From Candidatus Nomurabacteria bacterium (GTDB lineage Bacteria; Patescibacteriota; Minisyncoccia; Phycocordibacterales; UBA9973): a stretch of DNA of 50,290 nt. Made by a program: the position numbers and the translations under genes. Under the pieces are notes generated by a model. It worked only from the letters and a program-made list of their open reading frames with translations. It made no database searches and had not been told where the DNA came from. The stretch is from NCBI GenBank assembly GCA_023267375.1, contig JAHFNJ010000007.1, positions 1-50,290 of the forward strand, read 5' to 3'. This document shows, piece after piece, positions 1-50,290 of the stretch; positions within the stretch are counted from its first letter, which is position 1, and each line of letters begins with the position of its first letter.

Positions 1-1790
1 CAGACACCAGTGACGATAGATGGCGTATAGCCAACCGTCCAAGCGTCTTTGTTGTTGTTTGTGGTACCTGTTTTGACGGCGACTTCGCGTCCTGAGATTT
101 CAAGCGGGGAGTGTGCACCGAACGTCGGAATACGAGCTTGATTGTCGGAGAGGATTGAGGATACCTGTAGTGTGGCATCTCGTTCTACTACTTGCTGGCT
201 CTGGTCGGTGTATTGTTCGAGAATGTTTCCATTCGCATCTTCTACTTTAAGAATTGATGCATATGGGTGACGCACGCCTTCTTGAGCGAATACGCCGTAC
301 GCGCTCGTGATGTCGAGCAGAGAGACTTCGCCGCCTCCGATTACGAGCGTGAGTCCGTAGCGTGATGCATCGGTGAGTGTGTGGATGCCCATATCGCGTG
401 CGGTCTTGATCGCATCTGACACGCCGACCAAGTAGAGCATTTCAACAGCCGGAACGTTGATAGATTGTGCGAGCGCGTCGCGGAGGGTCATTGGTCCGCG
501 ATTTTTGTCATCGTAGTTTTGCGGATGGTAACAATTTGTTTGGCTGTGGCCAGGGAGTGCTTTGCCGTACGCATCACAGGTACTTTGAAATTCAAATGGC
601 AGGTCGAATACTACAGTGTCTGGTGTGTAGCCTTTTTCAAATGCAGAAAGGTAGATGAATGGTTTGAACGAGGAACCTGGTTGGCGGTTTGCGGTTGCGA
701 CGTTGAAGTTGCCGTCGATTTGTTTGTCGAAGTAATCGCGTGAGCCAACCATCGCCAAAATTTGTCCGGTCTTCGGATCGATAGAAACCAGCGCAGCATT
801 TTTTCCATTCCAGTCTTTTTCATTTTGCAGCGCGTGTTCGCGAGTGATCTCTTCCGCTTTTTGCTGGAGGTTGTAGTCGAGTGTCGTGATGACTTTGAGT
901 CCGCCCGATTCTACCGCGTCTGCGCCATATTTTTGTTCAAGATATTCTTTTATATAAAAGACGAAGTGCGGAGCTTTGATGCCGACTGGTTCTGCTGGTT
1001 TGAAGGTCACAGCTTCTTTGGCGGCTTTGTCGTATTCTTCCTGCGTGATGAAATTGAGTTCCTTCATGCGGGCGAGCACGGTATTTTTGCGTTCGTCGAG
1101 TTTGTCTTTATTTTTACCGTACGGAGAATAGTAGGTCGGTGCTTTTGGAATAGCGGCGATATACGCTGCTTCGGCGAGCGTGAGATCACCAGCATCTTTG
1201 CCGAAGAATTTCTTCGAAGCTTCCTCGACGCCATAGATTGATCCGCCGTAGGGGACTTCGTTCAAATAAATACCCAAAATGTCTTCTTTGCTGAGCGCTT
1301 TTTCTACTTTGAGCGAAAGTATCCACTCTTTGAGCTTACGGGTGATGGTTTTATCTGAATTTAAAAGGGTATTTTTGACGATCTGCTGGGTGATAGTCGA
1401 GCCGCCTTGCGCCAAGCCGCCTTTCTGGATATTTACCCAGACAGAGCGAAGAATGCCGCGGACACTGATGCCTTTGTGCTGGTAGAAAGCTGAGTCTTCA
1501 ATCGCCACCGTTGCGTTCTTTATATATGCCCCCATGTCGGTAAACGGGATAACAGTGCGCTTTACGCCGTCGTTCACGTCATAGAGAGCGACTTCGCCGG
1601 TGCGGTCGTAGATTTTGGTAGATTTTGCAACCTTGCGTTCGTCGAATGATTGAAAATCGGGAATATTGACGCGCGCGACAGCAATCAGGATGAATCCGAA
1701 GGAGATTATGCCGATACCTGCCACAGCGAGAAAGCTATTTATGAAAAGTCGTCGAGTCCAATGCTTCTTACGAGGATAATTTTGGTCCAT
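1..1790 (-). CDS. Class A penicillin-binding protein (PBP1A family, transglycosylase/transpeptidase); 3' end runs off the window
   Basis: Not in the ORF track because it is open-ended. Manual translation gives an N-terminal TM anchor, GT51 motifs (AIEDSAFYQHKG, GGSTITQQIVKN) and transpeptidase motifs RQPGSSFKP (SxxK), SINVP (SxN) and KTGT. An in-frame alternative ATG lies at 1796. Confidence 0.93.
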   Translation of the reverse strand, partial: MDQNYPRKKHWTRRLFINSFLAVAGIGIISFGFILIAVARVNIPDFQSFDERKVAKSTKIYDRTGEVALYDVNDGVKRTVIPFTDMGAYIKNATVAIEDSAFYQHKGISVRGILRSVWVNIQKGGLAQGGSTITQQIVKNTLLNSDKTITRKLKEWILSLKVEKALSKEDILGIYLNEVPYGGSIYGVEEASKKFFGKDAGDLTLAEAAYIAAIPKAPTYYSPYGKNKDKLDERKNTVLARMKELNFITQEEYDKAAKEAVTFKPAEPVGIKAPHFVFYIKEYLEQKYGADAVESGGLKVITTLDYNLQQKAEEITREHALQNEKDWNGKNAALVSIDPKTGQILAMVGSRDYFDKQIDGNFNVATANRQPGSSFKPFIYLSAFEKGYTPDTVVFDLPFEFQSTCDAYGKALPGHSQTNCYHPQNYDDKNRGPMTLRDALAQSINVPAVEMLYLVGVSDAIKTARDMGIHTLTDASRYGLTLVIGGGEVSLLDITSAYGVFAQEGVRHPYASILKVEDANGNILEQYTDQSQQVVERDATLQVSSILSDNQARIPTFGAHSPLEISGREVAVKTGTTNNNKDAWTVGYTPSIVTGV

Positions 1791-1858
1791 TTGCATATAA
1801 TAACATATGAGACGCTAGCCAAAAGACAAAATTACCAAATCGTGCTAAAGTGCTAGTT

Positions 1859-3280
1859 ATGAAACGAACAGATGCAGATATAGATGAATTGCTGTCTCGG
1901 GGCGTTGGTGCGTTTATCGACCCAGACGGAACATTCAAGAAGAAACTCAAAACATCACCCGAGAAGGTGGTGATTAAATTTGGTGTGGATCTTACCCGCC
2001 CCGACCTTCACTTGGGCCATGCTGTGGTGCTCCGCAAACTCCGCCAGTTCCAGGATTTGGGCTGCAAGGTGATTTTTTTGATCGGCGACTACACGACCAT
2101 GATCGGCGACCCGACCGGCAAGAGTAAAGTTCGTCCAGAAATCAGCCAACAGGAAGTGGAAGAAAATATGAAGACCTTTTTGGCGCAGGTGAACAAAATT
2201 TTGAAAGTTGAATTTGATGCGAATGGCAATGTGATTGATACGCCTATCTTCAGTTGGATCAGAAACTCTGATTGGTTTGTCGGCGTGACTGATATCCAGC
2301 CAAGCAAAGATTCAAAAACAAACATCAACATCAACGAAGGCGGAAAAGACAAGAGTTACCCAATTCCTCCGGGAAGTTTTGTCGGCAAAGCAGTCCTCTA
2401 CGAGAATACTCGTATGCAAAAGACTCGTTTGAAAAACGAACAAATATTTACTCGCTCGCTTACGAATATCATTTCAGTGTTGCGCCATCTGACTCACGCA
2501 CGTCTCATTGAACGTGATATGTTCCAGGACCGCATTACCTCTGGCAACGAGCTCTATATGCACGAATTGCTCTACCCAGTGCTGCAGGGTATCGACTCTG
2601 AAGTGCTCCATCGTGTGTATGGCTCATGCGACCTTGAGGTTGGTGGAACCGATCAGACATTCAACATGCTTGTCGGCCGCGATGTCATGAAGATGAACAA
2701 ACAAGAACCGCAAGCAGTGCTCGCATTCGAACTCTTGGTGGGTACTGATGGTACAGAAAAAATGTCCAAGTCGCTCGACAACTATGTCGGCATCACTGAT
2801 GCGCCAGAAAATATGTATGGAAAAATCATGTCGATTCCTGACAGTGTGATTACGCACTATTTCGAACTCTGTACCTTTACGCCGACTGATGATGTACTTG
2901 AAATTAAAAAGACACTCGAGAAAGGTGCCAAGAATCCACGCGATATCAAAATGCGTTTGGCACGAGAAATTGTAGCGATTTACCATGGCGAAAAATTGGC
3001 TGAGCAGGCTGAAAGTAATTTTGTGCAGACGTTCCAAAAAGGTCTCGCTCCAGATACTATGCCAGAAGCATCAGCAAAAAAAGGTACAGCACTTTCTGAA
3101 ATCTTAATCACTGAAGGATTGGTAGAATCAAAATCAGATTTCCGACGACTCATTTCCGAAGGCGCTATTAAAATCATTTCAGGTGATGTTGAAGAAAAAA
3201 TTCTTGATCCATTGGTAGTAATATCAGAGACAACAATCGTGAAAGTAGGGAAGCATCGATTTGTAAAAATCACGGTCTAG
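1859..3280 (+). CDS. tyrS: Tyrosyl-tRNA synthetase
   Basis: PDLHLGH (HIGH) and KMSKS motifs, GGTDQ.FN, C-terminal S4-like domain (KVGKHRF). ATG at 1859 preferred over the ORF-track start at 1850. Confidence 0.97.
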   Translation: MKRTDADIDELLSRGVGAFIDPDGTFKKKLKTSPEKVVIKFGVDLTRPDLHLGHAVVLRKLRQFQDLGCKVIFLIGDYTTMIGDPTGKSKVRPEISQQEVEENMKTFLAQVNKILKVEFDANGNVIDTPIFSWIRNSDWFVGVTDIQPSKDSKTNININEGGKDKSYPIPPGSFVGKAVLYENTRMQKTRLKNEQIFTRSLTNIISVLRHLTHARLIERDMFQDRITSGNELYMHELLYPVLQGIDSEVLHRVYGSCDLEVGGTDQTFNMLVGRDVMKMNKQEPQAVLAFELLVGTDGTEKMSKSLDNYVGITDAPENMYGKIMSIPDSVITHYFELCTFTPTDDVLEIKKTLEKGAKNPRDIKMRLAREIVAIYHGEKLAEQAESNFVQTFQKGLAPDTMPEASAKKGTALSEILITEGLVESKSDFRRLISEGAIKIISGDVEEKILDPLVVISETTIVKVGKHRFVKITV

Positions 3281-3288
3281 TACAAAAA

Positions 3289-3341
3289 AAGCAAAACAAA
3301 AACCGTTCTCGACAATAGTCGGAACGGTTTTTGTTTTGCTT
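3289..3341. terminator. Long bidirectional intrinsic terminator between convergent genes
   Basis: AAGCAAAACAAAAACCGTTC-tcgac-aata-gtcg-GAACGGTTTTTGTTTTGCTT, a ~24-bp near-perfect stem with A/T tracts on both sides. Confidence 0.85.
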
Positions 3342-3370
3342 GACCTACTCCCGAGAGGGAGGTGCGAAGC

Positions 3371-3553
3371 TTAATTGAAGTCTCTTTCACTACTTAGAGA
3401 ATCTGACTCATCGTCATCATCATAACTGTCAGCATCCCCCAAATCGTCTGGGACGTCGTCTGCCAAGTCATCGGTTGCATCGTCAGTGAAGTCCTTACTG
3501 AAGTCAACTTCAGTGTCGGTTGGAGCGCTCCACTCATCATCGAGATAACTCAT
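3371..3553 (-). CDS. Small, very acidic hypothetical protein (60 aa)
   Basis: 25/60 residues are D/E. ATG lies 6 nt after a TAGGAT -10-like hexamer, and a terminator follows. Confidence 0.7.
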   Translation of the reverse strand: MSYLDDEWSAPTDTEVDFSKDFTDDATDDLADDVPDDLGDADSYDDDDESDSLSSERDFN

Positions 3554-3684
3554 AGATATATCCTAAAAACATACAATTATTTACTAAAAAACGACCTTAA
3601 AAATTACTTAAATTTTACGTGCATCCTTTTTAACAAATCGCGGTCCGCTTGGCAAGAGGCAACGGGGTTATCTGTGGAAAACTC

Positions 3685-4164
3685 TTACTTAAACTTCTCA
3701 CAGGCGAAGCAGGTAAGGCCCACAGCGATAGCATCGATCTCGTCATCGATCTGTTTTTTAGCTGGGAGGGTGATTAAATTCTTCACCATTTTACGTACAT
3801 CTTCTTTATCCGCATGGCCATAGCTCGTAACTGCAATTTTTATTTGGAGTGGCGTATATTCAAATACTGCTATGCCGGCGCGTGATGCTTCGTAGATAAT
3901 GACGCCGCGTGCTTCCGAGACCCCCATGACTGTTTTTTGGTTTGTCGTCATGAAAAGGGTTTCGATTGCGAGTGCCTCAGGTTTGTATTTTTTTATGAGC
4001 GTCGCAATTTCTTCGCCGATAGAAAATATTCTCGCTGGCAATTTTGCTTTTTTATCAGTACGAAAACAATCCGAATACACGATTGTTTCCTTGCCACCCG
4101 CATTTTTTTCAAGTACGGCAATGCCGACACGTTCATATCCAGGATCAATGGCTAGGATTCGCAT
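3685..4164 (-). CDS. ruvC: Crossover junction endodeoxyribonuclease RuvC
   Basis: RILAIDPG, LAIETLF, EYTPLQIKIAVTSYGHADK, DDEIDAIAVG motifs. Confidence 0.96.
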   Translation of the reverse strand: MRILAIDPGYERVGIAVLEKNAGGKETIVYSDCFRTDKKAKLPARIFSIGEEIATLIKKYKPEALAIETLFMTTNQKTVMGVSEARGVIIYEASRAGIAVFEYTPLQIKIAVTSYGHADKEDVRKMVKNLITLPAKKQIDDEIDAIAVGLTCFACEKFK

Positions 4165-4167
4165 AAA

Positions 4168-4196
4168 TGTCTAATAACTAATTTCTAATGACTAAA
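4168..4196. repeat. Heptamer array (CTAATNN) at one end of the four-helix-bundle gene
   Basis: tgt-ctaataa-ctaattt-ctaatga-ctaaa. The inverted counterpart is at 4560-4590. Confidence 0.7.
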
Positions 4197-4567
4197 GGGT
4201 TTTGTTTCGACTTGTTTATGATACTAACAAAAATAAGCTGGAACTCGATTGTTTCTTGAATTAAAGGTTGAATATCGGCAGTTAAATCAGGGATAATAAA
4301 ACTTAGTGTTTTTAACCAGTACTCTGTTTCCTTAGATTCCTTTTTACAAATCCCTAGTTTATGCTCAAAATCCTTTTTTGATTCAGCACAATCAGCTTCT
4401 GCGTAGTTTGCTCCGATACTTGTACCAGATCGGGTACACTGACTAATAATGGGAATTGAAATGGTGTCTTTAGGTATTTTTTTGAGTAATGCGATAAGAT
4501 TTTTTGAAAATTCAAGCGTTCTTTTACTCAAATCATATTTCTTATCATTTTGTATTCCGTTAGACAT
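4178..4567 (-). CDS. Four-helix-bundle protein (23S rRNA intervening-sequence protein family)
   Basis: DLSKRTLEFS...SGTSIGANYAEA...SKKDF..KL.IC.KES.ET.YWL signature. Confidence 0.88.
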   Translation of the reverse strand: MSNGIQNDKKYDLSKRTLEFSKNLIALLKKIPKDTISIPIISQCTRSGTSIGANYAEADCAESKKDFEHKLGICKKESKETEYWLKTLSFIIPDLTADIQPLIQETIEFQLIFVSIINKSKQNPLVIRN

Positions 4568-4590
4568 TAGAAATTAGGATTTAGTCATTG
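4560..4590. repeat. Inverted heptamer array at the other end of the four-helix-bundle gene
   Basis: cattagaaattag (4565-4577) is the exact reverse complement of ctaatttctaatg (4178-4190). tttagtcatt (4580-4589) is the reverse complement of 4187-4196. Confidence 0.7.
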
Positions 4591-4610
4591 AGAAGTTTTT
4601 ACGAATGCTG

Positions 4611-5135
4611 CTACTCTGCATTCGTAAAAACTTCTTGCACTTCGTCATTTTCCTCAAGCTCGTCTACAAGCGCTTCAAGTTTAGTCGCGTCTTCTTCGGT
4701 AATAGGAACCGTCATGTTTGGTGTCCAGATGTGATCATTTTTTGTGAACGACCATGTTGTCGATCCGATAGCACCGAGTGCCGATCCGTGTTCAGAGAGA
4801 ATAAATCGTATTTCCTGCGCTGCTTTATTGCGATTGGTGGTAAGTGCTTCAATAATGAGCGCTACGCCACCTGGTCCGTATGCTTCGTAGGTGAACCGTT
4901 CAAATTGTTCTCCTGGTTCGGTGGCTTTCTTTATCGCACGTTCAATGTTGTCATTTGGCATATCGACATCACGAGCTTTTTGGATTGCCGCCTTCAGTCC
5001 TGGGGCTTCGCGATTGCCGCCAGATTTCTTCGCTTCAAGCGTGATAACGCGGACGAGTTTTCCGAAGATCTTACTCGTCTTTCCTCCTTGTGCCGCCTTC
5101 TTATATTTTTTCTTTTCCCACTGTGAATGACTCAT
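4611..5135 (-). CDS. yebC: YebC/PmpR family protein, shortened form (174 aa)
   Basis: MSHSQW.KKK, MPNDNIERAIKKA, YEAYGPGGVA..IEALTTNRNKA, C-terminal LEENDEVQEVFTNAE. Confidence 0.93.
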   Translation of the reverse strand: MSHSQWEKKKYKKAAQGGKTSKIFGKLVRVITLEAKKSGGNREAPGLKAAIQKARDVDMPNDNIERAIKKATEPGEQFERFTYEAYGPGGVALIIEALTTNRNKAAQEIRFILSEHGSALGAIGSTTWSFTKNDHIWTPNMTVPITEEDATKLEALVDELEENDEVQEVFTNAE

Positions 5136-5173
5136 GAATAGAGCTTATATTTTTTAACTTTCCTGTGCAAGTT

Positions 5174-6223
5174 TTACTTGAAGAAGAAAAACCCGACGGC
5201 CATGATGGCATACGCCACCAGAAGCTGGACGCCTTCGAGCCAGTTTGATTCGCCGTCTTGGACAACGAGATTCGCAATAAAGACAGAGAAAATAATTGCC
5301 GCGAGTTCAAAGGTGTTGAAGACCAGACTCATTTGCTCTTGGAAAAAGAGACTGATCAAGACAAGAAGTGGCGCAGCGAGCATGGCGATCTGTGTTGCGG
5401 AGCCAATAGAAATCTGCAGTGATAAATCCATACGATTTTTCATTGCCATCGTGATAGCTGACGTGTGTTCAGCCGCATTACCAATGATGGCCACAAAGAC
5501 CACACCGATGAAAAGTTCGGTCCAGCCGAATGCTGCGACGATCGGTTCGATAGACGCAACAAGGATTTCAGAAAGAAATGCAACAAGGACAGTTGAGATA
5601 AAAAGAATAATGACACTTTTTTTGATGCTCCAATTTGGCTGCAGGTGCCCGACCTCTTCGGTGTAGAGGTGTTTGTGAGTAAAAAGCGAGAAAGAAATGC
5701 TCGCAATATAAGCCAGTATCATTAGTACTGAAACTATTATTGAGAGGTGTTCTATAACAACAGGGCCGTGGGTTGGTGCTGTTTGGAAAAATATGGCAGG
5801 GATGACAAGCGCGATGACGGCAAGCAAAAGAGTAGAAGAGCTTGCGAGAATTGCTGTCTTATTGAATGTCTGCTTTTTGTGGCGAGTACCACCAGCAATC
5901 ATTGCTGCTCCTAACACTAAAAGGAGGTTGCCGATAATCGAACCAGTTATAGATGCTTTTACTACTTCAATGAGTCCAGCTTTGAGTGCGAGTACGCCGA
6001 TAATTATCTCTGTTGCGTTGCCAAAGGTTGCATTCAAGAGTCCGCCAACCGCTGGACCAGTGTGTGAAGCGAGTTCTTCGGTGGCGTTACCGATATATTT
6101 TGCGAGCGGTATTATGCCGATTGCGGCGAAGAAGAATACCCATGTCGGGGCAACGTGCATCAATGATGCAATGATTGCGATCGGAACAAAAATAAGAAGC
6201 CCGTTAAGTATTTTTTCAAACAT
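5174..6223 (-). CDS. Ca2+/H+ exchanger (CAX/ChaA family)
   Basis: Alpha-repeats GGLLNATFGNATE and AIIGNAAEH, GESNWLEG, about 10 TM segments. Confidence 0.93.
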   Translation of the reverse strand: MFEKILNGLLIFVPIAIIASLMHVAPTWVFFFAAIGIIPLAKYIGNATEELASHTGPAVGGLLNATFGNATEIIIGVLALKAGLIEVVKASITGSIIGNLLLVLGAAMIAGGTRHKKQTFNKTAILASSSTLLLAVIALVIPAIFFQTAPTHGPVVIEHLSIIVSVLMILAYIASISFSLFTHKHLYTEEVGHLQPNWSIKKSVIILFISTVLVAFLSEILVASIEPIVAAFGWTELFIGVVFVAIIGNAAEHTSAITMAMKNRMDLSLQISIGSATQIAMLAAPLLVLISLFFQEQMSLVFNTFELAAIIFSVFIANLVVQDGESNWLEGVQLLVAYAIMAVGFFFFK

Positions 6224-6243
6224 CGAAGTAGTTGAATTATTTT

Positions 6244-7266
6244 TTAATGAATTAATTTATTTTGATGCATTTCTCCATCAGGATGATCGAATGAAAGGTG
6301 GTCGTATGCTTTTTGGGTGGCAACACGGCCTCGCGGTGTGCGCTCAAGGAGTCCGCGTTGGATTAAGTATGGTTCAACCACTTCTTCGATTGTTGATTCT
6401 TCTTCAGAAGTTGCCGCAGCGATGGTATTTAAACCGACTGGTCCACCACCGAATTTTTCAATAATTACTTTCAGGACATTGCGATCGGATTCAGAAAGAC
6501 CGAGTTCATCGATGCCGAGCAATGAGAGTGCCATGAAAACTGTTTTTTTATCCAAATCTTTTTTATGTACTTGTGCGTAGTCGCGACAGCGTTTCAAGAA
6601 ATAGTTTGCGGTACGGGGAGTGAAGCGGGCGCGCTTCGCTATTTCATCAATTCCACCTTTATCAATATTTATTCCCAAAATTTTTGCACTTCGCCCGATG
6701 ATTTTCATGATTTCCTCTTCGTTATAGAACTCGAGTCGGAAGACGCCGCCCGAGAAACGGGAGCGAAGCGGCGCAGAGAGGAGTGCGATACGTGTTGTGG
6801 CTGCGACGAGCGTAAACGGTGGCAGGTCAAGCTGGATGGTGCGGGCTGACGGGCCTTTGCCGATGATAATATCGAGTACTCCGGATTCCATGGCAGGGTA
6901 GAGCACCTCTTCAACCATTTTGTTGAGTCGATGGATTTCGTCGATGAAAATGATGTCGCCCGGGGAAAGATTGGTGAGAATAGACGCCAAATCGCCGACT
7001 TTTTCGATAGCCGGACCGGAGGTAATCTTGATCTGTCGGCCGGTTTCTTTGGCAATAAGGTGAGCCAGGGTGGTTTTCCCCAGTCCAGGAGGACCATAAA
7101 AGAGGATGTGTTCAGCAGGGTGGTTGCGCTCTTCAGCGGCCTGAAGGAGGATTTTAAGGTTCTGTTTAATGCTTTCTTGGCCGATATACTCTTCCCAGGC
7201 GCCTGGACGCAGGGTTTGGTCTAAAAAGAGCTCATCGGGGATATTTTTTTCTTTTTCTTCCATCAT
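6244..7266 (-). CDS. ruvB: Holliday junction branch migration helicase RuvB
   Basis: LRP...YIGQ, Walker A GPPGLGKTT, Walker B FIDEIHR, GLLERTPRGR. Confidence 0.98.
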   Translation of the reverse strand: MMEEKEKNIPDELFLDQTLRPGAWEEYIGQESIKQNLKILLQAAEERNHPAEHILFYGPPGLGKTTLAHLIAKETGRQIKITSGPAIEKVGDLASILTNLSPGDIIFIDEIHRLNKMVEEVLYPAMESGVLDIIIGKGPSARTIQLDLPPFTLVAATTRIALLSAPLRSRFSGGVFRLEFYNEEEIMKIIGRSAKILGINIDKGGIDEIAKRARFTPRTANYFLKRCRDYAQVHKKDLDKKTVFMALSLLGIDELGLSESDRNVLKVIIEKFGGGPVGLNTIAAATSEEESTIEEVVEPYLIQRGLLERTPRGRVATQKAYDHLSFDHPDGEMHQNKLIH

Positions 7267-7318
7267 TTTGTATAGGGTGGATAATACTTTGTAAATAAAA
7301 GGGGAACAGGAGAGGGTG

Positions 7319-7347
7319 TTGACAATTTATTTCGAGTATGCTATACT
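7319..7347 (+). promoter_or_regulatory. Consensus sigma70 promoter, divergent from ruvB, with no ORF downstream
   Basis: TTGACA-17 nt-TATACT with an extended -10 TG. Confidence 0.8.
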
Positions 7348-7353
7348 CTCTCC

Positions 7354-7620
7354 AGTAAACGATTTTCAACAGCTTATACACAGAGTATATCACAGGTTCG
7401 CTGGACCTTGTGTTTCCGCTGTGCGATACTTGAGACCTCGTTAGTTTTACTTGAAAAAGGGTTTAAATCTCTAAGCAGTCAGCCTTCCGGTTCTAGATTT
7501 TTAATTAGGACGTTCTGGATAATTATTTATAATTTTTTCTGGAGCTATCCTCTGAGGATTTCTTACTTAGTGTGCACAGCATGTTAAGGACTGTTTAGAG
7601 ATTTAAGCTCTTATTCTCCA
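7354..7620 (+). ncRNA. Candidate structured ncRNA with 6S-RNA-like fold
   Basis: 24-bp closing stem 7457-7480/7589-7612 whose three non-Watson-Crick positions are all G-U on the + strand; central bubble; apical wobble-containing hairpin ~7506-7550; extra 5' hairpin ~7385-7431; lies between a promoter and a terminator with no ORF. Confidence 0.55.
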
Positions 7621-7662
7621 CAAAAAATAAAAACCACCCGTGAAGGTGGTTTTTATTTTTTG
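7621..7662. terminator. Bidirectional intrinsic terminator
   Basis: Perfect 18-bp stem CAAAAAATAAAAACCACC-cgtgaa-GGTGGTTTTTATTTTTTG. Confidence 0.9.
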
Positions 7663-7669
7663 TGCATAT

Positions 7670-9391
7670 TTATTTTGCGGTTTCGTTTGATCCTAACTCC
7701 TCCTCAAGATCAACCACGCTCTGTAGTTCGGCAATCGACGTCACTCCCTTAAGAATTTTAACAACACCATCTTCGCGCATGTTGAGAATCCCTTGATGCT
7801 GCGCGACGGTATCTACTTCTCGCTCAGATGGATTGTTTGGAATAATTTTTTCAATCGATTCATCATTATAAATGGCTTCAAAGACACCGATACGTCCTTT
7901 GTATCCGGTGACATTACACTGATCACAACCAACTGGTTCATAGAGCATGAAGGGTTTCTCCTTGTCGATACCGTAGAATGACAAATCCTTTTTATTTTCT
8001 GCCGCCTTGTCGAGAATTTTTTTAATTGTTGCCGTTTCTTTTTCATCTGGCGTTTTTTCTTTACGGCAGTGCGGACAGAGTTTACGTACGAGACGTTGAG
8101 CGATTGAAAGCGTGAGTGCTGACACTAAAATTTTTGGATTCACTTCAAGATCGATCAAGCGGGGGATAACACCAGCTGCGTTGTTGGTGTGGAGTGTTGA
8201 GAACACCATGTGTCCGGTGAGCGCTGACTCCACGGCAATTTTAGCTGTTTCTGCATCGCGGATTTCACCGACCATGATGACATCTGGGTCTTGGCGGAGT
8301 GCTGAACGTAATCCCTCGAGGAATGTATATCCTTTTTCTTCTTCTACTTGTGTTTGAGTAACGCCTTCAACATGGTATTCGATTGGGTCTTCAATGGTAA
8401 TTATCTTAATTTCAGGAGAGTAAATACGACGCAAAAAGGAATACAGGGATGTTGTTTTACCGGAACCGGTCGGACCAGTCAAGAGAATCATGCCATGTGG
8501 TTTCATAATTTCCTTTTGAATTATTTCAAAGAGTCGCGGTTCGATGCCTAGGTCTTCAAGTTTTACTTGGGTGGTTTTTGGATTTAAAATACGCATCACG
8601 ATTGATTCGCCGTATGCACCAGGGATCATTGAAGTACGCATCGAGATTTCTTCGCCACCTAAAAAGATAGAAAAGCGTCCATCCTGAGCGTTGCTCGAGG
8701 TAAGTTTCATTCCTGAGAGGAGTTTCAATCGAGAATTTAATAGTTTGTATGTTGTTGAAGGGAAGAAGAGTACGTCTTGCAGTACGCCGTCCAAACGGAA
8801 ACGGAGACGTACCTGTGTTTCTTCTGGTTCAATATGCACGTCTGATGCACCAACAGCAATTGCGCCCGCTAAAATAATTTCGAGCATATGCGAAACGTGA
8901 TGTGTCGCTTTTTCATGGGCGTTATCTTTTATTTCTTGCTCGACATCTTTAACTGACTTTATTTTTTTAGTTACTTCAGCCAGCATTTCATTCGAAATAT
9001 CAAGACCGCCAGCTTTGGTTTCTTCAGCATACGAGAGTTCTTTGTATCGTTCCCAGACTTTCTCCATCGAAGCTTCAGATGCCATGTAAAAAATTGGCGT
9101 GAAGCCGTGATTAATGAGTTCTTCTTTGAGTCGGTCAACTTCAGGCTTGCCAGGGGAGCGAACAGCTACATGGATTGTTTTCCCAAGGAGTTTAAATGGT
9201 GCGACATCAAGTGCCCGTGCATCTTTTTGGGGGATAACACGAAGGGCTTCATTTTCAATCGGCACATTTGCTAAATTTACTGATGCAATACCATATTTTG
9301 ACTGAGCGAGTACTTGCACAAGCTCCTCTTCTTCTTGTCGTCGGAGATCTTCGAGTCTTTTTTCCTCTTTTTCTTCATCAAATTGAACCAT
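7670..9391 (-). CDS. Type IV pilus/type II secretion assembly ATPase (PilB/GspE family)
   Basis: ASDVHIEP, Walker A GPTGSGKTT, TIEDPIEY, RQDPDVIMVGEIRD, Zn motifs CPHC and CDQC, GYKGRIG. Start at MVQFDEEK (9391); the ORF-track upstream extension looks non-coding. Confidence 0.93.
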   Translation of the reverse strand: MVQFDEEKEEKRLEDLRRQEEEELVQVLAQSKYGIASVNLANVPIENEALRVIPQKDARALDVAPFKLLGKTIHVAVRSPGKPEVDRLKEELINHGFTPIFYMASEASMEKVWERYKELSYAEETKAGGLDISNEMLAEVTKKIKSVKDVEQEIKDNAHEKATHHVSHMLEIILAGAIAVGASDVHIEPEETQVRLRFRLDGVLQDVLFFPSTTYKLLNSRLKLLSGMKLTSSNAQDGRFSIFLGGEEISMRTSMIPGAYGESIVMRILNPKTTQVKLEDLGIEPRLFEIIQKEIMKPHGMILLTGPTGSGKTTSLYSFLRRIYSPEIKIITIEDPIEYHVEGVTQTQVEEEKGYTFLEGLRSALRQDPDVIMVGEIRDAETAKIAVESALTGHMVFSTLHTNNAAGVIPRLIDLEVNPKILVSALTLSIAQRLVRKLCPHCRKEKTPDEKETATIKKILDKAAENKKDLSFYGIDKEKPFMLYEPVGCDQCNVTGYKGRIGVFEAIYNDESIEKIIPNNPSEREVDTVAQHQGILNMREDGVVKILKGVTSIAELQSVVDLEEELGSNETAK

Positions 9392-9464
9392 TGTATTTGT
9401 AATAGTAGCCCTTTTAGGCTTTAAAAACAAGGGTAAATTTCCTATGTTGAACCTATAATTCCCC

Positions 9465-9493
9465 TTGACAAATAAGGGTAAACATGATAGACT
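9465..9493 (+). promoter_or_regulatory. Sigma70 promoter of the 682-aa orphan gene
   Basis: TTGACA-17 nt-TAGACT. Confidence 0.65.
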
Positions 9494-9564
9494 ACGAAAA
9501 AATACTAACATACATTAATTCCGTTCAAATTCCGTCTAACCGTTAACTAAATCCAGATAATCAA

Positions 9565-11613
9565 ATGAAAACGATGTATTTATTACTACTGTGTTCCTTA
9601 ACAGTGCTCTTCGTGAGCAAAAAAGGATTTACTCAGGCAACAGCCGGAGACCGCCTCTTGGATCATGTGATCCCCGTAGGTGAAATGAAACACTTTGCTT
9701 TAAACTTTCACATCACCGATGTTGATGGCAAGGAAATTTTGGTGGGTACAAAACACCAGGATAGCCTTGATTACTGGCGTAACTTGAAAAAGTACGTCAA
9801 TCCGCAACTATCAAGTGAGGAGAAGGTTGCTGTAGACTCAGTCAAGCAAAACGGCTTTACTGCCGGGATGTTGAGGTACATGTTTATCCACGATGAAGTG
9901 GAATACCTGCCTGTTGATGGTTTGTACATTACTACTGTTGGTATTCGTTCTGATGGAACTCTCTTTTCTTTTCGCAGATTAGGCAGAAAGAATGAGTGGG
10001 TTGCTTACAAGCGCATGCCTTCTGGTAAGAAAGTGTACATCTTATCGTGTGGCGAGGGAGGTTGTGGTAATTACGTGCCGGATGTGGAGGAACCAAAAGT
10101 AACAGAAAAAGTTGTCACGCGTGACAGTCTCATAACAAAGACAGTTACCAAAGACAGCACTGTTATTGTGCCTGTAGACAGTTTAGTGTATGTACCGCAG
10201 TACTATGATAGTACAAGGTGGCATGACAGTATCTACTGGGTTCAGCAGAATCTTCCGCAGCAGCCGTATTTTATGCAACAACCAATGTACTATCCGCCGA
10301 TCTCTCCTCCAATGGGTGGTGGGTGTTGTGGTGGTTCAACTGTGATTAACAAAAACAATGGGAATACAAAAATAGTTTCTATTGATAATAGTGATCACAG
10401 TATCAACTACTTCACCTACAACAACCCGCCCGGAAAAGATCATCATGATACGATCACTATCCATAAAACAGATACTGTGTACGTAGAAAAAGATGGTCAT
10501 GGTGATCCACCTGATACTGTCGATACCCACACGCACATTCCTGATTCATTAGGACATGATACGTATACCGATGGGAAAGACACTACAACTGGTGGGCGCT
10601 ATGCAGGGAATGGACAACGTCGCGCTGAAGACACTAAGGAAAAAGACAAGGTGAAGCAGGCTGCAAGGCCTGGAGATTTTTTGGAAAACAAAACTCTCTT
10701 TTCTGAAGCTGAAAAGCCAAAGGAAACTATGCAACCAACTCTTTCTCCCACTTCTTCTGTAAAAGGAGGTGGTGTTATCGCAGGCAAAGCTGTTGTTGGT
10801 CAGCCGGTAGAGGCAAAAACGTATGCGCAAGAGCTTCAAGCAAATTTAAGCAAAGCGCAGACAGTTACTGGAAATGTTGTGTCGGGTGGCATGCAGTATA
10901 GTGGTGATGTAAAATCAACCACTACAACTATGGCCACTGGAGGTGTTGTAAACAAACCCTCGACCAGCACTTCTGCTGTACCGACAGGGACTACAAGTAC
11001 TATTGTTCGTACCGAGAATTTGAATGTAAGTACACCTGCGAAATCAGGTGGCGCCGTTCAGTATTCTTCAGGAAATGTTGTGAATCAATCGATTACTTCT
11101 GTAAAACAGGAGCAAGTGAAAGGTTCTATCATGTCAGGTACAAATGTGGCTTCAGGAACTTCGCAAACATCTGGAAAGATTGTTATGCAGGGTGCCGGAA
11201 TCACGTCAGGAGCAGTAATTACTACTATGACATCAGCAGTGAAAACTGAAATGTCGCAGCAAACGCCGATACAACTTTCCCATTCCGGGAATGTGCAGTC
11301 GTTAGGCGGTAGTACTCCTATTGGTATGACTGGAGCATCTCAGCCAGCGATGCAAGCGACTGGTGTTGTCAGTATGACAGGAGCTCTTTCTACCGGAGTA
11401 ATTGGTATGACGAGCAACTCCGCTGGAACAAACATGGTTAACATGTCTGGTTCCACGGCAAATGCAGGAGTAATGCGTACACAAACTGGCATGGTAAACA
11501 TGTCTAGCCCCAGTATGCAATCTCCCAGCATGTCATCTGCAACAGCGCCGAGTATGCAAATGCAAATGTCTCAACCACAGCAATCGCCCGCAATGCGTAT
11601 GGGGCGTCAGTAA
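9565..11613 (+). CDS. Secreted hypothetical protein with a long low-complexity T/S/G/Q/M-rich C-terminal half
   Basis: 682-aa ORF with a signal-peptide-like N-terminus, Cys motifs CGEGGCGN and GGGCCGG, and a Met-rich tail. No family recognised. Confidence 0.8.
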   Translation: MKTMYLLLLCSLTVLFVSKKGFTQATAGDRLLDHVIPVGEMKHFALNFHITDVDGKEILVGTKHQDSLDYWRNLKKYVNPQLSSEEKVAVDSVKQNGFTAGMLRYMFIHDEVEYLPVDGLYITTVGIRSDGTLFSFRRLGRKNEWVAYKRMPSGKKVYILSCGEGGCGNYVPDVEEPKVTEKVVTRDSLITKTVTKDSTVIVPVDSLVYVPQYYDSTRWHDSIYWVQQNLPQQPYFMQQPMYYPPISPPMGGGCCGGSTVINKNNGNTKIVSIDNSDHSINYFTYNNPPGKDHHDTITIHKTDTVYVEKDGHGDPPDTVDTHTHIPDSLGHDTYTDGKDTTTGGRYAGNGQRRAEDTKEKDKVKQAARPGDFLENKTLFSEAEKPKETMQPTLSPTSSVKGGGVIAGKAVVGQPVEAKTYAQELQANLSKAQTVTGNVVSGGMQYSGDVKSTTTTMATGGVVNKPSTSTSAVPTGTTSTIVRTENLNVSTPAKSGGAVQYSSGNVVNQSITSVKQEQVKGSIMSGTNVASGTSQTSGKIVMQGAGITSGAVITTMTSAVKTEMSQQTPIQLSHSGNVQSLGGSTPIGMTGASQPAMQATGVVSMTGALSTGVIGMTSNSAGTNMVNMSGSTANAGVMRTQTGMVNMSSPSMQSPSMSSATAPSMQMQMSQPQQSPAMRMGRQ

Positions 11614-11641
11614 CGTAAGAGCGAATCCTTTTAGTAACAAA

Positions 11642-11678
11642 ACATGTGCCAGGCCAATAATAGTAACTTGGCACATGT
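11642..11678 (+). terminator. Hairpin downstream of the 682-aa gene (possible terminator)
   Basis: ACATGTGCCAGG...CTTGGCACATGT followed by an AT/T-rich tract; the loop is unusually large. Confidence 0.45.
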
Positions 11679-11773
11679 ATTTTTAAAGATTTTGATTTTC
11701 CCCAAGTCACTAGTAGGTGGGGGAATCGATCGAAGTTTTTAAAGATACATCTGAAGGTACAACCTTCCATGTA

Positions 11774-11802
11774 TTGACAATATTATAAAAAAGTCGTAAA
11801 TT
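11774..11802 (+). promoter_or_regulatory. Sigma70 promoter of the large surface-protein gene
   Basis: TTGACA-17 nt-TAAATT. Confidence 0.6.
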
Positions 11803-11836
11803 AGGTCATTCATTATTAGCAGTTTGGTCATTATAT

Positions 11837-14800
11837 ATGTATATGAATATAAAAAATCACATTTTCAAGTTTCTCACGGTCGGTCTCTTTGTTGCAGGGG
11901 CTCTTTTTGCCTACCCTTCATTTGCCCTTGCTGCATCTAACTTTAATGATAATGGTACTGGGTCAGACCTTCCGACTATCCAAGTTGCTAAATACAACGG
12001 ATCGTGTACCTCAAACTGTGGGTATAGTTCTAGTGTGTCAGTAAATCCAGGAGACATCGTTTCTGTGGCTATTTACTACCACAATACTGGACCAGACGCT
12101 GCTATTGATACTAAAGTAAAAATCTCTCCGACCTCTACTTCTTCAGGCACCTCTCACAGTATTTCAGGTTCAGTCCGCGCTTCAAACACAGCAAACTCTG
12201 GTAATGGATCTGCTACTGTTAACATCTCAAGTAGCCAAACACTTACCTACATGCCAGGCCAGACATTTTTCTATCCTGACAAAAGTTCCACAACGTACCC
12301 GATTCCTTTTGGGCAAAGTGGCAATGAAATTATAACTAGTGGTGGTCTTAATATCGGAACTATCGCCGCTCCATCTTCATGTAGTGGGTATCCTTCAATT
12401 ACTTTTTGTCACCAAGGATTTGTTATTGCTCACTATAAAGTAAGTACAACGACTCAGACGTATGCTTGTTCTGACGGCGTTGATAATGATAATGATGGTC
12501 TTATAGACTACCCACAGGATCCAGGGTGTAGCTCTTCTACCGATAATGATGAATACAATACTGTTGCTCCATGTACGATCAATAGTTTTTCCGCAAACCC
12601 AACAACGGTAAATTCAGGTAATTCATCTACACTATCTTGGTCTACCTCAAATTGTAACAACGTTACAATTCTTCCTGCAATCAATAATGTCCCAACGACA
12701 GGAAGTACTTCTACTGGTTCACTTTCACAAACAACCACATTTACATTGTATGCATACGGAACAAACGGTAATCCTACTGCGCAGACGACAGTAGTCGTAC
12801 AACAACAGCAATCTCCTTGCGCCATCAATTACTTTAATGCGAATCCGCAGATGATAAATACTGGTAACAGTTCCACCCTCTCCTGGTCGCTCTCAAACTG
12901 TACCAGTGCAAGCATCTCACCATCTATCGGTAGTGTGAACCCATCATCTGGAAATGTTTCTACAAATTCGCTTACCAATACAACAACCTACACACTTACT
13001 GCTTCCGGCAACGGTGGCAATCCAATTGCGCAGGTGACTGTTCAGGTGCTCGTTCCTCTTACTCCATGTACTATTAACTACTTCAATGGTAATCCAGGAA
13101 GTGTTAATCAGGGTGGTGCCGCAACTCTCTCTTGGTCAACTTCAAACTGTACCAGTGCTTCTATCTCACCATCTATCGGTAGTGTGAACCCATCATCTGG
13201 AAATGTTTCTACGGGAATACTTTCTCAAACACTTACTTTTATTTTGAATGCTTCCGGCAACGGTGGCAATCCAAGTGCGCAGGTGACGATTCAAGTAACA
13301 CCCCAACAGACTCAGTCGGTATGTAAGATCAATAGCTTTTCTGCATCACCAGGAACAGTAAATTACAATGCTGCATCAACACTCGTTTGGGCAACATCGG
13401 GTTGTGCGAAAGTAACACTGACTTCATTTGGCGCAGTAGCAGCAACAAGCAGTACCTCGACTGGAAATCTATCAGCAACAACTATTTACACGCTCACTGC
13501 ATATGATTCGAGTAATGTTCCACAGACTGAACAGGTAACTGTTCATGTTAATCAGCCATCGGGGCAGTGTACTATTAATAATTTCTCAGCATTACCATCA
13601 CAGGTAAGTAAAGGAGGTACTGCAACTCTCTCTTGGGCAACATCAAATTGTGTCAGTGTTTCTATTAATCCAATTGGTATTGTTTCTGCTACTGGGAGTA
13701 CGCAATCGAATGCGATTAATTTTGACACCACATTTACTCTTACTGCCTATGGCCAAACTGGTGGACCTGTTACTGAACAAGAATTAGTAACAGTAAACAA
13801 CAATAACAACAATAATAATACTTTGTTCTGTACCATCAATTCGTTCAAGGCTTCACCTTCAACAATTGATAAGTACGATTCTTCAAAACTTTCCTGGTCG
13901 CTCTCAAACTGTACCAGTGCAAGCATCTCACCATCTATCGGTAGTGTGAACCCATCATCTGGAAATGTTTCTACGGGATCATTGTCTCACGATACCACCT
14001 ATACACTCTCTGCTTCTGGTCAAAATGGTGCACCGTCACTTTCTCAGACCGTTCACGTACAATCAGGTAGTAATAACAATGATGATACATCAGCTCCAGA
14101 AGCAACAACAAAAAATGCTACAAATATAGACAGTGACTCTGCAACGCTTCGCGGGGAAATTGATACAGGTAATCAAGATACAGAATACTACTTCGAATAT
14201 GGTACGAATCGCAATAATCTAAACCACACGACAACTCGTCGCACTATTTCAGATTCAGATTCTGTTTCCGTGAATATCAACGGACTCTCTACTGATACGA
14301 CGTACTATTTCCGTGTTTATGCAACGAATGATGATGGTGATGATACAGGTTCTATTCTTTCATTTAGAACAGATGGATCACGAATCATTGATTACTATCC
14401 ACCTGCTCCTGTTCCAGTTGCAACTAACACATTCTATGTAACAACAACTGTAGCAACAAACATTGCAAGCACGAGTGCCCGATTAAACGGCGTAGCGAAT
14501 GCTGATATTGGAGGTACGATTTGGTTTGAGTATGGAACTGATCAGTCTGTGCCATTTACTACTCCACAGCAATCAATTGGTGCTGGATCATACCAGGTGC
14601 TGTCAGCTTTTGTTGGCACACTTTCTCCAAGTACAACCTACTACTACCGTATAGCAGGATCAAATTCATCTGTTGGCACCGTTCGTGGCGCTATCTCAAG
14701 TTTCCGAACACCAGCAGCTTCATCATCAACTGTCTTCGTGAATACAACCACAACCAACATTGGTGGTACTGGTTCTGGAAATATCATGCTTAAAATTGAA

Positions 14801-15325
14801 ACACCATTCGAAAATGTAAGCATGGGTAATACGGTGCCGTTTACGGTGACGTACAAAAATATTTCCGGAAAGGTGCTCAAAGATGCAGTGCTGACCGTGA
14901 CGTTGCCGGGCTTACTCCAATTCTCACAAGCAAGTACTGGTCTCTTTGATCCAACAACACGTGAATTGACGGTACGACTTGGTTCGCTTGATAAGAACGA
15001 AGAAGGAACAATGAATGTCGTTGCAATCGCTCTTGATCCAACAGGAACAAATGGTTCAGCGGTGACAACAGCAACACTCGTCTTCACACTTCCAAACGGC
15101 GCGCAAGATGAAGCGATTGCGTATGCATTCAACACAGTCACCATGAATAATATCCTCGCTGGTGCAGCACTCTTTGGTAGTGGGTTCCTTCCAAACAGTG
15201 CGCTTGGCTGGCTCATACTTATCCTCATCATTATTGCGATTATTGCGCTTGCTCGCCGACTGTATAGTCGTCCACGAGTGGCACATGTTCCACAGCCTCC
15301 GCATTACTCAACCCCAACGTATTAA
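11837..15325 (+). CDS. Large membrane-anchored surface protein with six Ig-like repeats, two Fn3-like modules and a DUF11-like domain
   Basis: Signal peptide; CSDGVDNDNDGLIDYPQDPGC Ca-binding-type motif; six ~82-aa repeats C[T/A/K]IN.F...TL.W...C; YYFRVYATN and YYYRIAG Fn3-like motifs; VPFTVTYKN; C-terminal TM helix. Confidence 0.85.
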   Translation: MYMNIKNHIFKFLTVGLFVAGALFAYPSFALAASNFNDNGTGSDLPTIQVAKYNGSCTSNCGYSSSVSVNPGDIVSVAIYYHNTGPDAAIDTKVKISPTSTSSGTSHSISGSVRASNTANSGNGSATVNISSSQTLTYMPGQTFFYPDKSSTTYPIPFGQSGNEIITSGGLNIGTIAAPSSCSGYPSITFCHQGFVIAHYKVSTTTQTYACSDGVDNDNDGLIDYPQDPGCSSSTDNDEYNTVAPCTINSFSANPTTVNSGNSSTLSWSTSNCNNVTILPAINNVPTTGSTSTGSLSQTTTFTLYAYGTNGNPTAQTTVVVQQQQSPCAINYFNANPQMINTGNSSTLSWSLSNCTSASISPSIGSVNPSSGNVSTNSLTNTTTYTLTASGNGGNPIAQVTVQVLVPLTPCTINYFNGNPGSVNQGGAATLSWSTSNCTSASISPSIGSVNPSSGNVSTGILSQTLTFILNASGNGGNPSAQVTIQVTPQQTQSVCKINSFSASPGTVNYNAASTLVWATSGCAKVTLTSFGAVAATSSTSTGNLSATTIYTLTAYDSSNVPQTEQVTVHVNQPSGQCTINNFSALPSQVSKGGTATLSWATSNCVSVSINPIGIVSATGSTQSNAINFDTTFTLTAYGQTGGPVTEQELVTVNNNNNNNNTLFCTINSFKASPSTIDKYDSSKLSWSLSNCTSASISPSIGSVNPSSGNVSTGSLSHDTTYTLSASGQNGAPSLSQTVHVQSGSNNNDDTSAPEATTKNATNIDSDSATLRGEIDTGNQDTEYYFEYGTNRNNLNHTTTRRTISDSDSVSVNINGLSTDTTYYFRVYATNDDGDDTGSILSFRTDGSRIIDYYPPAPVPVATNTFYVTTTVATNIASTSARLNGVANADIGGTIWFEYGTDQSVPFTTPQQSIGAGSYQVLSAFVGTLSPSTTYYYRIAGSNSSVGTVRGAISSFRTPAASSSTVFVNTTTTNIGGTGSGNIMLKIETPFENVSMGNTVPFTVTYKNISGKVLKDAVLTVTLPGLLQFSQASTGLFDPTTRELTVRLGSLDKNEEGTMNVVAIALDPTGTNGSAVTTATLVFTLPNGAQDEAIAYAFNTVTMNNILAGAALFGSGFLPNSALGWLILILIIIAIIALARRLYSRPRVAHVPQPPHYSTPTY
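12881..12963 (+). repeat. 83-nt exact direct repeat (copy 1, in protein repeat 2)
   Basis: Identical to 13892-13974; most of it also recurs at ~13142-13212. Confidence 0.9.
13892..13974 (+). repeat. 83-nt exact direct repeat (copy in protein repeat 6)
   Basis: Identical to 12881-12963. Confidence 0.9.
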
Positions 15326-15344
15326 GAACTCTCTACAGAGATAC

Positions 15345-15370
15345 AAAAAATCCGCTTCTGGCGGATTTTT
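15345..15370 (+). terminator. Intrinsic terminator
   Basis: AAAAAATCCGC-ttctg-GCGGATTTTTT. Confidence 0.8.
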
Positions 15371-15392
15371 TGTTGTGTGCTAGAGTAGAAAA

Positions 15393-15827
15393 ATGCAGAA
15401 AACATTTACCCAAAAAGACATACAACTGATTGCACAAGACGTGCTGACAAAAGCTTCCAGTGCAAAAGTAAAAGGCGCAACTGTGGTGGCGCTCTCAGGT
15501 GATTTAGGGGCAGGGAAGACGACGCTGACACAGGCGATTGCGCGTGAGCTTGGCGTAAAAGAAAATATTATTTCGCCGACATTCATCTTGATGAAAAAGT
15601 ATTCACTAAAAAATGCACACTATAAACAACTGGTTCATATTGATGCGTACCGCTTTGATCATCATGATGAGCTTTTAAAATTAGGCTGGGCTGAACTTTG
15701 TGCCAACCCTGAAAATTTAATCCTTATTGAGTGGCCGGAAAAAGTAATAGGAATAATTCCCCAACAGGCTTTATGGGTAGAATTGACCCACAAAGATGAG
15801 CATACTCGCAGTATTCTCCTAAAATAG
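15393..15827 (+). CDS. tsaE: tRNA threonylcarbamoyladenosine biosynthesis ATPase TsaE
   Basis: LSGDLGAGKTT, SPTF, HIDAYR, LIEWPE motifs. Confidence 0.95.
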   Translation: MQKTFTQKDIQLIAQDVLTKASSAKVKGATVVALSGDLGAGKTTLTQAIARELGVKENIISPTFILMKKYSLKNAHYKQLVHIDAYRFDHHDELLKLGWAELCANPENLILIEWPEKVIGIIPQQALWVELTHKDEHTRSILLK

Positions 15828-15868
15828 AAAACCCATTTTTTATTGATTGAAATGCTATAATTGGCCTA

Positions 15869-18265
15869 ATGGCCAAGGAAAAACTCTCAAAAAACAAGCG
15901 TTTAGTGCTCTTAGACTCCCATGCAATTATCCACCGGGCCTATCACGCCTTGCCGGAATTTGCCTCATCAAAAGGAGAGCCGACAGGAGCCCTCTATGGC
16001 CTTTCGACTATGCTCATGAAGATCATTGCTGATTTAAAGCCAGACTACATTGTGGCCTGTTATGATCTGCCTCAGAAGACCTTCCGCCATGAGGTATACG
16101 ATAAGTACAAGGCGGGGCGAGTAAAAACTGACGATGCACTGGTCGCTCAGCTTATAAGCTCCCGTAAGATTTTTGAAGCATTCAATATTCCGGTGTATGA
16201 CAAGCCTGGGTTTGAAGCCGATGATATTTTGGGAACGATCGTTGAAGAACTGAAGAAAGATAAAGCGACCGACATCGTGATTGCTTCTGGTGACATGGAT
16301 ACGCTCCAGCTCGTGGATGATAAAAAAGTGCAGGTGTTTACGCTCAAGAAGGGGATTAACGATACTATATTGTATGACGAAGATTCTGTTGTTGCGCGCT
16401 TCGGGTTTAAACCTGAATTTTTGCCTGACTACAAAGGGCTTCGCGGTGATCCGTCAGACAACATTATCGGTATCAAAGGTATTGGTGAAAAAACTGCAAC
16501 GACGTTGATTGTCGAATTTGGAACGATTGAAAAAATGTATAAGGCGCTTAAGAAAGATAAGGCACAGTTCAAAAAATTGGGCATTACCGATCGTGTCGTC
16601 ACACTCTTAGAAGAAGGGGAGGAAGAAGCTCTTTTTTCAAAGACACTAGCAACGATTCGCCATGACGCGCCGATTGATTTTGCGTTACCAAAGCAAGAAT
16701 TTCGGGAAGCTATTGAAATTCCTAAAATCGAAGCGCTCTTCAATGAACTTGAATTTCGCAGTCTCCGTGAACGTGCACGAGTGCTGTTTCAGTCGAATTC
16801 TGTTGGTGAGAAATCTCATGAAGTTGTAGAAGAGAAAAAAGAAGAAATTCCCGAGGCTGAAGTCCGGAAGCTTGGAATCGCGCTCTCGCTGTTAAATTCT
16901 GAACTAGCAAATCCTAATGAAGACGATATTTTAAACTATGGCGGCGCAAAAAATTTTGATGACGCTAAGAAAAAAATCTTAGCAGCTATAAAAGAAAAGA
17001 ATTTGACCTATGTGTATGAAGATATTGAGCTTGCTATCTTGCCAGCGGTGATTGCCATGGAGCAGTATGGGGTAAAAGTAGATATTGCCTATCTCAAAAA
17101 GCTTTCTAGTGAATATCATAAAGAACTCACCATCCTCGAAAAGAGCATTTGGCGCCAGGCAGGACGGGAATTTAATATCAACTCACCAAAACAGCTCGGG
17201 GAAATTCTCTTCGATGAAATGAAGCTTGTTCCTGATGGAACTGCGCGCATGAAAAAGACGGCGGGTGGGGCACGCTCAACCCGCGAGAGTGAACTGGAAA
17301 AGCTGCGCGGAGTAAATCCGATTATCGATGAGATTTTCAAATATCGCGAGCTCCAGAAACTTCTCTCTACCTATATCGATACGCTCCCGTTGCTTGCGGA
17401 TAGTAGCTCACGCATTCACAGTAAGTTTAACCAAGTTGGAGCAGCGACGGGACGATTTTCCTCAAACGAGCCAAATCTGCAAAATATTCCAATAAAGACA
17501 GAGCTCGGGAAGAATATCCGTAATGCCTTTGTTGCCGAAAAAGGCTACAAACTTATCTCTTTTGACTATTCGCAGATTGAGCTCCGTATTGCGGCCTTGA
17601 TGTCAGGTGATGAGTACCTCATTAAAGTATTCGAAGAAGGGAAGGATGTTCATGCAGCGGTAGCATCGCGAGTGTTCGGCGTATCAGAAGATCAGGTGAC
17701 GCCTGAAATGCGTCGTCGTGCGAAAGTCATTAATTTTGGTATTCTCTATGGGATGGGAGTGACCGCACTCCAGCAGAACCTCGGGACAAACCGTAAAGAG
17801 GCACAGGAATTTTATGATAACTACTTTCTACAGTTTCCGACTATCTCTGGCTATTTGGATGGAGTTATTGCGGATGCGAAAAAGCTTGGCTACACCGAAA
17901 CTCTTTTTGGCCGGCGTCGCTATTTCCCGGGACTTCGTTCTTCTATGCCCTTTGTTCGTGCGATGGCTGAGCGGATGGCGATCAATGCACCGCTCCAAGG
18001 TACTGCTGCAGATTGCATCAAGATTGCTATCCGCGATGCAGACATTGCGCTTCGCAATGAGCGATTGATTGACCATGCGCACCTTATCCTCCAGGTGCAC
18101 GATGAACTTGTCTATGAAGTCGAAGCATCGATGGTGGAAAAAGTGTCGGTGCTTGTTGAAAATGTCATGAAAAATGTGCTGCCGCGCGCTTTTCTCAAAA
18201 ATAAGAAACCTGTACCGCTTGAGGTGCATGTATCGGTGGGGAATAACTGGGGTGAGCTCAAATAA
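15869..18265 (+). CDS. polA: DNA polymerase I (5'-3' exonuclease plus polymerase; 3'-5' exonuclease region largely absent)
   Basis: LLDSHAIIHRAYHA, GFEADD, GDPSDNI.GIKGIGEKTA; polymerase motifs DYSQIELR, RRRAKVINFGILYGM, LQVHDEL. Confidence 0.97.
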   Translation: MAKEKLSKNKRLVLLDSHAIIHRAYHALPEFASSKGEPTGALYGLSTMLMKIIADLKPDYIVACYDLPQKTFRHEVYDKYKAGRVKTDDALVAQLISSRKIFEAFNIPVYDKPGFEADDILGTIVEELKKDKATDIVIASGDMDTLQLVDDKKVQVFTLKKGINDTILYDEDSVVARFGFKPEFLPDYKGLRGDPSDNIIGIKGIGEKTATTLIVEFGTIEKMYKALKKDKAQFKKLGITDRVVTLLEEGEEEALFSKTLATIRHDAPIDFALPKQEFREAIEIPKIEALFNELEFRSLRERARVLFQSNSVGEKSHEVVEEKKEEIPEAEVRKLGIALSLLNSELANPNEDDILNYGGAKNFDDAKKKILAAIKEKNLTYVYEDIELAILPAVIAMEQYGVKVDIAYLKKLSSEYHKELTILEKSIWRQAGREFNINSPKQLGEILFDEMKLVPDGTARMKKTAGGARSTRESELEKLRGVNPIIDEIFKYRELQKLLSTYIDTLPLLADSSSRIHSKFNQVGAATGRFSSNEPNLQNIPIKTELGKNIRNAFVAEKGYKLISFDYSQIELRIAALMSGDEYLIKVFEEGKDVHAAVASRVFGVSEDQVTPEMRRRAKVINFGILYGMGVTALQQNLGTNRKEAQEFYDNYFLQFPTISGYLDGVIADAKKLGYTETLFGRRRYFPGLRSSMPFVRAMAERMAINAPLQGTAADCIKIAIRDADIALRNERLIDHAHLILQVHDELVYEVEASMVEKVSVLVENVMKNVLPRAFLKNKKPVPLEVHVSVGNNWGELK

Positions 18266-18276
18266 CACTCACTCAC

Positions 18277-18386
18277 CTCAGCGAAAAGACACGCATATCT
18301 ACCTGTTGGTAGATTGCTATGCTCGGCTCGCCAGCCTGCGCAATGTCTTTTCGCCGAGATAGGCTCGCTCTTGTGGTGCCGAGCCT
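18277..18386. other. Multi-hairpin intergenic element after polA
   Basis: 15-bp stem 18277-18291/18344-18358 (1 mismatch) enclosing an ATCTACC-tgtt-GGTAGAT hairpin, followed by an AGGCTCG...CGAGCCT hairpin. Confidence 0.55.
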
Positions 18387-18471
18387 GCTAAATTATTAGG
18401 CAATAGTTCACTTCTTATCGCTACAAATAACCCTAGCTTTTTCCTAAATGGAAGCATAGAATAAAGAAGCA

Positions 18472-18960
18472 ATGGAAACGAAACCTAAAGAAAAATATAC
18501 CGGCGGACTGACAGTACACCATGTGCTATTTTACTCCTACAGTGTCTATTTTATCGCGATATTGGGCGGATTTCTTTTAAATTTTTTCTATCCGCTCCCT
18601 CTGTTTGACCACCCCCTCGTTCCCGCATTTGGCTTCACGTTATTAGTGCTTGGCACGATCCTGATTTATTGGGCACAAGCAACCTCGCGCAAAACAAAAG
18701 AACACCGACAGTCACCAGAGAAACTTTCAAAAGATATTTTTAAAAAAGGACCGTATACATTTACCAGCAGCCCAACACACCTAGGACTTACACTTATGTC
18801 GCTTGGATTTGCATGTACGATGAATTCAGCAATGCTCACCATAACAGCACTTCTCGCATTTCTTTTGACACGATATGTGTTTGTGAAGAAGGAAGAAAAA
18901 ATGCTCGCCGAAAAATACGGGGAACACTACCAAGAGTATCGTAAGAAAATAAAAATATAG
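18472..18960 (+). CDS. Isoprenylcysteine carboxyl methyltransferase/PEMT-like membrane protein
   Basis: About 4 TM segments, KGPY...PTHLG and EEKML.EKYGE.Y.EY motifs. Confidence 0.75.
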   Translation: METKPKEKYTGGLTVHHVLFYSYSVYFIAILGGFLLNFFYPLPLFDHPLVPAFGFTLLVLGTILIYWAQATSRKTKEHRQSPEKLSKDIFKKGPYTFTSSPTHLGLTLMSLGFACTMNSAMLTITALLAFLLTRYVFVKKEEKMLAEKYGEHYQEYRKKIKI

Positions 18961-18961
18961 T

Positions 18962-19687
18962 ATGGTTATTTTTTTCTACGGAAACGACACAATTGCAAAA
19001 CGACGCGCTAAAGATGTGTTTGTTGCCGACGCGCTAAAAAAAAATAAAGGAGCAGTACACCTCCAGATTTCTGATGCAGAATTTTCACGCGAGATGATTG
19101 AACCACTGGTTTCTGAAAATAGTTTATTTGGCGAAAAAAGTATTATTGAACTCTACAATATTTTTGATACAGAAGAAAATGAACAGTTTGTCCTCGGTAT
19201 GCTTCCTGCACTTGTAGCTTCGAATAACTTGTTTGTTTTTGTAGAGAATACTTTTACAAAAGATATTCTTTCTAAAATTGATAAGAGTGACGCGAAGACT
19301 GAACGATTTGATACTAAAGCAGTTTTTAAAAAAGAGTGGAATGCATTTGCACTCACTGACGCATTTGCACTCCGCGATAAAAAAAATACCTGGATACTTT
19401 TTACGCAGGCAATTGAGCGAGGGTCATCGGCCGAAGAAATTATTGGTACGCTCTTCTGGCAGGTCAAAACATTGTTGTTGATCAAGGGATCGAAAAATCC
19501 AACAGCTGAAAATTTAGGGATCAATCCATTTGTATTTAAAAAAGCATTATCGGCCAGTGCACGATTTTCTGAAAAAGAAATAGCTACTTTCAATTCACGA
19601 CTTGTTAGCATTTACCACGATAGCCATCGAGGACTTGTGGATGGAGAGGTGGCGCTCGAACAATTCTTGCTCGAATCACTTGCGTAA
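18962..19687 (+). CDS. holA: DNA polymerase III delta subunit-like protein (shortened)
   Basis: IFFYGND, SLFGEK, NAFALTDAF, INPFVFKKA, ALEQFLL; 241 aa. Confidence 0.75.
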   Translation: MVIFFYGNDTIAKRRAKDVFVADALKKNKGAVHLQISDAEFSREMIEPLVSENSLFGEKSIIELYNIFDTEENEQFVLGMLPALVASNNLFVFVENTFTKDILSKIDKSDAKTERFDTKAVFKKEWNAFALTDAFALRDKKNTWILFTQAIERGSSAEEIIGTLFWQVKTLLLIKGSKNPTAENLGINPFVFKKALSASARFSEKEIATFNSRLVSIYHDSHRGLVDGEVALEQFLLESLA

Positions 19688-19952
19688 AAAGCGCCTATAT
19701 AAAAAGTAAACCCCGTACGTGGGGCGTACAGGGTTTAATATATGATTGTTGCGACTAATGAAAAATTTGTCGCAGTACTAAGGAACTAGGGAAGGTGCAA
19801 ATTGGTTGAGGAAAACACATTTACTAATGTGAGAAAACTTGAGCCAATATTCTGGCAAAAAATTTAAATGTGAATTCCGTACCTGATTCCCAATAAGTAT
19901 ACTCTTTCTATAATAGAAAAAATAGGTGATCTAGCTGTGAATAACTTACTTT

Positions 19953-20498
19953 TTAGTTTTTTTCTAAAGAAGCCTTGTTTTGTAAAGCTTTTCTGGTAAA
20001 AAGCGCTGTAATGATTGCAGCAAATCCCGTAAATGCCATCAGGGGAATTGTAATGTAGCCGAATTCGAAGATGTATCGCCGTGCACAGGAAACTGTTGTT
20101 CCACATGGAATAATCTCTGAACCGCCCAACTCAATATAGTAGTGATATACAGAAAGGATAATACCGATGATCGAAAAAATGAGCGCATAGCGTAAGATCT
20201 TTTCTTTTTTCTTATACAGAGCAACTCCGAAAAACAATAGTTGTGGGTACATAAAAACGCGTTGCCACCAACACAGTGTGCATGGAGCGTAGCCAACGAT
20301 ATTTGAATAGAAAAGCGAAAGGAGAATTGATGCAAGTGAAACGAGCAGTCCAATATAAAGAGCGTACGCTGATACAATGTGAAGCCACTTACTTTCTTTT
20401 TTAAAAAAGAAAAAATAAAGCGTGATGAGGATCCCTACTTGAAGCAATACTATTCCTAAAGCCAGGAGATGGTTTATTGTGGGGAGGATTGCTTGCAT
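19953..20498 (-). CDS. Disulfide bond formation protein B (DsbB/BdbC family)
   Basis: SLFYS..VGYAPCTLCWWQRVFMYP, second Cys pair (PCG...SC), GYITIP.MA. Confidence 0.88.
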   Translation of the reverse strand: MQAILPTINHLLALGIVLLQVGILITLYFFFFKKESKWLHIVSAYALYIGLLVSLASILLSLFYSNIVGYAPCTLCWWQRVFMYPQLLFFGVALYKKKEKILRYALIFSIIGIILSVYHYYIELGGSEIIPCGTTVSCARRYIFEFGYITIPLMAFTGFAAIITALFTRKALQNKASLEKN

Positions 20499-20510
20499 GA
20501 AAAGTTTAGT

Positions 20511-20903
20511 TTATGAAGGTAGTTCGCACCCCGTTTTCTCGGCTAATGTTTTCAGTGAGACACCGCTCGATGTTTCAACGGGAAGGCGAGTGCCGTCTGC
20601 AAGTTCCCATGTCGGGTATGATTTGATTTCTTTATCTTTGCAGATTTGTAGTTGGTCACTTCCATCAGGAGTTGAACATTCTATATATGGTAAAAATTCT
20701 ACTGATGCGCCAAACATTCTTTTTTGTGCTTGGCAGTGTGGACACCAGAACGCACCATAAAACTTTGCACCTGATTTTTCTAGGCATTGTGCGAATGCAT
20801 CATACTTGTGAGAACTTGCGATTCCTTTTTGGATAGCGCGCATACCGATGACGACCGCAAGAACAATGATGATGAAGATGATTATATTTTTTTTATTTGT
20901 CAT
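20511..20903 (-). CDS. Membrane-anchored thioredoxin-like protein (resembles the Trx domain of VKOR-Trx fusions)
   Basis: N-terminal TM, FYGAFWCPHC..QK.MFG, YIEC, C....IKSYPTW. Confidence 0.8.
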   Translation of the reverse strand: MTNKKNIIIFIIIVLAVVIGMRAIQKGIASSHKYDAFAQCLEKSGAKFYGAFWCPHCQAQKRMFGASVEFLPYIECSTPDGSDQLQICKDKEIKSYPTWELADGTRLPVETSSGVSLKTLAEKTGCELPS

Positions 20904-20907
20904 AAAA

Positions 20908-21216
20908 TTATTTTTTATTTTTTAATGATAACTGATGCAGAATACGGCACGGTTCGACGATGCGTGGATCGATTATATTGTAGTAACCGTTTAATCCTTT
21001 GCGATGAACGGTGACTAGTTTTGCATGGCGAAGCAATGCCAAATGTTGTGACACATTTGCCTTGGCGACTCCCAGCGTTTTAATAAGTTGTTCTACAGAC
21101 ATTTCTTGTTCGCGGAGCAGGTTCAAAATTTCCAATCGCTTTGGATTTGCGAGGATTTTATAGGTTTCAGCATTCTTTTGGTATGCAGTTCGTGGGAGGG
21201 GTTGTTTGATCTCCAT
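20908..21216 (-). CDS. ArsR/SmtB family transcriptional regulator
   Basis: KILANPKRLEILNLL...SVEQL...ANVSQHLALLR winged HTH; ATG at 21216. Confidence 0.9.
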   Translation of the reverse strand: MEIKQPLPRTAYQKNAETYKILANPKRLEILNLLREQEMSVEQLIKTLGVAKANVSQHLALLRHAKLVTVHRKGLNGYYNIIDPRIVEPCRILHQLSLKNKK

Positions 21217-21254
21217 AGTTTCTAAAGTATGCAACAATTAGACCCAAAAAGCAA

Positions 21255-23105
21255 TTACGCTTCTTTTTTCACAAAGCGGAATATAAGTGCGATAACCAGC
21301 ACCAGAACTGTTCCAATGAGTATATTATTTTTTATGGTAGTACCACTCGTTGCCACATTTGCGAGTAGTATATTTTGTTGTGTTGTTTCAGTTGGTGTAT
21401 TAATTGTCGGTGGCTCTATTGGTGAAGGTGCTATCGTTTGTGTCGTGATTATTTTTATTTTTTCAGCAGTCACGATCGGTGTAGATTCTTTAAGTTCTTG
21501 TCTTGGTACTGGCGTAAAAATTTCACCCCATGTCTTACCGGTGATTGCTGGAATCGCATAGCTTGTTGCCCAGATTCTATTTTGGACTGACTCTGTTTCT
21601 TTGAGTACTCCGCCATCTTTTGATTGATTCATTCCTAAATAGGCAACTCCATCTTTGCCGTTTTTCTCCCAGGCTGCTTTTTGTGCCTTTTCAGCCTGAA
21701 GTACCCAGCTTGTTGTATACACTGAATTCCATCCGCCGTCAGGTTGCTGTGCGCTTTGTAAAAATGTTTCAGCTGCTGACAGTGCGTCTTTGGCAGTTGG
21801 TACTTTTGAGAGTACCTGGATCGCAGCAGCGGTGAGGTCGATACTTCCTTCCCACGATCCGTCATCACGCTGTTTTGAAATAATAAACTGCAGATCCTTT
21901 ACAACAATATCATCGTGCAGTGTGTATCCGGCGCTCAACAGCGGAATGAGTGCGAAAATATCATCGTTCACGAGCGATGCATCGCCAAATTGTGTGCCGT
22001 CGAATGATTGTGTGATCGGTGTAATATAGTCTGTGCCATGAAAGGCGTACGGATTTTGTGAAAGGGCGAGGAGTGCCATGGTGTGGCGTTCGTTTTCGGT
22101 GAGCATTCCGTCAATAGAATTATGTGATTCCATGTAGCCAAGAATTTTGAGGCGCACGTCATCTGGCATCTTTTGAGTGGCAAGTGCAATGCTTGCCCAG
22201 TCGGTATATAAACTATTGTCACCAAATGAGCCGTCGGAATCCTGCGTGCTCAGAAGGTAGGTGACTGCGCTTTCAAGATCAAATATGTGTTGTACTGGTG
22301 CTGAGCCGCCGCTTGATTTACCCTCTTTTTCTACAACTTCCGGAATGGTTACGAGGACTTCGTAAGCGGGGAAATAGTAATCTTCGGCGATGCCAATAGT
22401 GAATGTTCCTGGTGTTGGCAGAAGGAGTGAAGCAGTTCCTGTACTATCAACTGCCTGAGACATCACGACTGTGGGGTTGTATAGATCATCGGGGTTGGGG
22501 ACGGTCGCGCCAATTGTTACTCCTTCTAGTGGACCCCAGCTATTATCGAGGTAGTTGTATGTCTCGGCCGTCGCGAGCAATGGTTCGCCTTGTACGAGAG
22601 CGGTGGAACTCAAAACTACCTGGTGCGGCGATCCGAAATAGATGCCAATAGTTTCTCCACCGGCCAGCGTTGTTGCGTCCATCCCGACTGAAGGAGTTGT
22701 GCCATCAATGACATACTGCCAATTATCGCAGAGTTCGCCACTTGTCTGCCCCTTGATGCATTTCAGATAGAGTGAATCGAAAGAGCTGTAGTATTCAATA
22801 TCAGAGAGCGAGAATGCATCGCTCGTTTGATCAAGTGCATACAAAAAACCAAGCACAGTATTGTTTGGAATTGTGTGTGTTGCTCCAGTGCTGTCGACAA
22901 CATCAATAGAGCCCGCTGTCGGAAATGAAACTGCTCCATCGAAGAGAATGGTGTCGCCGCTCCGAATAAGCAGGTTTTCTGTGGGTGACGGTAAAACAGG
23001 GTCGGGGAGTGGCGCGTCCTCTGCGTGTACATAAGCGGAAGGAGCGAGCCATATAAGAATAATCACACAGCAAACGAATATAACTTTTTTCACTGTAGGT
23101 TCCAT
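21255..23105 (-). CDS. Surface protein with a DUF4430-like domain, prenyltransferase/squalene-oxidase-like repeats and a C-terminal TM
   Basis: WQYVIDGTTPSVG (DUF4430-like); QDSDGSFG, QRDDGSWEG, QQPDGGW repeats; N-terminal signal and C-terminal anchor. Confidence 0.75.
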   Translation of the reverse strand: MEPTVKKVIFVCCVIILIWLAPSAYVHAEDAPLPDPVLPSPTENLLIRSGDTILFDGAVSFPTAGSIDVVDSTGATHTIPNNTVLGFLYALDQTSDAFSLSDIEYYSSFDSLYLKCIKGQTSGELCDNWQYVIDGTTPSVGMDATTLAGGETIGIYFGSPHQVVLSSTALVQGEPLLATAETYNYLDNSWGPLEGVTIGATVPNPDDLYNPTVVMSQAVDSTGTASLLLPTPGTFTIGIAEDYYFPAYEVLVTIPEVVEKEGKSSGGSAPVQHIFDLESAVTYLLSTQDSDGSFGDNSLYTDWASIALATQKMPDDVRLKILGYMESHNSIDGMLTENERHTMALLALSQNPYAFHGTDYITPITQSFDGTQFGDASLVNDDIFALIPLLSAGYTLHDDIVVKDLQFIISKQRDDGSWEGSIDLTAAAIQVLSKVPTAKDALSAAETFLQSAQQPDGGWNSVYTTSWVLQAEKAQKAAWEKNGKDGVAYLGMNQSKDGGVLKETESVQNRIWATSYAIPAITGKTWGEIFTPVPRQELKESTPIVTAEKIKIITTQTIAPSPIEPPTINTPTETTQQNILLANVATSGTTIKNNILIGTVLVLVIALIFRFVKKEA

Positions 23106-23485
23106 ACGATTTCATCCCCCTGGTGTGGGACATATGAAGAGACGCCGACGGACGCTTCTTTACCATTAATAAAATACATAAGGTGCAAGCCATCATGTTC
23201 ATGGAGTGATCCGATATCAGTTACAAAAAATCCGATTCCTGGGTATGTTTTTCCTGAGAAAGAAATGCGACCTGATTGTTGTGCATGGATTAATATTTCA
23301 TAGAATGTGTCTCCGCTTGAGAAAGGAAGTGATACTGATACTCCTCCTATTACTACCGGAAGATATTCGGTTGCTGAGTAGGTTCTGTCCGGCTGCTTTT
23401 GCGTGGATTCTTTGCCGTAGTGAATACTAAAAATAATACCGACGATACAGACACAAATAAGTAATACGATGTTTCTTTTATTCAT
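23090..23485 (-). CDS. Membrane-anchored DUF4430 (transcobalamin C-terminal-like) protein
   Basis: GIGFFVTDIG....MYFINGKEASVGVSSY..HQGDEIVW. The ATG at 23485 overlaps the pduO stop. Confidence 0.8.
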   Translation of the reverse strand: MNKRNIVLLICVCIVGIIFSIHYGKESTQKQPDRTYSATEYLPVVIGGVSVSLPFSSGDTFYEILIHAQQSGRISFSGKTYPGIGFFVTDIGSLHEHDGLHLMYFINGKEASVGVSSYVPHQGDEIVWNLQ

Positions 23486-24047
23486 ACTGTGGTGCATGTT
23501 CACTAAAACCTTCTTGATAGTTTGCAAAGCGTGCCATCGCGTAGAGGACACTCGATAGTCTGTTCATGAATCGGAGTGTTGTTTCTCCTATCTGGTGGGG
23601 CTCTTTTTCAAGGCAGACAATAATCATGCGCTCGGCGCGCCTGGCAATACTGCGACAAATATCAAGGTAAGCACCTGTTTCGCCTCCGCCGTAGACAGTG
23701 AATGAATGTATGGGCGGAAGCAGTGTCTCAATTTCCGCGGTGACCAATTCTGCAAATAGCACTGCCTCATCGGTAATTTTTTTATCGGCTCCACCAAGTT
23801 CTGCTTGGATGGTGAAAAGGATATTCTGTAATTGATTGATAATTGTTTCGTAGGATGTTTTCACCCCCTTGATTCCCACGGTGTCTCCCGATTTTGTAGC
23901 CAATACTTTTGCATAACCTAACGATGCATTCAATTCATCGAGCGTGCCGAGCGCTTCAAAAACGGGTGCACTTTTTAAATGACGCACTCCTTGCGTGGAG
24001 TTAAAGAGCTTCGTTGTTCCGTTGTCTCCTTTTCTGGTGTAGAGCAT
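23478..24047 (-). CDS. pduO: ATP:cob(I)alamin adenosyltransferase, PduO type
   Basis: LYTRKGDNGTT, GTLDELNA.LG, RSIARRAER, NRLSS.LY..AR. Confidence 0.92.
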   Translation of the reverse strand: MLYTRKGDNGTTKLFNSTQGVRHLKSAPVFEALGTLDELNASLGYAKVLATKSGDTVGIKGVKTSYETIINQLQNILFTIQAELGGADKKITDEAVLFAELVTAEIETLLPPIHSFTVYGGGETGAYLDICRSIARRAERMIIVCLEKEPHQIGETTLRFMNRLSSVLYAMARFANYQEGFSEHAPQYE

Positions 24048-24052
24048 AGTAT

Positions 24053-26320
24053 TTAAATTTCACACAGCCCTCCCGCACAGGCGAGCTCGCGTTTCACCTC
24101 AGTACTATCCTCTTTTTCATAGGTGACAATTTTTGAAAAATCGAGATCACCCAAGCGCTTGGTCATTTCCTCATACTTTTCCTTGGTGATTGCTTCATAG
24201 GGCGCAAGTTGGTAGACATGGTTTGATCGTGGTAGGAATGAAAGGCCGCCGACGAGGTCCCAGTTTTCATAGACCCAGTGTGCGACTTTGAGCCACTCAT
24301 CATCGCCTACAGAAATGGTGACAGATGGATTGTGTTCGGTGTAGTGCTGTTTGACGATCTTCCAGTGCTCAAGTTGTTCGATGGCGTTGATATCATCTTT
24401 ACAGATCGCTCCTTCCGGCGCTTTCACCGGGAATTCAAGGACGAAGGTCGAAGCGTTTTCAACGGTCTGTCCGATTTCCGGATAGTAAGGAACACCTTGG
24501 TCTTTGAGCATTTTGAACAACGTGTCAGTCGCTGAAATGCGGACGCGGCGGATATAGTACGGTGCATGGCGCGGGTGCATGCCTGAAGCGCAGTCGACGG
24601 TTTGCGAGACCGTGCCCGATGGTTTGACGCAGGTGATGCAGGTCGATTGATTGACGCCAAACTTCTTTGCGTACTTTTTGTTTGTTTCAATTGCCACCGC
24701 TTTCATTTTTTCAAGCATTTTGGGATCGCGGGCGAGTGCTGAGTCCCATTGTCCGGTAATTGAAACACCGAGCAGTCGTTCCTTTTCGCAATTTTTCTTC
24801 CACTCTTTTGAAAGGTAGGGGAAGTAGGTGAGTGTTGATTGGTACGTTCCCAAAATGGTTGCGATGCGTACTTTCTCGAGTAATGTTTTTTCGGTATCAT
24901 CGGCGCGGGCAACAACTTCCGATAAATTACAGAACTGTTTCGATTGCAGAATAATTTCTCCGCATGGATTTGTTCCCCATGCAGGGAGTGGGGCATCTTT
25001 CCATTGATTCAGTCGGCGTTTTGGTAGTGTGCCCAAGAGTCCACCACGGTTAAAAATGCCTCGTTCACCGCTTTCACTTTTAACGAGCGCAATCCATTCA
25101 TCGAGAAATTCCGTGGTTGTTGGTTTTGAAAGGTAGACGGCCGAGTTGTTGGCGAGCATGCGCTGGCCTTCGGAAATATAGAACTGGCCTTTCTTTGAAT
25201 CACGGATTGCTTCATCGTCGAGGTCTGACAATGAAATCATCGCGCTGCGGCGCACGCCGCCGGCTACGACGCATTCGCCGATTTTGCAGATAATATCGTG
25301 CGCATCAAGGTTTGAGAGGTGTCTGCCTTGGCGACGGAGGATACGCTCACGCGAGAATGAGAGCAGTGATTCAAGCGGAGCTGGTCCGGAACTTTTGCCA
25401 CCCATCGTCTGGAGGCGTGATCCTGCCGGGCGGATTTGGGAATAGTCAAAGGTAACGTCATCTCCATCAAACCACGTTTTAAGACCGAAGGCGAATGCAT
25501 CGGCCCACCCTTCTTTGCTATCGGGGACCACATAGGTTGGCAGTTTTTTGCCTGTTTGCTTTTGGATCTGGGGAAGTGCTTGAATATTGTCGCTTTCGAC
25601 TGACCAGCCGACACCAGTGCCACACATCGAGATGTACATGATTTCGGCAAAATCTTGGAATGTTCGCGGTGCGATAAACGAGCAATTATATGCACAAACA
25701 TTGGTCCGTCGGGCAGCTTTTCCGGCAAATTGGAGGAGCCGCATCGATGGCATCGATTCTTGATTGAGCACTGCTTCTCGGAGTTCTCTGTATTCGTTTT
25801 CGGTGAGCTTTGATCCGATATTCTCGCGCATGAACGCGATGTAACGGTCGATGGTCTCAACCCATGTCTCGCGCCGATCTTCTTCGGGTATCCATTTGGC
25901 GTAGCTTCGATAGTACACAAATTCAGCGAGCGGGTTTCTGAAATACTTTTTACTTTCGATAGCGAGCTCGCGTACTTTCTCGGGTACCGTGCCTACTTTT
26001 TCACGAATGAGCGAGCGCTCTTTTCGATAGAGAATGTATGACTTTGCTGCCTGTAAGAATCCTGATGCAATCAGTTCGTTCTCGACGATATCTTGTATCG
26101 TTTCTACATGCGGGATAAATACTTTAATCTTCTTTTCTTTTTTAAATGCGAGCAGTGCATCTAAGACATGCGTCATGACGGCGCGTGCATCAATCTCGGT
26201 GCCTTCCTGTACTGATTGCATGGCACTCGTGATCGCTCTCGTAATACGTTTCTCATCAAACGGCACAATGGTACCATCGCGCTTTTGAATAGTTGAAAGC
26301 GCGCTATACTTTTTTTTCAT
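24053..26320 (-). CDS. nrdJ: Adenosylcobalamin-dependent (class II) ribonucleotide reductase with an N-terminal ATP cone
   Basis: ATP cone (IQKRDGTIVPFD), YYRSYAKW, GGVRRSAMI, TNPCGEI active site, TCVKPSGTVS, C-terminal CAGGLCEI. Confidence 0.94.
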   Translation of the reverse strand: MKKKYSALSTIQKRDGTIVPFDEKRITRAITSAMQSVQEGTEIDARAVMTHVLDALLAFKKEKKIKVFIPHVETIQDIVENELIASGFLQAAKSYILYRKERSLIREKVGTVPEKVRELAIESKKYFRNPLAEFVYYRSYAKWIPEEDRRETWVETIDRYIAFMRENIGSKLTENEYRELREAVLNQESMPSMRLLQFAGKAARRTNVCAYNCSFIAPRTFQDFAEIMYISMCGTGVGWSVESDNIQALPQIQKQTGKKLPTYVVPDSKEGWADAFAFGLKTWFDGDDVTFDYSQIRPAGSRLQTMGGKSSGPAPLESLLSFSRERILRRQGRHLSNLDAHDIICKIGECVVAGGVRRSAMISLSDLDDEAIRDSKKGQFYISEGQRMLANNSAVYLSKPTTTEFLDEWIALVKSESGERGIFNRGGLLGTLPKRRLNQWKDAPLPAWGTNPCGEIILQSKQFCNLSEVVARADDTEKTLLEKVRIATILGTYQSTLTYFPYLSKEWKKNCEKERLLGVSITGQWDSALARDPKMLEKMKAVAIETNKKYAKKFGVNQSTCITCVKPSGTVSQTVDCASGMHPRHAPYYIRRVRISATDTLFKMLKDQGVPYYPEIGQTVENASTFVLEFPVKAPEGAICKDDINAIEQLEHWKIVKQHYTEHNPSVTISVGDDEWLKVAHWVYENWDLVGGLSFLPRSNHVYQLAPYEAITKEKYEEMTKRLGDLDFSKIVTYEKEDSTEVKRELACAGGLCEI

Positions 26321-26868
26321 AGCGTTTTGTATTTTTTATTAGTAATAATTGAAACAGCTGACCGTGATGCATTTTTATTTTTTGCTGCAAGCGTATAGAT
26401 CATTGGTGAGAGGAGTATTGCGAAGCTGACATTGCCAAGGAGGTGGAGCGCGGTGAATGGGATCTGCCCGATGAGCGCTGCCATGAATGGTTGGTGAAAA
26501 AAGAGCGGTCCGATTGAAAGTCCGGTGACTGCATCGTACGCAAGCGTTCCCATAACGGCGAATGCCGCGTAATTTCTCACACTACTTTTTTTATTCTTGA
26601 GATACGCGTATGCCCAGATGCCGAGCGCTCCGTAGGCGAAGGCGGTAATGATCGTCCACACTCCGATTTTACCAGTGAGAGCATCGAAGATGACCATGCT
26701 TGAGAATGCAAACAAGAAACTGGCGGTTTTGCCGTAGGCTTTAGCAAACGGCATCTCCATGGCGAGGATCGGTTCGATGTTTGGCGCGCGGAAGGGGAGG
26801 AGTCTGACGATAAGACAGACGAAAAATCCGATACTATATATAGAGAGATTGTGTTTAGGGAGTTTCAT
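26317..26868 (-). CDS. Predicted ECF-type S-component membrane protein, probably for cobalamin uptake
   Basis: About 6 TM segments, R..P...PNIEPILA motif; stop overlaps the nrdJ start (ATGA). Substrate inferred from context. Confidence 0.6.
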   Translation of the reverse strand: MKLPKHNLSIYSIGFFVCLIVRLLPFRAPNIEPILAMEMPFAKAYGKTASFLFAFSSMVIFDALTGKIGVWTIITAFAYGALGIWAYAYLKNKKSSVRNYAAFAVMGTLAYDAVTGLSIGPLFFHQPFMAALIGQIPFTALHLLGNVSFAILLSPMIYTLAAKNKNASRSAVSIITNKKYKTL

Positions 26869-27074
26869 AAATGTATGAGTGCACTGTTTCATATATATCA
26901 CTAAACGAGGTATACTAGTTTAGTAGTTGCGAAACTATGCAACTGATTGGGAGTTTATTATACGCGAGCTTCGTCATCTCGCGAAAGTGGATAACTGATA
27001 GTGATACAGAAGCAATCATTCGTAAAGCACTACGTGCAAAAAAGGCGAAAATTGCTGTATACTATTTAGTATAT

Positions 27075-27638
27075 ATGGAAACAATTAATAATTTTGTAGA
27101 AATTCCTGAACCAAAACTCTCGCGTTTTTTGTTCTCGAACACGAAGATGGCATGGTTCTGGCTTATTGTTCGCGTGTACGTCGGTTGGCAGTGGATCGAA
27201 GCAGGGTGGGGAAAAATCCACAATCCCGCATGGGTGGGAAGTGATGCCGGTCAGGCCTTGTCTGGTTTTATCCAAGGGGCGCTCGCCAAAATGAGTGGTG
27301 CGCACCCAGATGTGCAAGGATGGTACGGCACTTTTTTGCAAAACGGAGTGCTTCCGCATGCAAGTCTGTGGTCACATGTGGTTGCGTACGGTGAGTTGTT
27401 GGTTGGTGTGGCACTCGTGCTCGGCCTCTTTGCTGGAATTGCTGCATTCTTTGGAACTTTCATGAATTTCAATTTTCTTTTAGCGGGGGCAGTATCCGTG
27501 AATCCAATTCTTGGATTTTTAGGACTCTTCTTGATTTTGGCATGGCGTGTTGCCGGCTGGTGGGGGCTTGATCGCTGGGTATTGCCGGCGGTCGGTACTC
27601 CGTGGAAACCCGGGGAACTGTTTACTAAAACGCAGTAA
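27075..27638 (+). CDS. DoxX/DoxD (TQO small subunit) family membrane protein
   Basis: WLIVRVYVGWQWIEAGWGKI, VAYGELLVG..L.LGLF, FMNFNFLLAG, LDRW. Start METINN at 27075. Confidence 0.85.
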   Translation: METINNFVEIPEPKLSRFLFSNTKMAWFWLIVRVYVGWQWIEAGWGKIHNPAWVGSDAGQALSGFIQGALAKMSGAHPDVQGWYGTFLQNGVLPHASLWSHVVAYGELLVGVALVLGLFAGIAAFFGTFMNFNFLLAGAVSVNPILGFLGLFLILAWRVAGWWGLDRWVLPAVGTPWKPGELFTKTQ

Positions 27639-27654
27639 TTCTAGTCTCTGTACC

Positions 27655-27686
27655 AAAAAACACTCCGCCTATCCGGGGTGTTTTTG
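27655..27686 (+). terminator. Intrinsic terminator after doxX
   Basis: AAAAACACTCCG-cctat-CCGGGGTGTTTTT. Confidence 0.65.
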
Positions 27687-27695
27687 TTTGGATAC

Positions 27696-27724
27696 TTGAC
27701 TCATACCCCCCTAGGGTATATACT
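27696..27724 (+). promoter_or_regulatory. csoR promoter with a CsoR-type operator in the spacer
   Basis: TTGACT-17 nt-TATACT. The inverted repeat ATACCC-cccta-GGGTAT (27703-27719) is the G/C-tract type bound by CsoR-family repressors. Confidence 0.85.
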
Positions 27725-27731
27725 CTCTGGT

Positions 27732-28004
27732 ATGAAACAAGACATTAAAGTAAAAGCGCTTCGTCGCCTAAAGATTATCGAGGGGCAAGTGCGAGGATTG
27801 CAGGAGATGGTCGCCACTGAAAAGTACTGCATCGATATCATTACCCAGGCTTCGGCGATTAAAGAAGCGCTCTCGGGAGTAGAGGATTTGGTTTTGGAAA
27901 ATCACCTGTCGACGCACGTCATTCACCAGATTATGCACGGCAAGCAAGATCAGGCGACGAAGGAAATTTTGAAAATATATAAATTAGCCCAGAAGAAAAA
28001 ATAA
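27732..28004 (+). CDS. csoR: CsoR/RcnR family metal-sensing repressor
   Basis: LRRLKIIEGQVRGL..M....YCIDII.Q...ENHL; first gene of a copper operon. Confidence 0.88.
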   Translation: MKQDIKVKALRRLKIIEGQVRGLQEMVATEKYCIDIITQASAIKEALSGVEDLVLENHLSTHVIHQIMHGKQDQATKEILKIYKLAQKKK

Positions 28005-28007
28005 CGT

Positions 28008-30302
28008 ATGAGTACGAACGTCTACAAAATTAAAGGCATGCACTGTGCAAGTTGTGCCAGTATCATTGAACGGACCGTCAAAAAAATTGATGGGGTAGTC
28101 GACGTGTCGGTAAATAACGGGACGGAAAATGCCAAAATTTCTTTTGATCCAAACAAAGCCAGTCCGGAAATTTTTAATACAAAGTTGGAACCGTTGGGCT
28201 ATTCACTTATCGTTCCGCAAACTGCTAGTGAAATGGCGATGAGTGAGAGCGAACATGCGGCGCATCTGGGACTCCATCAATCAAAAAAAGAAAAACTAGC
28301 TGAAATTGCGTCGATGAAACGAATCGTTCTCTCGGTGATACCGCTTGCCATCATTAGTGTTTTTATAATGGGATGGGATATTTTTGCACAATTCCAATTA
28401 GTTGGAGAGATGCCATTAGTCTGGGAAGAATTTTTTCATCATTTACTCCCCATTATGGCGACGTACACACTTTTTGTAGCAGGAAAGCCATACCTGCTTG
28501 GGCTCTATCGCTTTATACGATATGGTAAGGCAAATATGGATACGTTGATCGGGCTCGGTACTTCTGTGGCGTTTCTCTACAGCTTCATTGCTAGTGCGTT
28601 TGAAGAGACGCTCCTTAAATCATTTCCAAATGTATCGACTACGTATTTTGATGTGACGATTATCGTCATTACATTTATCGCACTCGGAAAATATCTTGAA
28701 ACGCGCTCAAAATTAAAAACAGGTGATGCAATCGAAAAATTACTGAATCTCCAGGCGAAAACCGCGCTGGTTATTCGCGATGGCAAGGAAGTTGAATTAC
28801 CGATTGGGCAAGTCGTTCATGGTGATTTGGTTATTGTAAAACCGGCTGGGAAAATTCCCGTTGATGGTGTTGTTGTTGAAGGCAGTTCATATGTCGATGA
28901 ATCGATGATTACCGGAGAGCCAATGCCGGTGTCTAAAAAATCAGGGGACACTGTTGTCTCAGGGACCATAAACACCACGGGCTCATTTACCTTCAAAGCG
29001 ACAAAGGTTGGCGCTGAAACGATGCTTGCCACTATCGTTCGCATGGTTGAAGAGGCCCAAGGGAGCAAGGCGCCGATCCAGGCGCTCGCTGACAAAATCT
29101 CAAGTATTTTTGTACCGATTGTGCTCGGTATCGCCGTCCTGTCATTTGGTGCGTGGCTATTTTTTGGCACAGCATCGCTTGGCTTCTCGCAGGCACTTTC
29201 GTACGGACTCGTTTCGTTTGTCGGAGTGCTCGTGATTGCCTGTCCGTGTGCGCTTGGGCTTGCGACGCCAACCGCGATTATTGTGGGCGTAGGCAAAGGT
29301 GCTCGTGAAGGCATTTTAGTCAAAGATGCGAGTACACTTCAAAAGCTTCATAAAGTAAATGTTGTTGTCGTTGATAAAACAGGAACGATCACTAAAGGAA
29401 AACCAGAAATTGTCTCAACTAAAACTATCTCCGGCGAAGAGACAAAAAATCTTTCAATCTTAGCTTCGCTTGAAAACAAATCAGAACATCCAATCGCGCA
29501 TGCTATTGTTTCAAACCTCAAAGAAAAGCAGGGGAGCATGTTGCCTGTAGAAAAATTCGAAGCGCTGAAAGGGAGGGGGGTGAAAGGAACAATTGAGGGC
29601 ATCGACTATTTTGCGGGAAATACAAAACTAATTACGGATATGGGCATTACGTTTGATCTGCAATCAATTGAGAAAGAAACAATGGAAGGTAAAACCCCGG
29701 TTATATTGGCAACAAAGGAAAAAATTCTTTCTGTTGTCATGGTTGCTGATGCGGTAAAACCAGAAGCGATCGAAGCTGTACATAATTTACATAAACTTGG
29801 AGTAAGGGTGGTCATGCTCACCGGAGACAATGCAAATACGGCACGGCACATTGCGGATGTTATCGGTATCGATGAGGTCGTCGCAGAAGTAATGCCAGAG
29901 GATAAATTGAATAAAATAAAAGCATTGCAGTCAGAAGGAAAAATTGTCGCAATGGCGGGTGATGGAGTGAATGATGCCCCAGCGCTTGCGCAGGCGGATG
30001 TTGGCATCGCGATGGCAACGGGTACTGATGTGGCGATCGAGTCAGCCGGGATTACATTATTGCACGGAGATATTTCCAAATTGGTAAAAGCTGTTCGTCT
30101 GTCACGACTGACAATGCGCGGAATAAAACAGAATTTGTTCTGGGCATTCATTTACAACATCATCGGTATTCCGCTTGCAGCGGGATTATTCTTCCCGATT
30201 TTTGGGTGGTTATTGAATCCGGTTTTTGCAGGATTGGCGATGGCGATGAGTAGTGTCTCTGTGGTCGGGAATTCGTTACGAATTAAAAGTAAAAAATTAT
30301 AA
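28008..30302 (+). CDS. copA: Copper-translocating P1B-type ATPase
   Basis: MHCASC metal-binding domain, [26 protein letters not shown]...PL.AG, MAMSS. Confidence 0.96.
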
Positions 30303-30307
30303 ATTAT

Positions 30308-31312
30308 ATGCAAACATACACATTTCATGTTTCGGGTACACATTGTGCTTCATGTAAAATATTGATCGAAGATATTTTGAGTGAGCAGGGACTTGTGCGC
30401 GAAGTGCACGTCGATCTCAAAAAAGAAACGGTTACGGTCGCGACGACGAGCGATAAAGCACCGGAAGAACTCGCAAGTATTTTAACTGGCGCAATTGCAA
30501 AGAATGGCTATACGCTCTCCGTTGAGAAACTAAGCACTCCTCAAGATAATGGTGATATTTGGAAGGCGATACCAATCGGTCTCGCGTTTTTGGTGCTCTT
30601 TTTTATCCTACAGAAGTCTGGCCTTCTGAATCTTGGCATCGGTGGTGTGACAACTCCCGTGACGAGTTTTATCGTTGGGCTCATCGCTTCAGTTTCGAGT
30701 TGTTTGGCGATTGTTGGTGGCCTCGTCCTGTCTCTATCCGCTGAGGTTTCAAAAGATAACGTGAGTGATAAAAGAAACATTATCCTCTTTCATGTCGGTC
30801 GAGTTGGCGGGTTTGCATTGCTTGGTGGGGTGCTCGGATTGATAGGGGATGCTGTTGGGATCAACTTTGTGTTCACGGCAATCTTAGGATTGATTGCATC
30901 CCTTATTATGCTTCTACTAGGACTTGATCTTGTCGGTATTGCAAAAAAGAGCAAAGTCACCTTGCCCTCTGGAATCTTTAAATTTTTTAGACGTGTAGAA
31001 CATAAAACATTTACTCCGCTTATCATTGGTGTCGGCACATTTTTTTTGCCATGCGGGTTTACCCAGTCCATGCAGTTTGTGGCGCTCTCAAGTAGTTCAT
31101 TTATGACAGGGTTTCTCATTATGTTAGGATTTGCTTTAGGCACACTTCCGGTACTCGCGTTCCTTTCCTTTGGTTCGGCTTCGATTGCGCAATCAAAACA
31201 CGCACCGCTTTTCTTTAAATCGGCCGGAGTTGTCGTTATTGGGTTTGCAGTCTTTGCCTTACTTGCTGGCCTTGCAGGTCTCGGTATTATTAATCCTTTA
31301 TTTACAATATAA
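30308..31312 (+). CDS. HMA-domain plus TauE/SafE (DsbD_2)-like membrane protein
   Basis: N-terminal THCASC; SSCLAIVGG, FHVGR, FFLPCGFTQ..Q, FALGTLP. Confidence 0.82.
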   Translation: MQTYTFHVSGTHCASCKILIEDILSEQGLVREVHVDLKKETVTVATTSDKAPEELASILTGAIAKNGYTLSVEKLSTPQDNGDIWKAIPIGLAFLVLFFILQKSGLLNLGIGGVTTPVTSFIVGLIASVSSCLAIVGGLVLSLSAEVSKDNVSDKRNIILFHVGRVGGFALLGGVLGLIGDAVGINFVFTAILGLIASLIMLLLGLDLVGIAKKSKVTLPSGIFKFFRRVEHKTFTPLIIGVGTFFLPCGFTQSMQFVALSSSSFMTGFLIMLGFALGTLPVLAFLSFGSASIAQSKHAPLFFKSAGVVVIGFAVFALLAGLAGLGIINPLFTI

Positions 31313-31315
31313 GTT

Positions 31316-31708
31316 ATGAATAAAACAGTATCAGTTATTATTGCACTTATACTCATCGCCGGAATTGTGTATGTTGTTACCCGCCAGCCGGTAAAGAATA
31401 GCAGTAGTACTCAAGTCTTACAGAATGTTGAGGTGAAGGAGGGGATTCAGTATGTGACGATCGATGCGAAAGGAGGATACTCGCCGAGAATATCAACTGC
31501 AAAAGCCGGGATACCGACAAAGCTTATTGTTAAAACTGACGGTACGTATGATTGCTCGTCATCATTAGTTATAAACGAGATCAATTATAAAAAAATATTG
31601 CCTCAGACTGGCGAGACCGAAATAGATCTGGGGACCAAAAATGCCGGTGAAACACTGCAGGGTTTGTGCGGTATGGGGATGTACAATTTTCAGGTGAGGT
31701 TTGAGTAG
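31316..31708 (+). CDS. Membrane-anchored cupredoxin-domain protein
   Basis: GGYSP....AKAG.P..L, DCSSSL, C-terminal CGMGMY. Confidence 0.82.
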   Translation: MNKTVSVIIALILIAGIVYVVTRQPVKNSSSTQVLQNVEVKEGIQYVTIDAKGGYSPRISTAKAGIPTKLIVKTDGTYDCSSSLVINEINYKKILPQTGETEIDLGTKNAGETLQGLCGMGMYNFQVRFE

Positions 31709-31794
31709 GGGGTAGGAACCTTGATTCCCGTCGTAAGATACATTTGTGGTCAGGAATAACTTTTATTCCATCGAACAAAAAATTTCTCGATTTT

Positions 31795-31960
31795 GGCAGG
31801 AATCTTTCGTTACACGAACAGTATACCTTTTCCATGATTTTGAACAGAAGTTCAAAATCATAAGGAAAAGCTTTTCGATTCCTGACACAAAGTGCGCAGG
31901 CACTTTGTTCCGGGCGCACATATTAAAAAGACCGACATATAGTCGGTTCATTTAAATATG
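31795..31960 (-). repeat. tRNA-Lys-linked mirror element
   Basis: Inverted copy of the tRNA 3' half (31874-31884 plus 31910-31924) split by a 25-nt hairpin (31885-31909); distal sense copy GATTCCTGCC at 31795-31804. Confidence 0.75.
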
Positions 31961-32033
31961 TGCGCCCGGCAGGAATCGAACCTGCGACCATCTCCTTAAA
32001 AGGGAGCTGCTCTACCGACTGAGCTACGGGCGC
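31961..32033 (-). tRNA. tRNA-Lys (anticodon TTT)
   Basis: Cloverleaf: GCGCCCG/CGGGCGC acceptor, anticodon loop CTTTTAA, GGTTCGATTCC T-arm; CCA not encoded. Confidence 0.95.
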
Positions 32034-32083
32034 GTACTTTACAAGTACTCTAGAAAGTATCATATTTAGGCTTATAAATCAAT

Positions 32084-32563
32084 ATGAAAAAGAAACCAGA
32101 AACAATCCTCATTTTGGACAACATCCGAAGCTCCCATAACGTCGGCTCTATCTTCCGTACGGCCGACGCCCTCGGTATTTCAAAAATATACCTCGTCGGC
32201 TATACGCCGAAGCCACTTGATCGTTTCAATAGGCCAAGTAAAGAGATTGCTAAGACCGCTCTTGGCGCTGAAAAGACAATCCCCTGGGAAAGTAAAGAAA
32301 GCCTGCCCGCCCTTATACGAAGTTTGAGGCGGGATACATTCAAAGTCATCGCGCTTGAGCAATCACCAAAATCAGTAGACTATAAAAAAATCCGCCTTCC
32401 GCAAAAAGTGGCGATTATCCTCGGAAACGAAGTTGATGGTATTGATACAAAAACGCTCGCACTCTGCGATATTATTACAGAAATACCGATGCATGGTGGA
32501 AAAGAATCCCTCAACGTCGCGGTGGCGTGGGGAGTGGCTGGTTTCCGTCTTTTGGATCGCTAG
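32084..32563 (+). CDS. TrmH/SpoU family RNA 2'-O-methyltransferase
   Basis: LDNIRSSHNVGSIFRTADA, ILGNEVDGI, EIPMHGGKESLNVAVA. Confidence 0.92.
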   Translation: MKKKPETILILDNIRSSHNVGSIFRTADALGISKIYLVGYTPKPLDRFNRPSKEIAKTALGAEKTIPWESKESLPALIRSLRRDTFKVIALEQSPKSVDYKKIRLPQKVAIILGNEVDGIDTKTLALCDIITEIPMHGGKESLNVAVAWGVAGFRLLDR

Positions 32564-32566
32564 TGG

Positions 32567-32728
32567 TTACGGCTGCGTTCTCGGTCCGTAAATTTGTCCG
32601 TTATCGATTGGTGCCGCTGGTTCGATAAATGGCCCAGCTTTTGCGCTGTCGTGTTGTGCACCGCCCAACATAAACCAGATGACCCAGATAGCTAAGAGTA
32701 TTAAAAGAAATCCTTTGAGTTCGCTCAT
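32567..32728 (-). CDS. Small single-TM hypothetical protein (53 aa)
   Basis: MSELKGFLLILLAIWVIWFMLGG...; start overlaps the mutM stop (ATGA). Confidence 0.7.
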   Translation of the reverse strand: MSELKGFLLILLAIWVIWFMLGGAQHDSAKAGPFIEPAAPIDNGQIYGPRTQP

Positions 32729-33681
32729 ATCTTTGAAATTAATTTTTGGTGTTCGGAGCAAAAGTGTGCACTGCGTCCGCCCACCATCTTTCGTAGTATA
32801 ACACCCTTGCATCCTGGCTTGCCACAAGGGTCTCCCGTTTTTCGATAAGCGTTGTGGTGATGGTGGAATTCGCCGCGTTTCCCATGAATGTCGCGGTAGT
32901 CGCTCGTGGAATCTCCTCCGAAATCAATACCTTTTCTAAGGGTTTCTCTAATAGCTTCGTACATCACGCCAAATTGTGAGAGAGAAATATTTGCTACTTT
33001 CTCTTCTGGATGAATACCTGAGATCCAAAGAATCTCATCCGAATAAATGTTGCCGATGCCTGCGATGATTGATTGATCCATGAGTACTTGTTTGATTTTA
33101 CCGTTTGGTTTTTTTGAGAGGGCCATTATCATTGCCTGTTTGGTAAATGCTTCATCGAGCGGTTCGGGTCCTAAATGTTCGAGATGAACAGACTTACCGA
33201 TATCTTTTGTTTCAAGTAATGTCATCTTCCCAAACTTGCGTGAATCGCAAAATACTAAATGACGAATTGAATCATTGAAGGGAAGGGCAGGGTTACTTAA
33301 GGTGAAGGCCACATGTACAAAACGATTGAACGGATCACGGAGAGCTTCATTTTTTTCTTCATCATGTGGTTTCCAGCTATTTTTCTTTTGATCATAGTCA
33401 TATTTACCAAACATGAGATGTCCTGTCATTTTCATGTGAATCAAAATTGTTTTACCTCCTTCAAGTTCAATTAAGATATTTTTGCCACGGCGACGTACAT
33501 CTAGAATTCTTTTATCCGTTACTTCTTTTTTAAAATACTCAAAATAATCCGTGTTTTTTACAGAATCTTTCTGGCGCTTATCTTTGGTTGATAAATCAGT
33601 CCAGACGTCTTTGATGTAGAGGTAGGGAAGGACTGACCTCAATCCTTCAGTGGTGGTTTGGACTTCGGGGAGCTCGGGCAT
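32725..33681 (-). CDS. mutM: Formamidopyrimidine-DNA glycosylase (Fpg)
   Basis: N-terminal MPELPEV, HMKMTG, DSRKFG, GIGNIYSDE, C-terminal zinc finger (C..PGC...GRSAHFC..HQ). Confidence 0.95.
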   Translation of the reverse strand: MPELPEVQTTTEGLRSVLPYLYIKDVWTDLSTKDKRQKDSVKNTDYFEYFKKEVTDKRILDVRRRGKNILIELEGGKTILIHMKMTGHLMFGKYDYDQKKNSWKPHDEEKNEALRDPFNRFVHVAFTLSNPALPFNDSIRHLVFCDSRKFGKMTLLETKDIGKSVHLEHLGPEPLDEAFTKQAMIMALSKKPNGKIKQVLMDQSIIAGIGNIYSDEILWISGIHPEEKVANISLSQFGVMYEAIRETLRKGIDFGGDSTSDYRDIHGKRGEFHHHHNAYRKTGDPCGKPGCKGVILRKMVGGRSAHFCSEHQKLISKI

Positions 33682-33728
33682 GTAAACAGAGTAAAGATTT
33701 AAGATGAAAGTTGCAAGCCGAGAAAGAT

Positions 33729-33757
33729 TTGACATTTTGTCATAAAAATTGTAGTGT
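33729..33757 (+). promoter_or_regulatory. Sigma70 promoter with an overlapping palindrome
   Basis: TTGACA-17 nt-TAGTGT; TGACA-ttt-TGTCA inverted repeat (33730-33742) overlaps the -35. Confidence 0.55.
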
Positions 33758-33797
33758 AAGGAAAAATATACGTCTAACCTTAAACAAATTCTGCTCT

Positions 33798-34532
33798 ATG
33801 AAAAATTCAATATTCTTACTACTAGTAGTTATTTCTACTAAACTCTTCGGCTTCACCTTTGACCCGTCATCACTTAAAGTAAATCAAAAGTCTACGACTA
33901 AGGAGGGAACTGAGTTACCTATCACTGTGAAGCGGTCTCATTTGAGAGGTGTTCCCGTTTTCCCTAACGATTCAACCTGGCAAATAGTTTCTCGTTTTAC
34001 TGAATGCGCGTTGCATTTACATGAGGAAGGACCAATCCCACCACTGCTTCGTGGGTACGAACATCAGGATTTTATAAAGATGGTACTCAAATACCGTGAC
34101 AGCGTCTTTATTTTTTCTGAAAAAAGGAAAAGAGCAACTGGTGCACTTTTCCCATTTCTTGAAACGGGGGACAGTGTTGCGACGACGACGGTGGCCTTTG
34201 TCTCACCTGTAGGTTTAAACCCAGTCACTAATCCATCAGTATTTGAAAAAAATACACGTCAAATGTGGTTGCGTATAGGATTCTTTATACTATTCGGCAT
34301 TTTTTCCGCAATTCTTTCAGTGAAGTATTCTTCAAAACTGGTTTCCTTGATACCGCTCGTTTTTCTTGCTGTTGTAGCACCGATTGGCATATTCAGTGGC
34401 AGTTTACATGTTTTTGGTTTTGAACAAGGAGTTGCGTATGCGGGGGCATTCCTTATGTGGTATATGGTGGGGTATCTCCCCGGCGTATTCATTATTCCGG
34501 TGTTTTACTCCAAGCGTGTAGAAATAGCATAA
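33798..34532 (+). CDS. Hypothetical protein: signal peptide, soluble domain, three C-terminal TM segments
   Basis: 244-aa ORF from MKNSIF; no family recognised. Confidence 0.7.
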   Translation: MKNSIFLLLVVISTKLFGFTFDPSSLKVNQKSTTKEGTELPITVKRSHLRGVPVFPNDSTWQIVSRFTECALHLHEEGPIPPLLRGYEHQDFIKMVLKYRDSVFIFSEKRKRATGALFPFLETGDSVATTTVAFVSPVGLNPVTNPSVFEKNTRQMWLRIGFFILFGIFSAILSVKYSSKLVSLIPLVFLAVVAPIGIFSGSLHVFGFEQGVAYAGAFLMWYMVGYLPGVFIIPVFYSKRVEIA

Positions 34533-34548
34533 GTAGTAAATGAAAATG

Positions 34549-34582
34549 AAAAAGGCATCCGTTGATTGACGGGTGCCTTTTT
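34549..34582. terminator. Bidirectional terminator
   Basis: AAAAAGGCATCCGT-tgattg-ACGGGTGCCTTTTT. Confidence 0.8.
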
Positions 34583-34587
34583 GTTAT

Positions 34588-35169
34588 CTATTTTTGTCCC
34601 AAAATTTTGAGTGCTTCTTTGACACGAGCGGAAGTACTCATGACATCGCTTGGAATTTCTTTGAGTGCATCGCGTGCTTCGTTTTGCGAGTAGCCCAATG
34701 ATTTTAATGCTTCGAGTGCATCAAGCTCGCCTTTATGTTCGCCGTTTTCAGATTTGTGTCCGAGTGCCGAGAGTTTGTCACGCAGTTCAATAACAATTTT
34801 TTCTGCAGTCTTTTTTCCGATGCCAGAAATTTTGGTGAGGTAGGAAGTATCGCCTGAGCCGATAGCGCGCTTCAGTGTTTCAATCGGAGCGACACTGATG
34901 ATCGTAAGTCCCGAGCGGGGACCGATGCCCGAGATATCAATGAGCATTTCAAAAAAGTGCAGTTCCTCAATATCTGCAAAACCGAAAAGTTCCATTGAGT
35001 TCTCGCGTACAGCAAGGTGGGTCCAGAGGGTTACTTTCTCCTCGTTCTTTCGATGAATGTCTGCTAAGAGGTTTGTCGAGACAAATACTTGGTAGCCGAC
35101 GCCACCGACGTCGACGACGATATATTTGTCAGTCGCCAGGGCGATGGTGCCTGAAATTCGTGAGATCAT
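34588..35169 (-). CDS. ruvA: Holliday junction branch migration protein RuvA
   Basis: VVDVGGVGY, HLAVREN...LFGF, ISGIGPR, ISGIGKKTAEKI..EL, ALKSLGY. Confidence 0.97.
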   Translation of the reverse strand: MISRISGTIALATDKYIVVDVGGVGYQVFVSTNLLADIHRKNEEKVTLWTHLAVRENSMELFGFADIEELHFFEMLIDISGIGPRSGLTIISVAPIETLKRAIGSGDTSYLTKISGIGKKTAEKIVIELRDKLSALGHKSENGEHKGELDALEALKSLGYSQNEARDALKEIPSDVMSTSARVKEALKILGQK

Positions 35170-35206
35170 TTTTCTAGTATACCGTACTCCTCCTTTTTAG
35201 GAGAGT

Positions 35207-35235
35207 TTGACACGTGTGGTAATTTACTGTATAAA
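35207..35235 (+). promoter_or_regulatory. Sigma70 promoter of the 86-aa orphan gene
   Basis: TTGACA-17 nt-TATAAA. Confidence 0.55.
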
Positions 35236-35253
35236 TAAGCAAAAAGAATTCAC

Positions 35254-35514
35254 ATGGGAGATTATCTGAAATTACCAAAAGGCCCTCGCTGCATACAGTA
35301 TGATGTTGAAACAGGTCGCTACTATTTGGAATGTAGCTGCAAGGAAAAGATATTTAGTAAATCAACGCAAGAATTTCAGGGAGATGACAGTGTAGAACTC
35401 GGGGCTGTATCTTCTGAGGTGGTGCGAATGATTGAAGACTATAATGATCATCAGATTGGATGCCGTGTTGCACGGAAAGGGTTGAAGCTTATTGGTAGAA
35501 AAAAAGGCTATTAG
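35254..35514 (+). CDS. Hypothetical protein (86 aa), possibly Zn-binding
   Basis: Own promoter and terminator hairpin (AAAAGGCTA...TAGCCTTTT); C-x-C and H-x-x-x-C motifs. Confidence 0.55.
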   Translation: MGDYLKLPKGPRCIQYDVETGRYYLECSCKEKIFSKSTQEFQGDDSVELGAVSSEVVRMIEDYNDHQIGCRVARKGLKLIGRKKGY

Positions 35515-35658
35515 ATGAATATCTGGTAGCCTTTTAACTTGCCAAATATAGTCATTTCTGGTATATTCTGTCTGTTCAATTCTACGGCTGTGTCTCGGTC
35601 TTTGGGTTGATCCTGGTCTTAATTTTTAACTTTTATTTTTTAATTTTAAATTTAAAAC

Positions 35659-35910
35659 ATGCCAATTACACGTTCAGCTAAAAAAGCTCTCCGCGGATCT
35701 GCTCGCAAGAAAGTCTTGAATGATCGCCGCAAAAAGACAATGAAAGAAGCGATCAAGAAGGTTGAAAAGCTCGCAAAAGAAAAGAGTAAAGACACAAAGA
35801 CTGCACTCTCTACCGCTTTCCAAGCTATCGACAAAGCTGCAAAGATCGGAGCAATTAAGAAAAATAATGCTTCTCGCAAGAAATCTCGTCTCGCTCGAAT
35901 CACGAAATAA
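35659..35910 (+). CDS. rpsT: 30S ribosomal protein S20
   Basis: MPITRSAKKALR...IDKAAK.G.IKKNNASRKKSRL. Confidence 0.97.
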   Translation: MPITRSAKKALRGSARKKVLNDRRKKTMKEAIKKVEKLAKEKSKDTKTALSTAFQAIDKAAKIGAIKKNNASRKKSRLARITK

Positions 35911-35919
35911 TGTCCAATC

Positions 35920-35945
35920 AAAAATCGCCCTTTAGGGCGATTTTT
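35920..35945 (+). terminator. Intrinsic terminator after rpsT
   Basis: AAAAATCGCCC-ttta-GGGCGATTTTT. Confidence 0.85.
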
Positions 35946-36053
35946 GTTATACTCAATTTATGAATCCGGTAGTAGAAAATGACATCGCCGGAGGCATTGA
36001 GAGACAAGAAAATTTTTAAGAAATACAGTTTGAGTATTATTACTTAATAAATA

Positions 36054-36596
36054 ATGGCAGAATCAATAATGTCATTTTTCACTAACCGGATGAATCAACA
36101 AATGCAAAAATCATCAATATTGTTTATTGCTTTCACGCTTATTGTTATCGCGTTATTAGGCTTTTTTATTATTCAGCACAATGAAACAATCGAGACTCCT
36201 CCTGTAACAACAAATAACAACACTCCACCGGCAGTTACCACGACAAGTAATTGCGGCCTTTCTGTTGTAAGTCCTCTGCCAAACACAACGGTAACATTTC
36301 CGCTTATGGTACAAGCTGTTGTCGATAATACGCAGATGGCAACACTCGGTTGTTCTTGGACTGTATTTGAAGCCCAGGCTGGTGTTGTTAAGGTGTACGA
36401 TATAAACAATATCCAAGTCGGTTTTGGCATTCTTGCTACAACAGGGAACTGGATGACGACATCACCGGTTAATTATTCTGCAACAGTTACTCTCACTGGT
36501 ACTCCAGCAACAAACGCGCTGACGCTTGTGTTTGAAGAGGAAGATCCATCAGGCAACGGTAATATTGATATCGTATCTATACCAGTAACACTCTAA
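36054..36596 (+). CDS. Membrane-anchored Gmad2-like (Ig-like) domain protein
   Basis: TM helix, then V.SP.PN..V..P, W..FEAQAG.V, WMT..PV, EDPSG. The true start may be a downstream ATG. Confidence 0.65.
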   Translation: MAESIMSFFTNRMNQQMQKSSILFIAFTLIVIALLGFFIIQHNETIETPPVTTNNNTPPAVTTTSNCGLSVVSPLPNTTVTFPLMVQAVVDNTQMATLGCSWTVFEAQAGVVKVYDINNIQVGFGILATTGNWMTTSPVNYSATVTLTGTPATNALTLVFEEEDPSGNGNIDIVSIPVTL

Positions 36597-36601
36597 ATTA
36601 T

Positions 36602-36859
36602 ATGTCGCACTTACTTGAATTCTATGGAGACGAATGTCCGCATTGCGTAAAAATGCGCGCGTTGACTGAGCAGCTCGAAAAAGAAAAAAATGTGACCATT
36701 GATCGCTTTGAAGTATGGCATGATGAAGAAAATGTAAAGAAAATGGAAGAACTCGATAAGGAGCCGTGCGGCGGAGTACCTTTTTTCATTAATACGAAAA
36801 CAGGTAAGACGATCTGCGGGGAAGCGACTTATAAAGAACTTGTGAAGTGGGCAGAATAA
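36602..36859 (+). CDS. Small thioredoxin/glutaredoxin-like protein
   Basis: FYG.ECPHC, CGGVPFF..KTG..ICG. Confidence 0.85.
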   Translation: MSHLLEFYGDECPHCVKMRALTEQLEKEKNVTIDRFEVWHDEENVKKMEELDKEPCGGVPFFINTKTGKTICGEATYKELVKWAE

Positions 36860-36862
36860 TAC

Positions 36863-37432
36863 ATGGATATATTTGCACATACGCTTTGGACAGCAGCTCT
36901 TGCCAAAGGAGCGAATACAAATAAAAAGGTAATTGAGAAGAACACAAAGCCACTTCGTGTTGGCTGGGCAGCGTTTTTTGGTGTGGCGCCGGATCTGTTT
37001 GCATTTAGTCCGGTATTTTTTGTGGCATTTTTCATGCTGATTTCCGGAAAGATTTCTTTTGGAGAATTTGGAAACCACCATGGACTTAGCGCTCTTGAAG
37101 CAATGCCTTCATGGCTTGATCCGTCCGGGCTCTATCACATAAGCCATAGCGTAGTTATTTTTCTCGCTGTATTCCTTGTCGTCTGGGCAATTCGCCGGAG
37201 ACCTTACTACGAAATGATGGGGTGGCTGCTCCATATTCTTATCGATATTCCTTCGCATGCGGCTAGTTTTTATCCGACACCGTTTTTATGGCCACTCTCT
37301 GACTATCGATTTCTCCACGGTGTTTCTTGGGCGAACCCGACGTATATGATCATCAACTATAGTCTGCTGGTCATTGTGTGGGTCTACTTTTTAGTAAAGA
37401 GAAAAAAGGTACAAGAAAAAACCTCGCTTTAA
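36863..37432 (+). CDS. Membrane-bound metal-dependent hydrolase-like protein (YdjM-like)
   Basis: H-TLW, APDL, HS.V, HILIDIPSH, FLWPLS motifs. Confidence 0.65.
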   Translation: MDIFAHTLWTAALAKGANTNKKVIEKNTKPLRVGWAAFFGVAPDLFAFSPVFFVAFFMLISGKISFGEFGNHHGLSALEAMPSWLDPSGLYHISHSVVIFLAVFLVVWAIRRRPYYEMMGWLLHILIDIPSHAASFYPTPFLWPLSDYRFLHGVSWANPTYMIINYSLLVIVWVYFLVKRKKVQEKTSL

Positions 37433-37446
37433 AGCGAGGTTTTTTC
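37415..37446. terminator. Bidirectional terminator
   Basis: GAAAAAACCTCGCT-tta-A-AGCGAGGTTTTTTC (perfect-arm hairpin). Confidence 0.85.
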
Positions 37447-37454
37447 GTTATGTT

Positions 37455-38252
37455 TTATTGATACTTGCGAATCTCGTCGCGCAGCTTCTGTGCTTCTTCT
37501 TTTGGATTGTCTGAGAATATTATTCCACGAGCGGAGTTGATGATGAGTCCGCGTCCAGCGCTATTTTTACCAGCCTCCATAACTTCCTCGACGCTGCCGC
37601 CTTGTGCGCCAATGCCAGGGACGAGAAATGTCATATCACCGACGAGTGAGCGTACTTTCTTCATTTCTTCTGGATACGTAGCGCCGACAACGAGCATGCA
37701 GTTGTTTTTTTTATTCCATTTGGTAGCGACTGATTCGGCGACTATCTGCCACATCGTTTTTCCATCTGATTGGATATCCTGAAATTCAGGCGAGCCTGGA
37801 TTTGAAGTACGGCAGAGAATAATCGATGCCTTATCAGCTCTGTCGAGAAACGGTTGCAGTGCTTCTTGTCCCAGGTAGGGGTGAAGAGTAATAGAGTCAA
37901 AACCCATCCAATCAAACACTGACTGCACGTAGCCATTATTGGTATTGCCAATATCGGCACGCTTTGCGTCATCGATCGTGACGATGTCTTGGTGCTTTTC
38001 AATGAGATAATCCATTGTCATTTTAAGCTCACGCATACCCTGGTCACCACGGGCTTCATAGAAAGCACTGTTTAGTTTATATGATGCTGTAAATTCATGT
38101 GTTTCCTCAATAATCCACTTATTGAATTCAAACTGTGGGTGTTCCATCTCTAAGAACCGTTCTGGGATTTTAGCTATATCCGCATCGAGTCCAACACAGA
38201 CAAGAGAGTTGATTTCCTTTGCGCGCTTATCAAATTTTTCGATAATGTTCAT
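37455..38252 (-). CDS. pyrF: Orotidine-5'-phosphate decarboxylase
   Basis: VCVGLD, DAKRADIGNT, CRTSNPG, LVVGATYP, LVPGIGAQGG, INSARGII. Confidence 0.95.
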   Translation of the reverse strand: MNIIEKFDKRAKEINSLVCVGLDADIAKIPERFLEMEHPQFEFNKWIIEETHEFTASYKLNSAFYEARGDQGMRELKMTMDYLIEKHQDIVTIDDAKRADIGNTNNGYVQSVFDWMGFDSITLHPYLGQEALQPFLDRADKASIILCRTSNPGSPEFQDIQSDGKTMWQIVAESVATKWNKKNNCMLVVGATYPEEMKKVRSLVGDMTFLVPGIGAQGGSVEEVMEAGKNSAGRGLIINSARGIIFSDNPKEEAQKLRDEIRKYQ

Positions 38253-38253
38253 T

Positions 38254-38886
38254 TTATTTCTGGGTTGATTGTGCCTCCAAGAATTTTTTTCCATGGCCGA
38301 CTTTTGTATTTATTGGGATACCATTTTTGCAAAGAGGGCACACTGAAGCTTCGTACACGTCAACAACATAGTTACTCAGAGCATCAAAGGGTGCTCCCAT
38401 TGTTTCGGTTGTTACTTGGTCAGGATTTTTATTTACCATGACACATACTCCTATAATATTTCCACCGCTCGCTTTTACTGTGTTAATCACTTTTGCAACA
38501 GACCCTCCGGTGACTGCGATGTCTTCAATTACCAGAACATTTTTCCCTTTTACAAAAGAGTCATAACCTCGAGTGAATACCTGGTCTTTTTCAGCATTCT
38601 TTTCTGTGTACACACCGAATATTTCTTTACCTTTCAGTTTTGATAAATGGTAGGCAGTCCATTGGGATAAGATAATACCACCCAAAGCAGGTGCTACAAC
38701 TACATCAATATCTTTGTCTTTATATTTTTCTGCGAATAATAATCCGACATCTGATGTTTCTTGTGTGTGTGGGTAGAGTGCATCTTTGTTCACATAGGTA
38801 TCAAAGTGTAATCCTGACGTTCCGACAAAATGACTATCAGGAATTATTGCCCCTACTTTTTTTAGGATTGTAATGATATCACTCAT
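38254..38886 (-). CDS. pyrE: Orotate phosphoribosyltransferase
   Basis: HF...SG.H...YV.K, APALGGI, PRPP loop VLVIEDIAVTGGS. Confidence 0.92.
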   Translation of the reverse strand: MSDIITILKKVGAIIPDSHFVGTSGLHFDTYVNKDALYPHTQETSDVGLLFAEKYKDKDIDVVVAPALGGIILSQWTAYHLSKLKGKEIFGVYTEKNAEKDQVFTRGYDSFVKGKNVLVIEDIAVTGGSVAKVINTVKASGGNIIGVCVMVNKNPDQVTTETMGAPFDALSNYVVDVYEASVCPLCKNGIPINTKVGHGKKFLEAQSTQK

Positions 38887-38887
38887 A

Positions 38888-39982
38888 TTATTGAATACTT
38901 ACTTTTAATTTTAAAATCTTTTCTTTGATTTCCTGTGCTAAGTATGGATTCCACATGGCACCGGTTGCGCTCATGACAGAATCTGCGCCTGTTTCTACGT
39001 ACTCAGTGTAATCTTCTGGGACAGTCACGCCACCGACACCTTCGATTGAGAATGTATAATTGTTTTCTTTTTTAATTTGCGCCAAGCGTTTTACCATCTC
39101 AACCCCAGCCCATTTAATAGTTGCACCACAGACACCAGAACGGAGGCGAAGGGGGCTACCTGGAAGGGCTTGTTCGCCTTTATCATTGCGTACCTCAGCT
39201 TGGAGTGTGTTGATCGCAGAAATACCGTTTGCGTATTTTTGTACTGCAGCTGCAATTTTCTGGAGTGAATCGTTATTATCAAAATAGCCGACTTTCACAA
39301 TGAGTGGCGTATCGCCAATTGTCTCACGGATAGCTTTCAGCACTTGTTCGGTGACGGGAACGTTGTAGCAAACCAAACCCTCGTTGCCGATGTTTGGGCA
39401 GGAGAGATTTACTTCAAGAATTGGAGCTCCGGTTTCTTTTGAGAGTTTGGCAGCGAGTGCGAAGTCATCGATCAGTTCTTGCTGCGTCTGATTTGGTTTT
39501 ACTGTGCCCATGAAAGAGAGGACAAGCACCTGCCCTTTGCCTGTGTACGAAAGAGCTTTTTTCACATCTTCTTGCCACACAGCTGCTTCCTTTGAAGGCA
39601 CACCAAACGAGTTCGTAATAGAAAGTGGTTCGTGATAATTCGTGTCGGCAATGAGAGCACTTTTCATTTTCTCTGGAGTAAGATCGCCATCAACTTTTAC
39701 TGAGAGAACATTTGGCCATGGGTGGCAGGGGAATGTGCCAGAGCGGACTGTTTTGTACACAACGACATCAAATCCTTTTTCGAACGCGCCTTTGACGAAA
39801 TTGCTATTCAAAATGGGGCCGGCCGGAATACCAAGTGGTGCATATACTTTGTGTCCGTAAAAGTCATATGTTGGTTCGCCTTCCGTGATGACTTTCTTCC
39901 CGTCAGCAAATCCGCCGAATGGACCTTGCGCATAATTGTCATCGTATGACTTTTCTGGATCGTAAAATGGTATGTGGAGCAT
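38888..39982 (-). CDS. pyrD: Dihydroorotate dehydrogenase-like flavoprotein
   Basis: GIPAGP, YKTVR, EVNLSCPN active-site loop, VKVG, AINT, SGVCG..IK, GVGGV; sits inside the pyr cluster. Confidence 0.82.
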   Translation of the reverse strand: MLHIPFYDPEKSYDDNYAQGPFGGFADGKKVITEGEPTYDFYGHKVYAPLGIPAGPILNSNFVKGAFEKGFDVVVYKTVRSGTFPCHPWPNVLSVKVDGDLTPEKMKSALIADTNYHEPLSITNSFGVPSKEAAVWQEDVKKALSYTGKGQVLVLSFMGTVKPNQTQQELIDDFALAAKLSKETGAPILEVNLSCPNIGNEGLVCYNVPVTEQVLKAIRETIGDTPLIVKVGYFDNNDSLQKIAAAVQKYANGISAINTLQAEVRNDKGEQALPGSPLRLRSGVCGATIKWAGVEMVKRLAQIKKENNYTFSIEGVGGVTVPEDYTEYVETGADSVMSATGAMWNPYLAQEIKEKILKLKVSIQ

Positions 39983-39995
39983 TTTTTAATTAAAG

Positions 39996-41033
39996 TTAAT
40001 TAGTAACTATTTTCCCATTCTCAACAATTTTTTTACCACGAATGACAACAGTTTCTGGTTTGCCGTAGAGCGTCATGCCTTCAAAAGGGGACCAGCCACA
40101 TTTTGTTTCGTACGGCGGAGTGACAACGTACTCTTTGTCTGGATCGAGCTCTATATATGTATCTCCCTGATCTGGAATATTAAAAATTTGTTTTGGCATG
40201 GAGTAGAGGAGCTTTGTCACTTGTTCTTTTTGGATGCGACCGTCCTTAACTCCTTTGAAAAGAAGTCCGACAGCAGTTTCGAGTCCTGGTACACCGAAGG
40301 CTGGCTGCTCCTTTTCCTTTTCTTCGCGAGTGTGTGGTGCATGGTCGGTCTCAACGATATCAATTGTGCCATCGTTGATCCCTACCCAAAGTGCGTCCAT
40401 ATCTTCTTGGGTGCCAAGTGGCGGTTTCATCATGGCGTAGCCTTTCAATTTTTCTCGCGCGTCACCAGTCATGTAGAGGTGGTGTGGACAGACACCAGCG
40501 GTGACTGGTTGACCGCTGGCTTTCGCCTTGCGGACGAGTTCCACTTCGATTGCTTGTGAGATATGACAGACATGCAAACGTCGTTGATACTTGAGTGCGA
40601 ATGCGAGCGCCATTTCAAGTTGCGCCCCTTCAGCGTGCACGAGAATCGGTTTTAAAGAATTCCACGCAGAGAATACTTTGTCGAGAAGGTCTTTATCCTC
40701 GATCAACATTTCTCCGGTAGTGTGGTTGCAGTAGAGTTTGAGCCCGAAGACCGAAGGGGAATCCCAGATTTTTGCGAACTCTTCGGTGTTGTGACCGTTT
40801 GTGCCGAAATGAAATCCGATATCGCAGAGCGCTTTCTTTGAAAGATCAACTTTTTCTTCAAGGCGCTCCTTTGTGATAGTTGGTGTTGGATTGTTTGGCA
40901 TGTCGACCATGAACGTAAAACCGCCGGCAATTGCAGCACGGGAACCTGTATAAAAATCCTCTTTATGAGTCGCGCCCGGCTCGCGTAGATGTACGTGTAC
41001 ATCAATGAACCCCGGGAATCGTTCGATAGACAT
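39996..41033 (-). CDS. pyrC: Dihydroorotase
   Basis: PGFIDVHVHLREPG, DMPNNP, HVCHIS, PHHL, KPPL, ETDHAPH, GVPGLET. Confidence 0.93.
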   Translation of the reverse strand: MSIERFPGFIDVHVHLREPGATHKEDFYTGSRAAIAGGFTFMVDMPNNPTPTITKERLEEKVDLSKKALCDIGFHFGTNGHNTEEFAKIWDSPSVFGLKLYCNHTTGEMLIEDKDLLDKVFSAWNSLKPILVHAEGAQLEMALAFALKYQRRLHVCHISQAIEVELVRKAKASGQPVTAGVCPHHLYMTGDAREKLKGYAMMKPPLGTQEDMDALWVGINDGTIDIVETDHAPHTREEKEKEQPAFGVPGLETAVGLLFKGVKDGRIQKEQVTKLLYSMPKQIFNIPDQGDTYIELDPDKEYVVTPPYETKCGWSPFEGMTLYGKPETVVIRGKKIVENGKIVTN

Positions 41034-41127
41034 ATATAGTACAGAGCTTATCATTTTTAGGGGTGGTGGCAAAGGGCACGCCCTTGCTAAATCTCAATTT
41101 TAGTGTAGATTAGTAAGGTGTTTAGAA

Positions 41128-41199
41128 GGCTCCGTCGTTCAATGGATAGGACGTAACTTTGCGGAAGTTATGATGCAGGTTCGATTCCTGCCGGAGTCA
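41128..41199 (+). tRNA. tRNA-Arg (anticodon GCG)
   Basis: GGCTCCG/CGGAGTC acceptor, TAACT-TTGCGGA-AGTTA anticodon arm, GCAGG-TTCGATT-CCTGC T-arm; CCA not encoded. Confidence 0.92.
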
Positions 41200-41409
41200 C
41201 TAGTACAAAAATGAGCCGTCTCGAAAGAGGCGGCCATTTTTGTTTAGTGACTCCGAGCGAGCAAACTGCTTTGCTCGCGTGCAGGAATCGAACAGCGGAG
41301 TCATGTTTTGCAAGCTTGCAAAACAGACGAGCTGGTGCCCAGACAAAACTTTTTGACGAAAAAGTTTTAGTCGAGGGCGATAAGCGTACTCGCGGTCCTG
41401 CCGGAGTCA
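41200..41409 (+). repeat. tRNA-Arg-linked mirror element
   Basis: Inverted copy of the tRNA 3' half (41245-41255 plus 41281-41293) split by a 25-nt hairpin; 51-nt core 41294-41344; sense copy TCCTGCCGGAGTCA at 41396-41409. Confidence 0.85.
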
Positions 41410-41418
41410 TCAGGGCTT

Positions 41419-41446
41419 CAAAAAAGCGCCCTCGGGCGCTTTTTTG
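41419..41446. terminator. Bidirectional terminator
   Basis: CAAAAAAGCGCC-ctcg-GGCGCTTTTTTG. Confidence 0.85.
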
Positions 41447-41460
41447 GATTCTATTTAAAT

Positions 41461-41925
41461 TTAAAATCCTAAGAAATCCATGATTCGATGTGACGCAGGT
41501 TCATCCATTTCTCGTTCTTTCATTTTTTTAAGAAGTGAGGTCTGGACCCGTTTCCAGTCAGCATTTCCTAGGGGGAGTGTGACGAGAGGCATAAACATGC
41601 GATCTGTTTCGAGGATAAGCTTGGGTTTGCGGTCTTTTGCAACAATTGCAAAACTTTTTATATGTTTGTAGTCATACGTGTAATGACTCACTTTCACACC
41701 ACGTTCAGTTATTTCAAAAGTCACTATTTGTGGCTTGCGGACACTATAGACAACAAGAAGTGAGACAGCAACCACAATGAAAACAGCAAAAAGAAAATTG
41801 CCGTAGATGATCGAAGCAACAACGGTACAAATTCCGATAATCCCAAGTGCCCAAAACCAGTCGGGCGACTTTGGTCGATCCTCATATTCAAGTGCTTCCC
41901 AGCTGATATGATCTCCAAATTGCAT
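41461..41925 (-). CDS. Membrane protein, DUF5673-like
   Basis: ISWEALEYEDRPKSPDWFW, two TM segments, then a PH-like soluble domain. Confidence 0.65.
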   Translation of the reverse strand: MQFGDHISWEALEYEDRPKSPDWFWALGIIGICTVVASIIYGNFLFAVFIVVAVSLLVVYSVRKPQIVTFEITERGVKVSHYTYDYKHIKSFAIVAKDRKPKLILETDRMFMPLVTLPLGNADWKRVQTSLLKKMKEREMDEPASHRIMDFLGF

Positions 41926-42107
41926 ATGTATATGATATCAAACTCTGTTTGCAAATACTAACGATAGCGTCTTTGTAAAATAAAATATATTCACTCGTAC
42001 CTTATCCACACGACAGGTAGGCCTTCGTCGTCTAGGGGAGTATACTTTTACTATCACTCTATGAAACATAGGGTCCGCTCGTTTTACAAATTAATTGGAA
42101 ATATAGT

Positions 42108-42377
42108 ATGAAAACAAATAACACCAAGGTGGCTTTCCTCACTATAATAATCCTCGCAATAGTTTCTGTCGCAGGGTTGATTCTAAAGAATAATAAAGAT
42201 CAGCTGGCTACAGCTGTTTCTCCTGGTTATAAACCTACCTCTCTTTGTGATATCGGGGAATGCGAGACAGAAGGAAATTATAAAACCGCCAAAAATAAAG
42301 ATACTAAGCTAGAAGAAAGACGCCAGAAAATGGAAGCAGAGGTCGCCGCTTATTTGCTTAAGAAAAATAACAAGTAA
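42108..42377 (+). CDS. Small exported protein resembling an M43 protease pro-domain
   Basis: N-terminal TM/signal, then CETE and helical KDTKLEERRQKMEAEVAAYL; ends 4 nt before the protease gene. Confidence 0.6.
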   Translation: MKTNNTKVAFLTIIILAIVSVAGLILKNNKDQLATAVSPGYKPTSLCDIGECETEGNYKTAKNKDTKLEERRQKMEAEVAAYLLKKNNK

Positions 42378-42381
42378 ACTT

Positions 42382-44442
42382 ATGAGTAAGAAAAAAATCA
42401 TTACTGGATTCGTTGGTGTACTCATTGCAGTAGTCGTTTTATCTAGCTTTTCACTTTCGCCAAATGGAAAAGGGGTTGCATCTGCTGCAGATGTTGTTAC
42501 AATCCCGGTTGTTTTTCATGTCTTATACAACTTACCAGAGCAAAATATTTCTGATGCACAGATTAATTCGCAGATTGACGCACTCAACGAAAACTTCAAT
42601 GCAGAAAATCCTGACGTAAGTACAGTCCCTGTTCCTTTTATGTCTCTGGTTGGACGTTCAGGGATTCGGTTTGTGTTAGCAAAGCGTGATCCACAGGGTA
42701 ATCCTACGAATGGGATTATTCGTAAATACACGACGATTACTTCTTTCTCGAGTGATGGAGCAGCCTGTTTTAGTAGTCTTGGGGGAGATGATGCATGGCC
42801 CCATGATCAGTATCTCAATATTTGGGTGGTTAATAAATCCGGAGCGGCAGGGTATTCTGCATATCCTTGGAGTGGGAGTGCCGCAACCGATGGTGTAATT
42901 GTCGGCTACAACTATGTTGGCAAGGTTGGTACTTTTACAAACAATTGGAATTATCAAAAAGGGCGAACCGTAGTTCATGAAGTCGGCCATTGGCTGGGGC
43001 TCGTACACATCTGGGGTGATGCTACGTGCGGCAGTGACCTAGTGGCTGATACACCAACACATGAGAAAGCCAATGGATCTTGTCCTGCGTTTCCTCATGT
43101 ATCTATGTGTGCAGGAAGTGCTCCAAACGGCGATATGTTTATGAATTATATGGACTATACAAATGACGATTGTAGGACGATGTTTTCTCAAGGGCAGGTT
43201 GATCGTATGTTGGGCTTTTTGAACACAACTCGAGCAGGCTTGCTTACATCCTTGGGTGGCGTTGCCCCGTCTGGTTCAGATATCACTCCGCCTATCATTT
43301 CATCGGTTGCTGCATCAAATATCACCACGTCTGGTGCCACTATTACGTTCTCTACAGATGAACCATCTGATACCCAAATGCTCTATGGTATGGCTTCGGG
43401 AAACTATACTACTACTGTTCCAACCAATTCTACGCCCGTGACTTCGCATAGTATTGTACTCAGCGGTCTTACTGCTGGTACCAAGTACTACTATGTCGTC
43501 AAATCAAAAGATATGGCTGGAAATGTTGCAGTATCCTCGGAGTATTCATTTACGACGGTTTCCTTAAATGACACAACTGCTCCAGCGACGACATTTTCTG
43601 CTGCTACTGGTACATGGACAAATACTTCTGTCTTGCGCACTCTTACCTGCATCGACTCAGGTTCTGGCTGCAAAATTACCTACTGGACATTTGTTGTAAA
43701 TGGTTCAGCTTGTCCAGCAGCTACACTTTCTGGAACAGGGTACACTACTGGTACTACTGCAACATGGAGTACTCAAGGACAGTGGCGACTCTGTGCTTAC
43801 TCAATAGATAATGTTAATAATGTAGAAAATCCTAAATTCACCGAACCATTCAATATTGATACAAAACCGCCAACAACCGCAGTAAATGCTCCCGCTAATA
43901 ACTCAACTGTATCAGGGAAGACCGTCGCACTCACTGTGGCCGCGGCGGATGCTCTTTCAGGAGTTAAAACGATTCAGATTACCGTTGATGGTGTAAACGT
44001 TGGGGCGCCAGGAACTTCCAGCCCCTACACTGTTTACTGGGACAGCACGACTGCTTCAAATGCAACACATATTGTGTCGCTTAAAGCGACAGATGTAGCA
44101 GGGAACACAAATTCGATTGGGGCGTCAGCCTCTGTCACGGTCTCAAATGCATCTTCGGCCATCCCGCCAGTAGTGACTATTACGAGTCCAACAGGGAGTA
44201 CGATTCCGACCAAAGGGAACACTACTCTCTCATTTACTGCGACAGCTACCACGACCAACTCAAGTATTTCCTATATACAACTTTCTATAAATAACTCTCT
44301 TCAAAAAACCTGCCCCAATGTTACTACGTGTACGTATACGTGGAGAACAAAAGATATTCTTCCGGGGTCATATACGCTCAAAGCAGTAGCTGTTGATGCT
44401 AAAAATGTGGCTGGGCAAGCAACGAAAGTGCTGACAAAATAA
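42382..44442 (+). CDS. Secreted M43 (pappalysin/ulilysin-family) zinc metalloprotease with Fn3 and Ig-like domains
   Basis: TIPVVFHV, HEVGHWLGLVHIWGD, Met-turn NYMDY, Fn3 (YYYVVKSKD.AGN), Ig-like repeats (D.AGN, W.T...G.YTL.AVA.D). Confidence 0.92.
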   Translation: MSKKKIITGFVGVLIAVVVLSSFSLSPNGKGVASAADVVTIPVVFHVLYNLPEQNISDAQINSQIDALNENFNAENPDVSTVPVPFMSLVGRSGIRFVLAKRDPQGNPTNGIIRKYTTITSFSSDGAACFSSLGGDDAWPHDQYLNIWVVNKSGAAGYSAYPWSGSAATDGVIVGYNYVGKVGTFTNNWNYQKGRTVVHEVGHWLGLVHIWGDATCGSDLVADTPTHEKANGSCPAFPHVSMCAGSAPNGDMFMNYMDYTNDDCRTMFSQGQVDRMLGFLNTTRAGLLTSLGGVAPSGSDITPPIISSVAASNITTSGATITFSTDEPSDTQMLYGMASGNYTTTVPTNSTPVTSHSIVLSGLTAGTKYYYVVKSKDMAGNVAVSSEYSFTTVSLNDTTAPATTFSAATGTWTNTSVLRTLTCIDSGSGCKITYWTFVVNGSACPAATLSGTGYTTGTTATWSTQGQWRLCAYSIDNVNNVENPKFTEPFNIDTKPPTTAVNAPANNSTVSGKTVALTVAAADALSGVKTIQITVDGVNVGAPGTSSPYTVYWDSTTASNATHIVSLKATDVAGNTNSIGASASVTVSNASSAIPPVVTITSPTGSTIPTKGNTTLSFTATATTTNSSISYIQLSINNSLQKTCPNVTTCTYTWRTKDILPGSYTLKAVAVDAKNVAGQATKVLTK

Positions 44443-44447
44443 AAATT

Positions 44448-44945
44448 TTACTTAGAAAATTTTCGGTAGATTGCGATCAGTTTTTTCTCTAATTGTTGCG
44501 GTGTTTTTTCTTCGTTTCTAAAAGACAGGTGAGGGAAGTCGCCAATACTCTCCCAGTTTTTCTGTATATATGTATCAAGCAGGGTGTGAGTGAAAAAGTG
44601 TCCTTTGCGGTTTTTTATTTGTGATAGATGTTTTGTTTTTGAAGTAGTTACTCGAATGAAAACAATATGTTTTTTAAATTTTTTTAAGAGAAAATTTCTC
44701 GATGTGCTATCTGGTAGGGAGTCAGTAATTGCACTCTCTTTTTTCAGAGACTTTAGATACTTTGCTATTCGGGTGAGTTTTTTGAGTCGGTCTTGTTTAG
44801 TGAATGTTCCTGCGGCAATTTTTTTCTTCTCTGTTGCAAGGAGGAGCGAATCGCCGTTAATATAAAAAACATCAGCCACTTTTGCGAATTTTTGTGCAAT
44901 GTAATCTTTCCCGACACCAGGGTATCCAAAAAACCAGTAGATCAT
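44448..44945 (-). CDS. P-loop kinase, gluconokinase/shikimate-kinase-like
   Basis: GYPGVGK Walker A, INGD, RKGHFF...LLD; start MIYWFFG at 44945. Confidence 0.65.
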   Translation of the reverse strand: MIYWFFGYPGVGKDYIAQKFAKVADVFYINGDSLLLATEKKKIAAGTFTKQDRLKKLTRIAKYLKSLKKESAITDSLPDSTSRNFLLKKFKKHIVFIRVTTSKTKHLSQIKNRKGHFFTHTLLDTYIQKNWESIGDFPHLSFRNEEKTPQQLEKKLIAIYRKFSK

Positions 44946-45065
44946 ACTGACAGGGTAGCATGAAAATGGAGGAATTAAAGAGATTCGCCCGCGACTAAAA
45001 AATCGCCGAAACAGGATGAGATTCTCCCCGTACCGGGGCAGTACAGGTTTCCGAAAAAATAATAC

Positions 45066-45253
45066 AGCGAGATTCGCCCGCGACTCTCGCCTCGTCGTCA
45101 CTCAGCTCGGTCTGGGCACCAGCTCATCTGTTTCGCAAGCTTGCGAAACATGATTCCGCTGTTCGAATCTCACACGCGAAGTGCGCAGGCACTTCGCTCG
45201 CCTCCGCAAACAAAAATGGCCCCGACCAAAGTCGGAGCTCATTTTTGTATTTG
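45066..45253 (-). repeat. tRNA-Ser-linked mirror element
   Basis: Inverted copy of the tRNA 3' half (45161-45173 plus 45199-45210) split by a 25-nt hairpin; 51-nt core 45110-45160; short distal sense copy 45069-45076. Confidence 0.85.
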
Positions 45254-45340
45254 CGGAGGCGGTGAGATTCGAACTCACGGTCCACTTTCATGGACGACAG
45301 TTTTCAAGACTGTTGCCTTAAACCACTCAGCCACACCTCC
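45254..45340 (-). tRNA. tRNA-Ser (anticodon TGA)
   Basis: GGAGGTG/CGCCTCC acceptor, G discriminator, ACAGT-CTTGAAA-ACTGT anticodon arm, long variable arm; CCA not encoded. Confidence 0.95.
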
Positions 45341-45425
45341 GGGGATAACATTACGTTATTTCAAGCTTTTTTTCAAGTTTTGAGGCTGATACCACTCCTA
45401 TTATGTTGCCATGAAAACACCCATC

Positions 45426-45698
45426 TTAGTGATGGGTGTTTTCTGTGTGTGCCTCATGGTGCTGGTCTTTCTTTAGTGCATTTCTCACGAGATCCCTCAC
45501 TTCCTTGGGTTTCTTCTTAACCACCCAGAAAATGTAGTAAATTTCGAGTATAGAGAGGGTGTTTACGATAAGGAGTACGATAAACCACCATTTTTCCTTT
45601 CGTTCAGCGGCCAGCCAAAGGGCGTACCCCTTCCAAGGAAGGATCCATACAATGACGAGTATAATGAGGACGATATTTCCATACCAGACGCTTACCAT
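45426..45698 (-). CDS. DUF5652-like small membrane protein
   Basis: W.LPWKGYALW.AA...KWWFI.LL..NTL.ILEI.YIF. Confidence 0.75.
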   Translation of the reverse strand: MVSVWYGNIVLIILVIVWILPWKGYALWLAAERKEKWWFIVLLIVNTLSILEIYYIFWVVKKKPKEVRDLVRNALKKDQHHEAHTENTHH

Positions 45699-45763
45699 GC
45701 GCTAACTATAACAAAACGATACTCTAGATACAATTATTATGGACCCTATGTTACACTTTGCGT

Positions 45764-46186
45764 ATGAGGTATCTAGGTATCGATTATGGCTCAAAACACA
45801 TTGGTCTGGCTCTCTCCGACGAGAGCGGCAAGATCGCTTTCCCCCACAGTATTCTTGATCGATCTAAGCGTTCAGGGATCGATATTGCGACCCTGGCAGC
45901 CAAAGAAGGGGTGACTGAGATCGTTATCGGCGAGTCGCTTGATTTGTTTGGCAAACCAAATACCGTCATGAACGAAATTGCGCGATTTGCTATGGAACTC
46001 GGCGAAGAGACTGATTTGCCGGTCCATTTTGAAAAAGAATTTCTGACCTCGCATCACGCAACAGTGCAAAAAGGGAAGAGTGGGCTCCATGCTCGGCAAA
46101 ATAAAATGGCAGACCGCGGCCCCATCGATGCTTCTGCTGCCGCGCTCATTCTTCAGCGCTTTTTAGATAAACAAAATAGTAAATAA
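45764..46186 (+). CDS. ruvX: RuvX/YqgF pre-16S rRNA nuclease
   Basis: RYLGIDYG.K.IGLALSD, IVIG.S, E.LTS..A, IDASAA.LILQ.FL. Confidence 0.92.
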   Translation: MRYLGIDYGSKHIGLALSDESGKIAFPHSILDRSKRSGIDIATLAAKEGVTEIVIGESLDLFGKPNTVMNEIARFAMELGEETDLPVHFEKEFLTSHHATVQKGKSGLHARQNKMADRGPIDASAAALILQRFLDKQNSK

Positions 46187-46191
46187 AACGA

Positions 46192-46305
46192 ATGAACTCC
46201 GAAACGAAAGTGTGCCAAAACTGTCCCGATTTTCTTGAATTCATTAGAAAATCGAGGATCCGCGATTCTGATCTTGATAGTCAGAATCGGGATAAAAATA
46301 TATGA
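46192..46305 (+). pseudogene. 37-codon micro-ORF: remnant N-terminus of the Cys-rich family, interrupted by an in-frame palindromic insert
   Basis: MNSETKVCQNC resembles the starts of the two downstream paralogues; its TGA overlaps the ATG at 46302. Confidence 0.55.
46224..46292. mobile_element. 69-bp miniature palindromic element with 8-bp terminal inverted repeats
   Basis: TCCCGATT...AATCGGGA enclosing two CGATT...AATCG hairpins; its removal restores AAC TGT AAA AAT (N-C-K-N). Confidence 0.55.
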
Positions 46306-48050
46306 ATACTAGTAGTAGTGAAAAGAGAATATGTCAGAACTGCAAACAAAACTTCACCATCGAACCGGATGATTTTTCTTTTTACGAGAAAATTAAGGTT
46401 CCTCCGCCGACGTTTTGTCCGGAGTGTCGTATGGTTAGACGTCTTGTTTGGAGAAACGAACGCTCGTTGCATCGAAGAGAGTGTGGCCTCTGTAAGAAAA
46501 GTATAATCAGTATGTATAAAAATGACGGAGCTCCTGTTTATTGCAGTGAGTGTTTTAATGGTGATCAATGGGACCCATATACCTATGCGATTGACTACTC
46601 TTTTTCCAAGAATTTTTTTGAACAGATTTGTGAACTTTTTAATAAAGTACCTCGATATTATAAGTATGGTTTTGGTAATCTAATAAATTCAGAATATACA
46701 AATTACACTAAAGACAACAAAAATGCATACCTCTCTTATTCGGTAACAGGATGTGAAGATGTTGCGTATTCTGCGATCATAGACAACTCAAAAAATTCAA
46801 TTGATTGTCTTGCTGTAATGAATGTGGAGAGTTCCTCGTATTGTGTTGATGTTGAGAAAAGTTACAATGTTCACCACGTTATTCAGTCTATTAACTGTGT
46901 TGACTCATTTTTTCTTTACGATTGTGCAAATTGTACTAATTGCTGCCTAAGTTCAAATCTCCGCAATAAACAGTATTATTTCAAAAATCAAAGAATGTCT
47001 AAAGAAGATTACTTTAAGGCGATTGAAAGCCTCCATCTCAATACTTATTCTGGTGTTGAAAAAGCAAAAGATAAATTTCAGGAGATTCTTAAAAACGCGA
47101 TACATAAATATGGGTCAATATACATGGCTGTGAATGTAACTGGCGATTATATTCACGACGCGCGGAATGTAAAATACGGCTTCGACACAAATAGCGCGGA
47201 GAATATTTCTTATGGCAATCGAGTGATCGACGTCAAAGATTCCATGGATATAACAGGAGTGGGTTTTAAAGCGGAAATGATCTATGACTCCGTAGCGGTA
47301 TCTGGGACCACATTTAATGATCGTTTTTGTTATATAACAACTCAGGGGTGCCGGGATTGTGAGTATTCATTGCTTCTAAAAAATTGCTCGGATTGTTTTG
47401 GTTGTGTAAGCCTTACGAATGCAAAGTATTGTATTTTCAATAAGCAATTTACCAAGGAAGAGTATTTTTTGATGGTAGAAAAAATTAAGAAACAGATGAT
47501 GGAAATGCCATATGTTGATGCAAAGGGAAGAGTGTATATGTACGGCGAATTTTTCCCCTACGAGTTATCTCCTTTTGGATATAATGAAACAAATGCCCAC
47601 GACTTTTTTCCTCTGTCAGAAGAAACGGCTAACGAACGCGGCTATAATTGGTTCAAGAGAGAAAAAAGGGACTACAAGATAACGAAAGATTCTAATGATT
47701 TACCAGATAGTATTCTTTATGCAGACGATTCTATTCTTTCTGAAACTATCGCTTGCCCGAATAATGGGGACGCAACAACTCAATGCACCACAGCATTTAA
47801 GTTAACTCCTGAAGAGTTGCAGTTTTATCGACAAAAGAATCTTCCATTGCCACGGTTTTGCCCTAACTGTCGTCACTACGAGCGTTTGAAGTATAGAAAT
47901 CCGATGCGGCTCTATCAGCGTTCTTGTATGTGTGCACAAGAAGGACACGATCATTCAGGGAAGTGCTCAAATGAATTTGAAACAAGTTATGCGCCGGATC
48001 GTCCCGAGAAAGTATATTGCGAAAGTTGTTATCAGAAAGAAGTGCTTTAA
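46302..48050 (+). CDS. Cys-rich zinc-ribbon-repeat protein (paralogue 1)
   Basis: CQNC, CPEC, CGLC, CSEC; C..C..C repeats (CSDCFGC); C-terminal YAPDRPEKVYCESCYQKEV. Confidence 0.85.
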   Translation: MNTSSSEKRICQNCKQNFTIEPDDFSFYEKIKVPPPTFCPECRMVRRLVWRNERSLHRRECGLCKKSIISMYKNDGAPVYCSECFNGDQWDPYTYAIDYSFSKNFFEQICELFNKVPRYYKYGFGNLINSEYTNYTKDNKNAYLSYSVTGCEDVAYSAIIDNSKNSIDCLAVMNVESSSYCVDVEKSYNVHHVIQSINCVDSFFLYDCANCTNCCLSSNLRNKQYYFKNQRMSKEDYFKAIESLHLNTYSGVEKAKDKFQEILKNAIHKYGSIYMAVNVTGDYIHDARNVKYGFDTNSAENISYGNRVIDVKDSMDITGVGFKAEMIYDSVAVSGTTFNDRFCYITTQGCRDCEYSLLLKNCSDCFGCVSLTNAKYCIFNKQFTKEEYFLMVEKIKKQMMEMPYVDAKGRVYMYGEFFPYELSPFGYNETNAHDFFPLSEETANERGYNWFKREKRDYKITKDSNDLPDSILYADDSILSETIACPNNGDATTQCTTAFKLTPEELQFYRQKNLPLPRFCPNCRHYERLKYRNPMRLYQRSCMCAQEGHDHSGKCSNEFETSYAPDRPEKVYCESCYQKEVL

Positions 48051-48074
48051 GAAATAATAAGTAACTAATTTCTA

Positions 48075-49751
48075 ATGAATACAGAAACAAGGCAATGTAA
48101 AAAATGTAATCAAAATTTTACGCTCGATGCGGATGACTTTTCTTTTTACGAAAAAATGAAAGTGCCAGCTCCACATGTCTGCCCTGATTGTCGATTTAAG
48201 ATGCGGGCACTTTTTCGCAATGAGATGTCACTTTATACTGGACGCAAGTGCGGGTCGTGCCAGAAAAATATTGTGACAATGTACAATCCAAAATCTCCGT
48301 ACACTGTGTATTGTCTCGATTGTTACAAAGGCGATTCATGGGACCCACGAAGTTATGCGAAAGAATATGATTTTAATCGCCCCTTTTTTGAGCAACTGAA
48401 AGAGTTGCTCCTGCAAGTTCCGAAAGCGTCCTTGTTCGATGCCGCGGGGTATGGCCCAAATGTGAATAGCGATTTCACGAATGCGAGCGCACTTTTAAAA
48501 AATTGTTACTTCCTTTTCAATAGCGGCCCAGATGAAGAGTCACTCTATTCTCGCGGCATTGATTTATGTAATGAAGTCAGCGATGCATATTTTTGTGTTA
48601 AAGATGAACAGTGCTATGAGATCATCAATACACATGAATGCAACAAGGTGATGTGGGGGCAAAATCTCAAAGGGTGCGTTGATTGTTCTTTGTGTGAAGA
48701 CCTTTCAGGTTGTACGAATTGTTTTGGTTGCGTTGGTCTCCGCAACAAGTCATATCATCTTTATAATGAACAGGTCTCAAAGGAAACCTATGAGATATTT
48801 ATGGAATCTTATCGAGGTTCATATGTGCGACAACAAGAAGAACAGGAAAAATTTAAAAAATTCAGATTGCAATTTCCTAAGCGAGAAAATCATAATTTAA
48901 AAACAATTGATTCGATTGGAGACTATCTTCACGAAACAAAGAATGTAAAACAGTCTTTTGAAATAAGACTGGGTGGTGAACATTCTAAATACTGCTTCTC
49001 AGCAAAAGGCGTTAAAGATTCATATGGGACGACAGGGTATAGCGTAAAGTCGGAAATGCTGCTCGAGTGTGTTTCGACCGGGAATTCTTCTCGTGTTATT
49101 GGCAGTTATGCTATTGATCAATCAACGGATATTTTCTATTCTTTTTCGTGCCGACCAAGCAACGCACATTTGATTGGATGTGATTCAATGAAGAATGCTG
49201 AGTACTGTATTCTCAACAAACAGTATTCAAAAGAAGAGTACGAGAAAATATATGAACATATAGCGAAAGAACTGGTGGAATTGGGAATTCACGGGCTGAT
49301 GATGCCTCCAGAGCTTGCTCCGTTCGGTTATAACGAAACATTGGGGAACGACAATATCATGCTTACCAAAGAAGAAGCATTGGCTGAAGGGTTGCCATGG
49401 CAAGACGACATTCAGATGACAAAAGGGAAGGAGACAATGAAGCCTGAGCAAATTCCAGATCACATCAAAGATGTACAAGATGGAATTGTAAAAGAGATTT
49501 TGAAATGCATCGACTGTGAACGTAACTATAAAATTACCGAACAGGAACTTGGATTTTATCGGAAGATGATGTTGCCGATTCCACGTAAGTGCTTCTATTG
49601 CCGCCACAAAGATAGAATTGTTCGTCGTGGACCATATAAGTTCTGGAATCGAAATTGCGCGCACTGTAATAAAGAGATTGTGACCAATTATGCGCCCGAA
49701 CGACCCGAAATCGTTTATTGCGAGAGTTGTTATCAGCAGGAAGTGATCTAA
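48075..49751 (+). CDS. Cys-rich zinc-ribbon-repeat protein (paralogue 2)
   Basis: Same architecture: CKKC, CPDC, CGSC, CLDC, CTNCFGC, YAPERPEIVYCESCYQQEV. Confidence 0.85.
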   Translation: MNTETRQCKKCNQNFTLDADDFSFYEKMKVPAPHVCPDCRFKMRALFRNEMSLYTGRKCGSCQKNIVTMYNPKSPYTVYCLDCYKGDSWDPRSYAKEYDFNRPFFEQLKELLLQVPKASLFDAAGYGPNVNSDFTNASALLKNCYFLFNSGPDEESLYSRGIDLCNEVSDAYFCVKDEQCYEIINTHECNKVMWGQNLKGCVDCSLCEDLSGCTNCFGCVGLRNKSYHLYNEQVSKETYEIFMESYRGSYVRQQEEQEKFKKFRLQFPKRENHNLKTIDSIGDYLHETKNVKQSFEIRLGGEHSKYCFSAKGVKDSYGTTGYSVKSEMLLECVSTGNSSRVIGSYAIDQSTDIFYSFSCRPSNAHLIGCDSMKNAEYCILNKQYSKEEYEKIYEHIAKELVELGIHGLMMPPELAPFGYNETLGNDNIMLTKEEALAEGLPWQDDIQMTKGKETMKPEQIPDHIKDVQDGIVKEILKCIDCERNYKITEQELGFYRKMMLPIPRKCFYCRHKDRIVRRGPYKFWNRNCAHCNKEIVTNYAPERPEIVYCESCYQQEVI

Positions 49752-50035
49752 TGCCAAAAGAAGTTTTTCAAATAAAAGGCAAAATGTGGCGGTGGCCGGG
49801 TGATGGCGGTTGGCATTTTATAACTCTCGACAGAGATCTCACGGCAAAAATTAGAGAGCGATATGGAAAGGGGATGATACGGATTATCGCGCGCGTTGGT
49901 ATATCTTCTTGGAATACCTCTTTGTTTCCGCACACCAGGGATAAAACATATTTAATCTGTATAAAAAAGATTATTCGGCAGAACGAAGACCTCTTTGAAA
50001 ATGACCTTGTACAGTTGAAATTTGAAATTATCTGA
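49751..50035 (+). CDS. DUF1905-like protein
   Basis: W.WPG.GGWHF, G.IRI.A.VG...W.TSLFP, Y.I.IKK.IR; TAATG overlap with the upstream gene. Confidence 0.75.
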   Translation: MPKEVFQIKGKMWRWPGDGGWHFITLDRDLTAKIRERYGKGMIRIIARVGISSWNTSLFPHTRDKTYLICIKKIIRQNEDLFENDLVQLKFEII

Positions 50036-50082
50036 TTTCTTTTTCAATATTATATTTTTCCTAAAAATGCTATAAATAAAGC

Positions 50083-50290
50083 ATGGATTTTGTCTCATAC
50101 GACGAATTTAAAAAAATGGACATACGGATCGGCACGATCAAAGCCGTGGAACCGGTCGAAGGTACTGATAAGCTTTTGAAGTGCCAAATTGATTTCGGTG
50201 ATAAAAATGAATCAGGGGAAGTAACCACCCGCCAGATTGTATCCGGTATTCGTGAATACTATCCGGAATTTGAGAGGCTTATCGGCAAGC
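50083..50290 (+). CDS. Stand-alone tRNA-binding OB-fold protein (MetRS C-terminal/Trbp111/CsaA-like), 3'-truncated by the window
   Basis: SYDEFKKMDIRIGTI..VE.VEGTDKLL...IDFG...RQIVSGI...Y. Confidence 0.85.
   Translation, partial: MDFVSYDEFKKMDIRIGTIKAVEPVEGTDKLLKCQIDFGDKNESGEVTTRQIVSGIREYYPEFERLIGK

Follow-up and report, generated by a model that had tools for sequence, protein, structure and literature searches.

For IS608 it is established that a guide sequence beside the foot of a hairpin pairs with the cleavage or target site. Integration into tRNA genes leaves a standard signature of its own, in which one complete and one partial tRNA copy surround the insert (PMC9897764). At the tRNA-Arg gene studied here, a complete gene and a partial distal copy enclose antisense copies of the tRNA 3' half and a structured core. 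We found that the pairings at this gene belong to one copy of a widespread, apparently undescribed structured element of about 200 bases, which in ultra-small bacteria (CPR/Patescibacteria) is sited where tRNA genes end on their 3' side. In the window, by which we mean the whole stretch of 50,290 nucleotides that was analysed, all three tRNA genes (Arg, Ser and Lys) carry the same layout on their 3' side.

The tRNA-Arg unit and its counterparts in the window

An earlier, sequence-only reading of this DNA had reported two inverted repeats, a direct repeat and two terminator-like hairpins at tRNA-Arg. Repeat search, terminator scan and inspection of the sequence recovered every one of them in its place. 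The parts of the unit are as follows.

41128-41199/41200, plus strand: tRNA-Arg(GCG) gene (ARAGORN; Rfam tRNA, 59.9 bits)
41179-41202, plus strand: proximal sense block, the tRNA-Arg 3' half from G53 to the trailer CTA
41205-41243, plus strand: tip module ACAAAAATG-A-GCCGTCTC-GAAA-GAGGCGGC-CATTTTTGT (terminator scan)
41245-41255, plus strand: antisense of acceptor 3' strand, discriminator and trailer, TAGTGACTCCG (repeat I6, 11/11)
41257-41278, plus strand: hp1, a 9-bp hairpin with a CTGC loop (all 9 pairs covary)
41281-41293, plus strand: antisense of T-stem 3' strand and T loop, GCAGGAATCGAAC (repeat I5, 13/13)
41293-41334, plus strand: P3, first core hairpin, CAGC/GGA/GTC/A/TG-stem-loop-CA/GAC/GA/GCTG (RNAalifold, pair counts)
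41335-41337 plus neighbouring base, plus strand: GGTG joiner between P3 and P5
41338-41377, plus strand: P5, second core hairpin, CCC/A/GAC-stem (GAYG loop)-GTC/GM/GGG (RNAalifold, pair counts)
41381-41395, plus strand: optional insert forming a mini-hairpin, TAAGCGTACTCGCGG, which separates the distal copy from the core end GGGCGA
41396-41409, plus strand: distal direct copy TCCTGCCGGAGTCA, tRNA positions 60-73 (repeat D2, 14/14)
41417-41448, plus strand: strong intrinsic terminator downstream of the distal copy (stem of 14 pairs, then a T run)

The repeat search matched 41179-41191 to 41281-41293 (I5) and 41192-41202 to 41245-41255 (I6) as inverted repeats without mismatch, and 41186-41199 to 41396-41409 (D2) as an equally perfect direct repeat. 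hp1 is inserted into the antisense block precisely where acceptor and T stem meet, and the anti-T part of that block extends to tRNA position 53, which is 3-7 nt past the 5' end of the distal copy. The foot and internal loop of P3 are invariant while its outer stem covaries, and the covariance model R1 matched the unit at 41253-41383 with 149.5 bits. The mini-hairpin insert is also present in two other loci (L005 and L008), with variants in four more (L011, L014, L025 and L028).

The tip module forms the apex of a long palindrome and contains a bidirectional terminator-like hairpin (41215-41234) of 8 pairs followed by CATTTTTGTT, which passes the terminator scan; within the window the module recurs only at the Ser unit. 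The scan returned 6 terminator-like sites against 1.5 expected. We infer that the terminator at 41417-41448 is the original terminator of the tRNA-Arg gene; it also serves the convergent ORF at 41461-41925. Open reading frames overlapping 41168-41483 were found to be spurious frames across the hairpins, and the unit contains no gene.

The two other units in the window lie on the minus strand.

45069-45340, minus strand: second family-A unit, with tRNA-Ser(TGA) (gene 45253-45340; R1 140.7 bits at 45071-45201)
45210-45248, minus strand: Ser unit, tip
45199-45210, minus strand: Ser unit, anti-acceptor
45176-45197, minus strand: Ser unit, hp1
45161-45173, minus strand: Ser unit, anti-T
45120-45161, minus strand: Ser unit, P3
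45077-45116, minus strand: Ser unit, P5
45069-45076, minus strand: Ser unit, distal copy, reduced to CGAATCTC
31795-32033, minus strand: family-B unit, with tRNA-Lys(TTT) (gene 31960-32033; R1 28.7 bits, E 9e-6, at 31800-31912)
31923-31955, minus strand: Lys unit, tip
31910-31923, minus strand: Lys unit, anti-acceptor
31887-31908, minus strand: Lys unit, hp1
31874-31885, minus strand: Lys unit, anti-T
31827-31870, minus strand: Lys unit, long hairpin
31805-31826, minus strand: Lys unit, motif GTATACTGTTCGTGTAACGAAA
31795-31804, minus strand: Lys unit, partial distal copy

Spread of the family and constraint on its core

Further loci were retrieved with a 21-mer of the core, and the layout was found in 41 CPR loci beyond the window (15 genome and 26 metagenome loci). 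The order was the tRNA 3' half, the tip hairpin, the anti-acceptor, the 9-bp hairpin, the anti-T arm, the two-hairpin core and the second direct copy, in gene-less units of about 170-250 nt. Every unit found with the 21-mer lay on the strand of the tRNA, on the 3' side of a tRNA or a fragment of one. Units occur at 13 or more isoacceptor types, and a single core family serves at least 13 tRNA types, with the antisense and direct blocks matching the local tRNA at every unit. The proximal copy, running from T loop to trailer, completes the tRNA gene, and the tip hairpin is a terminator in about two-thirds of units. At every unit the sense block, tip and antisense block add up to a palindrome. 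A covarying 9-bp hairpin splits the antisense block in families A, B and C; family D is without hp1. Between the anti-T arm and the proximal tRNA there are 12-14 Watson-Crick pairs, with zero mismatch in most units. The antisense block extends to position 53 in 22 of 25 units, and distal copies begin at tRNA positions 56-60, inside the T loop. Decay of the distal copy is frequent while the gene-completing copy is intact (for example at the window Ser and Lys units and in L005), and the core stays intact where the distal strand of the closing helix has decayed.

A census of 53 tRNA genes provided the background for these matches. The upstream flanks reached maxima of 7 for the anti-acceptor, 9 for the anti-T and 8 for the direct copy, and the downstream flanks often gave 11-15, 11-17 and 13-20, respectively. 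Against this background, the repeats at tRNA-Arg are far beyond chance. About a quarter of the tRNAs that were unselected for having a unit carry one. Furthermore, contigs of the source metagenome break off at these repeats.

Searches of the window and three units against Rfam 15, at the gathering threshold and at relaxed E-values, returned tRNA only. Hammerhead, twister-sister, HDV-like and group I architectures were rejected by eye, as the junction strands GAAC, GGTG and MGA mismatch their cores, and Rfam agrees. No matches were obtained by blastn in phage and plasmid collections, and all matches of core motifs in IMG/VR were chance ones within coding sequence, accompanied by neither a tRNA nor an R1 match. 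We found no description of the element in the literature, and about 0.45 Mb of loci contained neither an autonomous gene-carrying version nor a core split around an ORF. Groundwater metatranscriptomes of the same study had no contigs over the region. Family members were found in contigs of small soil and wastewater metatranscriptomes, at a depth similar to that of the adjacent tRNA; these contigs are unstranded and may contain DNA.

When 28 units were aligned over the core, 97.9% of cells were paired compared to 80.3% in shuffles, and the covariation score was 0.502, against 0.162 for shuffled and at most 0.094 for slid controls. Double changes occurred at 22 of the 37 pairs, and in hp1 all nine pairs covaried (99.2% paired). 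The core of about 100 nt keeps about 40 invariant positions across MAGs labelled Parcubacteria and Saccharibacteria, and its two hairpins share invariance of feet and junctions. We looked for kissing complementarity between the hp1 loop (CTGC) and the hp2 loops, and inspection revealed no consistent covariation. At pair 49/77 of the core alignment GC was counted 20 times, GU five times, AU three times and AC never, and because of this wobble-pair polarity the data point to constraint on the core in single-stranded form, with the polarity of the tRNA and not of the minus strand. The polarity is taken from fixed-column counts, since at P5 the minus-strand fold adopts other pairings, which makes G-U counts from separately folded hairpins ambiguous there. 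R1 likewise favoured the plus strand (149.5 bits) over the minus strand (18.4 bits), and the internal loops are purine-rich on the plus strand (GGA/GA and GA/GA).

The earlier reading had proposed that the antisense block pairs either with the tRNA 3' half or with the distal copy. Folding reproduced these mutually exclusive pairings and showed the two states to be a conserved property of the family. In minimum free energy folds of the read-through transcript, the 5' acceptor strand of the tRNA was paired with the distal copy in all ten units that have an intact distal copy, and this closed fold was 8-21 kcal/mol better than the cloverleaf plus the separately folded remainder. In each of the ten, the T and acceptor stems of the tRNA close the insert in the predicted fold. 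For the Arg unit alone, the predicted energy is -78.5 kcal/mol on the plus strand, in a fold that pairs its ends, and -74.6 kcal/mol on the minus strand. A tRNA-like look had also been read on the minus strand. The string GACTCCG ... GTTCGATTCCTGC ... CGGAGTC-A-CTA is indeed there, but it is simply the reverse complement of the antisense tRNA copies. The closing helix does have tRNA-like acceptor/T-stem geometry.

Turnover at orthologous tRNA genes and its possible explanations

Comparison of orthologous tRNA genes showed gain, loss and exchange of units as well as their stacking in tandem. Syntenic tRNA-Ser(TGA) genes carry a unit in the window and in L055 and none in two other relatives (L056 and L057), where the next gene begins 62 and 41 nt past the tRNA, respectively. 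The orthologous tRNA-Arg(GCG) of L053, reached via a 154-aa neighbour, has a nearly identical tip module but a family-B core, and its antisense and distal blocks follow the T-stem and acceptor changes of its own tRNA. Tandem arrays were found in five loci (L006, L012, L026, L039 and L046), with a B unit followed by an A unit at tRNA-Arg(GCG) in L026. An empty tRNA-Arg site was sought through synteny with pyrC and was not found, the relatives at 73-80% identity having other genes upstream of pyrC. For tRNA-Ser, no empty site with a matching downstream flank could be demonstrated, as none of the four genomes compared shares its gene content 3' of this tRNA with another.

Our best reading, held at even odds, is that the unit is a non-autonomous structured insertion element that targets the tRNA T loop, and that the Arg region is one copy of a superfamily of small, gene-less insertion elements in the T loop and 3' half of CPR tRNA genes. 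Such a unit would have entered the T loop near positions 56-60. The proximal copy with its terminator would then be a replacement 3' end that makes the insertion harmless, and the distal copy would be the displaced original tRNA 3' end. The antisense block would span the insertion point by 3-7 nt, its GAAC pairing with the universal GTTC, and may serve as an internal guide or clamp through which the element recognises its tRNA target; as a single strand it could hold both element ends next to each other on the tRNA T stem. The two-hairpin core might be a module recognised by, or acting as, the mobilising activity, which would be supplied in trans or by the nucleic acid itself. Candidate activities are an HUH/Y1-type single-strand transposase, a tyrosine recombinase acting on folded single-stranded DNA, and reverse splicing at the RNA level. 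The predicted empty tRNA-Arg allele reads CCGGAGTCA followed by TCAGGGCTTCAAAAAAGCGCCC. The analysis turned up neither a mobilising enzyme nor an excised form or circle junction.

Some features sit uneasily with insertion. Invariant junctions together with freely covarying stems across distant CPR lineages resemble an old functional RNA. A further difficulty is how the antisense blocks would be rewritten for a new tRNA with hp1 kept; hairpin-templated gene conversion and deletion within tandem arrays might account for it. In L053 the tip was apparently inherited with the locus while the core was exchanged, which complicates the idea that units simply move as wholes.

A bolder form of the insertion reading, which we regard as possible and hold tentatively, is a self-contained 'programmable' mobile nucleic acid whose antisense of about 24 nt, lying across the insertion point, would guide it to its tRNA. 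It would be either a new ribozyme-like intron entering the T loop by reverse splicing or a protein-assisted single-stranded DNA element. Here the spare tRNA 3' end and terminator would neutralise the element's own insertion, and the three-way-junction core would be its catalytic or recruiting module.

It is rather unlikely, though deserving of weight, that the unit is instead a structured non-coding RNA used by the host, made by read-through of the tip terminator and acting on the cognate tRNA or on tRNA-binding enzymes. The 5' antisense and 3' sense blocks would form an acceptor/T helix closing a three-way junction in which hp1 replaces the tRNA body; RNase P and RNase Z could trim it, and its role might be sequestration, sensing of 3' fragments or that of a decoy. 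Strong covariation with invariant junctions, the plus-strand polarity, the ends-paired fold of the plus-strand unit and the purine-rich GA-type internal loops, which are typical of RNA motifs, all agree with such an RNA, as do antisense blocks that follow tRNA changes at orthologous loci. The soil and wastewater contigs would fit as well, at a depth like that of the adjacent tRNA, but their lack of strand and possible DNA content weaken the point, and the groundwater metatranscriptomes showed nothing. In about two-thirds of units, however, a terminator separates the tRNA promoter from the core, and no promoter-like signal of the unit's own was seen. Core families are interchangeable at one tRNA, and an intact core frequently stands beside a closing helix whose distal strand has decayed, as in the window Ser and Lys units and L005. 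The tRNA-Ser(TGA) genes of two relatives are without a unit.

Inert attL/attR scars, left by integrase-mediated integration of a phage or ICE and subsequent decay at tRNA genes, are improbable. Direct repeats of the tRNA 3' part that begin in the T loop, tandem arrays and variable regions 3' of tRNAs (compare PMC9897764) are what such scars would leave, but a 100-nt core in which 22 pairs covary and about 40 positions are invariant would not survive in scars, nor would scars have the target in antisense at so precise a place, and we saw no integrase remnants and no similarity to any phage or plasmid record.

The sequence-only reading had suggested an attenuator-like timing switch; antisense pairing with the tRNA 3' half or with the distal copy would then control maturation or termination of tRNA-Arg transcripts. 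Both pairings are stable and mutually exclusive, and two terminator-like hairpins (41215-41234 and 41417-41448, plus strand) bracket the unit. We nevertheless consider a switch very improbable: the downstream ORF (41461-41925) is convergent and no co-oriented gene follows the unit, the distal copy is truncated or lost in the window Ser and Lys units, family D is without hp1, differing core families occupy the same tRNA, and the orthologous tRNA-Ser(TGA) genes of two relatives work without any unit, so that the unit has no part in making that tRNA. The other suggestion of that reading was that the minus strand yields a tRNA mimic of about 165 nt on which RNase P and the CCA-adding enzyme act. 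This is scarcely credible, for although that strand reads GACTCCG ... GTTCGATTCCTGC ... hairpin ... CGGAGTC-A, folds nearly as stably and shares the bidirectional tip hairpin, ARAGORN and Rfam call a tRNA solely on the plus strand (41128-41200), the informative pair 49/77 (GU 5, AC 0) and the R1 scores favour the plus strand, the T-stem partner strand lies about 100 nt off with a hairpin between T stem and acceptor, unlike any tRNA, and no room for a promoter is left between the terminator at 41417-41448 and position 41409.

Significance and relation to known systems

CPR/Patescibacteria genomes are tiny and streamlined, yet a sizeable share of their tRNA genes bear units. The family is either a very successful selfish element that inserts harmlessly into essential genes or an unrecognised class of tRNA-matched RNAs. 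A structured core between antisense and sense tRNA copies suggests a natural target-matched, possibly guide-directed, insertion; if the guide-directed mobile reading is true, CPR bacteria would have a new class of insertion system of their own, and if a mechanism is found its interest could equal that of bridge RNAs or OMEGA systems. In addition, the partial tRNA copies and long palindromes of the units break assemblies and can confuse tRNA annotation.

Among tRNA mimics (the tmRNA domain, YrlA Y RNA and mascRNA) the unit has counterparts for its 5' and 3' ends, which form an acceptor-like helix on a T-like helix, for its discriminator base and for its single side arm. Unlike in these RNAs, the T loop is replaced by a 100-nt core and the helix sequence is copied from the neighbouring tRNA instead of being fixed; the Rfam tmRNA and Y-RNA models were unmatched.

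IStrons and group I introns in tRNA genes (PMC4227781) share with it a harmless insertion and an internal guide that pairs across the junction with both flanks, and the single-stranded fold is likewise a closed domain within a tRNA loop. The unit differs in having a spare 3' exon and terminator in place of splicing, and in using the T loop and not the anticodon loop. It has no Rfam group I core even at E up to 10, no G-binding site and no U.G at the putative 5' junction, where the pairs are C-G or U-A.

With CTX-phi/IMEX attP sites and integron attC sites the topology is shared, in that a target copy, short loop, inverted copy, cargo and target copy follow one another. In both, a hairpin rebuilds the duplex target, the tip is variable, one arm has an extrahelical feature (here hp1), an element-encoded recombinase is not needed and tandem arrays occur. 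The target here is a tRNA gene, however, and not dif or attI, and the cargo is a conserved 100-nt structured core and not genes. Direct reading showed no XerC/D arms and no R/L boxes, the arms being tRNA sequence; GTTCGAT and ATCGAAC only come near the R boxes and stand in the opposite order, and R''/L''-L'/R' boxes with the GTTRRRY crossover are absent.

The IS200/IS605 family and the gene-less PATEs offer another analogy, drawn from what is established for IS608. The possible resemblances are strand specificity and fixed orientation, two hairpins with similar conserved feet (GTC/GAC), a guide beside a hairpin foot, and an insertion that would adjoin a short conserved motif (the T-loop GTTC) without classical target duplication. 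Nothing, however, links the two hairpins of the unit to a Y1 transposase. In contrast, no TnpA/Y1 gene or homologue is in view, IS605-related Rfam motifs were unmatched, the left 'end' would sit about 115 nt from the hairpin, and the 'guide' has at least 24 nt and is complementary to the element's own spare tRNA end.

Islands, prophages and ICEs in tRNA genes, with tyrosine-integrase att sites of T-loop sublocation, also insert in the tRNA 3' half and regenerate the tRNA from element-borne sequence (PMC9897764). Their far-end partial direct copy begins in the T loop, and they show tandem accretion and presence or absence among relatives. Unlike them, the unit is about 200 nt long without an integrase or any other gene, it carries its target in antisense and has a core that covaries as a single strand, and one core family ranges over at least 13 tRNA types.

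Units 3′ of tRNA genes in the window and in related genomes

The three tRNA genes of the window were called by ARAGORN, with agreement from Rfam. The sequence-only reading had listed inverted repeats, a direct repeat and two terminator-like hairpins 3′ of tRNA-Arg, and our repeat search and terminator scan confirmed all of them.

Features in the window
31960-32033, minus strand: tRNA-Lys(TTT)
41128-41200, plus strand: tRNA-Arg(GCG)
45253-45340, minus strand: tRNA-Ser(TGA)
41179-41191 and 41281-41293: perfect inverted repeat, 13 nt
41192-41202 and 41245-41255: perfect inverted repeat, 11 nt
41186-41199 and 41396-41409: direct repeat TCCTGCCGGAGTCA
41215-41234 and 41417-41448: terminator-like hairpins

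The palindrome proved longer than had been described. The first hairpin was prolonged by ACAAAAATG / CATTTTTGT (41205-41213 / 41235-41243), so that 41179-41293 forms one long hairpin whose sole interruption is the 22-nt side hairpin hp1 (41257-41278). Within the window, its tip module (ACAAAAATGAG...CATTTTTGT) was found only at the two units with a family-A core. The usual bacterial tRNA-Arg anticodon is ACG, read as ICG; the GCG anticodon of this gene recurred in L023, L026, L041, L046 and L053, suggesting that several CPR loci decode CGY without A34-to-inosine editing.

We found that the flanks of tRNA-Ser and tRNA-Lys repeated the order of parts seen at tRNA-Arg, each made from the sequence of its own tRNA. 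The tRNA is followed by the tip hairpin, the acceptor 3′ strand and trailer in antisense, a CTGC-looped hairpin of 9 bp, the T stem and T loop in antisense, the structured core and, last, an incomplete direct copy of T-loop/T-stem sequence. The layout is not peculiar to tRNA-Arg. The Arg and Ser units had a common core, AGCGGARTCATG-hairpin-CAGAYGAGCTGGTGCCCAGAC-hairpin-AGTCGMGGGMGA, with compensatory hairpin differences. About 90 nt past the Ser unit lay an orphan second copy of the core 3′ end and T-loop copy (AGTCGCGGGCGAATCTC, 44980-44996, minus strand), followed by TTTAATTCC, which is similar to the 3′ junction of the unit in the related locus L055 (..GAATCTCATTTTAATT); this copy was probably left by an older unit. 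A listed 217-aa ORF (44448-45101) crosses this copy, and the true start of this P-loop kinase-like gene is therefore probably the internal MIYWFFGYPGVGKD.

When a 21-mer of the core was searched in a species-representative genome collection and in metagenomes, it matched 15 genome loci, all from MAGs, and 26 further metagenome loci. Eleven of the 15 were named as Patescibacteria lineages (Taylor-, Yonath- and Lloydbacteria, Minisyncoccia and 'Saccharibacteria'). At every locus found, a tRNA gene or the 3′ fragment of one stood ~100-130 nt 5′ of the core on the same strand, and both the antisense and the direct blocks fitted that tRNA; at least 13 isoacceptor types carried units. Among 53 tRNA genes surveyed in the loci examined, upstream control flanks scored no higher than 7, 9 and 8 in three matching tests, and scores of 11-20 were frequent in downstream flanks. 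Units were also present at ~7 of ~26 tRNAs that had not been the reason for fetching a locus. Other core families were built on the same logic as family A.

Core families other than A
Family B: window tRNA-Lys, L009 tRNA-Trp, L012, L026, L053
Families B′ and C: L012
Family D: L039, L006; hp1 absent, antisense copy continuous

The family-A covariance model also detected the other families at lower scores, had no match in the control loci and, across the whole window with filters off, matched only the three tRNA-linked units. A family-A unit in L042 (3577-3821, minus strand) had ~45-50-nt inserts in the hp2 and hp3 loops, both finishing with an identical GAAGTACTCTTGTGGTGC motif; they represent either a small nested insertion or an expansion segment that the hairpin tips tolerate. 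ARAGORN labelled two unit-bearing tRNAs 'Stop(tta)' (L008 4637-4712) and 'Pyl(cta)' (L031 637-708). The L008 anticodon loop was identical to that of the window tRNA-Lys(TTT), so at least the former label appears to stem from a register artefact, not from a suppressor tRNA.

Conserved structure, strand and pairing geometry

Alignment of 28 family-A units with RNAalifold and explicit pair counting supported hp1 and the two core hairpins, P3 and P5. Paired cells reached 97.9% (80.3% after shuffling), the covariation score was 0.502 (0.162 shuffled, at most 0.094 for slid registers), double compensatory changes occurred at 22 of 37 pairs, and ~40 positions in hairpin feet, internal loops and junctions were invariant. 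The informative pair 49/77 was GC in 20 units, GU in 5, AU in 3 and AC in none, the tRNA-strand internal loops were purine-rich (GGA/GA, GA/GA), and R1, the covariance model from family-A units, scored 149.5 bits on the plus strand and 18.4 on the minus strand. These results indicate that the functional form is a single strand of tRNA polarity; the data do not tell RNA from single-stranded DNA. The element is conserved, covarying, strand-specific and tied to tRNA 3′ ends. The heptamer GCGAAGC, as DNA an unusually stable mini-hairpin, formed the palindrome tip or a mini-hairpin before the distal copy in L010/L044, L011, L012, L030 and L025/L028, which could point to a form made of single-stranded DNA.

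The antisense block mirrored the proximal copy (the 3′ half of the tRNA gene itself), trailer included, as far as the tip, and its T part formed 12-14 Watson-Crick pairs with the tRNA, with zero mismatches in most units. Pairing with the second, distal copy was weaker, and distal copies were often truncated. The antisense block extended to tRNA position 53 in 22 of 25 units and the distal copy began at positions 56-60, so the block overlaps the junction by 3-7 nt, with its GAAC opposite the universal GTTC. Full read-through sequences of ten units, all with an intact distal copy, were folded. In all ten predicted folds the tRNA 5′ acceptor strand paired with the distal copy and the intervening 180-210 nt formed a closed domain, 8-21 kcal/mol better than a cloverleaf with a separately folded remainder (−148.5 versus −128.9 to −130.8 for the window Arg unit). 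Hence the mutually exclusive pairings first noticed at tRNA-Arg are a designed-in property of the family. The folds predict that the single-stranded unit would act like a T-loop insert with both ends juxtaposed.

Gain, loss, swap and stacking, and possible expression

The element undergoes gain, loss, swap and stacking. At the syntenic tRNA-Ser(TGA), upstream of DUF5652 and RuvX, a unit was present in the window and L055. L056 and L057 had none: R1 gave no match there, and 62 and 41 nt, respectively, separated the tRNA from the following gene. Thus the element, which incorporates sense and antisense sequence of its local tRNA, is dispensable for that tRNA. Gene content 3′ of this tRNA differed in all four genomes, and the region is a hot spot for recombination or insertion; the genes directly 3′ were P-loop kinase-like, a 153-aa membrane protein, ART-PolyVal-like and an unknown 193-aa protein.

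L053 carries the orthologous tRNA-Arg(GCG), with neighbouring proteins 71-80% identical to those of the window. Its tip module was almost identical, with two compensatory changes; its hp1 was unlike that of the window unit and its core belonged to family B. The two tRNAs differed in T stem and acceptor, and the L053 antisense and distal blocks tracked those differences. The L053 tRNA-plus-unit segment was inverted relative to the neighbouring gene; the inversion is against a conserved 154-aa gene and the pyrC-pyrF operon (L053 3460-4060 and L048, contig Ga0210607_10596713, versus window 41072-41461). A ~4-kb block of three genes (FGE-sulfatase-like, NAGPA, GT2 glycosyltransferase) lay between unit and pyrC only in the relative. 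Tandem arrays were found in several loci. L026 had B then A at tRNA-Arg(GCG); in L012 the tRNA 3′ part occurred three times in direct orientation and the flank recurred past the last copy; L006, L039 and L046 held further arrays. Tandem gain followed by deletion between direct repeats would yield the observed mosaics.

The source groundwater metagenome held many related copies, with core depth 5-15 times flank depth, and the repeat family fragments CPR assemblies. Around 41164-41400, source contigs (runs X1-X3) stopped at the tRNA 3′ end (41193/41194) and in the core (41344). Nothing was found over the unit in the source-study metatranscriptomes. Small soil and wastewater metatranscriptome contigs, unstranded and possibly including DNA, contained members of the family, covered about as deeply as the tRNA beside them, and expression is plausible, at least by read-through from a strongly transcribed tRNA gene.

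A candidate insertion element and its relation to known systems

The best-supported model, which we give about an even chance of being right, is an insertion element that lacks genes and targets the T loop. Its proximal copy and terminator would substitute for the tRNA 3′ end, so that the tRNA gene would remain intact, and the distal copy would be the original end, displaced; in the Arg unit it is followed by the apparent original terminator. The antisense block may serve as guide or clamp across the insertion point, and the two-hairpin core, with pseudo-symmetric GTC/GAC feet, may be recognised by the mobilising activity or itself be that activity. In IS200/IS605-type single-strand transposition a guide lies beside a hairpin foot and base-pairs to the cleavage site, without target duplication; in CTX-phi/integron-type recombination a folded single strand mimics a duplex target for a host recombinase; intron-like reverse splicing is directed by an internal guide sequence. 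All three would have the right topology and are candidates only. Neither the loci examined nor IMG/VR scans yielded a mobilising enzyme, an excised form or an autonomous copy.

Junctions invariant across distant lineages favour the main rival, an ncRNA used by the host and closed by a tRNA-like helix, but the terminators, decayed distal strands and empty orthologous sites speak against it, and we regard it as rather unlikely. An inert scar is contradicted by specific results and is improbable. The attenuator-like switch of the sequence-only reading also conflicts with specific results, the tRNA-Ser(TGA) sites without a unit among them, and is very improbable; its minus-strand tRNA mimic, contradicted by the R1 strand scores, is scarcely credible.

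No Rfam 15 family matched the element, nothing similar appeared in phage and plasmid records, and full-text literature searches turned up no description. Islands integrated in tRNA genes keep the gene intact by a comparable strategy (PMC9897764), and IStrons render insertions harmless through splicing (PMC4227781), a likeness in spirit. The element has single features in common with tRNA-integrating islands, PATEs, IMEX/attC sites, IStrons and tRNA mimics, but misses at least one defining feature of each. Tentatively, it could belong to a new kind of mobile nucleic acid, one directed by a guide; conservatively, we group it with site-specific insertion elements, as a variant not described before.

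Follow-up and report, generated by a model that had tools for sequence, protein, structure and literature searches.

A candidate split zymogen of an ulilysin/mirolysin-type zinc protease in a Patescibacteria lineage

The latency of metzincin zymogens is taught as an intramolecular property, in which the pro-segment belongs to the chain and is removed by cleavage. The Lif/LipH foldases of Pseudomonas and Burkholderia are membrane-anchored by an N-terminal transmembrane helix and are encoded in the operon of a secreted enzyme that itself lacks a pro-peptide; Lif is an intermolecular equivalent of a pro-domain, acts as a lipase chaperone and caps no active-site metal. A free-standing propeptide-like inhibitor is found in the SpeB-Spi pair of Streptococcus pyogenes. 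Other inhibitors of this kind are CTLA-2alpha, crammer and BCPI of MEROPS family I29 (PMC4089206, PMC3551606) and the subtilisin propeptide-like proteins of family I9, such as the Plasmodium SUB1 inhibitor (PMC6993865). Their targets, including that of Spi, are cysteine (C1, C10) and serine (S8) peptidases that retain their own pro-peptides. In our literature searches, an inhibitor of this type was reported neither for a metzincin nor for a cysteine switch, and no split or trans-encoded metallopeptidase pro-domain was found.

The cysteine-switch pro-segments described for unicellular pappalysins are encoded in cis, as in promirolysin (PDB 6R7U/6R7V) and pro-ulilysin (8CD8/8CDB) (Guevara et al. 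2020, PMC6949598; PMC8259862). The potempins of Tannerella forsythia, which include the PotD-mirolysin pair, are co-transcribed, exported and membrane-anchored proteins that specifically block the linked peptidase, one target being an M43B enzyme (Ksiazek et al. 2022/23, PMC9890683). They are β-barrel lipoproteins of 98-132 residues (OB or eight-stranded) that are unrelated to pro-segments and use loops to inhibit, the mode being substrate-like or bilobal; the linked peptidases retain cis pro-segments (PMC9890683).

Here we describe a pair of adjacent genes in a stretch of 50,290 nucleotides from Candidatus Nomurabacteria, an uncultivated groundwater bacterium (the window), in which a homologue of the cysteine-switch pro-segment appears on a gene of its own, directly upstream of an M43B protease gene (Table 1). 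On the sequence evidence, we assign a probability of roughly 0.6 to the reading that the two genes constitute a naturally split zymogen of an ulilysin/mirolysin-type (M43B) zinc protease.

Table 1. Positions of the parts of the two-gene locus in the window, with the basis of each assignment
Feature	Position	Strand	Basis
Small gene, 89 aa, pro-segment-like free-standing protein	42108..42377	+	ORF call; gene-like codon usage; same ORF in four other assemblies
N-terminal export signal or membrane anchor, residues 1-37 (MKTNNTK + hydrophobic V8-L26)	42108..42218	+	Hydropathy; AF2 helix 4-35
Low-confidence linker, residues 38-49 (SPGYKPTSLCDI)	42219..42254	+	AF2 loop 36-53, pLDDT 54-59
Pro-segment homologue, residues 50-89	42255..42374	+	Pro-segment HMMs, ungapped MAFFT alignment, AF2 helices
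Cys52, putative zinc cap	42261-42263	+	Aligns with invariant family Cys
M75-E76 in helix 68-88	42330-42335	+	Alignment to mirolysin W46-E47
TAA stop (42375-42377) and 4-nt spacer ACTT, then protease ATG	42375..42381	+	Sequence
Protease gene, 686 aa, M43B (ulilysin/mirolysin-type)	42382..44442	+	ORF, ATG at 42382
Protease signal peptide, residues 1-35 (MSKKK + hydrophobic I6-L25 + SPNGKGVASA)	42382..42486	+	Sequence, hydropathy, pro-ulilysin alignment
M43B catalytic domain, residues 36-290	42487..43251	+	PF05572; ulilysin/mirolysin matches
Zinc motif H199-E-V-G-H203-W-L-G206-L-V-H209	42976-43008	+	Read from sequence, aligned with ulilysin
Met-turn N255-D258, Tyr-switch Y259, S1' Asp262 (M254-NYMD-Y259-TN-D262)	43144-43167	+	Sequence; roles from PMC6949598
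C-terminal non-catalytic part, residues 291-686	43252..44442	+	Pfam PF16656, PF17957, PF24893, PF00041

The protease matches Peptidase_M43 (PF05572) with an E-value of 1.3e-18, above the family cut-off, and over residues 32-289 it matches ulilysin and mirolysin with E-values of 1e-70 to 4e-68; its catalytic domain belongs to the same family as the unicellular pappalysins, with an identity of about 50%. The metzincin HExxHxxGxxH motif, the Met-turn, the Tyr switch and the S1' Asp are all present, and Arg275 sits in a GQVDRM stretch; by its motifs, the protease is an intact M43B enzyme. The C-terminal part consists of one fibronectin-III or purple-acid-phosphatase-N-like domain in addition to bacterial Ig (Big_7) domains, and neither a C-terminal anchor nor a T9SS tail was found in it. 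At the N-terminus, the predicted signal-peptidase cut at A-S-A↓A leaves a chain starting with ADVVTIPVV. In the alignment to pro-ulilysin (8cdb), the first aligned residue of the protease is 32, still within the signal peptide (..GVASA↓ADVVTIPVVFHV), from which it follows that a cis pro-segment is absent from the protease. An N-terminal extension of the gene is impossible, because an in-frame stop lies upstream at about 42310 and no ATG, GTG or TTG occurs between this stop and 42382.

The small gene, which occupies a different frame from the protease ORF, encodes in order an export signal or anchor, a linker and the pro-segment homologue. Its codon usage is gene-like, scoring 0.300, where real genes score 0.331 ± 0.072 and off-frame chunks -0.25. 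Four other assemblies (L081-L084) have an identical layout; the mismatches number 0-1 over 1-8 kb, and the junction itself is free of them. The same layout is found in Logan assembled contigs from three groundwater metagenome runs; a frameshift artefact is excluded by this agreement. The earlier note on this DNA had described a protease without a pro-segment after its signal peptide, and an 89-residue gene 4 nt upstream with a hydrophobic N-terminus followed by C-E-T-E and a helix; both descriptions hold as given. Its argument that two signal sequences oppose a simple frameshift is strengthened by the five concordant assemblies, which, like the contigs of the three runs, have two separate ORFs and no fusion.

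No terminator-like site was found between the stop of the small ORF and the ATG at 42382; a weak hairpin on the + strand lies inside the small ORF (42201-42216), and the site at 42351-42334 returned by the terminator scan is on the minus strand. As an intergenic terminator is absent, we infer a two-gene operon, possibly with coupled translation. A sigma-70 promoter scan upstream of the small ORF yielded no convincing site, and the base composition gave no sign of recent transfer (GC of 0.42-0.43, the same as the remaining window). A programmed frameshift fusion was rejected, since a second hydrophobic segment would separate the pro-segment from the catalytic domain, and the protease would end on the wrong side of the membrane. 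A duplication of one signal sequence from the other was also rejected: BLASTP gives no alignment between them, and their DNA alignment has 61 identical columns of 146, a background level for A+T-rich sequence as judged without a significance test. Neither signal sequence resembles any other ORF of the window.

The hydropathy of the small protein peaks at 2.99 over 15 residues. Its hydrophobic stretch is followed by ..SLCDIGECETEGNYKTAKNKDTKLEERRQKMEAEVAAYLLKKNNK, with a possible signal-peptidase site at A-T-A↓V (residues 34-36↓37). It lacks a lipobox, as no Cys follows the hydrophobic core (..SVAGLILKNNKDQ..) and the first Cys is residue 47 in the linker (42246-42248), which has no counterpart in the family pro-segments. 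The AF2 model of the small protein is all-helical and its ectodomain comprises some 53-62 residues; the run took the family pro-segment alignment as input, hence the model is not independent evidence. Searches of Pfam, NCBIfam and PDB sequences with the small ORF gave sub-threshold noise only (Oxidored_q6, YjdP, Hsp104), no potempin entry of the PDB was matched at E ≤ 10, and a Foldseek comparison of the AF2 model with PDB structures returned nothing.

Related loci show what the protease lacks. A cis pro-segment of ~48 aa bearing the Cys is present in 77 of the 80 loci sampled; of the remaining three, two are truncated by a contig end and one (L037) is frameshifted. The protease falls with a support of 1.0 in a G-type clade, the other 27 members of which all possess cis pro-segments. 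Most G-type members start with a lipoprotein-type signal (lipobox ..SC[KQ]KE), those without one including P0012 and P0025. In its order of transmembrane helix, linker and pro-segment, the small protein resembles the membrane remnant of the lipobox-bearing members after activation.

Profile HMMs were built from the cis pro-segments of relatives without the small ORF. The first matches residues 52-87 of the small ORF at 14.3 bits (E-value of 2e-6 for a single target), and a second, made from relatives in a protein collection and not from genome loci, gives 11.7 bits (E-value of 1.5e-5), the overlap between the two sets of relatives not having been checked. These matches answer in the affirmative the question, raised by the earlier note, of a similarity to M43 pro-domains. 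By the profile, the small ORF ranks first among the 916 six-frame ORFs of the window (E-value of 0.0019; runner-up at 8.1 bits), and none of 5000 composition-preserving shuffles of it reaches either profile score. An HMM built from the G-type pro-segments alone, most of which are 6 residues shorter than the long form, gives no match (-0.6 bits), and 392 of 5000 shuffles score as well. The scores of the small ORF against the long-form profiles are modest, at 12-14 bits.

The small ORF might instead encode an unrelated membrane or secreted protein, or another kind of inhibitor, co-transcribed in the manner of the potempins, whose Cys and charged helix mimic a pro-segment by chance. Such a coincidence would accord with the low bit scores, the frequency of Lys/Glu-rich helices, the absent match to the G-type profile and the empty Pfam, NCBIfam, PDB and Foldseek searches, but we judge it very unlikely: the E-value of 2e-6 was obtained for one pre-specified target, the ORF is first in the window and unmatched by its shuffles, the alignment runs ungapped over the full length with the correct spacing of 23 residues from Cys to (M)E, a clade-specific Met agrees with a Gly of the protease (see below), and the ORF lies directly upstream of one of very few M43B genes that have no pro-segment.

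In a MAFFT alignment, the small ORF aligns to the family pro-segments without gaps and with an invariant Cys, although its identity to any single pro-segment is only about 20%. It likewise aligns ungapped to the 34-residue pro-segment of promirolysin, onto which it maps with C23, S25 (Thr in the small ORF), E26, N28, R42, W46 (Met), E47 and I50 (Val), all of them interface residues in promirolysin (PMC6949598). The small ORF has a Cys that aligns with the zinc-capping one, and it keeps the Ser/Thr-Glu-x-Asn stretch, the helix-linker-helix arrangement and the (W/I/M)-Glu pair at +23/+24, where M75-E76 stands at the same distance from Cys52 as W46-E47 from the Cys of mirolysin. T54, E55 and N57 lie in an extended segment, followed by helix 54/58-64, a break at 65-67 and helix 68-88, which also bears R71, V79, Y82 and L83; the AF2 helices 54-64 and 68-88 with the break 65-67 compare with α1p (29-35), linker 36 and α2p (37-52) of mirolysin. 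The small ORF stops near the activation-site position, 6 residues beyond that of mirolysin.

There are also differences from the cis pro-segments. Cys52 is followed by Glu where the family has Gly (G-E-C-E in the window), a C-E pair also seen in L001, L045 and 4 of the 24 G-type relatives. The Arg at -2 from the Cys, which anchors in S1', is replaced by Gly50, and most G-type relatives also lack this Arg. The extra Cys47, five residues before Cys52, could form a disulfide with it. The motif named "CxT" in the earlier note is C-G-T in the family consensus and C-E-T in the window; its name in the literature is "cysteine-glycine" (PMC6949598). Overall, the profiles and alignments support homology of residues 50-89 to the M43B cysteine-switch pro-segment, with the contact residues kept.

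Further evidence comes from covariation within the family. An Asn in the zinc motif goes together with I/V/L-E in the pro-segment in 114 of 121 relatives, and a Gly with M-E in the pro-segment helix in 19-20 of 24; in mirolysin, the covarying positions are in contact (D231-W46; PMC6949598). The window pairs Gly206 of the protease with M75-E76 of the small ORF, a putative Gly/Met pairing in trans that fits the family covariation.

Even with this homology, the main role of the small protein could be that of a membrane tether and/or a folding chaperone, a steric foldase like Lif and no latency device, which would hold or mature an otherwise anchor-less protease at the cell surface. Its 19-residue hydrophobic helix is more anchor-like than the short h-region of a signal, the protease has no C-terminal anchor, and C23 mutants of mirolysin are less stable, so that the pro-segment also stabilises the fold (PMC8259862). 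Against this, the Cys kept at the zinc-capping position argues for blockage of the active site, and the A-x-A site 10 residues past the hydrophobic core, a distance also found in the protease signal, would free the peptide. We consider it quite unlikely that tethering or chaperoning is the main role; tethering and inhibition are mutually compatible.

Neither a word-based search nor phmmer, run in full against 1.84 billion representatives, retrieved any homologue of the small ORF apart from itself; the ORF is an orphan, and the layout is so far known from one lineage. Further pro-segments encoded as free-standing proteins were sought by profile, which gave three candidates and no second true split: P0122 and P0124 were rejected as partial or garbled precursors, and P0123/L085 as a plain frameshift of a normal precursor. 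The sole pro-less M43B homologue found, P0017, has lost the catalytic Glu and was rejected as a second split case, being a pseudo-peptidase with no pro-segment-like ORF upstream.

These results bear on a reading in which the small ORF is a relic of gene fission: it would descend from the ancestral signal and pro-segment, the protease would now be secreted active with the pro-segment dispensable, and the small protein would have no role with the protease or not be made. There are no small-ORF homologues that could show selection, the Arg that would anchor in S1' is lost, as is the Cys-Gly motif, the identity to any pro-segment is about 20%, and P0017 shows that a pro-less homologue can exist; the latter, however, is catalytically dead. 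The small ORF is intact in a genome whose A+T richness lets stop codons arise readily, and it has gene-like codon usage and a start codon and export signal of its own; the residues that it keeps are those touching the catalytic domain in promirolysin, and the 4-nt spacing suggests coupled expression. We therefore regard a relic as unlikely. The split zymogen proposed in the earlier note stands as far as sequence can test it, given the missing cis segment, its presence in relatives and the homology of the small ORF.

A split zymogen could have arisen and could operate as follows. The ancestor would have carried a signal or lipid anchor, a linker, the cysteine-switch pro-segment and the catalytic domain in a single chain, like the active relatives sampled, and in the Patescibacteria lineage this chain would have been divided at the junction between pro-segment and catalytic domain. 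The upstream gene would then encode a small exported protein, membrane-anchored or cut at A-T-A↓V, the last ~38 residues of which are the putative pro-segment; the protease gene would have gained its own signal peptide, and signal peptidase would therefore free an already "mature" N-terminus. Both proteins would be made from one transcript and both exported. The small protein may dock in trans on the front of the catalytic domain, like the cis pro-segment in promirolysin, with Cys52 capping the catalytic zinc, T54, E55 and N57 running along the upper rim and the Tyr switch, and the M75-E76 helix packing on the Gly206 region of the zinc motif and on Arg275. While docked, the enzyme would stay latent at the surface of the producer cell and would probably also be stabilised; it would become active once the complex falls apart or the Lys/Arg-rich peptide is broken down, and no activation cleavage would be required. 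By this sequence-based scheme, the small protein is expected to bind the protease and to inhibit or chaperone it.

Unlike the cis pro-segments of pappalysins, the segment in the window has a gene and an export signal to itself, and is proposed to act non-covalently. The locus resembles the potempins in that a small ORF lies ≤5 bp upstream of the peptidase gene (PMC9890683), here with a 4-nt spacer; by contrast, the window protein is predicted to be helical, has no lipobox, is a pro-segment homologue and would replace a missing cis pro-segment. With the I29, I9 and Spi inhibitors it shares a separate gene for a pro-peptide homologue that, by the proposed scheme, inhibits a peptidase in trans, but here the enzyme has lost its cis copy. 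Like Lif, the small protein is possibly an anchored helper beside a secreted enzyme without a pro-peptide, yet the two are unrelated in sequence and fold, and the small ORF matches no Pfam family. That it is a free-standing, membrane-tethered cysteine-switch pro-segment which inhibits, stabilises and docks the protease without a covalent zymogen, as the first natural case among metzincins, is a tentative proposal, to which we give slightly less than even odds.

With one lineage and inference from its sequences as its basis, the case is a lead, not yet a result. If true, the short M43B pro-segment would be an autonomous binding module, covalent linkage would be dispensable in vivo, and non-covalent association of the partners on the producer's surface would determine latency. 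Evolution could then derive a dedicated trans-acting inhibitor or chaperone from a pro-segment, a step that is assumed for the propeptide-like inhibitors of cysteine and serine proteases and undocumented for the cysteine switch. Among the M43B enzymes are LysargiNase (ulilysin), a proteomics reagent, and mirolysin, a periodontal virulence factor. For trans blockage of an M43B enzyme of the LysargiNase type, a natural peptide of ~40 residues would then suffice, and it would serve as a useful template for a reagent or inhibitor. For the Patescibacteria, the arrangement suggests how an ultra-small cell might protect its own surface from a Lys/Arg-directed protease that it secretes.

The window protease, an M43B enzyme of the ulilysin/mirolysin type, matches Pfam Peptidase_M43 (E 1.3e-18), and its residues 32-289 align with ulilysin and mirolysin, the M43B enzymes of known structure (E 1e-70 to 4e-68, ~50% identity). 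The enzyme retains an intact zinc motif (H199-EVGHWLGLV-H209), Met-turn, Tyr switch (Y259) and S1' Asp (D262), with residue roles taken from PMC6949598. In the alignment with pro-ulilysin (8cdb), ..GVASA/ADVVTIPVVFHV of the protease pairs with ..AISR/MEIVKIPVVVHV, the activation site and mature N-terminus of pro-ulilysin. The signal peptide thus abuts the mature enzyme with no pro-segment in the same chain (cis), as the earlier note had read it. The C-terminal 400 residues comprise fn3-like and Big_7 Ig-like domains (Pfam), and no anchor was found in them. Both the protease and the small ORF just upstream have an export signal whose hydrophobic core is unusually long (19-20 residues) and leads into ~10 polar residues ending in A-x-A, which places ASA/A (protease) and ATA/V (small ORF) each 10 residues past the core. 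Secreted proteins encoded elsewhere on the contig (9565, 11837, 21255) have shorter c-regions, and no homology between the two signals is detectable in protein sequence or DNA.

Positions of the gene pair and related features (window coordinates unless a locus is named)
Feature	Position	Strand	Remark
Interval between tRNA-Arg(GCG) and tRNA-Ser(UGA)	41128-45340		protease pair and two flanking genes
Divergent neighbour	41461-41925	-	154 aa, two transmembrane helices
Small ORF	42108-42377	+	89 aa; stop TAA
Export signal, small ORF	42108-42218		
Hairpin	42201-42216	+	weak, inside small ORF
Cys47 to Cys52 (C-D-I-G-E-C)	42246-42263		
Met75-Glu76	42330-42335		
Protease ORF	42382-44442	+	686 aa; other frame than small ORF
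Export signal, protease	42382-42486		
Gly206 of protease	42997-42999		
P0017 gene	L086, 998-4081		
Frameshifted relative L037	2726-4728		
P0123 gene	L085, 3501-6184		

The missing cis pro-segment is unusual in an M43B protease. Among the best 80 related loci from species-representative genomes, mostly of Bacteroidota with one Methanosarcinaceae MAG, 71 encode a signal peptide, the pattern R-x-C-G-T-M-E..D-P-x-L..R-M..I-E..T..F/W-I.. and the mature start V-I-T-I-P-V-V-V-H-V, with a median pro-segment length of 48 residues. Six more carry variants of the Cys motif, two end at contig ends, and one (L037) is frameshifted. Of 120 protein-database relatives, only P0017 has a signal peptide that passes directly into the mature start. 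Its zinc motifs read T-H-L-V-G-H and T-H-M-V-G-H, each followed by W; the catalytic Glu is lost in both, which marks it as a pseudo-peptidase. P0017 has two tandem catalytic-like domains; it is apparently a pseudo-peptidase that lacks a pro-segment and ends in a T9SS tail. In L086 the stretch upstream of its gene is full of short repeats and contains no pro-segment-like ORF.

The small ORF is very probably homologous to the M43B pro-segment. A profile HMM of the 71 cis pro-segments, from which the small ORF was left out, matches residues 52-87 of that ORF (14.3 bits, E 2e-6 as a single target). Of the window's 916 stop-to-stop ORFs the small ORF scores best (E 0.0019; runner-up 8.1 bits), and none of 5000 shuffles of its C-terminal half equals its score. 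A second HMM, from 86 pro-segments of N-type relatives (N after HExGHWL) in a protein collection, a different sample that may overlap the first, gives 11.7 bits (E 1.5e-5; 0/5000 shuffles equal). The pro-domain similarity suggested earlier holds for the long-form and N-type profiles and fails for that of the G-type clade (G after HExGHWL), where the score is -0.6 bits and 392/5000 shuffles do as well, probably because most of this clade has a pro-segment six residues shorter than the family norm. A gapless MAFFT alignment of the small ORF with 29 pro-segments leaves Cys52 as the sole invariant column. Word-based search and a phmmer scan of 1.84 billion representatives returned no homologue of the small ORF but itself, making it an orphan.

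In the PDB-derived alignment, the promirolysin pro-segment RTC23GSELNMEQIRRTEPLKYQRITDW46E47NQIKLHS/R55 lies opposite GEC52ETEGNYKTAKNKDTKLEERRQKM75E76AEVAAYLLKKNNK of the small ORF, which ends six residues past the position of the mirolysin activation bond. In the promirolysin crystal structure, C23 (C52 in the small ORF) binds zinc, S25 (T54) the upper-rim strand, E26 (E55) the Tyr switch and N28 (N57) Asp238, while W46 (M75) sits in a pocket and touches Asp231 of the zinc motif and E47 (E76) forms a double salt bridge with Arg302 (PMC6949598). R42 and I50 correspond to R71 and V79. The small ORF lacks the Arg that anchors in S1' and the Gly that follows Cys in the Cys-Gly motif; most of the G-type clade (P0003-P0028) also lacks the Arg. 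A second cysteine, Cys47, lies five residues ahead of the putative switch Cys52 and has no counterpart in any family pro-segment compared; it could mask the switch as a disulfide or serve as a second metal ligand. In the AF2 model, residues 4-35, 54-64 and 68-88 are helical, 36-53 form a loop and 65-67 a break; helix 54-64, the break and helix 68-88 coincide in position with alpha1p, linker and alpha2p of mirolysin, and pLDDT is > 90 over residues 60-88. As the pro-segment alignment was its input, the model is not independent evidence.

The split layout is no artefact. The two genes, flanked by one divergent and one convergent gene, are separated by 4 nt (ACTT), with no terminator-like site found between the small ORF stop and the protease ATG; the sole nearby plus-strand hairpin is weak. 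The protease cannot extend further at its N-terminus: ahead of 42382 its frame offers no start codon and is closed by a stop at ~42310. Codon usage of the small ORF is that of genuine contig genes (0.300 versus 0.331 +/- 0.072), and off-frame chunks average -0.25, none reaching 0.300. Both genes recur in four further assemblies, three from ENA and one from Logan, which show 0-1 mismatches over 1-8 kb and match exactly across the junction; Logan contigs from three runs agree. The runs containing the sequence are groundwater metagenomes. A plain frameshift would also put pro-segment and enzyme in different frames, as in L037 and L085 (the P0123 locus), where the frames overlap and merely continue one precursor. 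Both are simple frameshifts, due to sequencing error or marking a pseudogene, and both lack the second signal peptide that the window pair has. On this ground and that of the concordant assemblies a frameshift is rejected for the pair, and the argument from two signal sequences is borne out. Any automated search for 'split' M43 genes would need to filter out such cases.

The divergent neighbour, with weak, sub-threshold DUF5673 and DUF3093 matches, adjoins the pair in two of the other assemblies (L081, L082) too. GC of the tRNA-bracketed interval is ordinary (0.42-0.43), so base composition does not point to a recent island.

Across 145 precursors, the residue before the conserved pro-segment helix Glu is I, V or L in 114/121 with HExGHWL-N-L and Met in 19/24 with HExGHWL-G-L (by script; 20 counting P0012), and mirolysin pairs Asp with Trp, residues that touch in promirolysin (PMC6949598). 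Expressed by position, the residue after HExGHWL (N/G/D) covaries with residue 23 after the switch Cys (I/V/L, M and W, respectively; L001-L080, P0003-P0121); no mention of this was found in the cited literature. The protease is G-type (Gly206), and the small ORF carries Met75-Glu76 at +23/+24, a covariation that appears to link the two proteins. In the catalytic-domain tree the protease branches at the base of the G-type clade, which has 28 members and support 1.0, and the family-standard spacing is kept by the basal member P0012 and by the small ORF. Most G-type relatives (P0003-P0028) have a lipoprotein-type signal with lipobox ..SC[KQ]KE, then a ~25-residue linker, pro-segment and enzyme; P0012 and P0025, for example, lack the lipobox.

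In mechanism, the nearest known system is the cysteine switch that promirolysin and pro-ulilysin carry in cis. In gene arrangement, it is that of the potempins of Tannerella forsythia, where ORFs for small lipoprotein inhibitors precede peptidase genes by <=5 bp; PotD is the potempin for the M43B enzyme mirolysin (PMC9890683). Potempins differ in being beta-barrels with no relation to pro-segments, and the linked peptidases retain cis pro-segments, unlike the window protease. For cysteine and serine peptidases, propeptide-like inhibitors that stand free of the enzyme have been described (I29, PMC4089206, PMC3551606; I9, PMC6993865). The literature searched yielded none derived from a metallopeptidase cysteine switch, and none whose enzyme had lost its own pro-segment.

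In lipobox G-type relatives, activation cleavage would let the enzyme leave, with the pro-segment still tethered by its lipid to the producer cell. The small protein, ordered as hydrophobic helix, ~15-25-residue linker and pro-segment, is a separate-gene version of this state, and from that resemblance we propose gene fission: the ancestral gene would have split at the pro-segment/enzyme junction, the enzyme part gaining a new signal peptide. Both products are probably co-expressed, given the 4-nt spacing, and would be exported separately; the N-terminal helix of the small protein may be a permanent anchor or be cut at A-T-A/V. We put at roughly 0.6 the probability that the small protein acts on the protease in trans, as inhibitor or chaperone. 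The two proteins would associate at the cell surface and Cys52 would cap the zinc, conferring latency and probably stabilisation, as mirolysin C23 mutants are unstable (PMC8259862), and the protease may be released by dissociation or degradation of the Lys/Arg-rich peptide.

Follow-up and report, generated by a model that had tools for sequence, protein, structure and literature searches.

What is the 51-nt sequence that recurs, nearly unchanged, directly behind two different tRNA genes in a stretch of Candidatus Nomurabacteria DNA? Patescibacteria (CPR) make up a large and poorly understood share of bacterial diversity, and their genomes are tiny. The whole stretch analysed here, referred to as the window, comprises 50,290 nt. 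A preliminary description, made from the sequence of the window, had proposed that the structure of the repeated sequence is under selection, and that its invariant tail is a candidate protein-recognition or cleavage site of an enzyme that spreads or uses it. As we show here, the 51-nt sequence is the core of a ~200-nt non-coding unit that adjoins a tRNA or tmRNA gene at its 3' end, on the strand of that gene, and the unit belongs to a large family. The family has the appearance of a new type of RNA element that targets tRNAs, whether as a selfish or as an accessory element.

Two related units and a third of the same plan

The Arg core (AGCGGAGTCATGTTTTGCAAGCTTGCAAAACAGACGAGCTGGTGCCCAGAC) and the Ser core (AGCGGAATCATGTTTCGCAAGCTTGCGAAACAGATGAGCTGGTGCCCAGAC), re-read from the window, agree at 47 of 51 positions, as the preliminary description stated. 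The four differences are indeed two compensatory base-pair swaps. In the 3-bp helix GTC/GAC the G-C pair of the Arg copy (G41300/C41328) is A-U (A/T) in the Ser copy, while in the hairpin TGTTTT..AAAACA the U-A pair (T41309/A41320) is C-G; covariation of both helices is seen across 58 distinct homologues. Exactly two occurrences of the 16-mer GAGCTGGTGCCCAGAC were found in the window; when up to three mismatches are allowed 0.19 matches are expected by chance, and two were reached in none of 100 shuffles. Each copy lies directly 3' of its own tRNA and holds an antisense ‘mirror' of the T-loop, T-stem and acceptor 3' strand of that tRNA (Table 1). In the Arg unit the trailer and first terminator-like hairpin form the loop of a long palindrome that joins the tRNA 3' end to the mirror, and the terminator flanks, ACAAAAATGAGC and GGCCATTTTTGTTT, are common to the Ser copy. 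The hp2 segment of the Arg unit completes a three-way junction, and the sense copy of the tRNA 3' end pairs with the mirror, closing the element. The Ser unit has retained only the T-loop/T-stem part of its sense copy, the acceptor part having been lost. The interval originally described, 45066-45340, corresponds to tRNA-Ser and most of the element, of which a further piece reaches ~44980. The tRNA-Lys element follows the same plan as the other two (terminator, antisense acceptor, CUGC-loop stub, antisense T and sense GATTCCTGCC), and does not match R1, the covariance model of the family.

Table 1. Coordinates of the tRNA-linked units in the window
Feature	Position	Strand	Remarks
tRNA-Arg(GCG)	41128..41200	+	ARAGORN, Rfam tRNA; the element copies its part from T-loop to discriminator
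Arg A-rich trailer, terminator-like hairpin (stem 41215-41234), T-run	41201..41244	+	
Arg mirror part 1 TAGTGACTCCG	41245..41255	+	antisense of acceptor 3' strand, discriminator and 3 trailer bases; 9/9 match
Arg stub hairpin, 9 bp, loop CUGC	41257..41278	+	exactly at acceptor/T-stem junction
Arg mirror part 2 GCAGGAATCGAAC	41281..41293	+	antisense of T-stem 3' strand and T-loop; 13/13 complementary
Arg 51-nt core	41294..41344	+	P1 CAGC/GCUG starts at C41293; internal loop GGA/GA; P2 GUC/GAC; A bulge; P3 hairpin 41304-41325; junction GU; 5' strands of P4 (GCCC) and P5 (GAC)
Arg hp2 hairpin 41345-41369 (loop GACG), then GUC (P5'), GA, GGGC (P4'), GA	41345..41380	+	
Extra small hairpin TAAGCGTACTCGCGG	41381..41395	+	one subtype only; in the alignment common to L016, L019, L022, L024
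Sense copy of tRNA-Arg 3' end TCCTGCCGGAGTCA	41396..41409	+	direct repeat of 41186-41199; 14/14
Second terminator-like hairpin, 3' of element	41417..41448	+	common to convergent gene 41461-41925
tRNA-Ser(TGA)	45253..45340	-	ARAGORN, Rfam tRNA
Ser trailer and terminator-like hairpin (45219-45238)	45211..45252	-	
Ser mirror part 1 TTTGCGGAGGCG	45199..45210	-	antisense of acceptor 3' strand and trailer; 9/9
Ser stub hairpin GCGAAGUGCCUGCGCACUUCGC	45176..45197	-	loop CUGC
Ser mirror part 2 GTGAGATTCGAAC	45161..45173	-	antisense of T-stem 3' strand and T-loop; 13/13
Ser 51-nt core	45110..45160	-	47/51 identical to Arg copy; 133 bits
Ser hp2 45085-45109, then GUCGCGGGCGAAUCUC	45069..45109	-	hp2 of the class with tandem G.A pairs
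Repeat copy of 17-mer AGTCGCGGGCGAATCTC	44980..44996	-	17/17; 72 nt past first copy
Third mirror element, behind tRNA-Lys(TTT)	31795..31959	-	different core family

A family tied to tRNA 3' ends

At the Rfam 15 gathering thresholds only the three tRNAs pass in the whole window, and at E<=10 the region 41100-41480 yields only sub-threshold chance matches, the best being Thr_leader (24.9 bits, 55 needed). A search of the literature by sequence string and topic returned no description of the element, and a paper on 224 motifs names none such. The core is carried by 24 of 26 genome matches and by 44 metagenome matches; the records of all 24 real genome matches are labelled as Patescibacteria-lineage or as unclassified ‘bacterium' MAGs. 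There are 72 strong model matches, 58 of them distinct, and the family has so far been seen only in Patescibacteria/CPR genomes and metagenomes, with at least 58 distinct copies. Five occurrences of the 16-mer in viral contigs were dismissed as chance matches in coding DNA.

Among copies with a callable upstream gene, 37-39 non-redundant ones follow a tRNA or tmRNA of the same orientation at a distance of 10-61 nt, and the linked genes comprise, by ARAGORN label, at least 14 tRNA types in addition to tmRNA. Thus the core adjoins tRNAs and displays none of the scatter of an ordinary REP sequence; such scatter is what the preliminary description had named as fatal to its view. Most copies without a called tRNA either lie where a contig ends or follow a tRNA-like 3' end that went unrecognised, and L070/L076 is a solo copy with no tRNA upstream. 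The runs of N behind the tRNAs of L008 and L014 are 100-N assembly gaps, with no masking of interest. Many copies can occur in one genome, each on a different tRNA, with five in 13 kb at L065.

The order within the unit is tRNA 3' end, terminator-like hairpin, antisense acceptor strand, stub, antisense T-arm, core and sense copy. We use the term block for the stretch of the tRNA that runs from the T-loop slightly past the 3' end, and a second sense block ends the unit; the resulting direct repeat retains at least 14 of 16 bases in most loci. The hairpin between block and mirror is variable, although usually terminator-like, and the mirror, which in each copy matches its own tRNA, is split at the acceptor/T-stem junction by the stub hairpin, all nine pairs of which covary (99% of cells paired).

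Covariation and the folding strand

The structure model comprises 128 positions, and pairing was tallied over the 58 distinct copies. Base pairing was retained in 94% of cells, compared with ~40% in slid controls, and compensatory changes were found at 32 of 42 pairs, a value that none of 500 shuffles equalled. These data strongly support the original proposal that the structure is under selection; the random divergence that would have spoken against it was not observed, as the further copies diverge in a compensatory manner. It could be argued that the units are functionless REP-like extragenic palindromes, or decaying att scars of integrated islands, in view of their intergenic location, palindromic nature and tRNA 3'-end direct repeats resembling attL/attR. 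This reading, which we regard as hardly credible, is already contradicted by the covariation and by the tRNA linkage; in addition, no variation is seen at the junction bases among 58 distinct copies, which come from different CPR classes, and the unit is ~200 nt long and contains a three-way junction.

The core consists of a P1-P2-P3 hairpin with a GGA/GA internal loop, followed by P4/P5 with hp2. The tail GAGCUGGUGCCCAGAC proved to be less exceptional than the preliminary description had supposed. It is conserved in the copies that were found with the tail as query, and its invariance is therefore partly an ascertainment effect. In copies recovered by the covariance model alone P1 varies through compensatory changes (CGCC/GGCG and CGGC/GCCG), and in a sister subfamily GAGUCGGGGUCG stands in place of the tail with the fold retained. 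Nor is the tail a free recognition site, as it is mostly base-paired and constitutes the hub of the three-way junction: GCUG closes P1, GCCC pairs with GGGC and GAC with GUC, leaving only GA, GU and one A unpaired. The junction nucleotides are near-perfectly conserved across CPR classes.

In the tallied pairs G.U outnumbers A.C (48 versus 10), and tandem G.A outnumbers C.T (116 versus 4). Judged by the wobble counts, the tRNA-sense strand is therefore the folding strand. This asymmetry bears on the view that the unit encodes a small RNA on the opposite strand, which would end at the A-tract/T-tract hairpin, a bidirectional terminator, beside the tRNA. That strand also folds well (z = -9.3), but the wobble counts favour the tRNA-sense strand, and the distance from the second terminator to the element leaves no space for a promoter; the probability of this reading is very slight. 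A role as a riboswitch or attenuator of the downstream gene was rejected, as downstream genes vary and are often convergent.

It is possible that DNA rather than RNA folds, such that the element is a single-stranded DNA recombination site served by a recombinase acting in trans, with the units as cassettes of an array; on refolding, the palindrome of block, hairpin and mirror would reproduce the end of the tRNA gene in double-stranded form. Consistent with this proposal the palindrome spans the tRNA 3' end to the mirror, trailer included, cassette-like tandem arrays have the repeated block at their borders, and the core borders ..TCGAAC (left) and CGA(T/A)T.. (right) recall the R''/R' boxes of attC, with 6/7 matches each when compared by eye. 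Several loops contain GCGAAGC-type mini-hairpins, which are very stable in DNA, and the tolerance of DNA hairpins for G.T and sheared G.A pairs also counts in its favour. Integron integrase, Xer-type and HUH genes, however, are all absent nearby, and the conserved three-way junction, whose unpaired purines do not vary, is what one expects of an RNA tertiary fold and not of attC-like sites. Furthermore, the three copies in the window occupy both strands while its GC skew is uniformly positive, and thus they share no replication-strand orientation. We consider a DNA site to be quite improbable.

A predicted mimic of the tRNA top half

The minimum-free-energy fold of the Arg unit alone (41243-41412) contains a 9-bp acceptor-like helix, the stub, a 6-bp T-like helix and the junction (z = -7.9). 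In silico, the unit would thus present a coaxial acceptor/T-stem mimic of the tRNA ‘top half' with a discriminator-type 3' end. The T-like closing helix is near-universal (6.3 of 7 bases retained), and about two thirds of copies still have the acceptor part in their distal repeat, whereas about one third have lost it. Mismatches between mirror and tRNA display no clear excess of G.U. A terminator-like hairpin separates the element from the tRNA and no promoter-like site precedes the element; therefore any expression of the sense strand would need read-through. A retroelement-type primer-binding site, complementary to the mature tRNA 3' end, was discarded, as the mirror complements the genomic trailer and not CCA.

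The main rival to the reading that we favour (see below) is that the unit serves the host as a tRNA-like non-coding RNA, a resident gene co-transcribed with the tRNA. RNase P and RNase Z would excise it by virtue of the acceptor/T-stem mimic, and the cargo with the actual function would be the three-way junction, which might, for example, bind a protein or act as a catalyst in tRNA metabolism. The arms that match the tRNA would derive from local duplication and be maintained by selection or gene conversion. In support of this proposal every linked copy is on the strand of its tRNA, which is also the folding strand on the above evidence, the junction nucleotides are conserved across CPR classes, and the topology is that of a tRNA top half in which the stub falls precisely on the 7/49 junction. 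Streamlined CPR genomes, moreover, seldom retain junk. Loss of the acceptor part of the closing helix in about a third of copies, and the terminator-like hairpin upstream of the element, argue against a host RNA, as do several features of how the units are distributed.

Units behave like insertions

The direct repeat of the tRNA 3' end begins in the T-loop and extends for a variable 0-14 nt beyond the tRNA end, as insertion scars do, which counts against a resident host gene. The same applies to the many copies per genome on different tRNAs (L065, above), to empty orthologous sites, to swaps of core family at one locus and to tandem arrays. Empty orthologous sites were found at tRNA-Arg(GCG) in L034/L036, and at tRNA-Ser(TGA) in L032, where the tRNA 3' end is identical; orthologous tRNAs in relatives are either empty or bear another core. 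L032 and the window share the tRNA, trailer, terminator and antisense acceptor, but differ in stub and core. In tandem arrays a hairpin and a mirror follow every block, and between L045 and L049 there is a 1.5-kb indel whose break falls exactly inside the distal block. In the window Arg unit and in L031 the mirror fits the proximal (tRNA) copy, including the trailer, better than the distal copy. The variable stems (stub, P3 tip and terminator flanks) are similar within one genome across different tRNAs.

It should be emphasized, however, that no filled/empty pair with both flanks identical was obtained, since the genes downstream of empty sites differ; at tRNA-Ser the upstream side is orthologous and the downstream gene is not. 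In addition, tRNA-Ser next to RuvX and tRNA-Lys next to the SpoU methylase are occupied in distant lineages too. Occupancy of the same syntenic loci is also compatible with ancient vertical descent and a role in the host, and is a further point in favour of the host RNA. So is the lack of mobility genes. Pfam scans of the 41 ORFs of the window revealed housekeeping genes only, and no integrase, transposase or reverse transcriptase was linked to the units in the 50-kb window or among the recurrent neighbours of ~70 loci. When neighbours were clustered all against all, first in 24 loci and later in ~70, only housekeeping families of the synteny type emerged (LepA, SpoU, RuvX, PilM and RuvA). The enzyme that was originally suggested to spread or use the element thus stays a conjecture. 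Weighing these observations, we consider a host-serving RNA somewhat unlikely.

Proposed mechanism

The leading explanation, which we advance tentatively, is that the unit is a non-autonomous selfish cassette aimed at tRNA 3' ends, whose RNA rebuilds a mimic of the tRNA top half. The cassette would enter by recombination within the block, the same sublocation that is used by many tRNA-targeting integrative elements. It would bring a replacement tRNA 3' end and a terminator, and it is proposed that the tRNA therefore remains functional; the displaced original 3' end would be left behind as the distal direct repeat. Repeated entry would generate tandem arrays, and recombination between blocks would lead to loss or swapping of units. 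A transcript may arise by read-through from the tRNA promoter, in which the mirror would pair with a block to form the coaxial acceptor/T-stem top half of the same tRNA. In this mimic the stub would occupy the exit point of the D and anticodon arms, with the core in the place of the T-loop. The tRNA-like handle and the conserved junction could then be recognised by a trans-acting factor, candidates being RNase P, RNase Z, the CCA-adding enzyme and/or an unlinked recombinase, with the mirror setting the tRNA specificity of the unit. Against the selfish cassette is that no transposase, integrase or reverse transcriptase was found that could drive its mobility, and that the match of each mirror to its own tRNA would demand a retargeting mechanism which is not derivable from known chemistry.

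Modular arms matched to tRNAs and a single core serving many tRNA types hint at a programmable recognition principle. The unit could be a programmable RNA element without a protein gene, in which the split mirror is a guide that takes the junction RNA to any tRNA gene or precursor, at its 3' end. Such an element would act alone, as a ribozyme, or with an unlinked enzyme of the host or a parasite, and would copy or insert itself at the tRNA end while restoring that end. We regard this as unlikely.

A related view is that the unit is the orphan guide RNA of an unlinked RNA-guided enzyme, the core being a scaffold like that of omega-RNA or crRNA, and the guide being the tRNA-matching segment after the core and/or the split mirror; a nuclease, recombinase or modification enzyme would be sent to the tRNA gene or pre-tRNA. 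The 14-20-nt locus-specific segment directly after the scaffold, starting right after the TTCGA of the T-loop, does recall an arrangement of scaffold, guide and adjacent motif, and the guide-hairpin-guide layout of the mirror would form a three-way junction with its target, as with H/ACA guides. Each copy, furthermore, matches its own tRNA, as expected of programmability. The candidate guide, however, forms a perfect duplex with the mirror and is thereby sequestered, the two halves of the mirror pair with the same strand, unlike the guides of bridge RNAs, and H/ACA and C/D boxes are absent. No TnpB, IscB, IS110, Cas or Cbf5-like gene is linked, and a nuclease aimed at a resident essential tRNA gene would be suicidal. 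An orphan guide RNA is accordingly assigned a low probability.

A multi-copy, deeply conserved element on many CPR tRNA genes would either have an overlooked part in tRNA biology or represent a selfish element of a new type; in the latter case it has found a way to occupy essential genes harmlessly. The programmable reading, if true, would define a new class of RNA-guided, tRNA-targeting mobile elements with the top-half mimic as a handle. The units also affect data quality, as they cause assembly gaps beside tRNAs, spawn spurious ORF calls and mark recombination hotspots. The covariance model R1 is an immediate tool for annotating them.

Comparison with known systems

Group I and group II introns are poor counterparts of the element, which yielded no match to Intron_gpI or Intron_gpII even at E<=10 and has a core of ~110 nt. 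REP and BIME sequences are, like the units, intergenic, palindromic, multi-copy and terminator-overlapping; the units, in contrast, are tied to tRNA 3' ends, are ~200 nt long with a three-way junction and have arms specific to each tRNA.

Integron attC sites and the folded attP of phage CTX share with the units compensatory conservation of structure, arrays, and a single strand that imitates a double-stranded site. Here, however, there is no integron integrase or Xer context, the junction is strongly conserved, the units are tRNA specific and the strand evidence favours RNA. Compared by eye with the attC consensus R''(RYYYAAC)...R'(GTTRRRY), the borders ATCGAAC / G(G/C)GCGAT match only in part, and no IntI-like gene was found in the window or at the loci.

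The omega-RNAs of IS200/IS605, IS110 bridge RNAs and H/ACA guides likewise combine a conserved scaffold with target-complementary, locus-specific segments, and a guide-hairpin-guide arrangement that forms a three-way junction with the target. In the units, by contrast, there is no adjacent TnpB, IscB, DEDD recombinase or Cbf5, direct repeats are present, the unit itself contains the complement with which its guide pairs, and the mirror halves both pair with one strand. With respect to IS200/IS605 (PATE, omega-RNA), there is no tnpA or tnpB ORF and the left end varies with the tRNA; as regards IS110, there is no recombinase gene, and a single uninterrupted stretch of one strand is complementary to the two halves of the mirror. 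Inspection of the sequence for H/ACA or C/D guides revealed no boxes, and the target pairs contiguously across the stub.

Viral 3' tRNA-like structures (TLS), the mascRNA of MALAT1 and engineered tRNA scaffolds resemble the predicted fold in the coaxial acceptor/T-stem helix, the tRNA-type 3' strand and the discriminator, and also in having a side arm at the position of the tRNA body and a foreign RNA domain in a tRNA frame. In contrast with TLS and mascRNA, the predicted fold has its cargo in the place of the T-loop and no D-loop/T-loop elbow, and its 5' strand is the perfect complement of the 3' strand of the neighbouring tRNA rather than a tRNA 5' strand.

Islands and prophages that integrate into tRNA genes through a tyrosine integrase are comparable in their tRNA and tmRNA targets and in the sublocation from T-loop to 3' end. 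They display the same succession of intact tRNA, element and T-loop-to-3'-end direct repeat, as well as tandem arrays and empty and filled orthologous sites. The flanking direct repeats of such islands have their counterpart here in TCCTGCCGGAGTCA, at 41186-41199 and 41396-41409. Between these repeats, however, lie ~196 nt with no ORF, and no integrase was found in the 50-kb window or among the neighbours of the ~70 loci. In place of the integrase and cargo of an island, the units, only ~200 nt in length, hold an antisense copy of the target and a covarying RNA-type fold, and a single core is used with tmRNA and with no fewer than 14 tRNA types by ARAGORN label.

Conservation and fold of the core

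The preliminary description held that the tRNA-Ser and tRNA-Arg elements share a 51-nt core differing only by compensatory pairs. Aligned in tRNA orientation, 41294-41344 (+) and 45160-45110 (-) are indeed identical at 47 of 51 positions, and the four differences form two compensatory pairs, G41300-C41328 to A-U and U41309-A41320 to C-G. The likeness reaches far past the core (127 nt at 75%), and the 16-mer tail of the core occurs exactly twice in the window, against a chance expectation of 0.19 even at three mismatches.

The proposal that the structure is under selection is strongly supported by A3, a plain, hand-checked MAFFT alignment of copies, in which 94.0% of cells are paired, with compensatory change at 26 of the 42 pairs. 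None of 500 shuffles attained these values, and sliding of the partner lowered pairing to 35-44%. A5, whose 58 sequences were fitted to the covariance model and are hence biased toward it, gave 93.8% and 32 of 42 pairs. The asymmetry of non-Watson-Crick pairs (G.U versus A.C, 48:10; G.A/A.G versus C.U, 116:4; 13 versus 6 in A3) shows that the tRNA-sense strand is the one that folds.

All nine pairs of the 'stub' hairpin preceding the core covary. The core itself comprises helix P1 (CAGC/GCUG), an asymmetric GGA/GA internal loop, P2 (GNC/GNC), which carries the swap seen earlier, a bulged A and P3; after a GU junction, P4 (GCCC/GGGC) encloses P5 (GAC/GUC) and the hairpin hp2 (loop GACG), of which one class is all A-U and the other has tandem G.A pairs. 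The tail, previously put forward as an invariant, candidate recognition or cleavage site, is repeated in both window copies but is for the most part paired: its strands contribute to P1, P4 and P5, so that it forms the base-paired hub of a three-way junction. In copies that only the model detects, P1 is altered in a compensatory manner, and a sister subfamily, R1b, retains the GGA/GA loop and junction with a different tail. R1b locus L065 illustrates dense occupancy of tRNA clusters. One copy of the main family (L071) carries insertions at the tips of P3 and hp2. Each contains the 18-mer GAAGTACTCTTGTGGTGC along with a mini-hairpin of the GAGCGTAGCGA type, and they appear to represent a distinct, tiny insertion element that targets hairpin loops.

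Distribution and linkage to tRNA genes

Of 26 loci that matched CAGNNGAGCTGGTGCCCAGAC in one scan of a genome collection, 24 are genuine copies. By their titles, the records of these are Patescibacteria-lineage or unclassified 'bacterium' MAGs, the lineages named being Saccharibacteria, Paceibacterota, Taylor-, Nomura-, Yonath- and Lloydbacteria and Minisyncoccia; the other two (Brocadiales coding DNA; Myxococcota) are chance matches. A metagenome scan added 44 loci, and a covariance model (R1) built from 21 copies gave 72 strong matches, which reduce to 58 distinct ones. In 37-39 non-redundant copies the same strand carries a tRNA or tmRNA gene 10-61 nt upstream, which disposes of the alternative that the core occurs mainly away from tRNAs. 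ARAGORN labels the linked genes Arg, Ser, Gly, Pro, Lys, Gln, His, Tyr, Trp, Val, Asp, Glu and tmRNA, and some 'Stop' or 'Pyl', labels that are probably mis-registered. Copies with no called upstream tRNA lie at contig ends, behind tRNA-like 3' ends that ARAGORN leaves uncalled, or alone (L070/L076).

Several side observations concern these flanks. At least one 'Stop'/'Pyl' call, that in L019, reads as tRNA-Lys(TTT) with a mis-registered anticodon (loop CTTTTAA), and is thus probably not a suppressor. The uncalled sequences, which in L013 and L038 have ..CTCGCCGCCTGCGGCGGCGAAA.CG.TTCGGACTA.. in common, may represent degenerate tRNAs or a different small RNA whose end resembles a T-arm; that of L027/L037 looks like a tmRNA 3' end. 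Runs of 100 N directly behind tRNA-Lys and tRNA-Phe are probably assembly gaps due to repeated or palindromic units.

Anatomy of the units and their tRNA-matched arms

In tRNA orientation, all three window tRNAs are followed by a common plan: an A-rich trailer, GC-rich hairpin and T-run; the antisense of trailer, discriminator and acceptor 3' strand; the stub (9 bp, loop CUGC); a stretch antisense to the 3' strand of the T-stem and to the T-loop, with ..TCGAAC at its end; the core; and, in sense orientation, the tRNA sequence again, beginning at the T-loop. This sense copy is a perfect direct repeat in the Arg element, where a second terminator-like hairpin follows it. The Arg and Ser copies have their core in common; that of the Lys copy differs, and the covariance model does not match the Lys element. 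Lys-type cores also lie behind tRNA-Arg(GCG) in L032, a related locus, and tRNA-Arg(CCT) in L025/L068, and thus the mirror-plus-stub architecture is common to at least two or three unrelated cores.

Location of features in the window and in related loci (L-numbers)
Feature	Position	Strand	Remarks
tRNA-Lys-TTT	window 31960-32033	-	one of three window tRNA genes
tRNA-Arg-GCG	window 41128-41200	+	one of three window tRNA genes
tRNA-Ser-TGA	window 45253-45340	-	one of three window tRNA genes
Lys mirror element, different core	window 31795-31959	-	3' of tRNA-Lys(TTT); AAGCTTTT..hairpin..GGTATACTGTTCGTGTAACGAAAGATTCC
Trailer hairpins	window 41215-41234; 45238-45219		terminator-like scores
Direct repeat, Arg element	window 41186-41199 = 41396-41409		14 nt, perfect
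Duplicated 17-mer AGTCGCGGGCGAATCTC	window 44980-45085	-	Ser element 3' end; exact
Mechanical ORFs	window 41168-41410; 41211-41483; 45102-45278; 44448-45101	-; +; -; -	58-217 aa; overlap elements
tRNA-Arg plus element	window 41100-41470; L032 6508-6880		inverted relative to DUF5673-like gene
R1b	L065; L043 1605-1729		five matches in 13 kb (L065); GAAAGACGGAA..UGAGUCGGGGUCG..hp2..GUGACCGAG
R1 copy with two insertions	L071 3578-3819	-	
'tRNA-Stop(tta)'/'tRNA-Pyl(cta)' calls	L019 4637-4712; L063 4569-4642; L053 637-708		ARAGORN
Uncalled sequences upstream of R1 copies	L013 21-90; L038 ~800-946; L062; L075		
100-N runs	L008 1808-1907; L014 2200-2299		
SIR2-like segment	L045 5333-6847		reverse complement

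The AGTCGCGGGCGAATCTC copies are 72 nt apart, the interval containing a CCCCGGTACGGGG hairpin; the arrangement suggests a small nested insertion that duplicated 17 bp at its target, or else part of a second unit. The ORFs overlapping the elements are most likely spurious or have true starts further downstream; for the gene that lies below the Ser element, ATGATCTACTGG (about 44946) is the probable start.

Folded alone, the Arg unit is predicted to pair its mirror (the antisense copy of the tRNA block, T-loop to just past the 3' end) with the distal sense copy. The predicted fold runs from an acceptor-like helix of 9 bp through the stub, which stands exactly at the exit point of tRNA nucleotides 8-48, and a T-like helix to the junction. 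The predicted Ser fold retains the T-like closing helix and lacks the acceptor part. Family members nearly always retain the T-part of the distal copy (6.3/7); its acceptor part is bimodal, being kept in about two thirds of copies. Inclusion of the tRNA changes the partner of the mirror, which then pairs, through the trailer, with the 3' half of that tRNA itself; the result is a single long palindrome. At points of difference between proximal and distal copies, as in the window Arg trailer and in L031, it is the proximal copy with which the mirror agrees.

Presence, absence and exchange of units

The family displays presence/absence, core swapping and arrays. In L032, from a relative whose neighbouring protein is 71% identical, the tRNA-Arg, trailer, terminator and antisense acceptor are those of the window, with a 'Lys-type' stub and core instead, and tRNA and element are inverted relative to a neighbouring gene. 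The window tRNA-Ser also lies at a synteny breakpoint. More distant relatives (L034, L036) have tRNA-Arg(GCG) without an element. The tRNA-Ser(TGA) of L032, with RuvX/DUF5652 synteny and an identical 3' end, also has none; the gene downstream is unrelated, and the site therefore does not qualify as cleanly empty. In tandem arrays (L017, L022, L025, L042, L043) every block is followed by hairpin and mirror, and the cores differ. Within one genome, stub, P3 tip and terminator flanks are alike across different tRNAs (for example L006/L018), as in the ACAAAAATGAGC...GGCCATTTTTGTTT of the window Arg and Ser elements. Two 92%-identical genomes (L045 and L049) differ by a 1.5-kb SIR2-like gene (motif ..VIFAGAGIS..), present in the former, with the breakpoint exactly inside the element's distal tRNA-Gln block, which makes the block a recombination breakpoint and possibly a landing site for defence genes.

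Discussion

The units constitute a new, widespread, structured family, folding on the sense strand, tethered to tRNA 3' ends and bearing modular tRNA-matched arms. We infer that the unit (block, hairpin, mirror, stub and core) is a non-autonomous selfish cassette. Such a cassette would recombine within the block from T-loop to 3' end, bringing its own replacement tRNA end and terminator, the old end remaining as the distal repeat; its read-through RNA would form a mimic of the tRNA top half, recognised by a trans factor. It should be emphasized that identical syntenic tRNA loci are occupied in distant lineages, and this old occupancy fits a host function for the units equally well. Besides this occupancy, the main weaknesses of the selfish-cassette reading are the terminator upstream of the element, the need for some means of retargeting to each new tRNA, and the failure to find an enzyme. 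The linked enzyme gene anticipated in the preliminary description was found neither in the window nor among about 70 loci, where neighbour clustering returned housekeeping synteny only. The 50,290-nt window has the gene content of an ordinary CPR chromosome (PBP, TyrRS, RuvABC, PolA, RNR, pyrimidine genes), with no integrase, transposase or reverse transcriptase found.

No Rfam family matches the element, and no paper describing it was found in literature accessible without subscription. With tRNA-integrating islands it has target sublocation and direct repeat in common; like tRNA-like structures it has an acceptor/T mimic, like attC cassettes it occurs in arrays conserved in structure, and like guide RNAs it follows the logic of scaffold plus specific segment. 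It lacks, however, one defining feature of each and, together with the lack of an Rfam or literature match, this leads us to rate the element, whose function is putative, as lying outside the known kinds.
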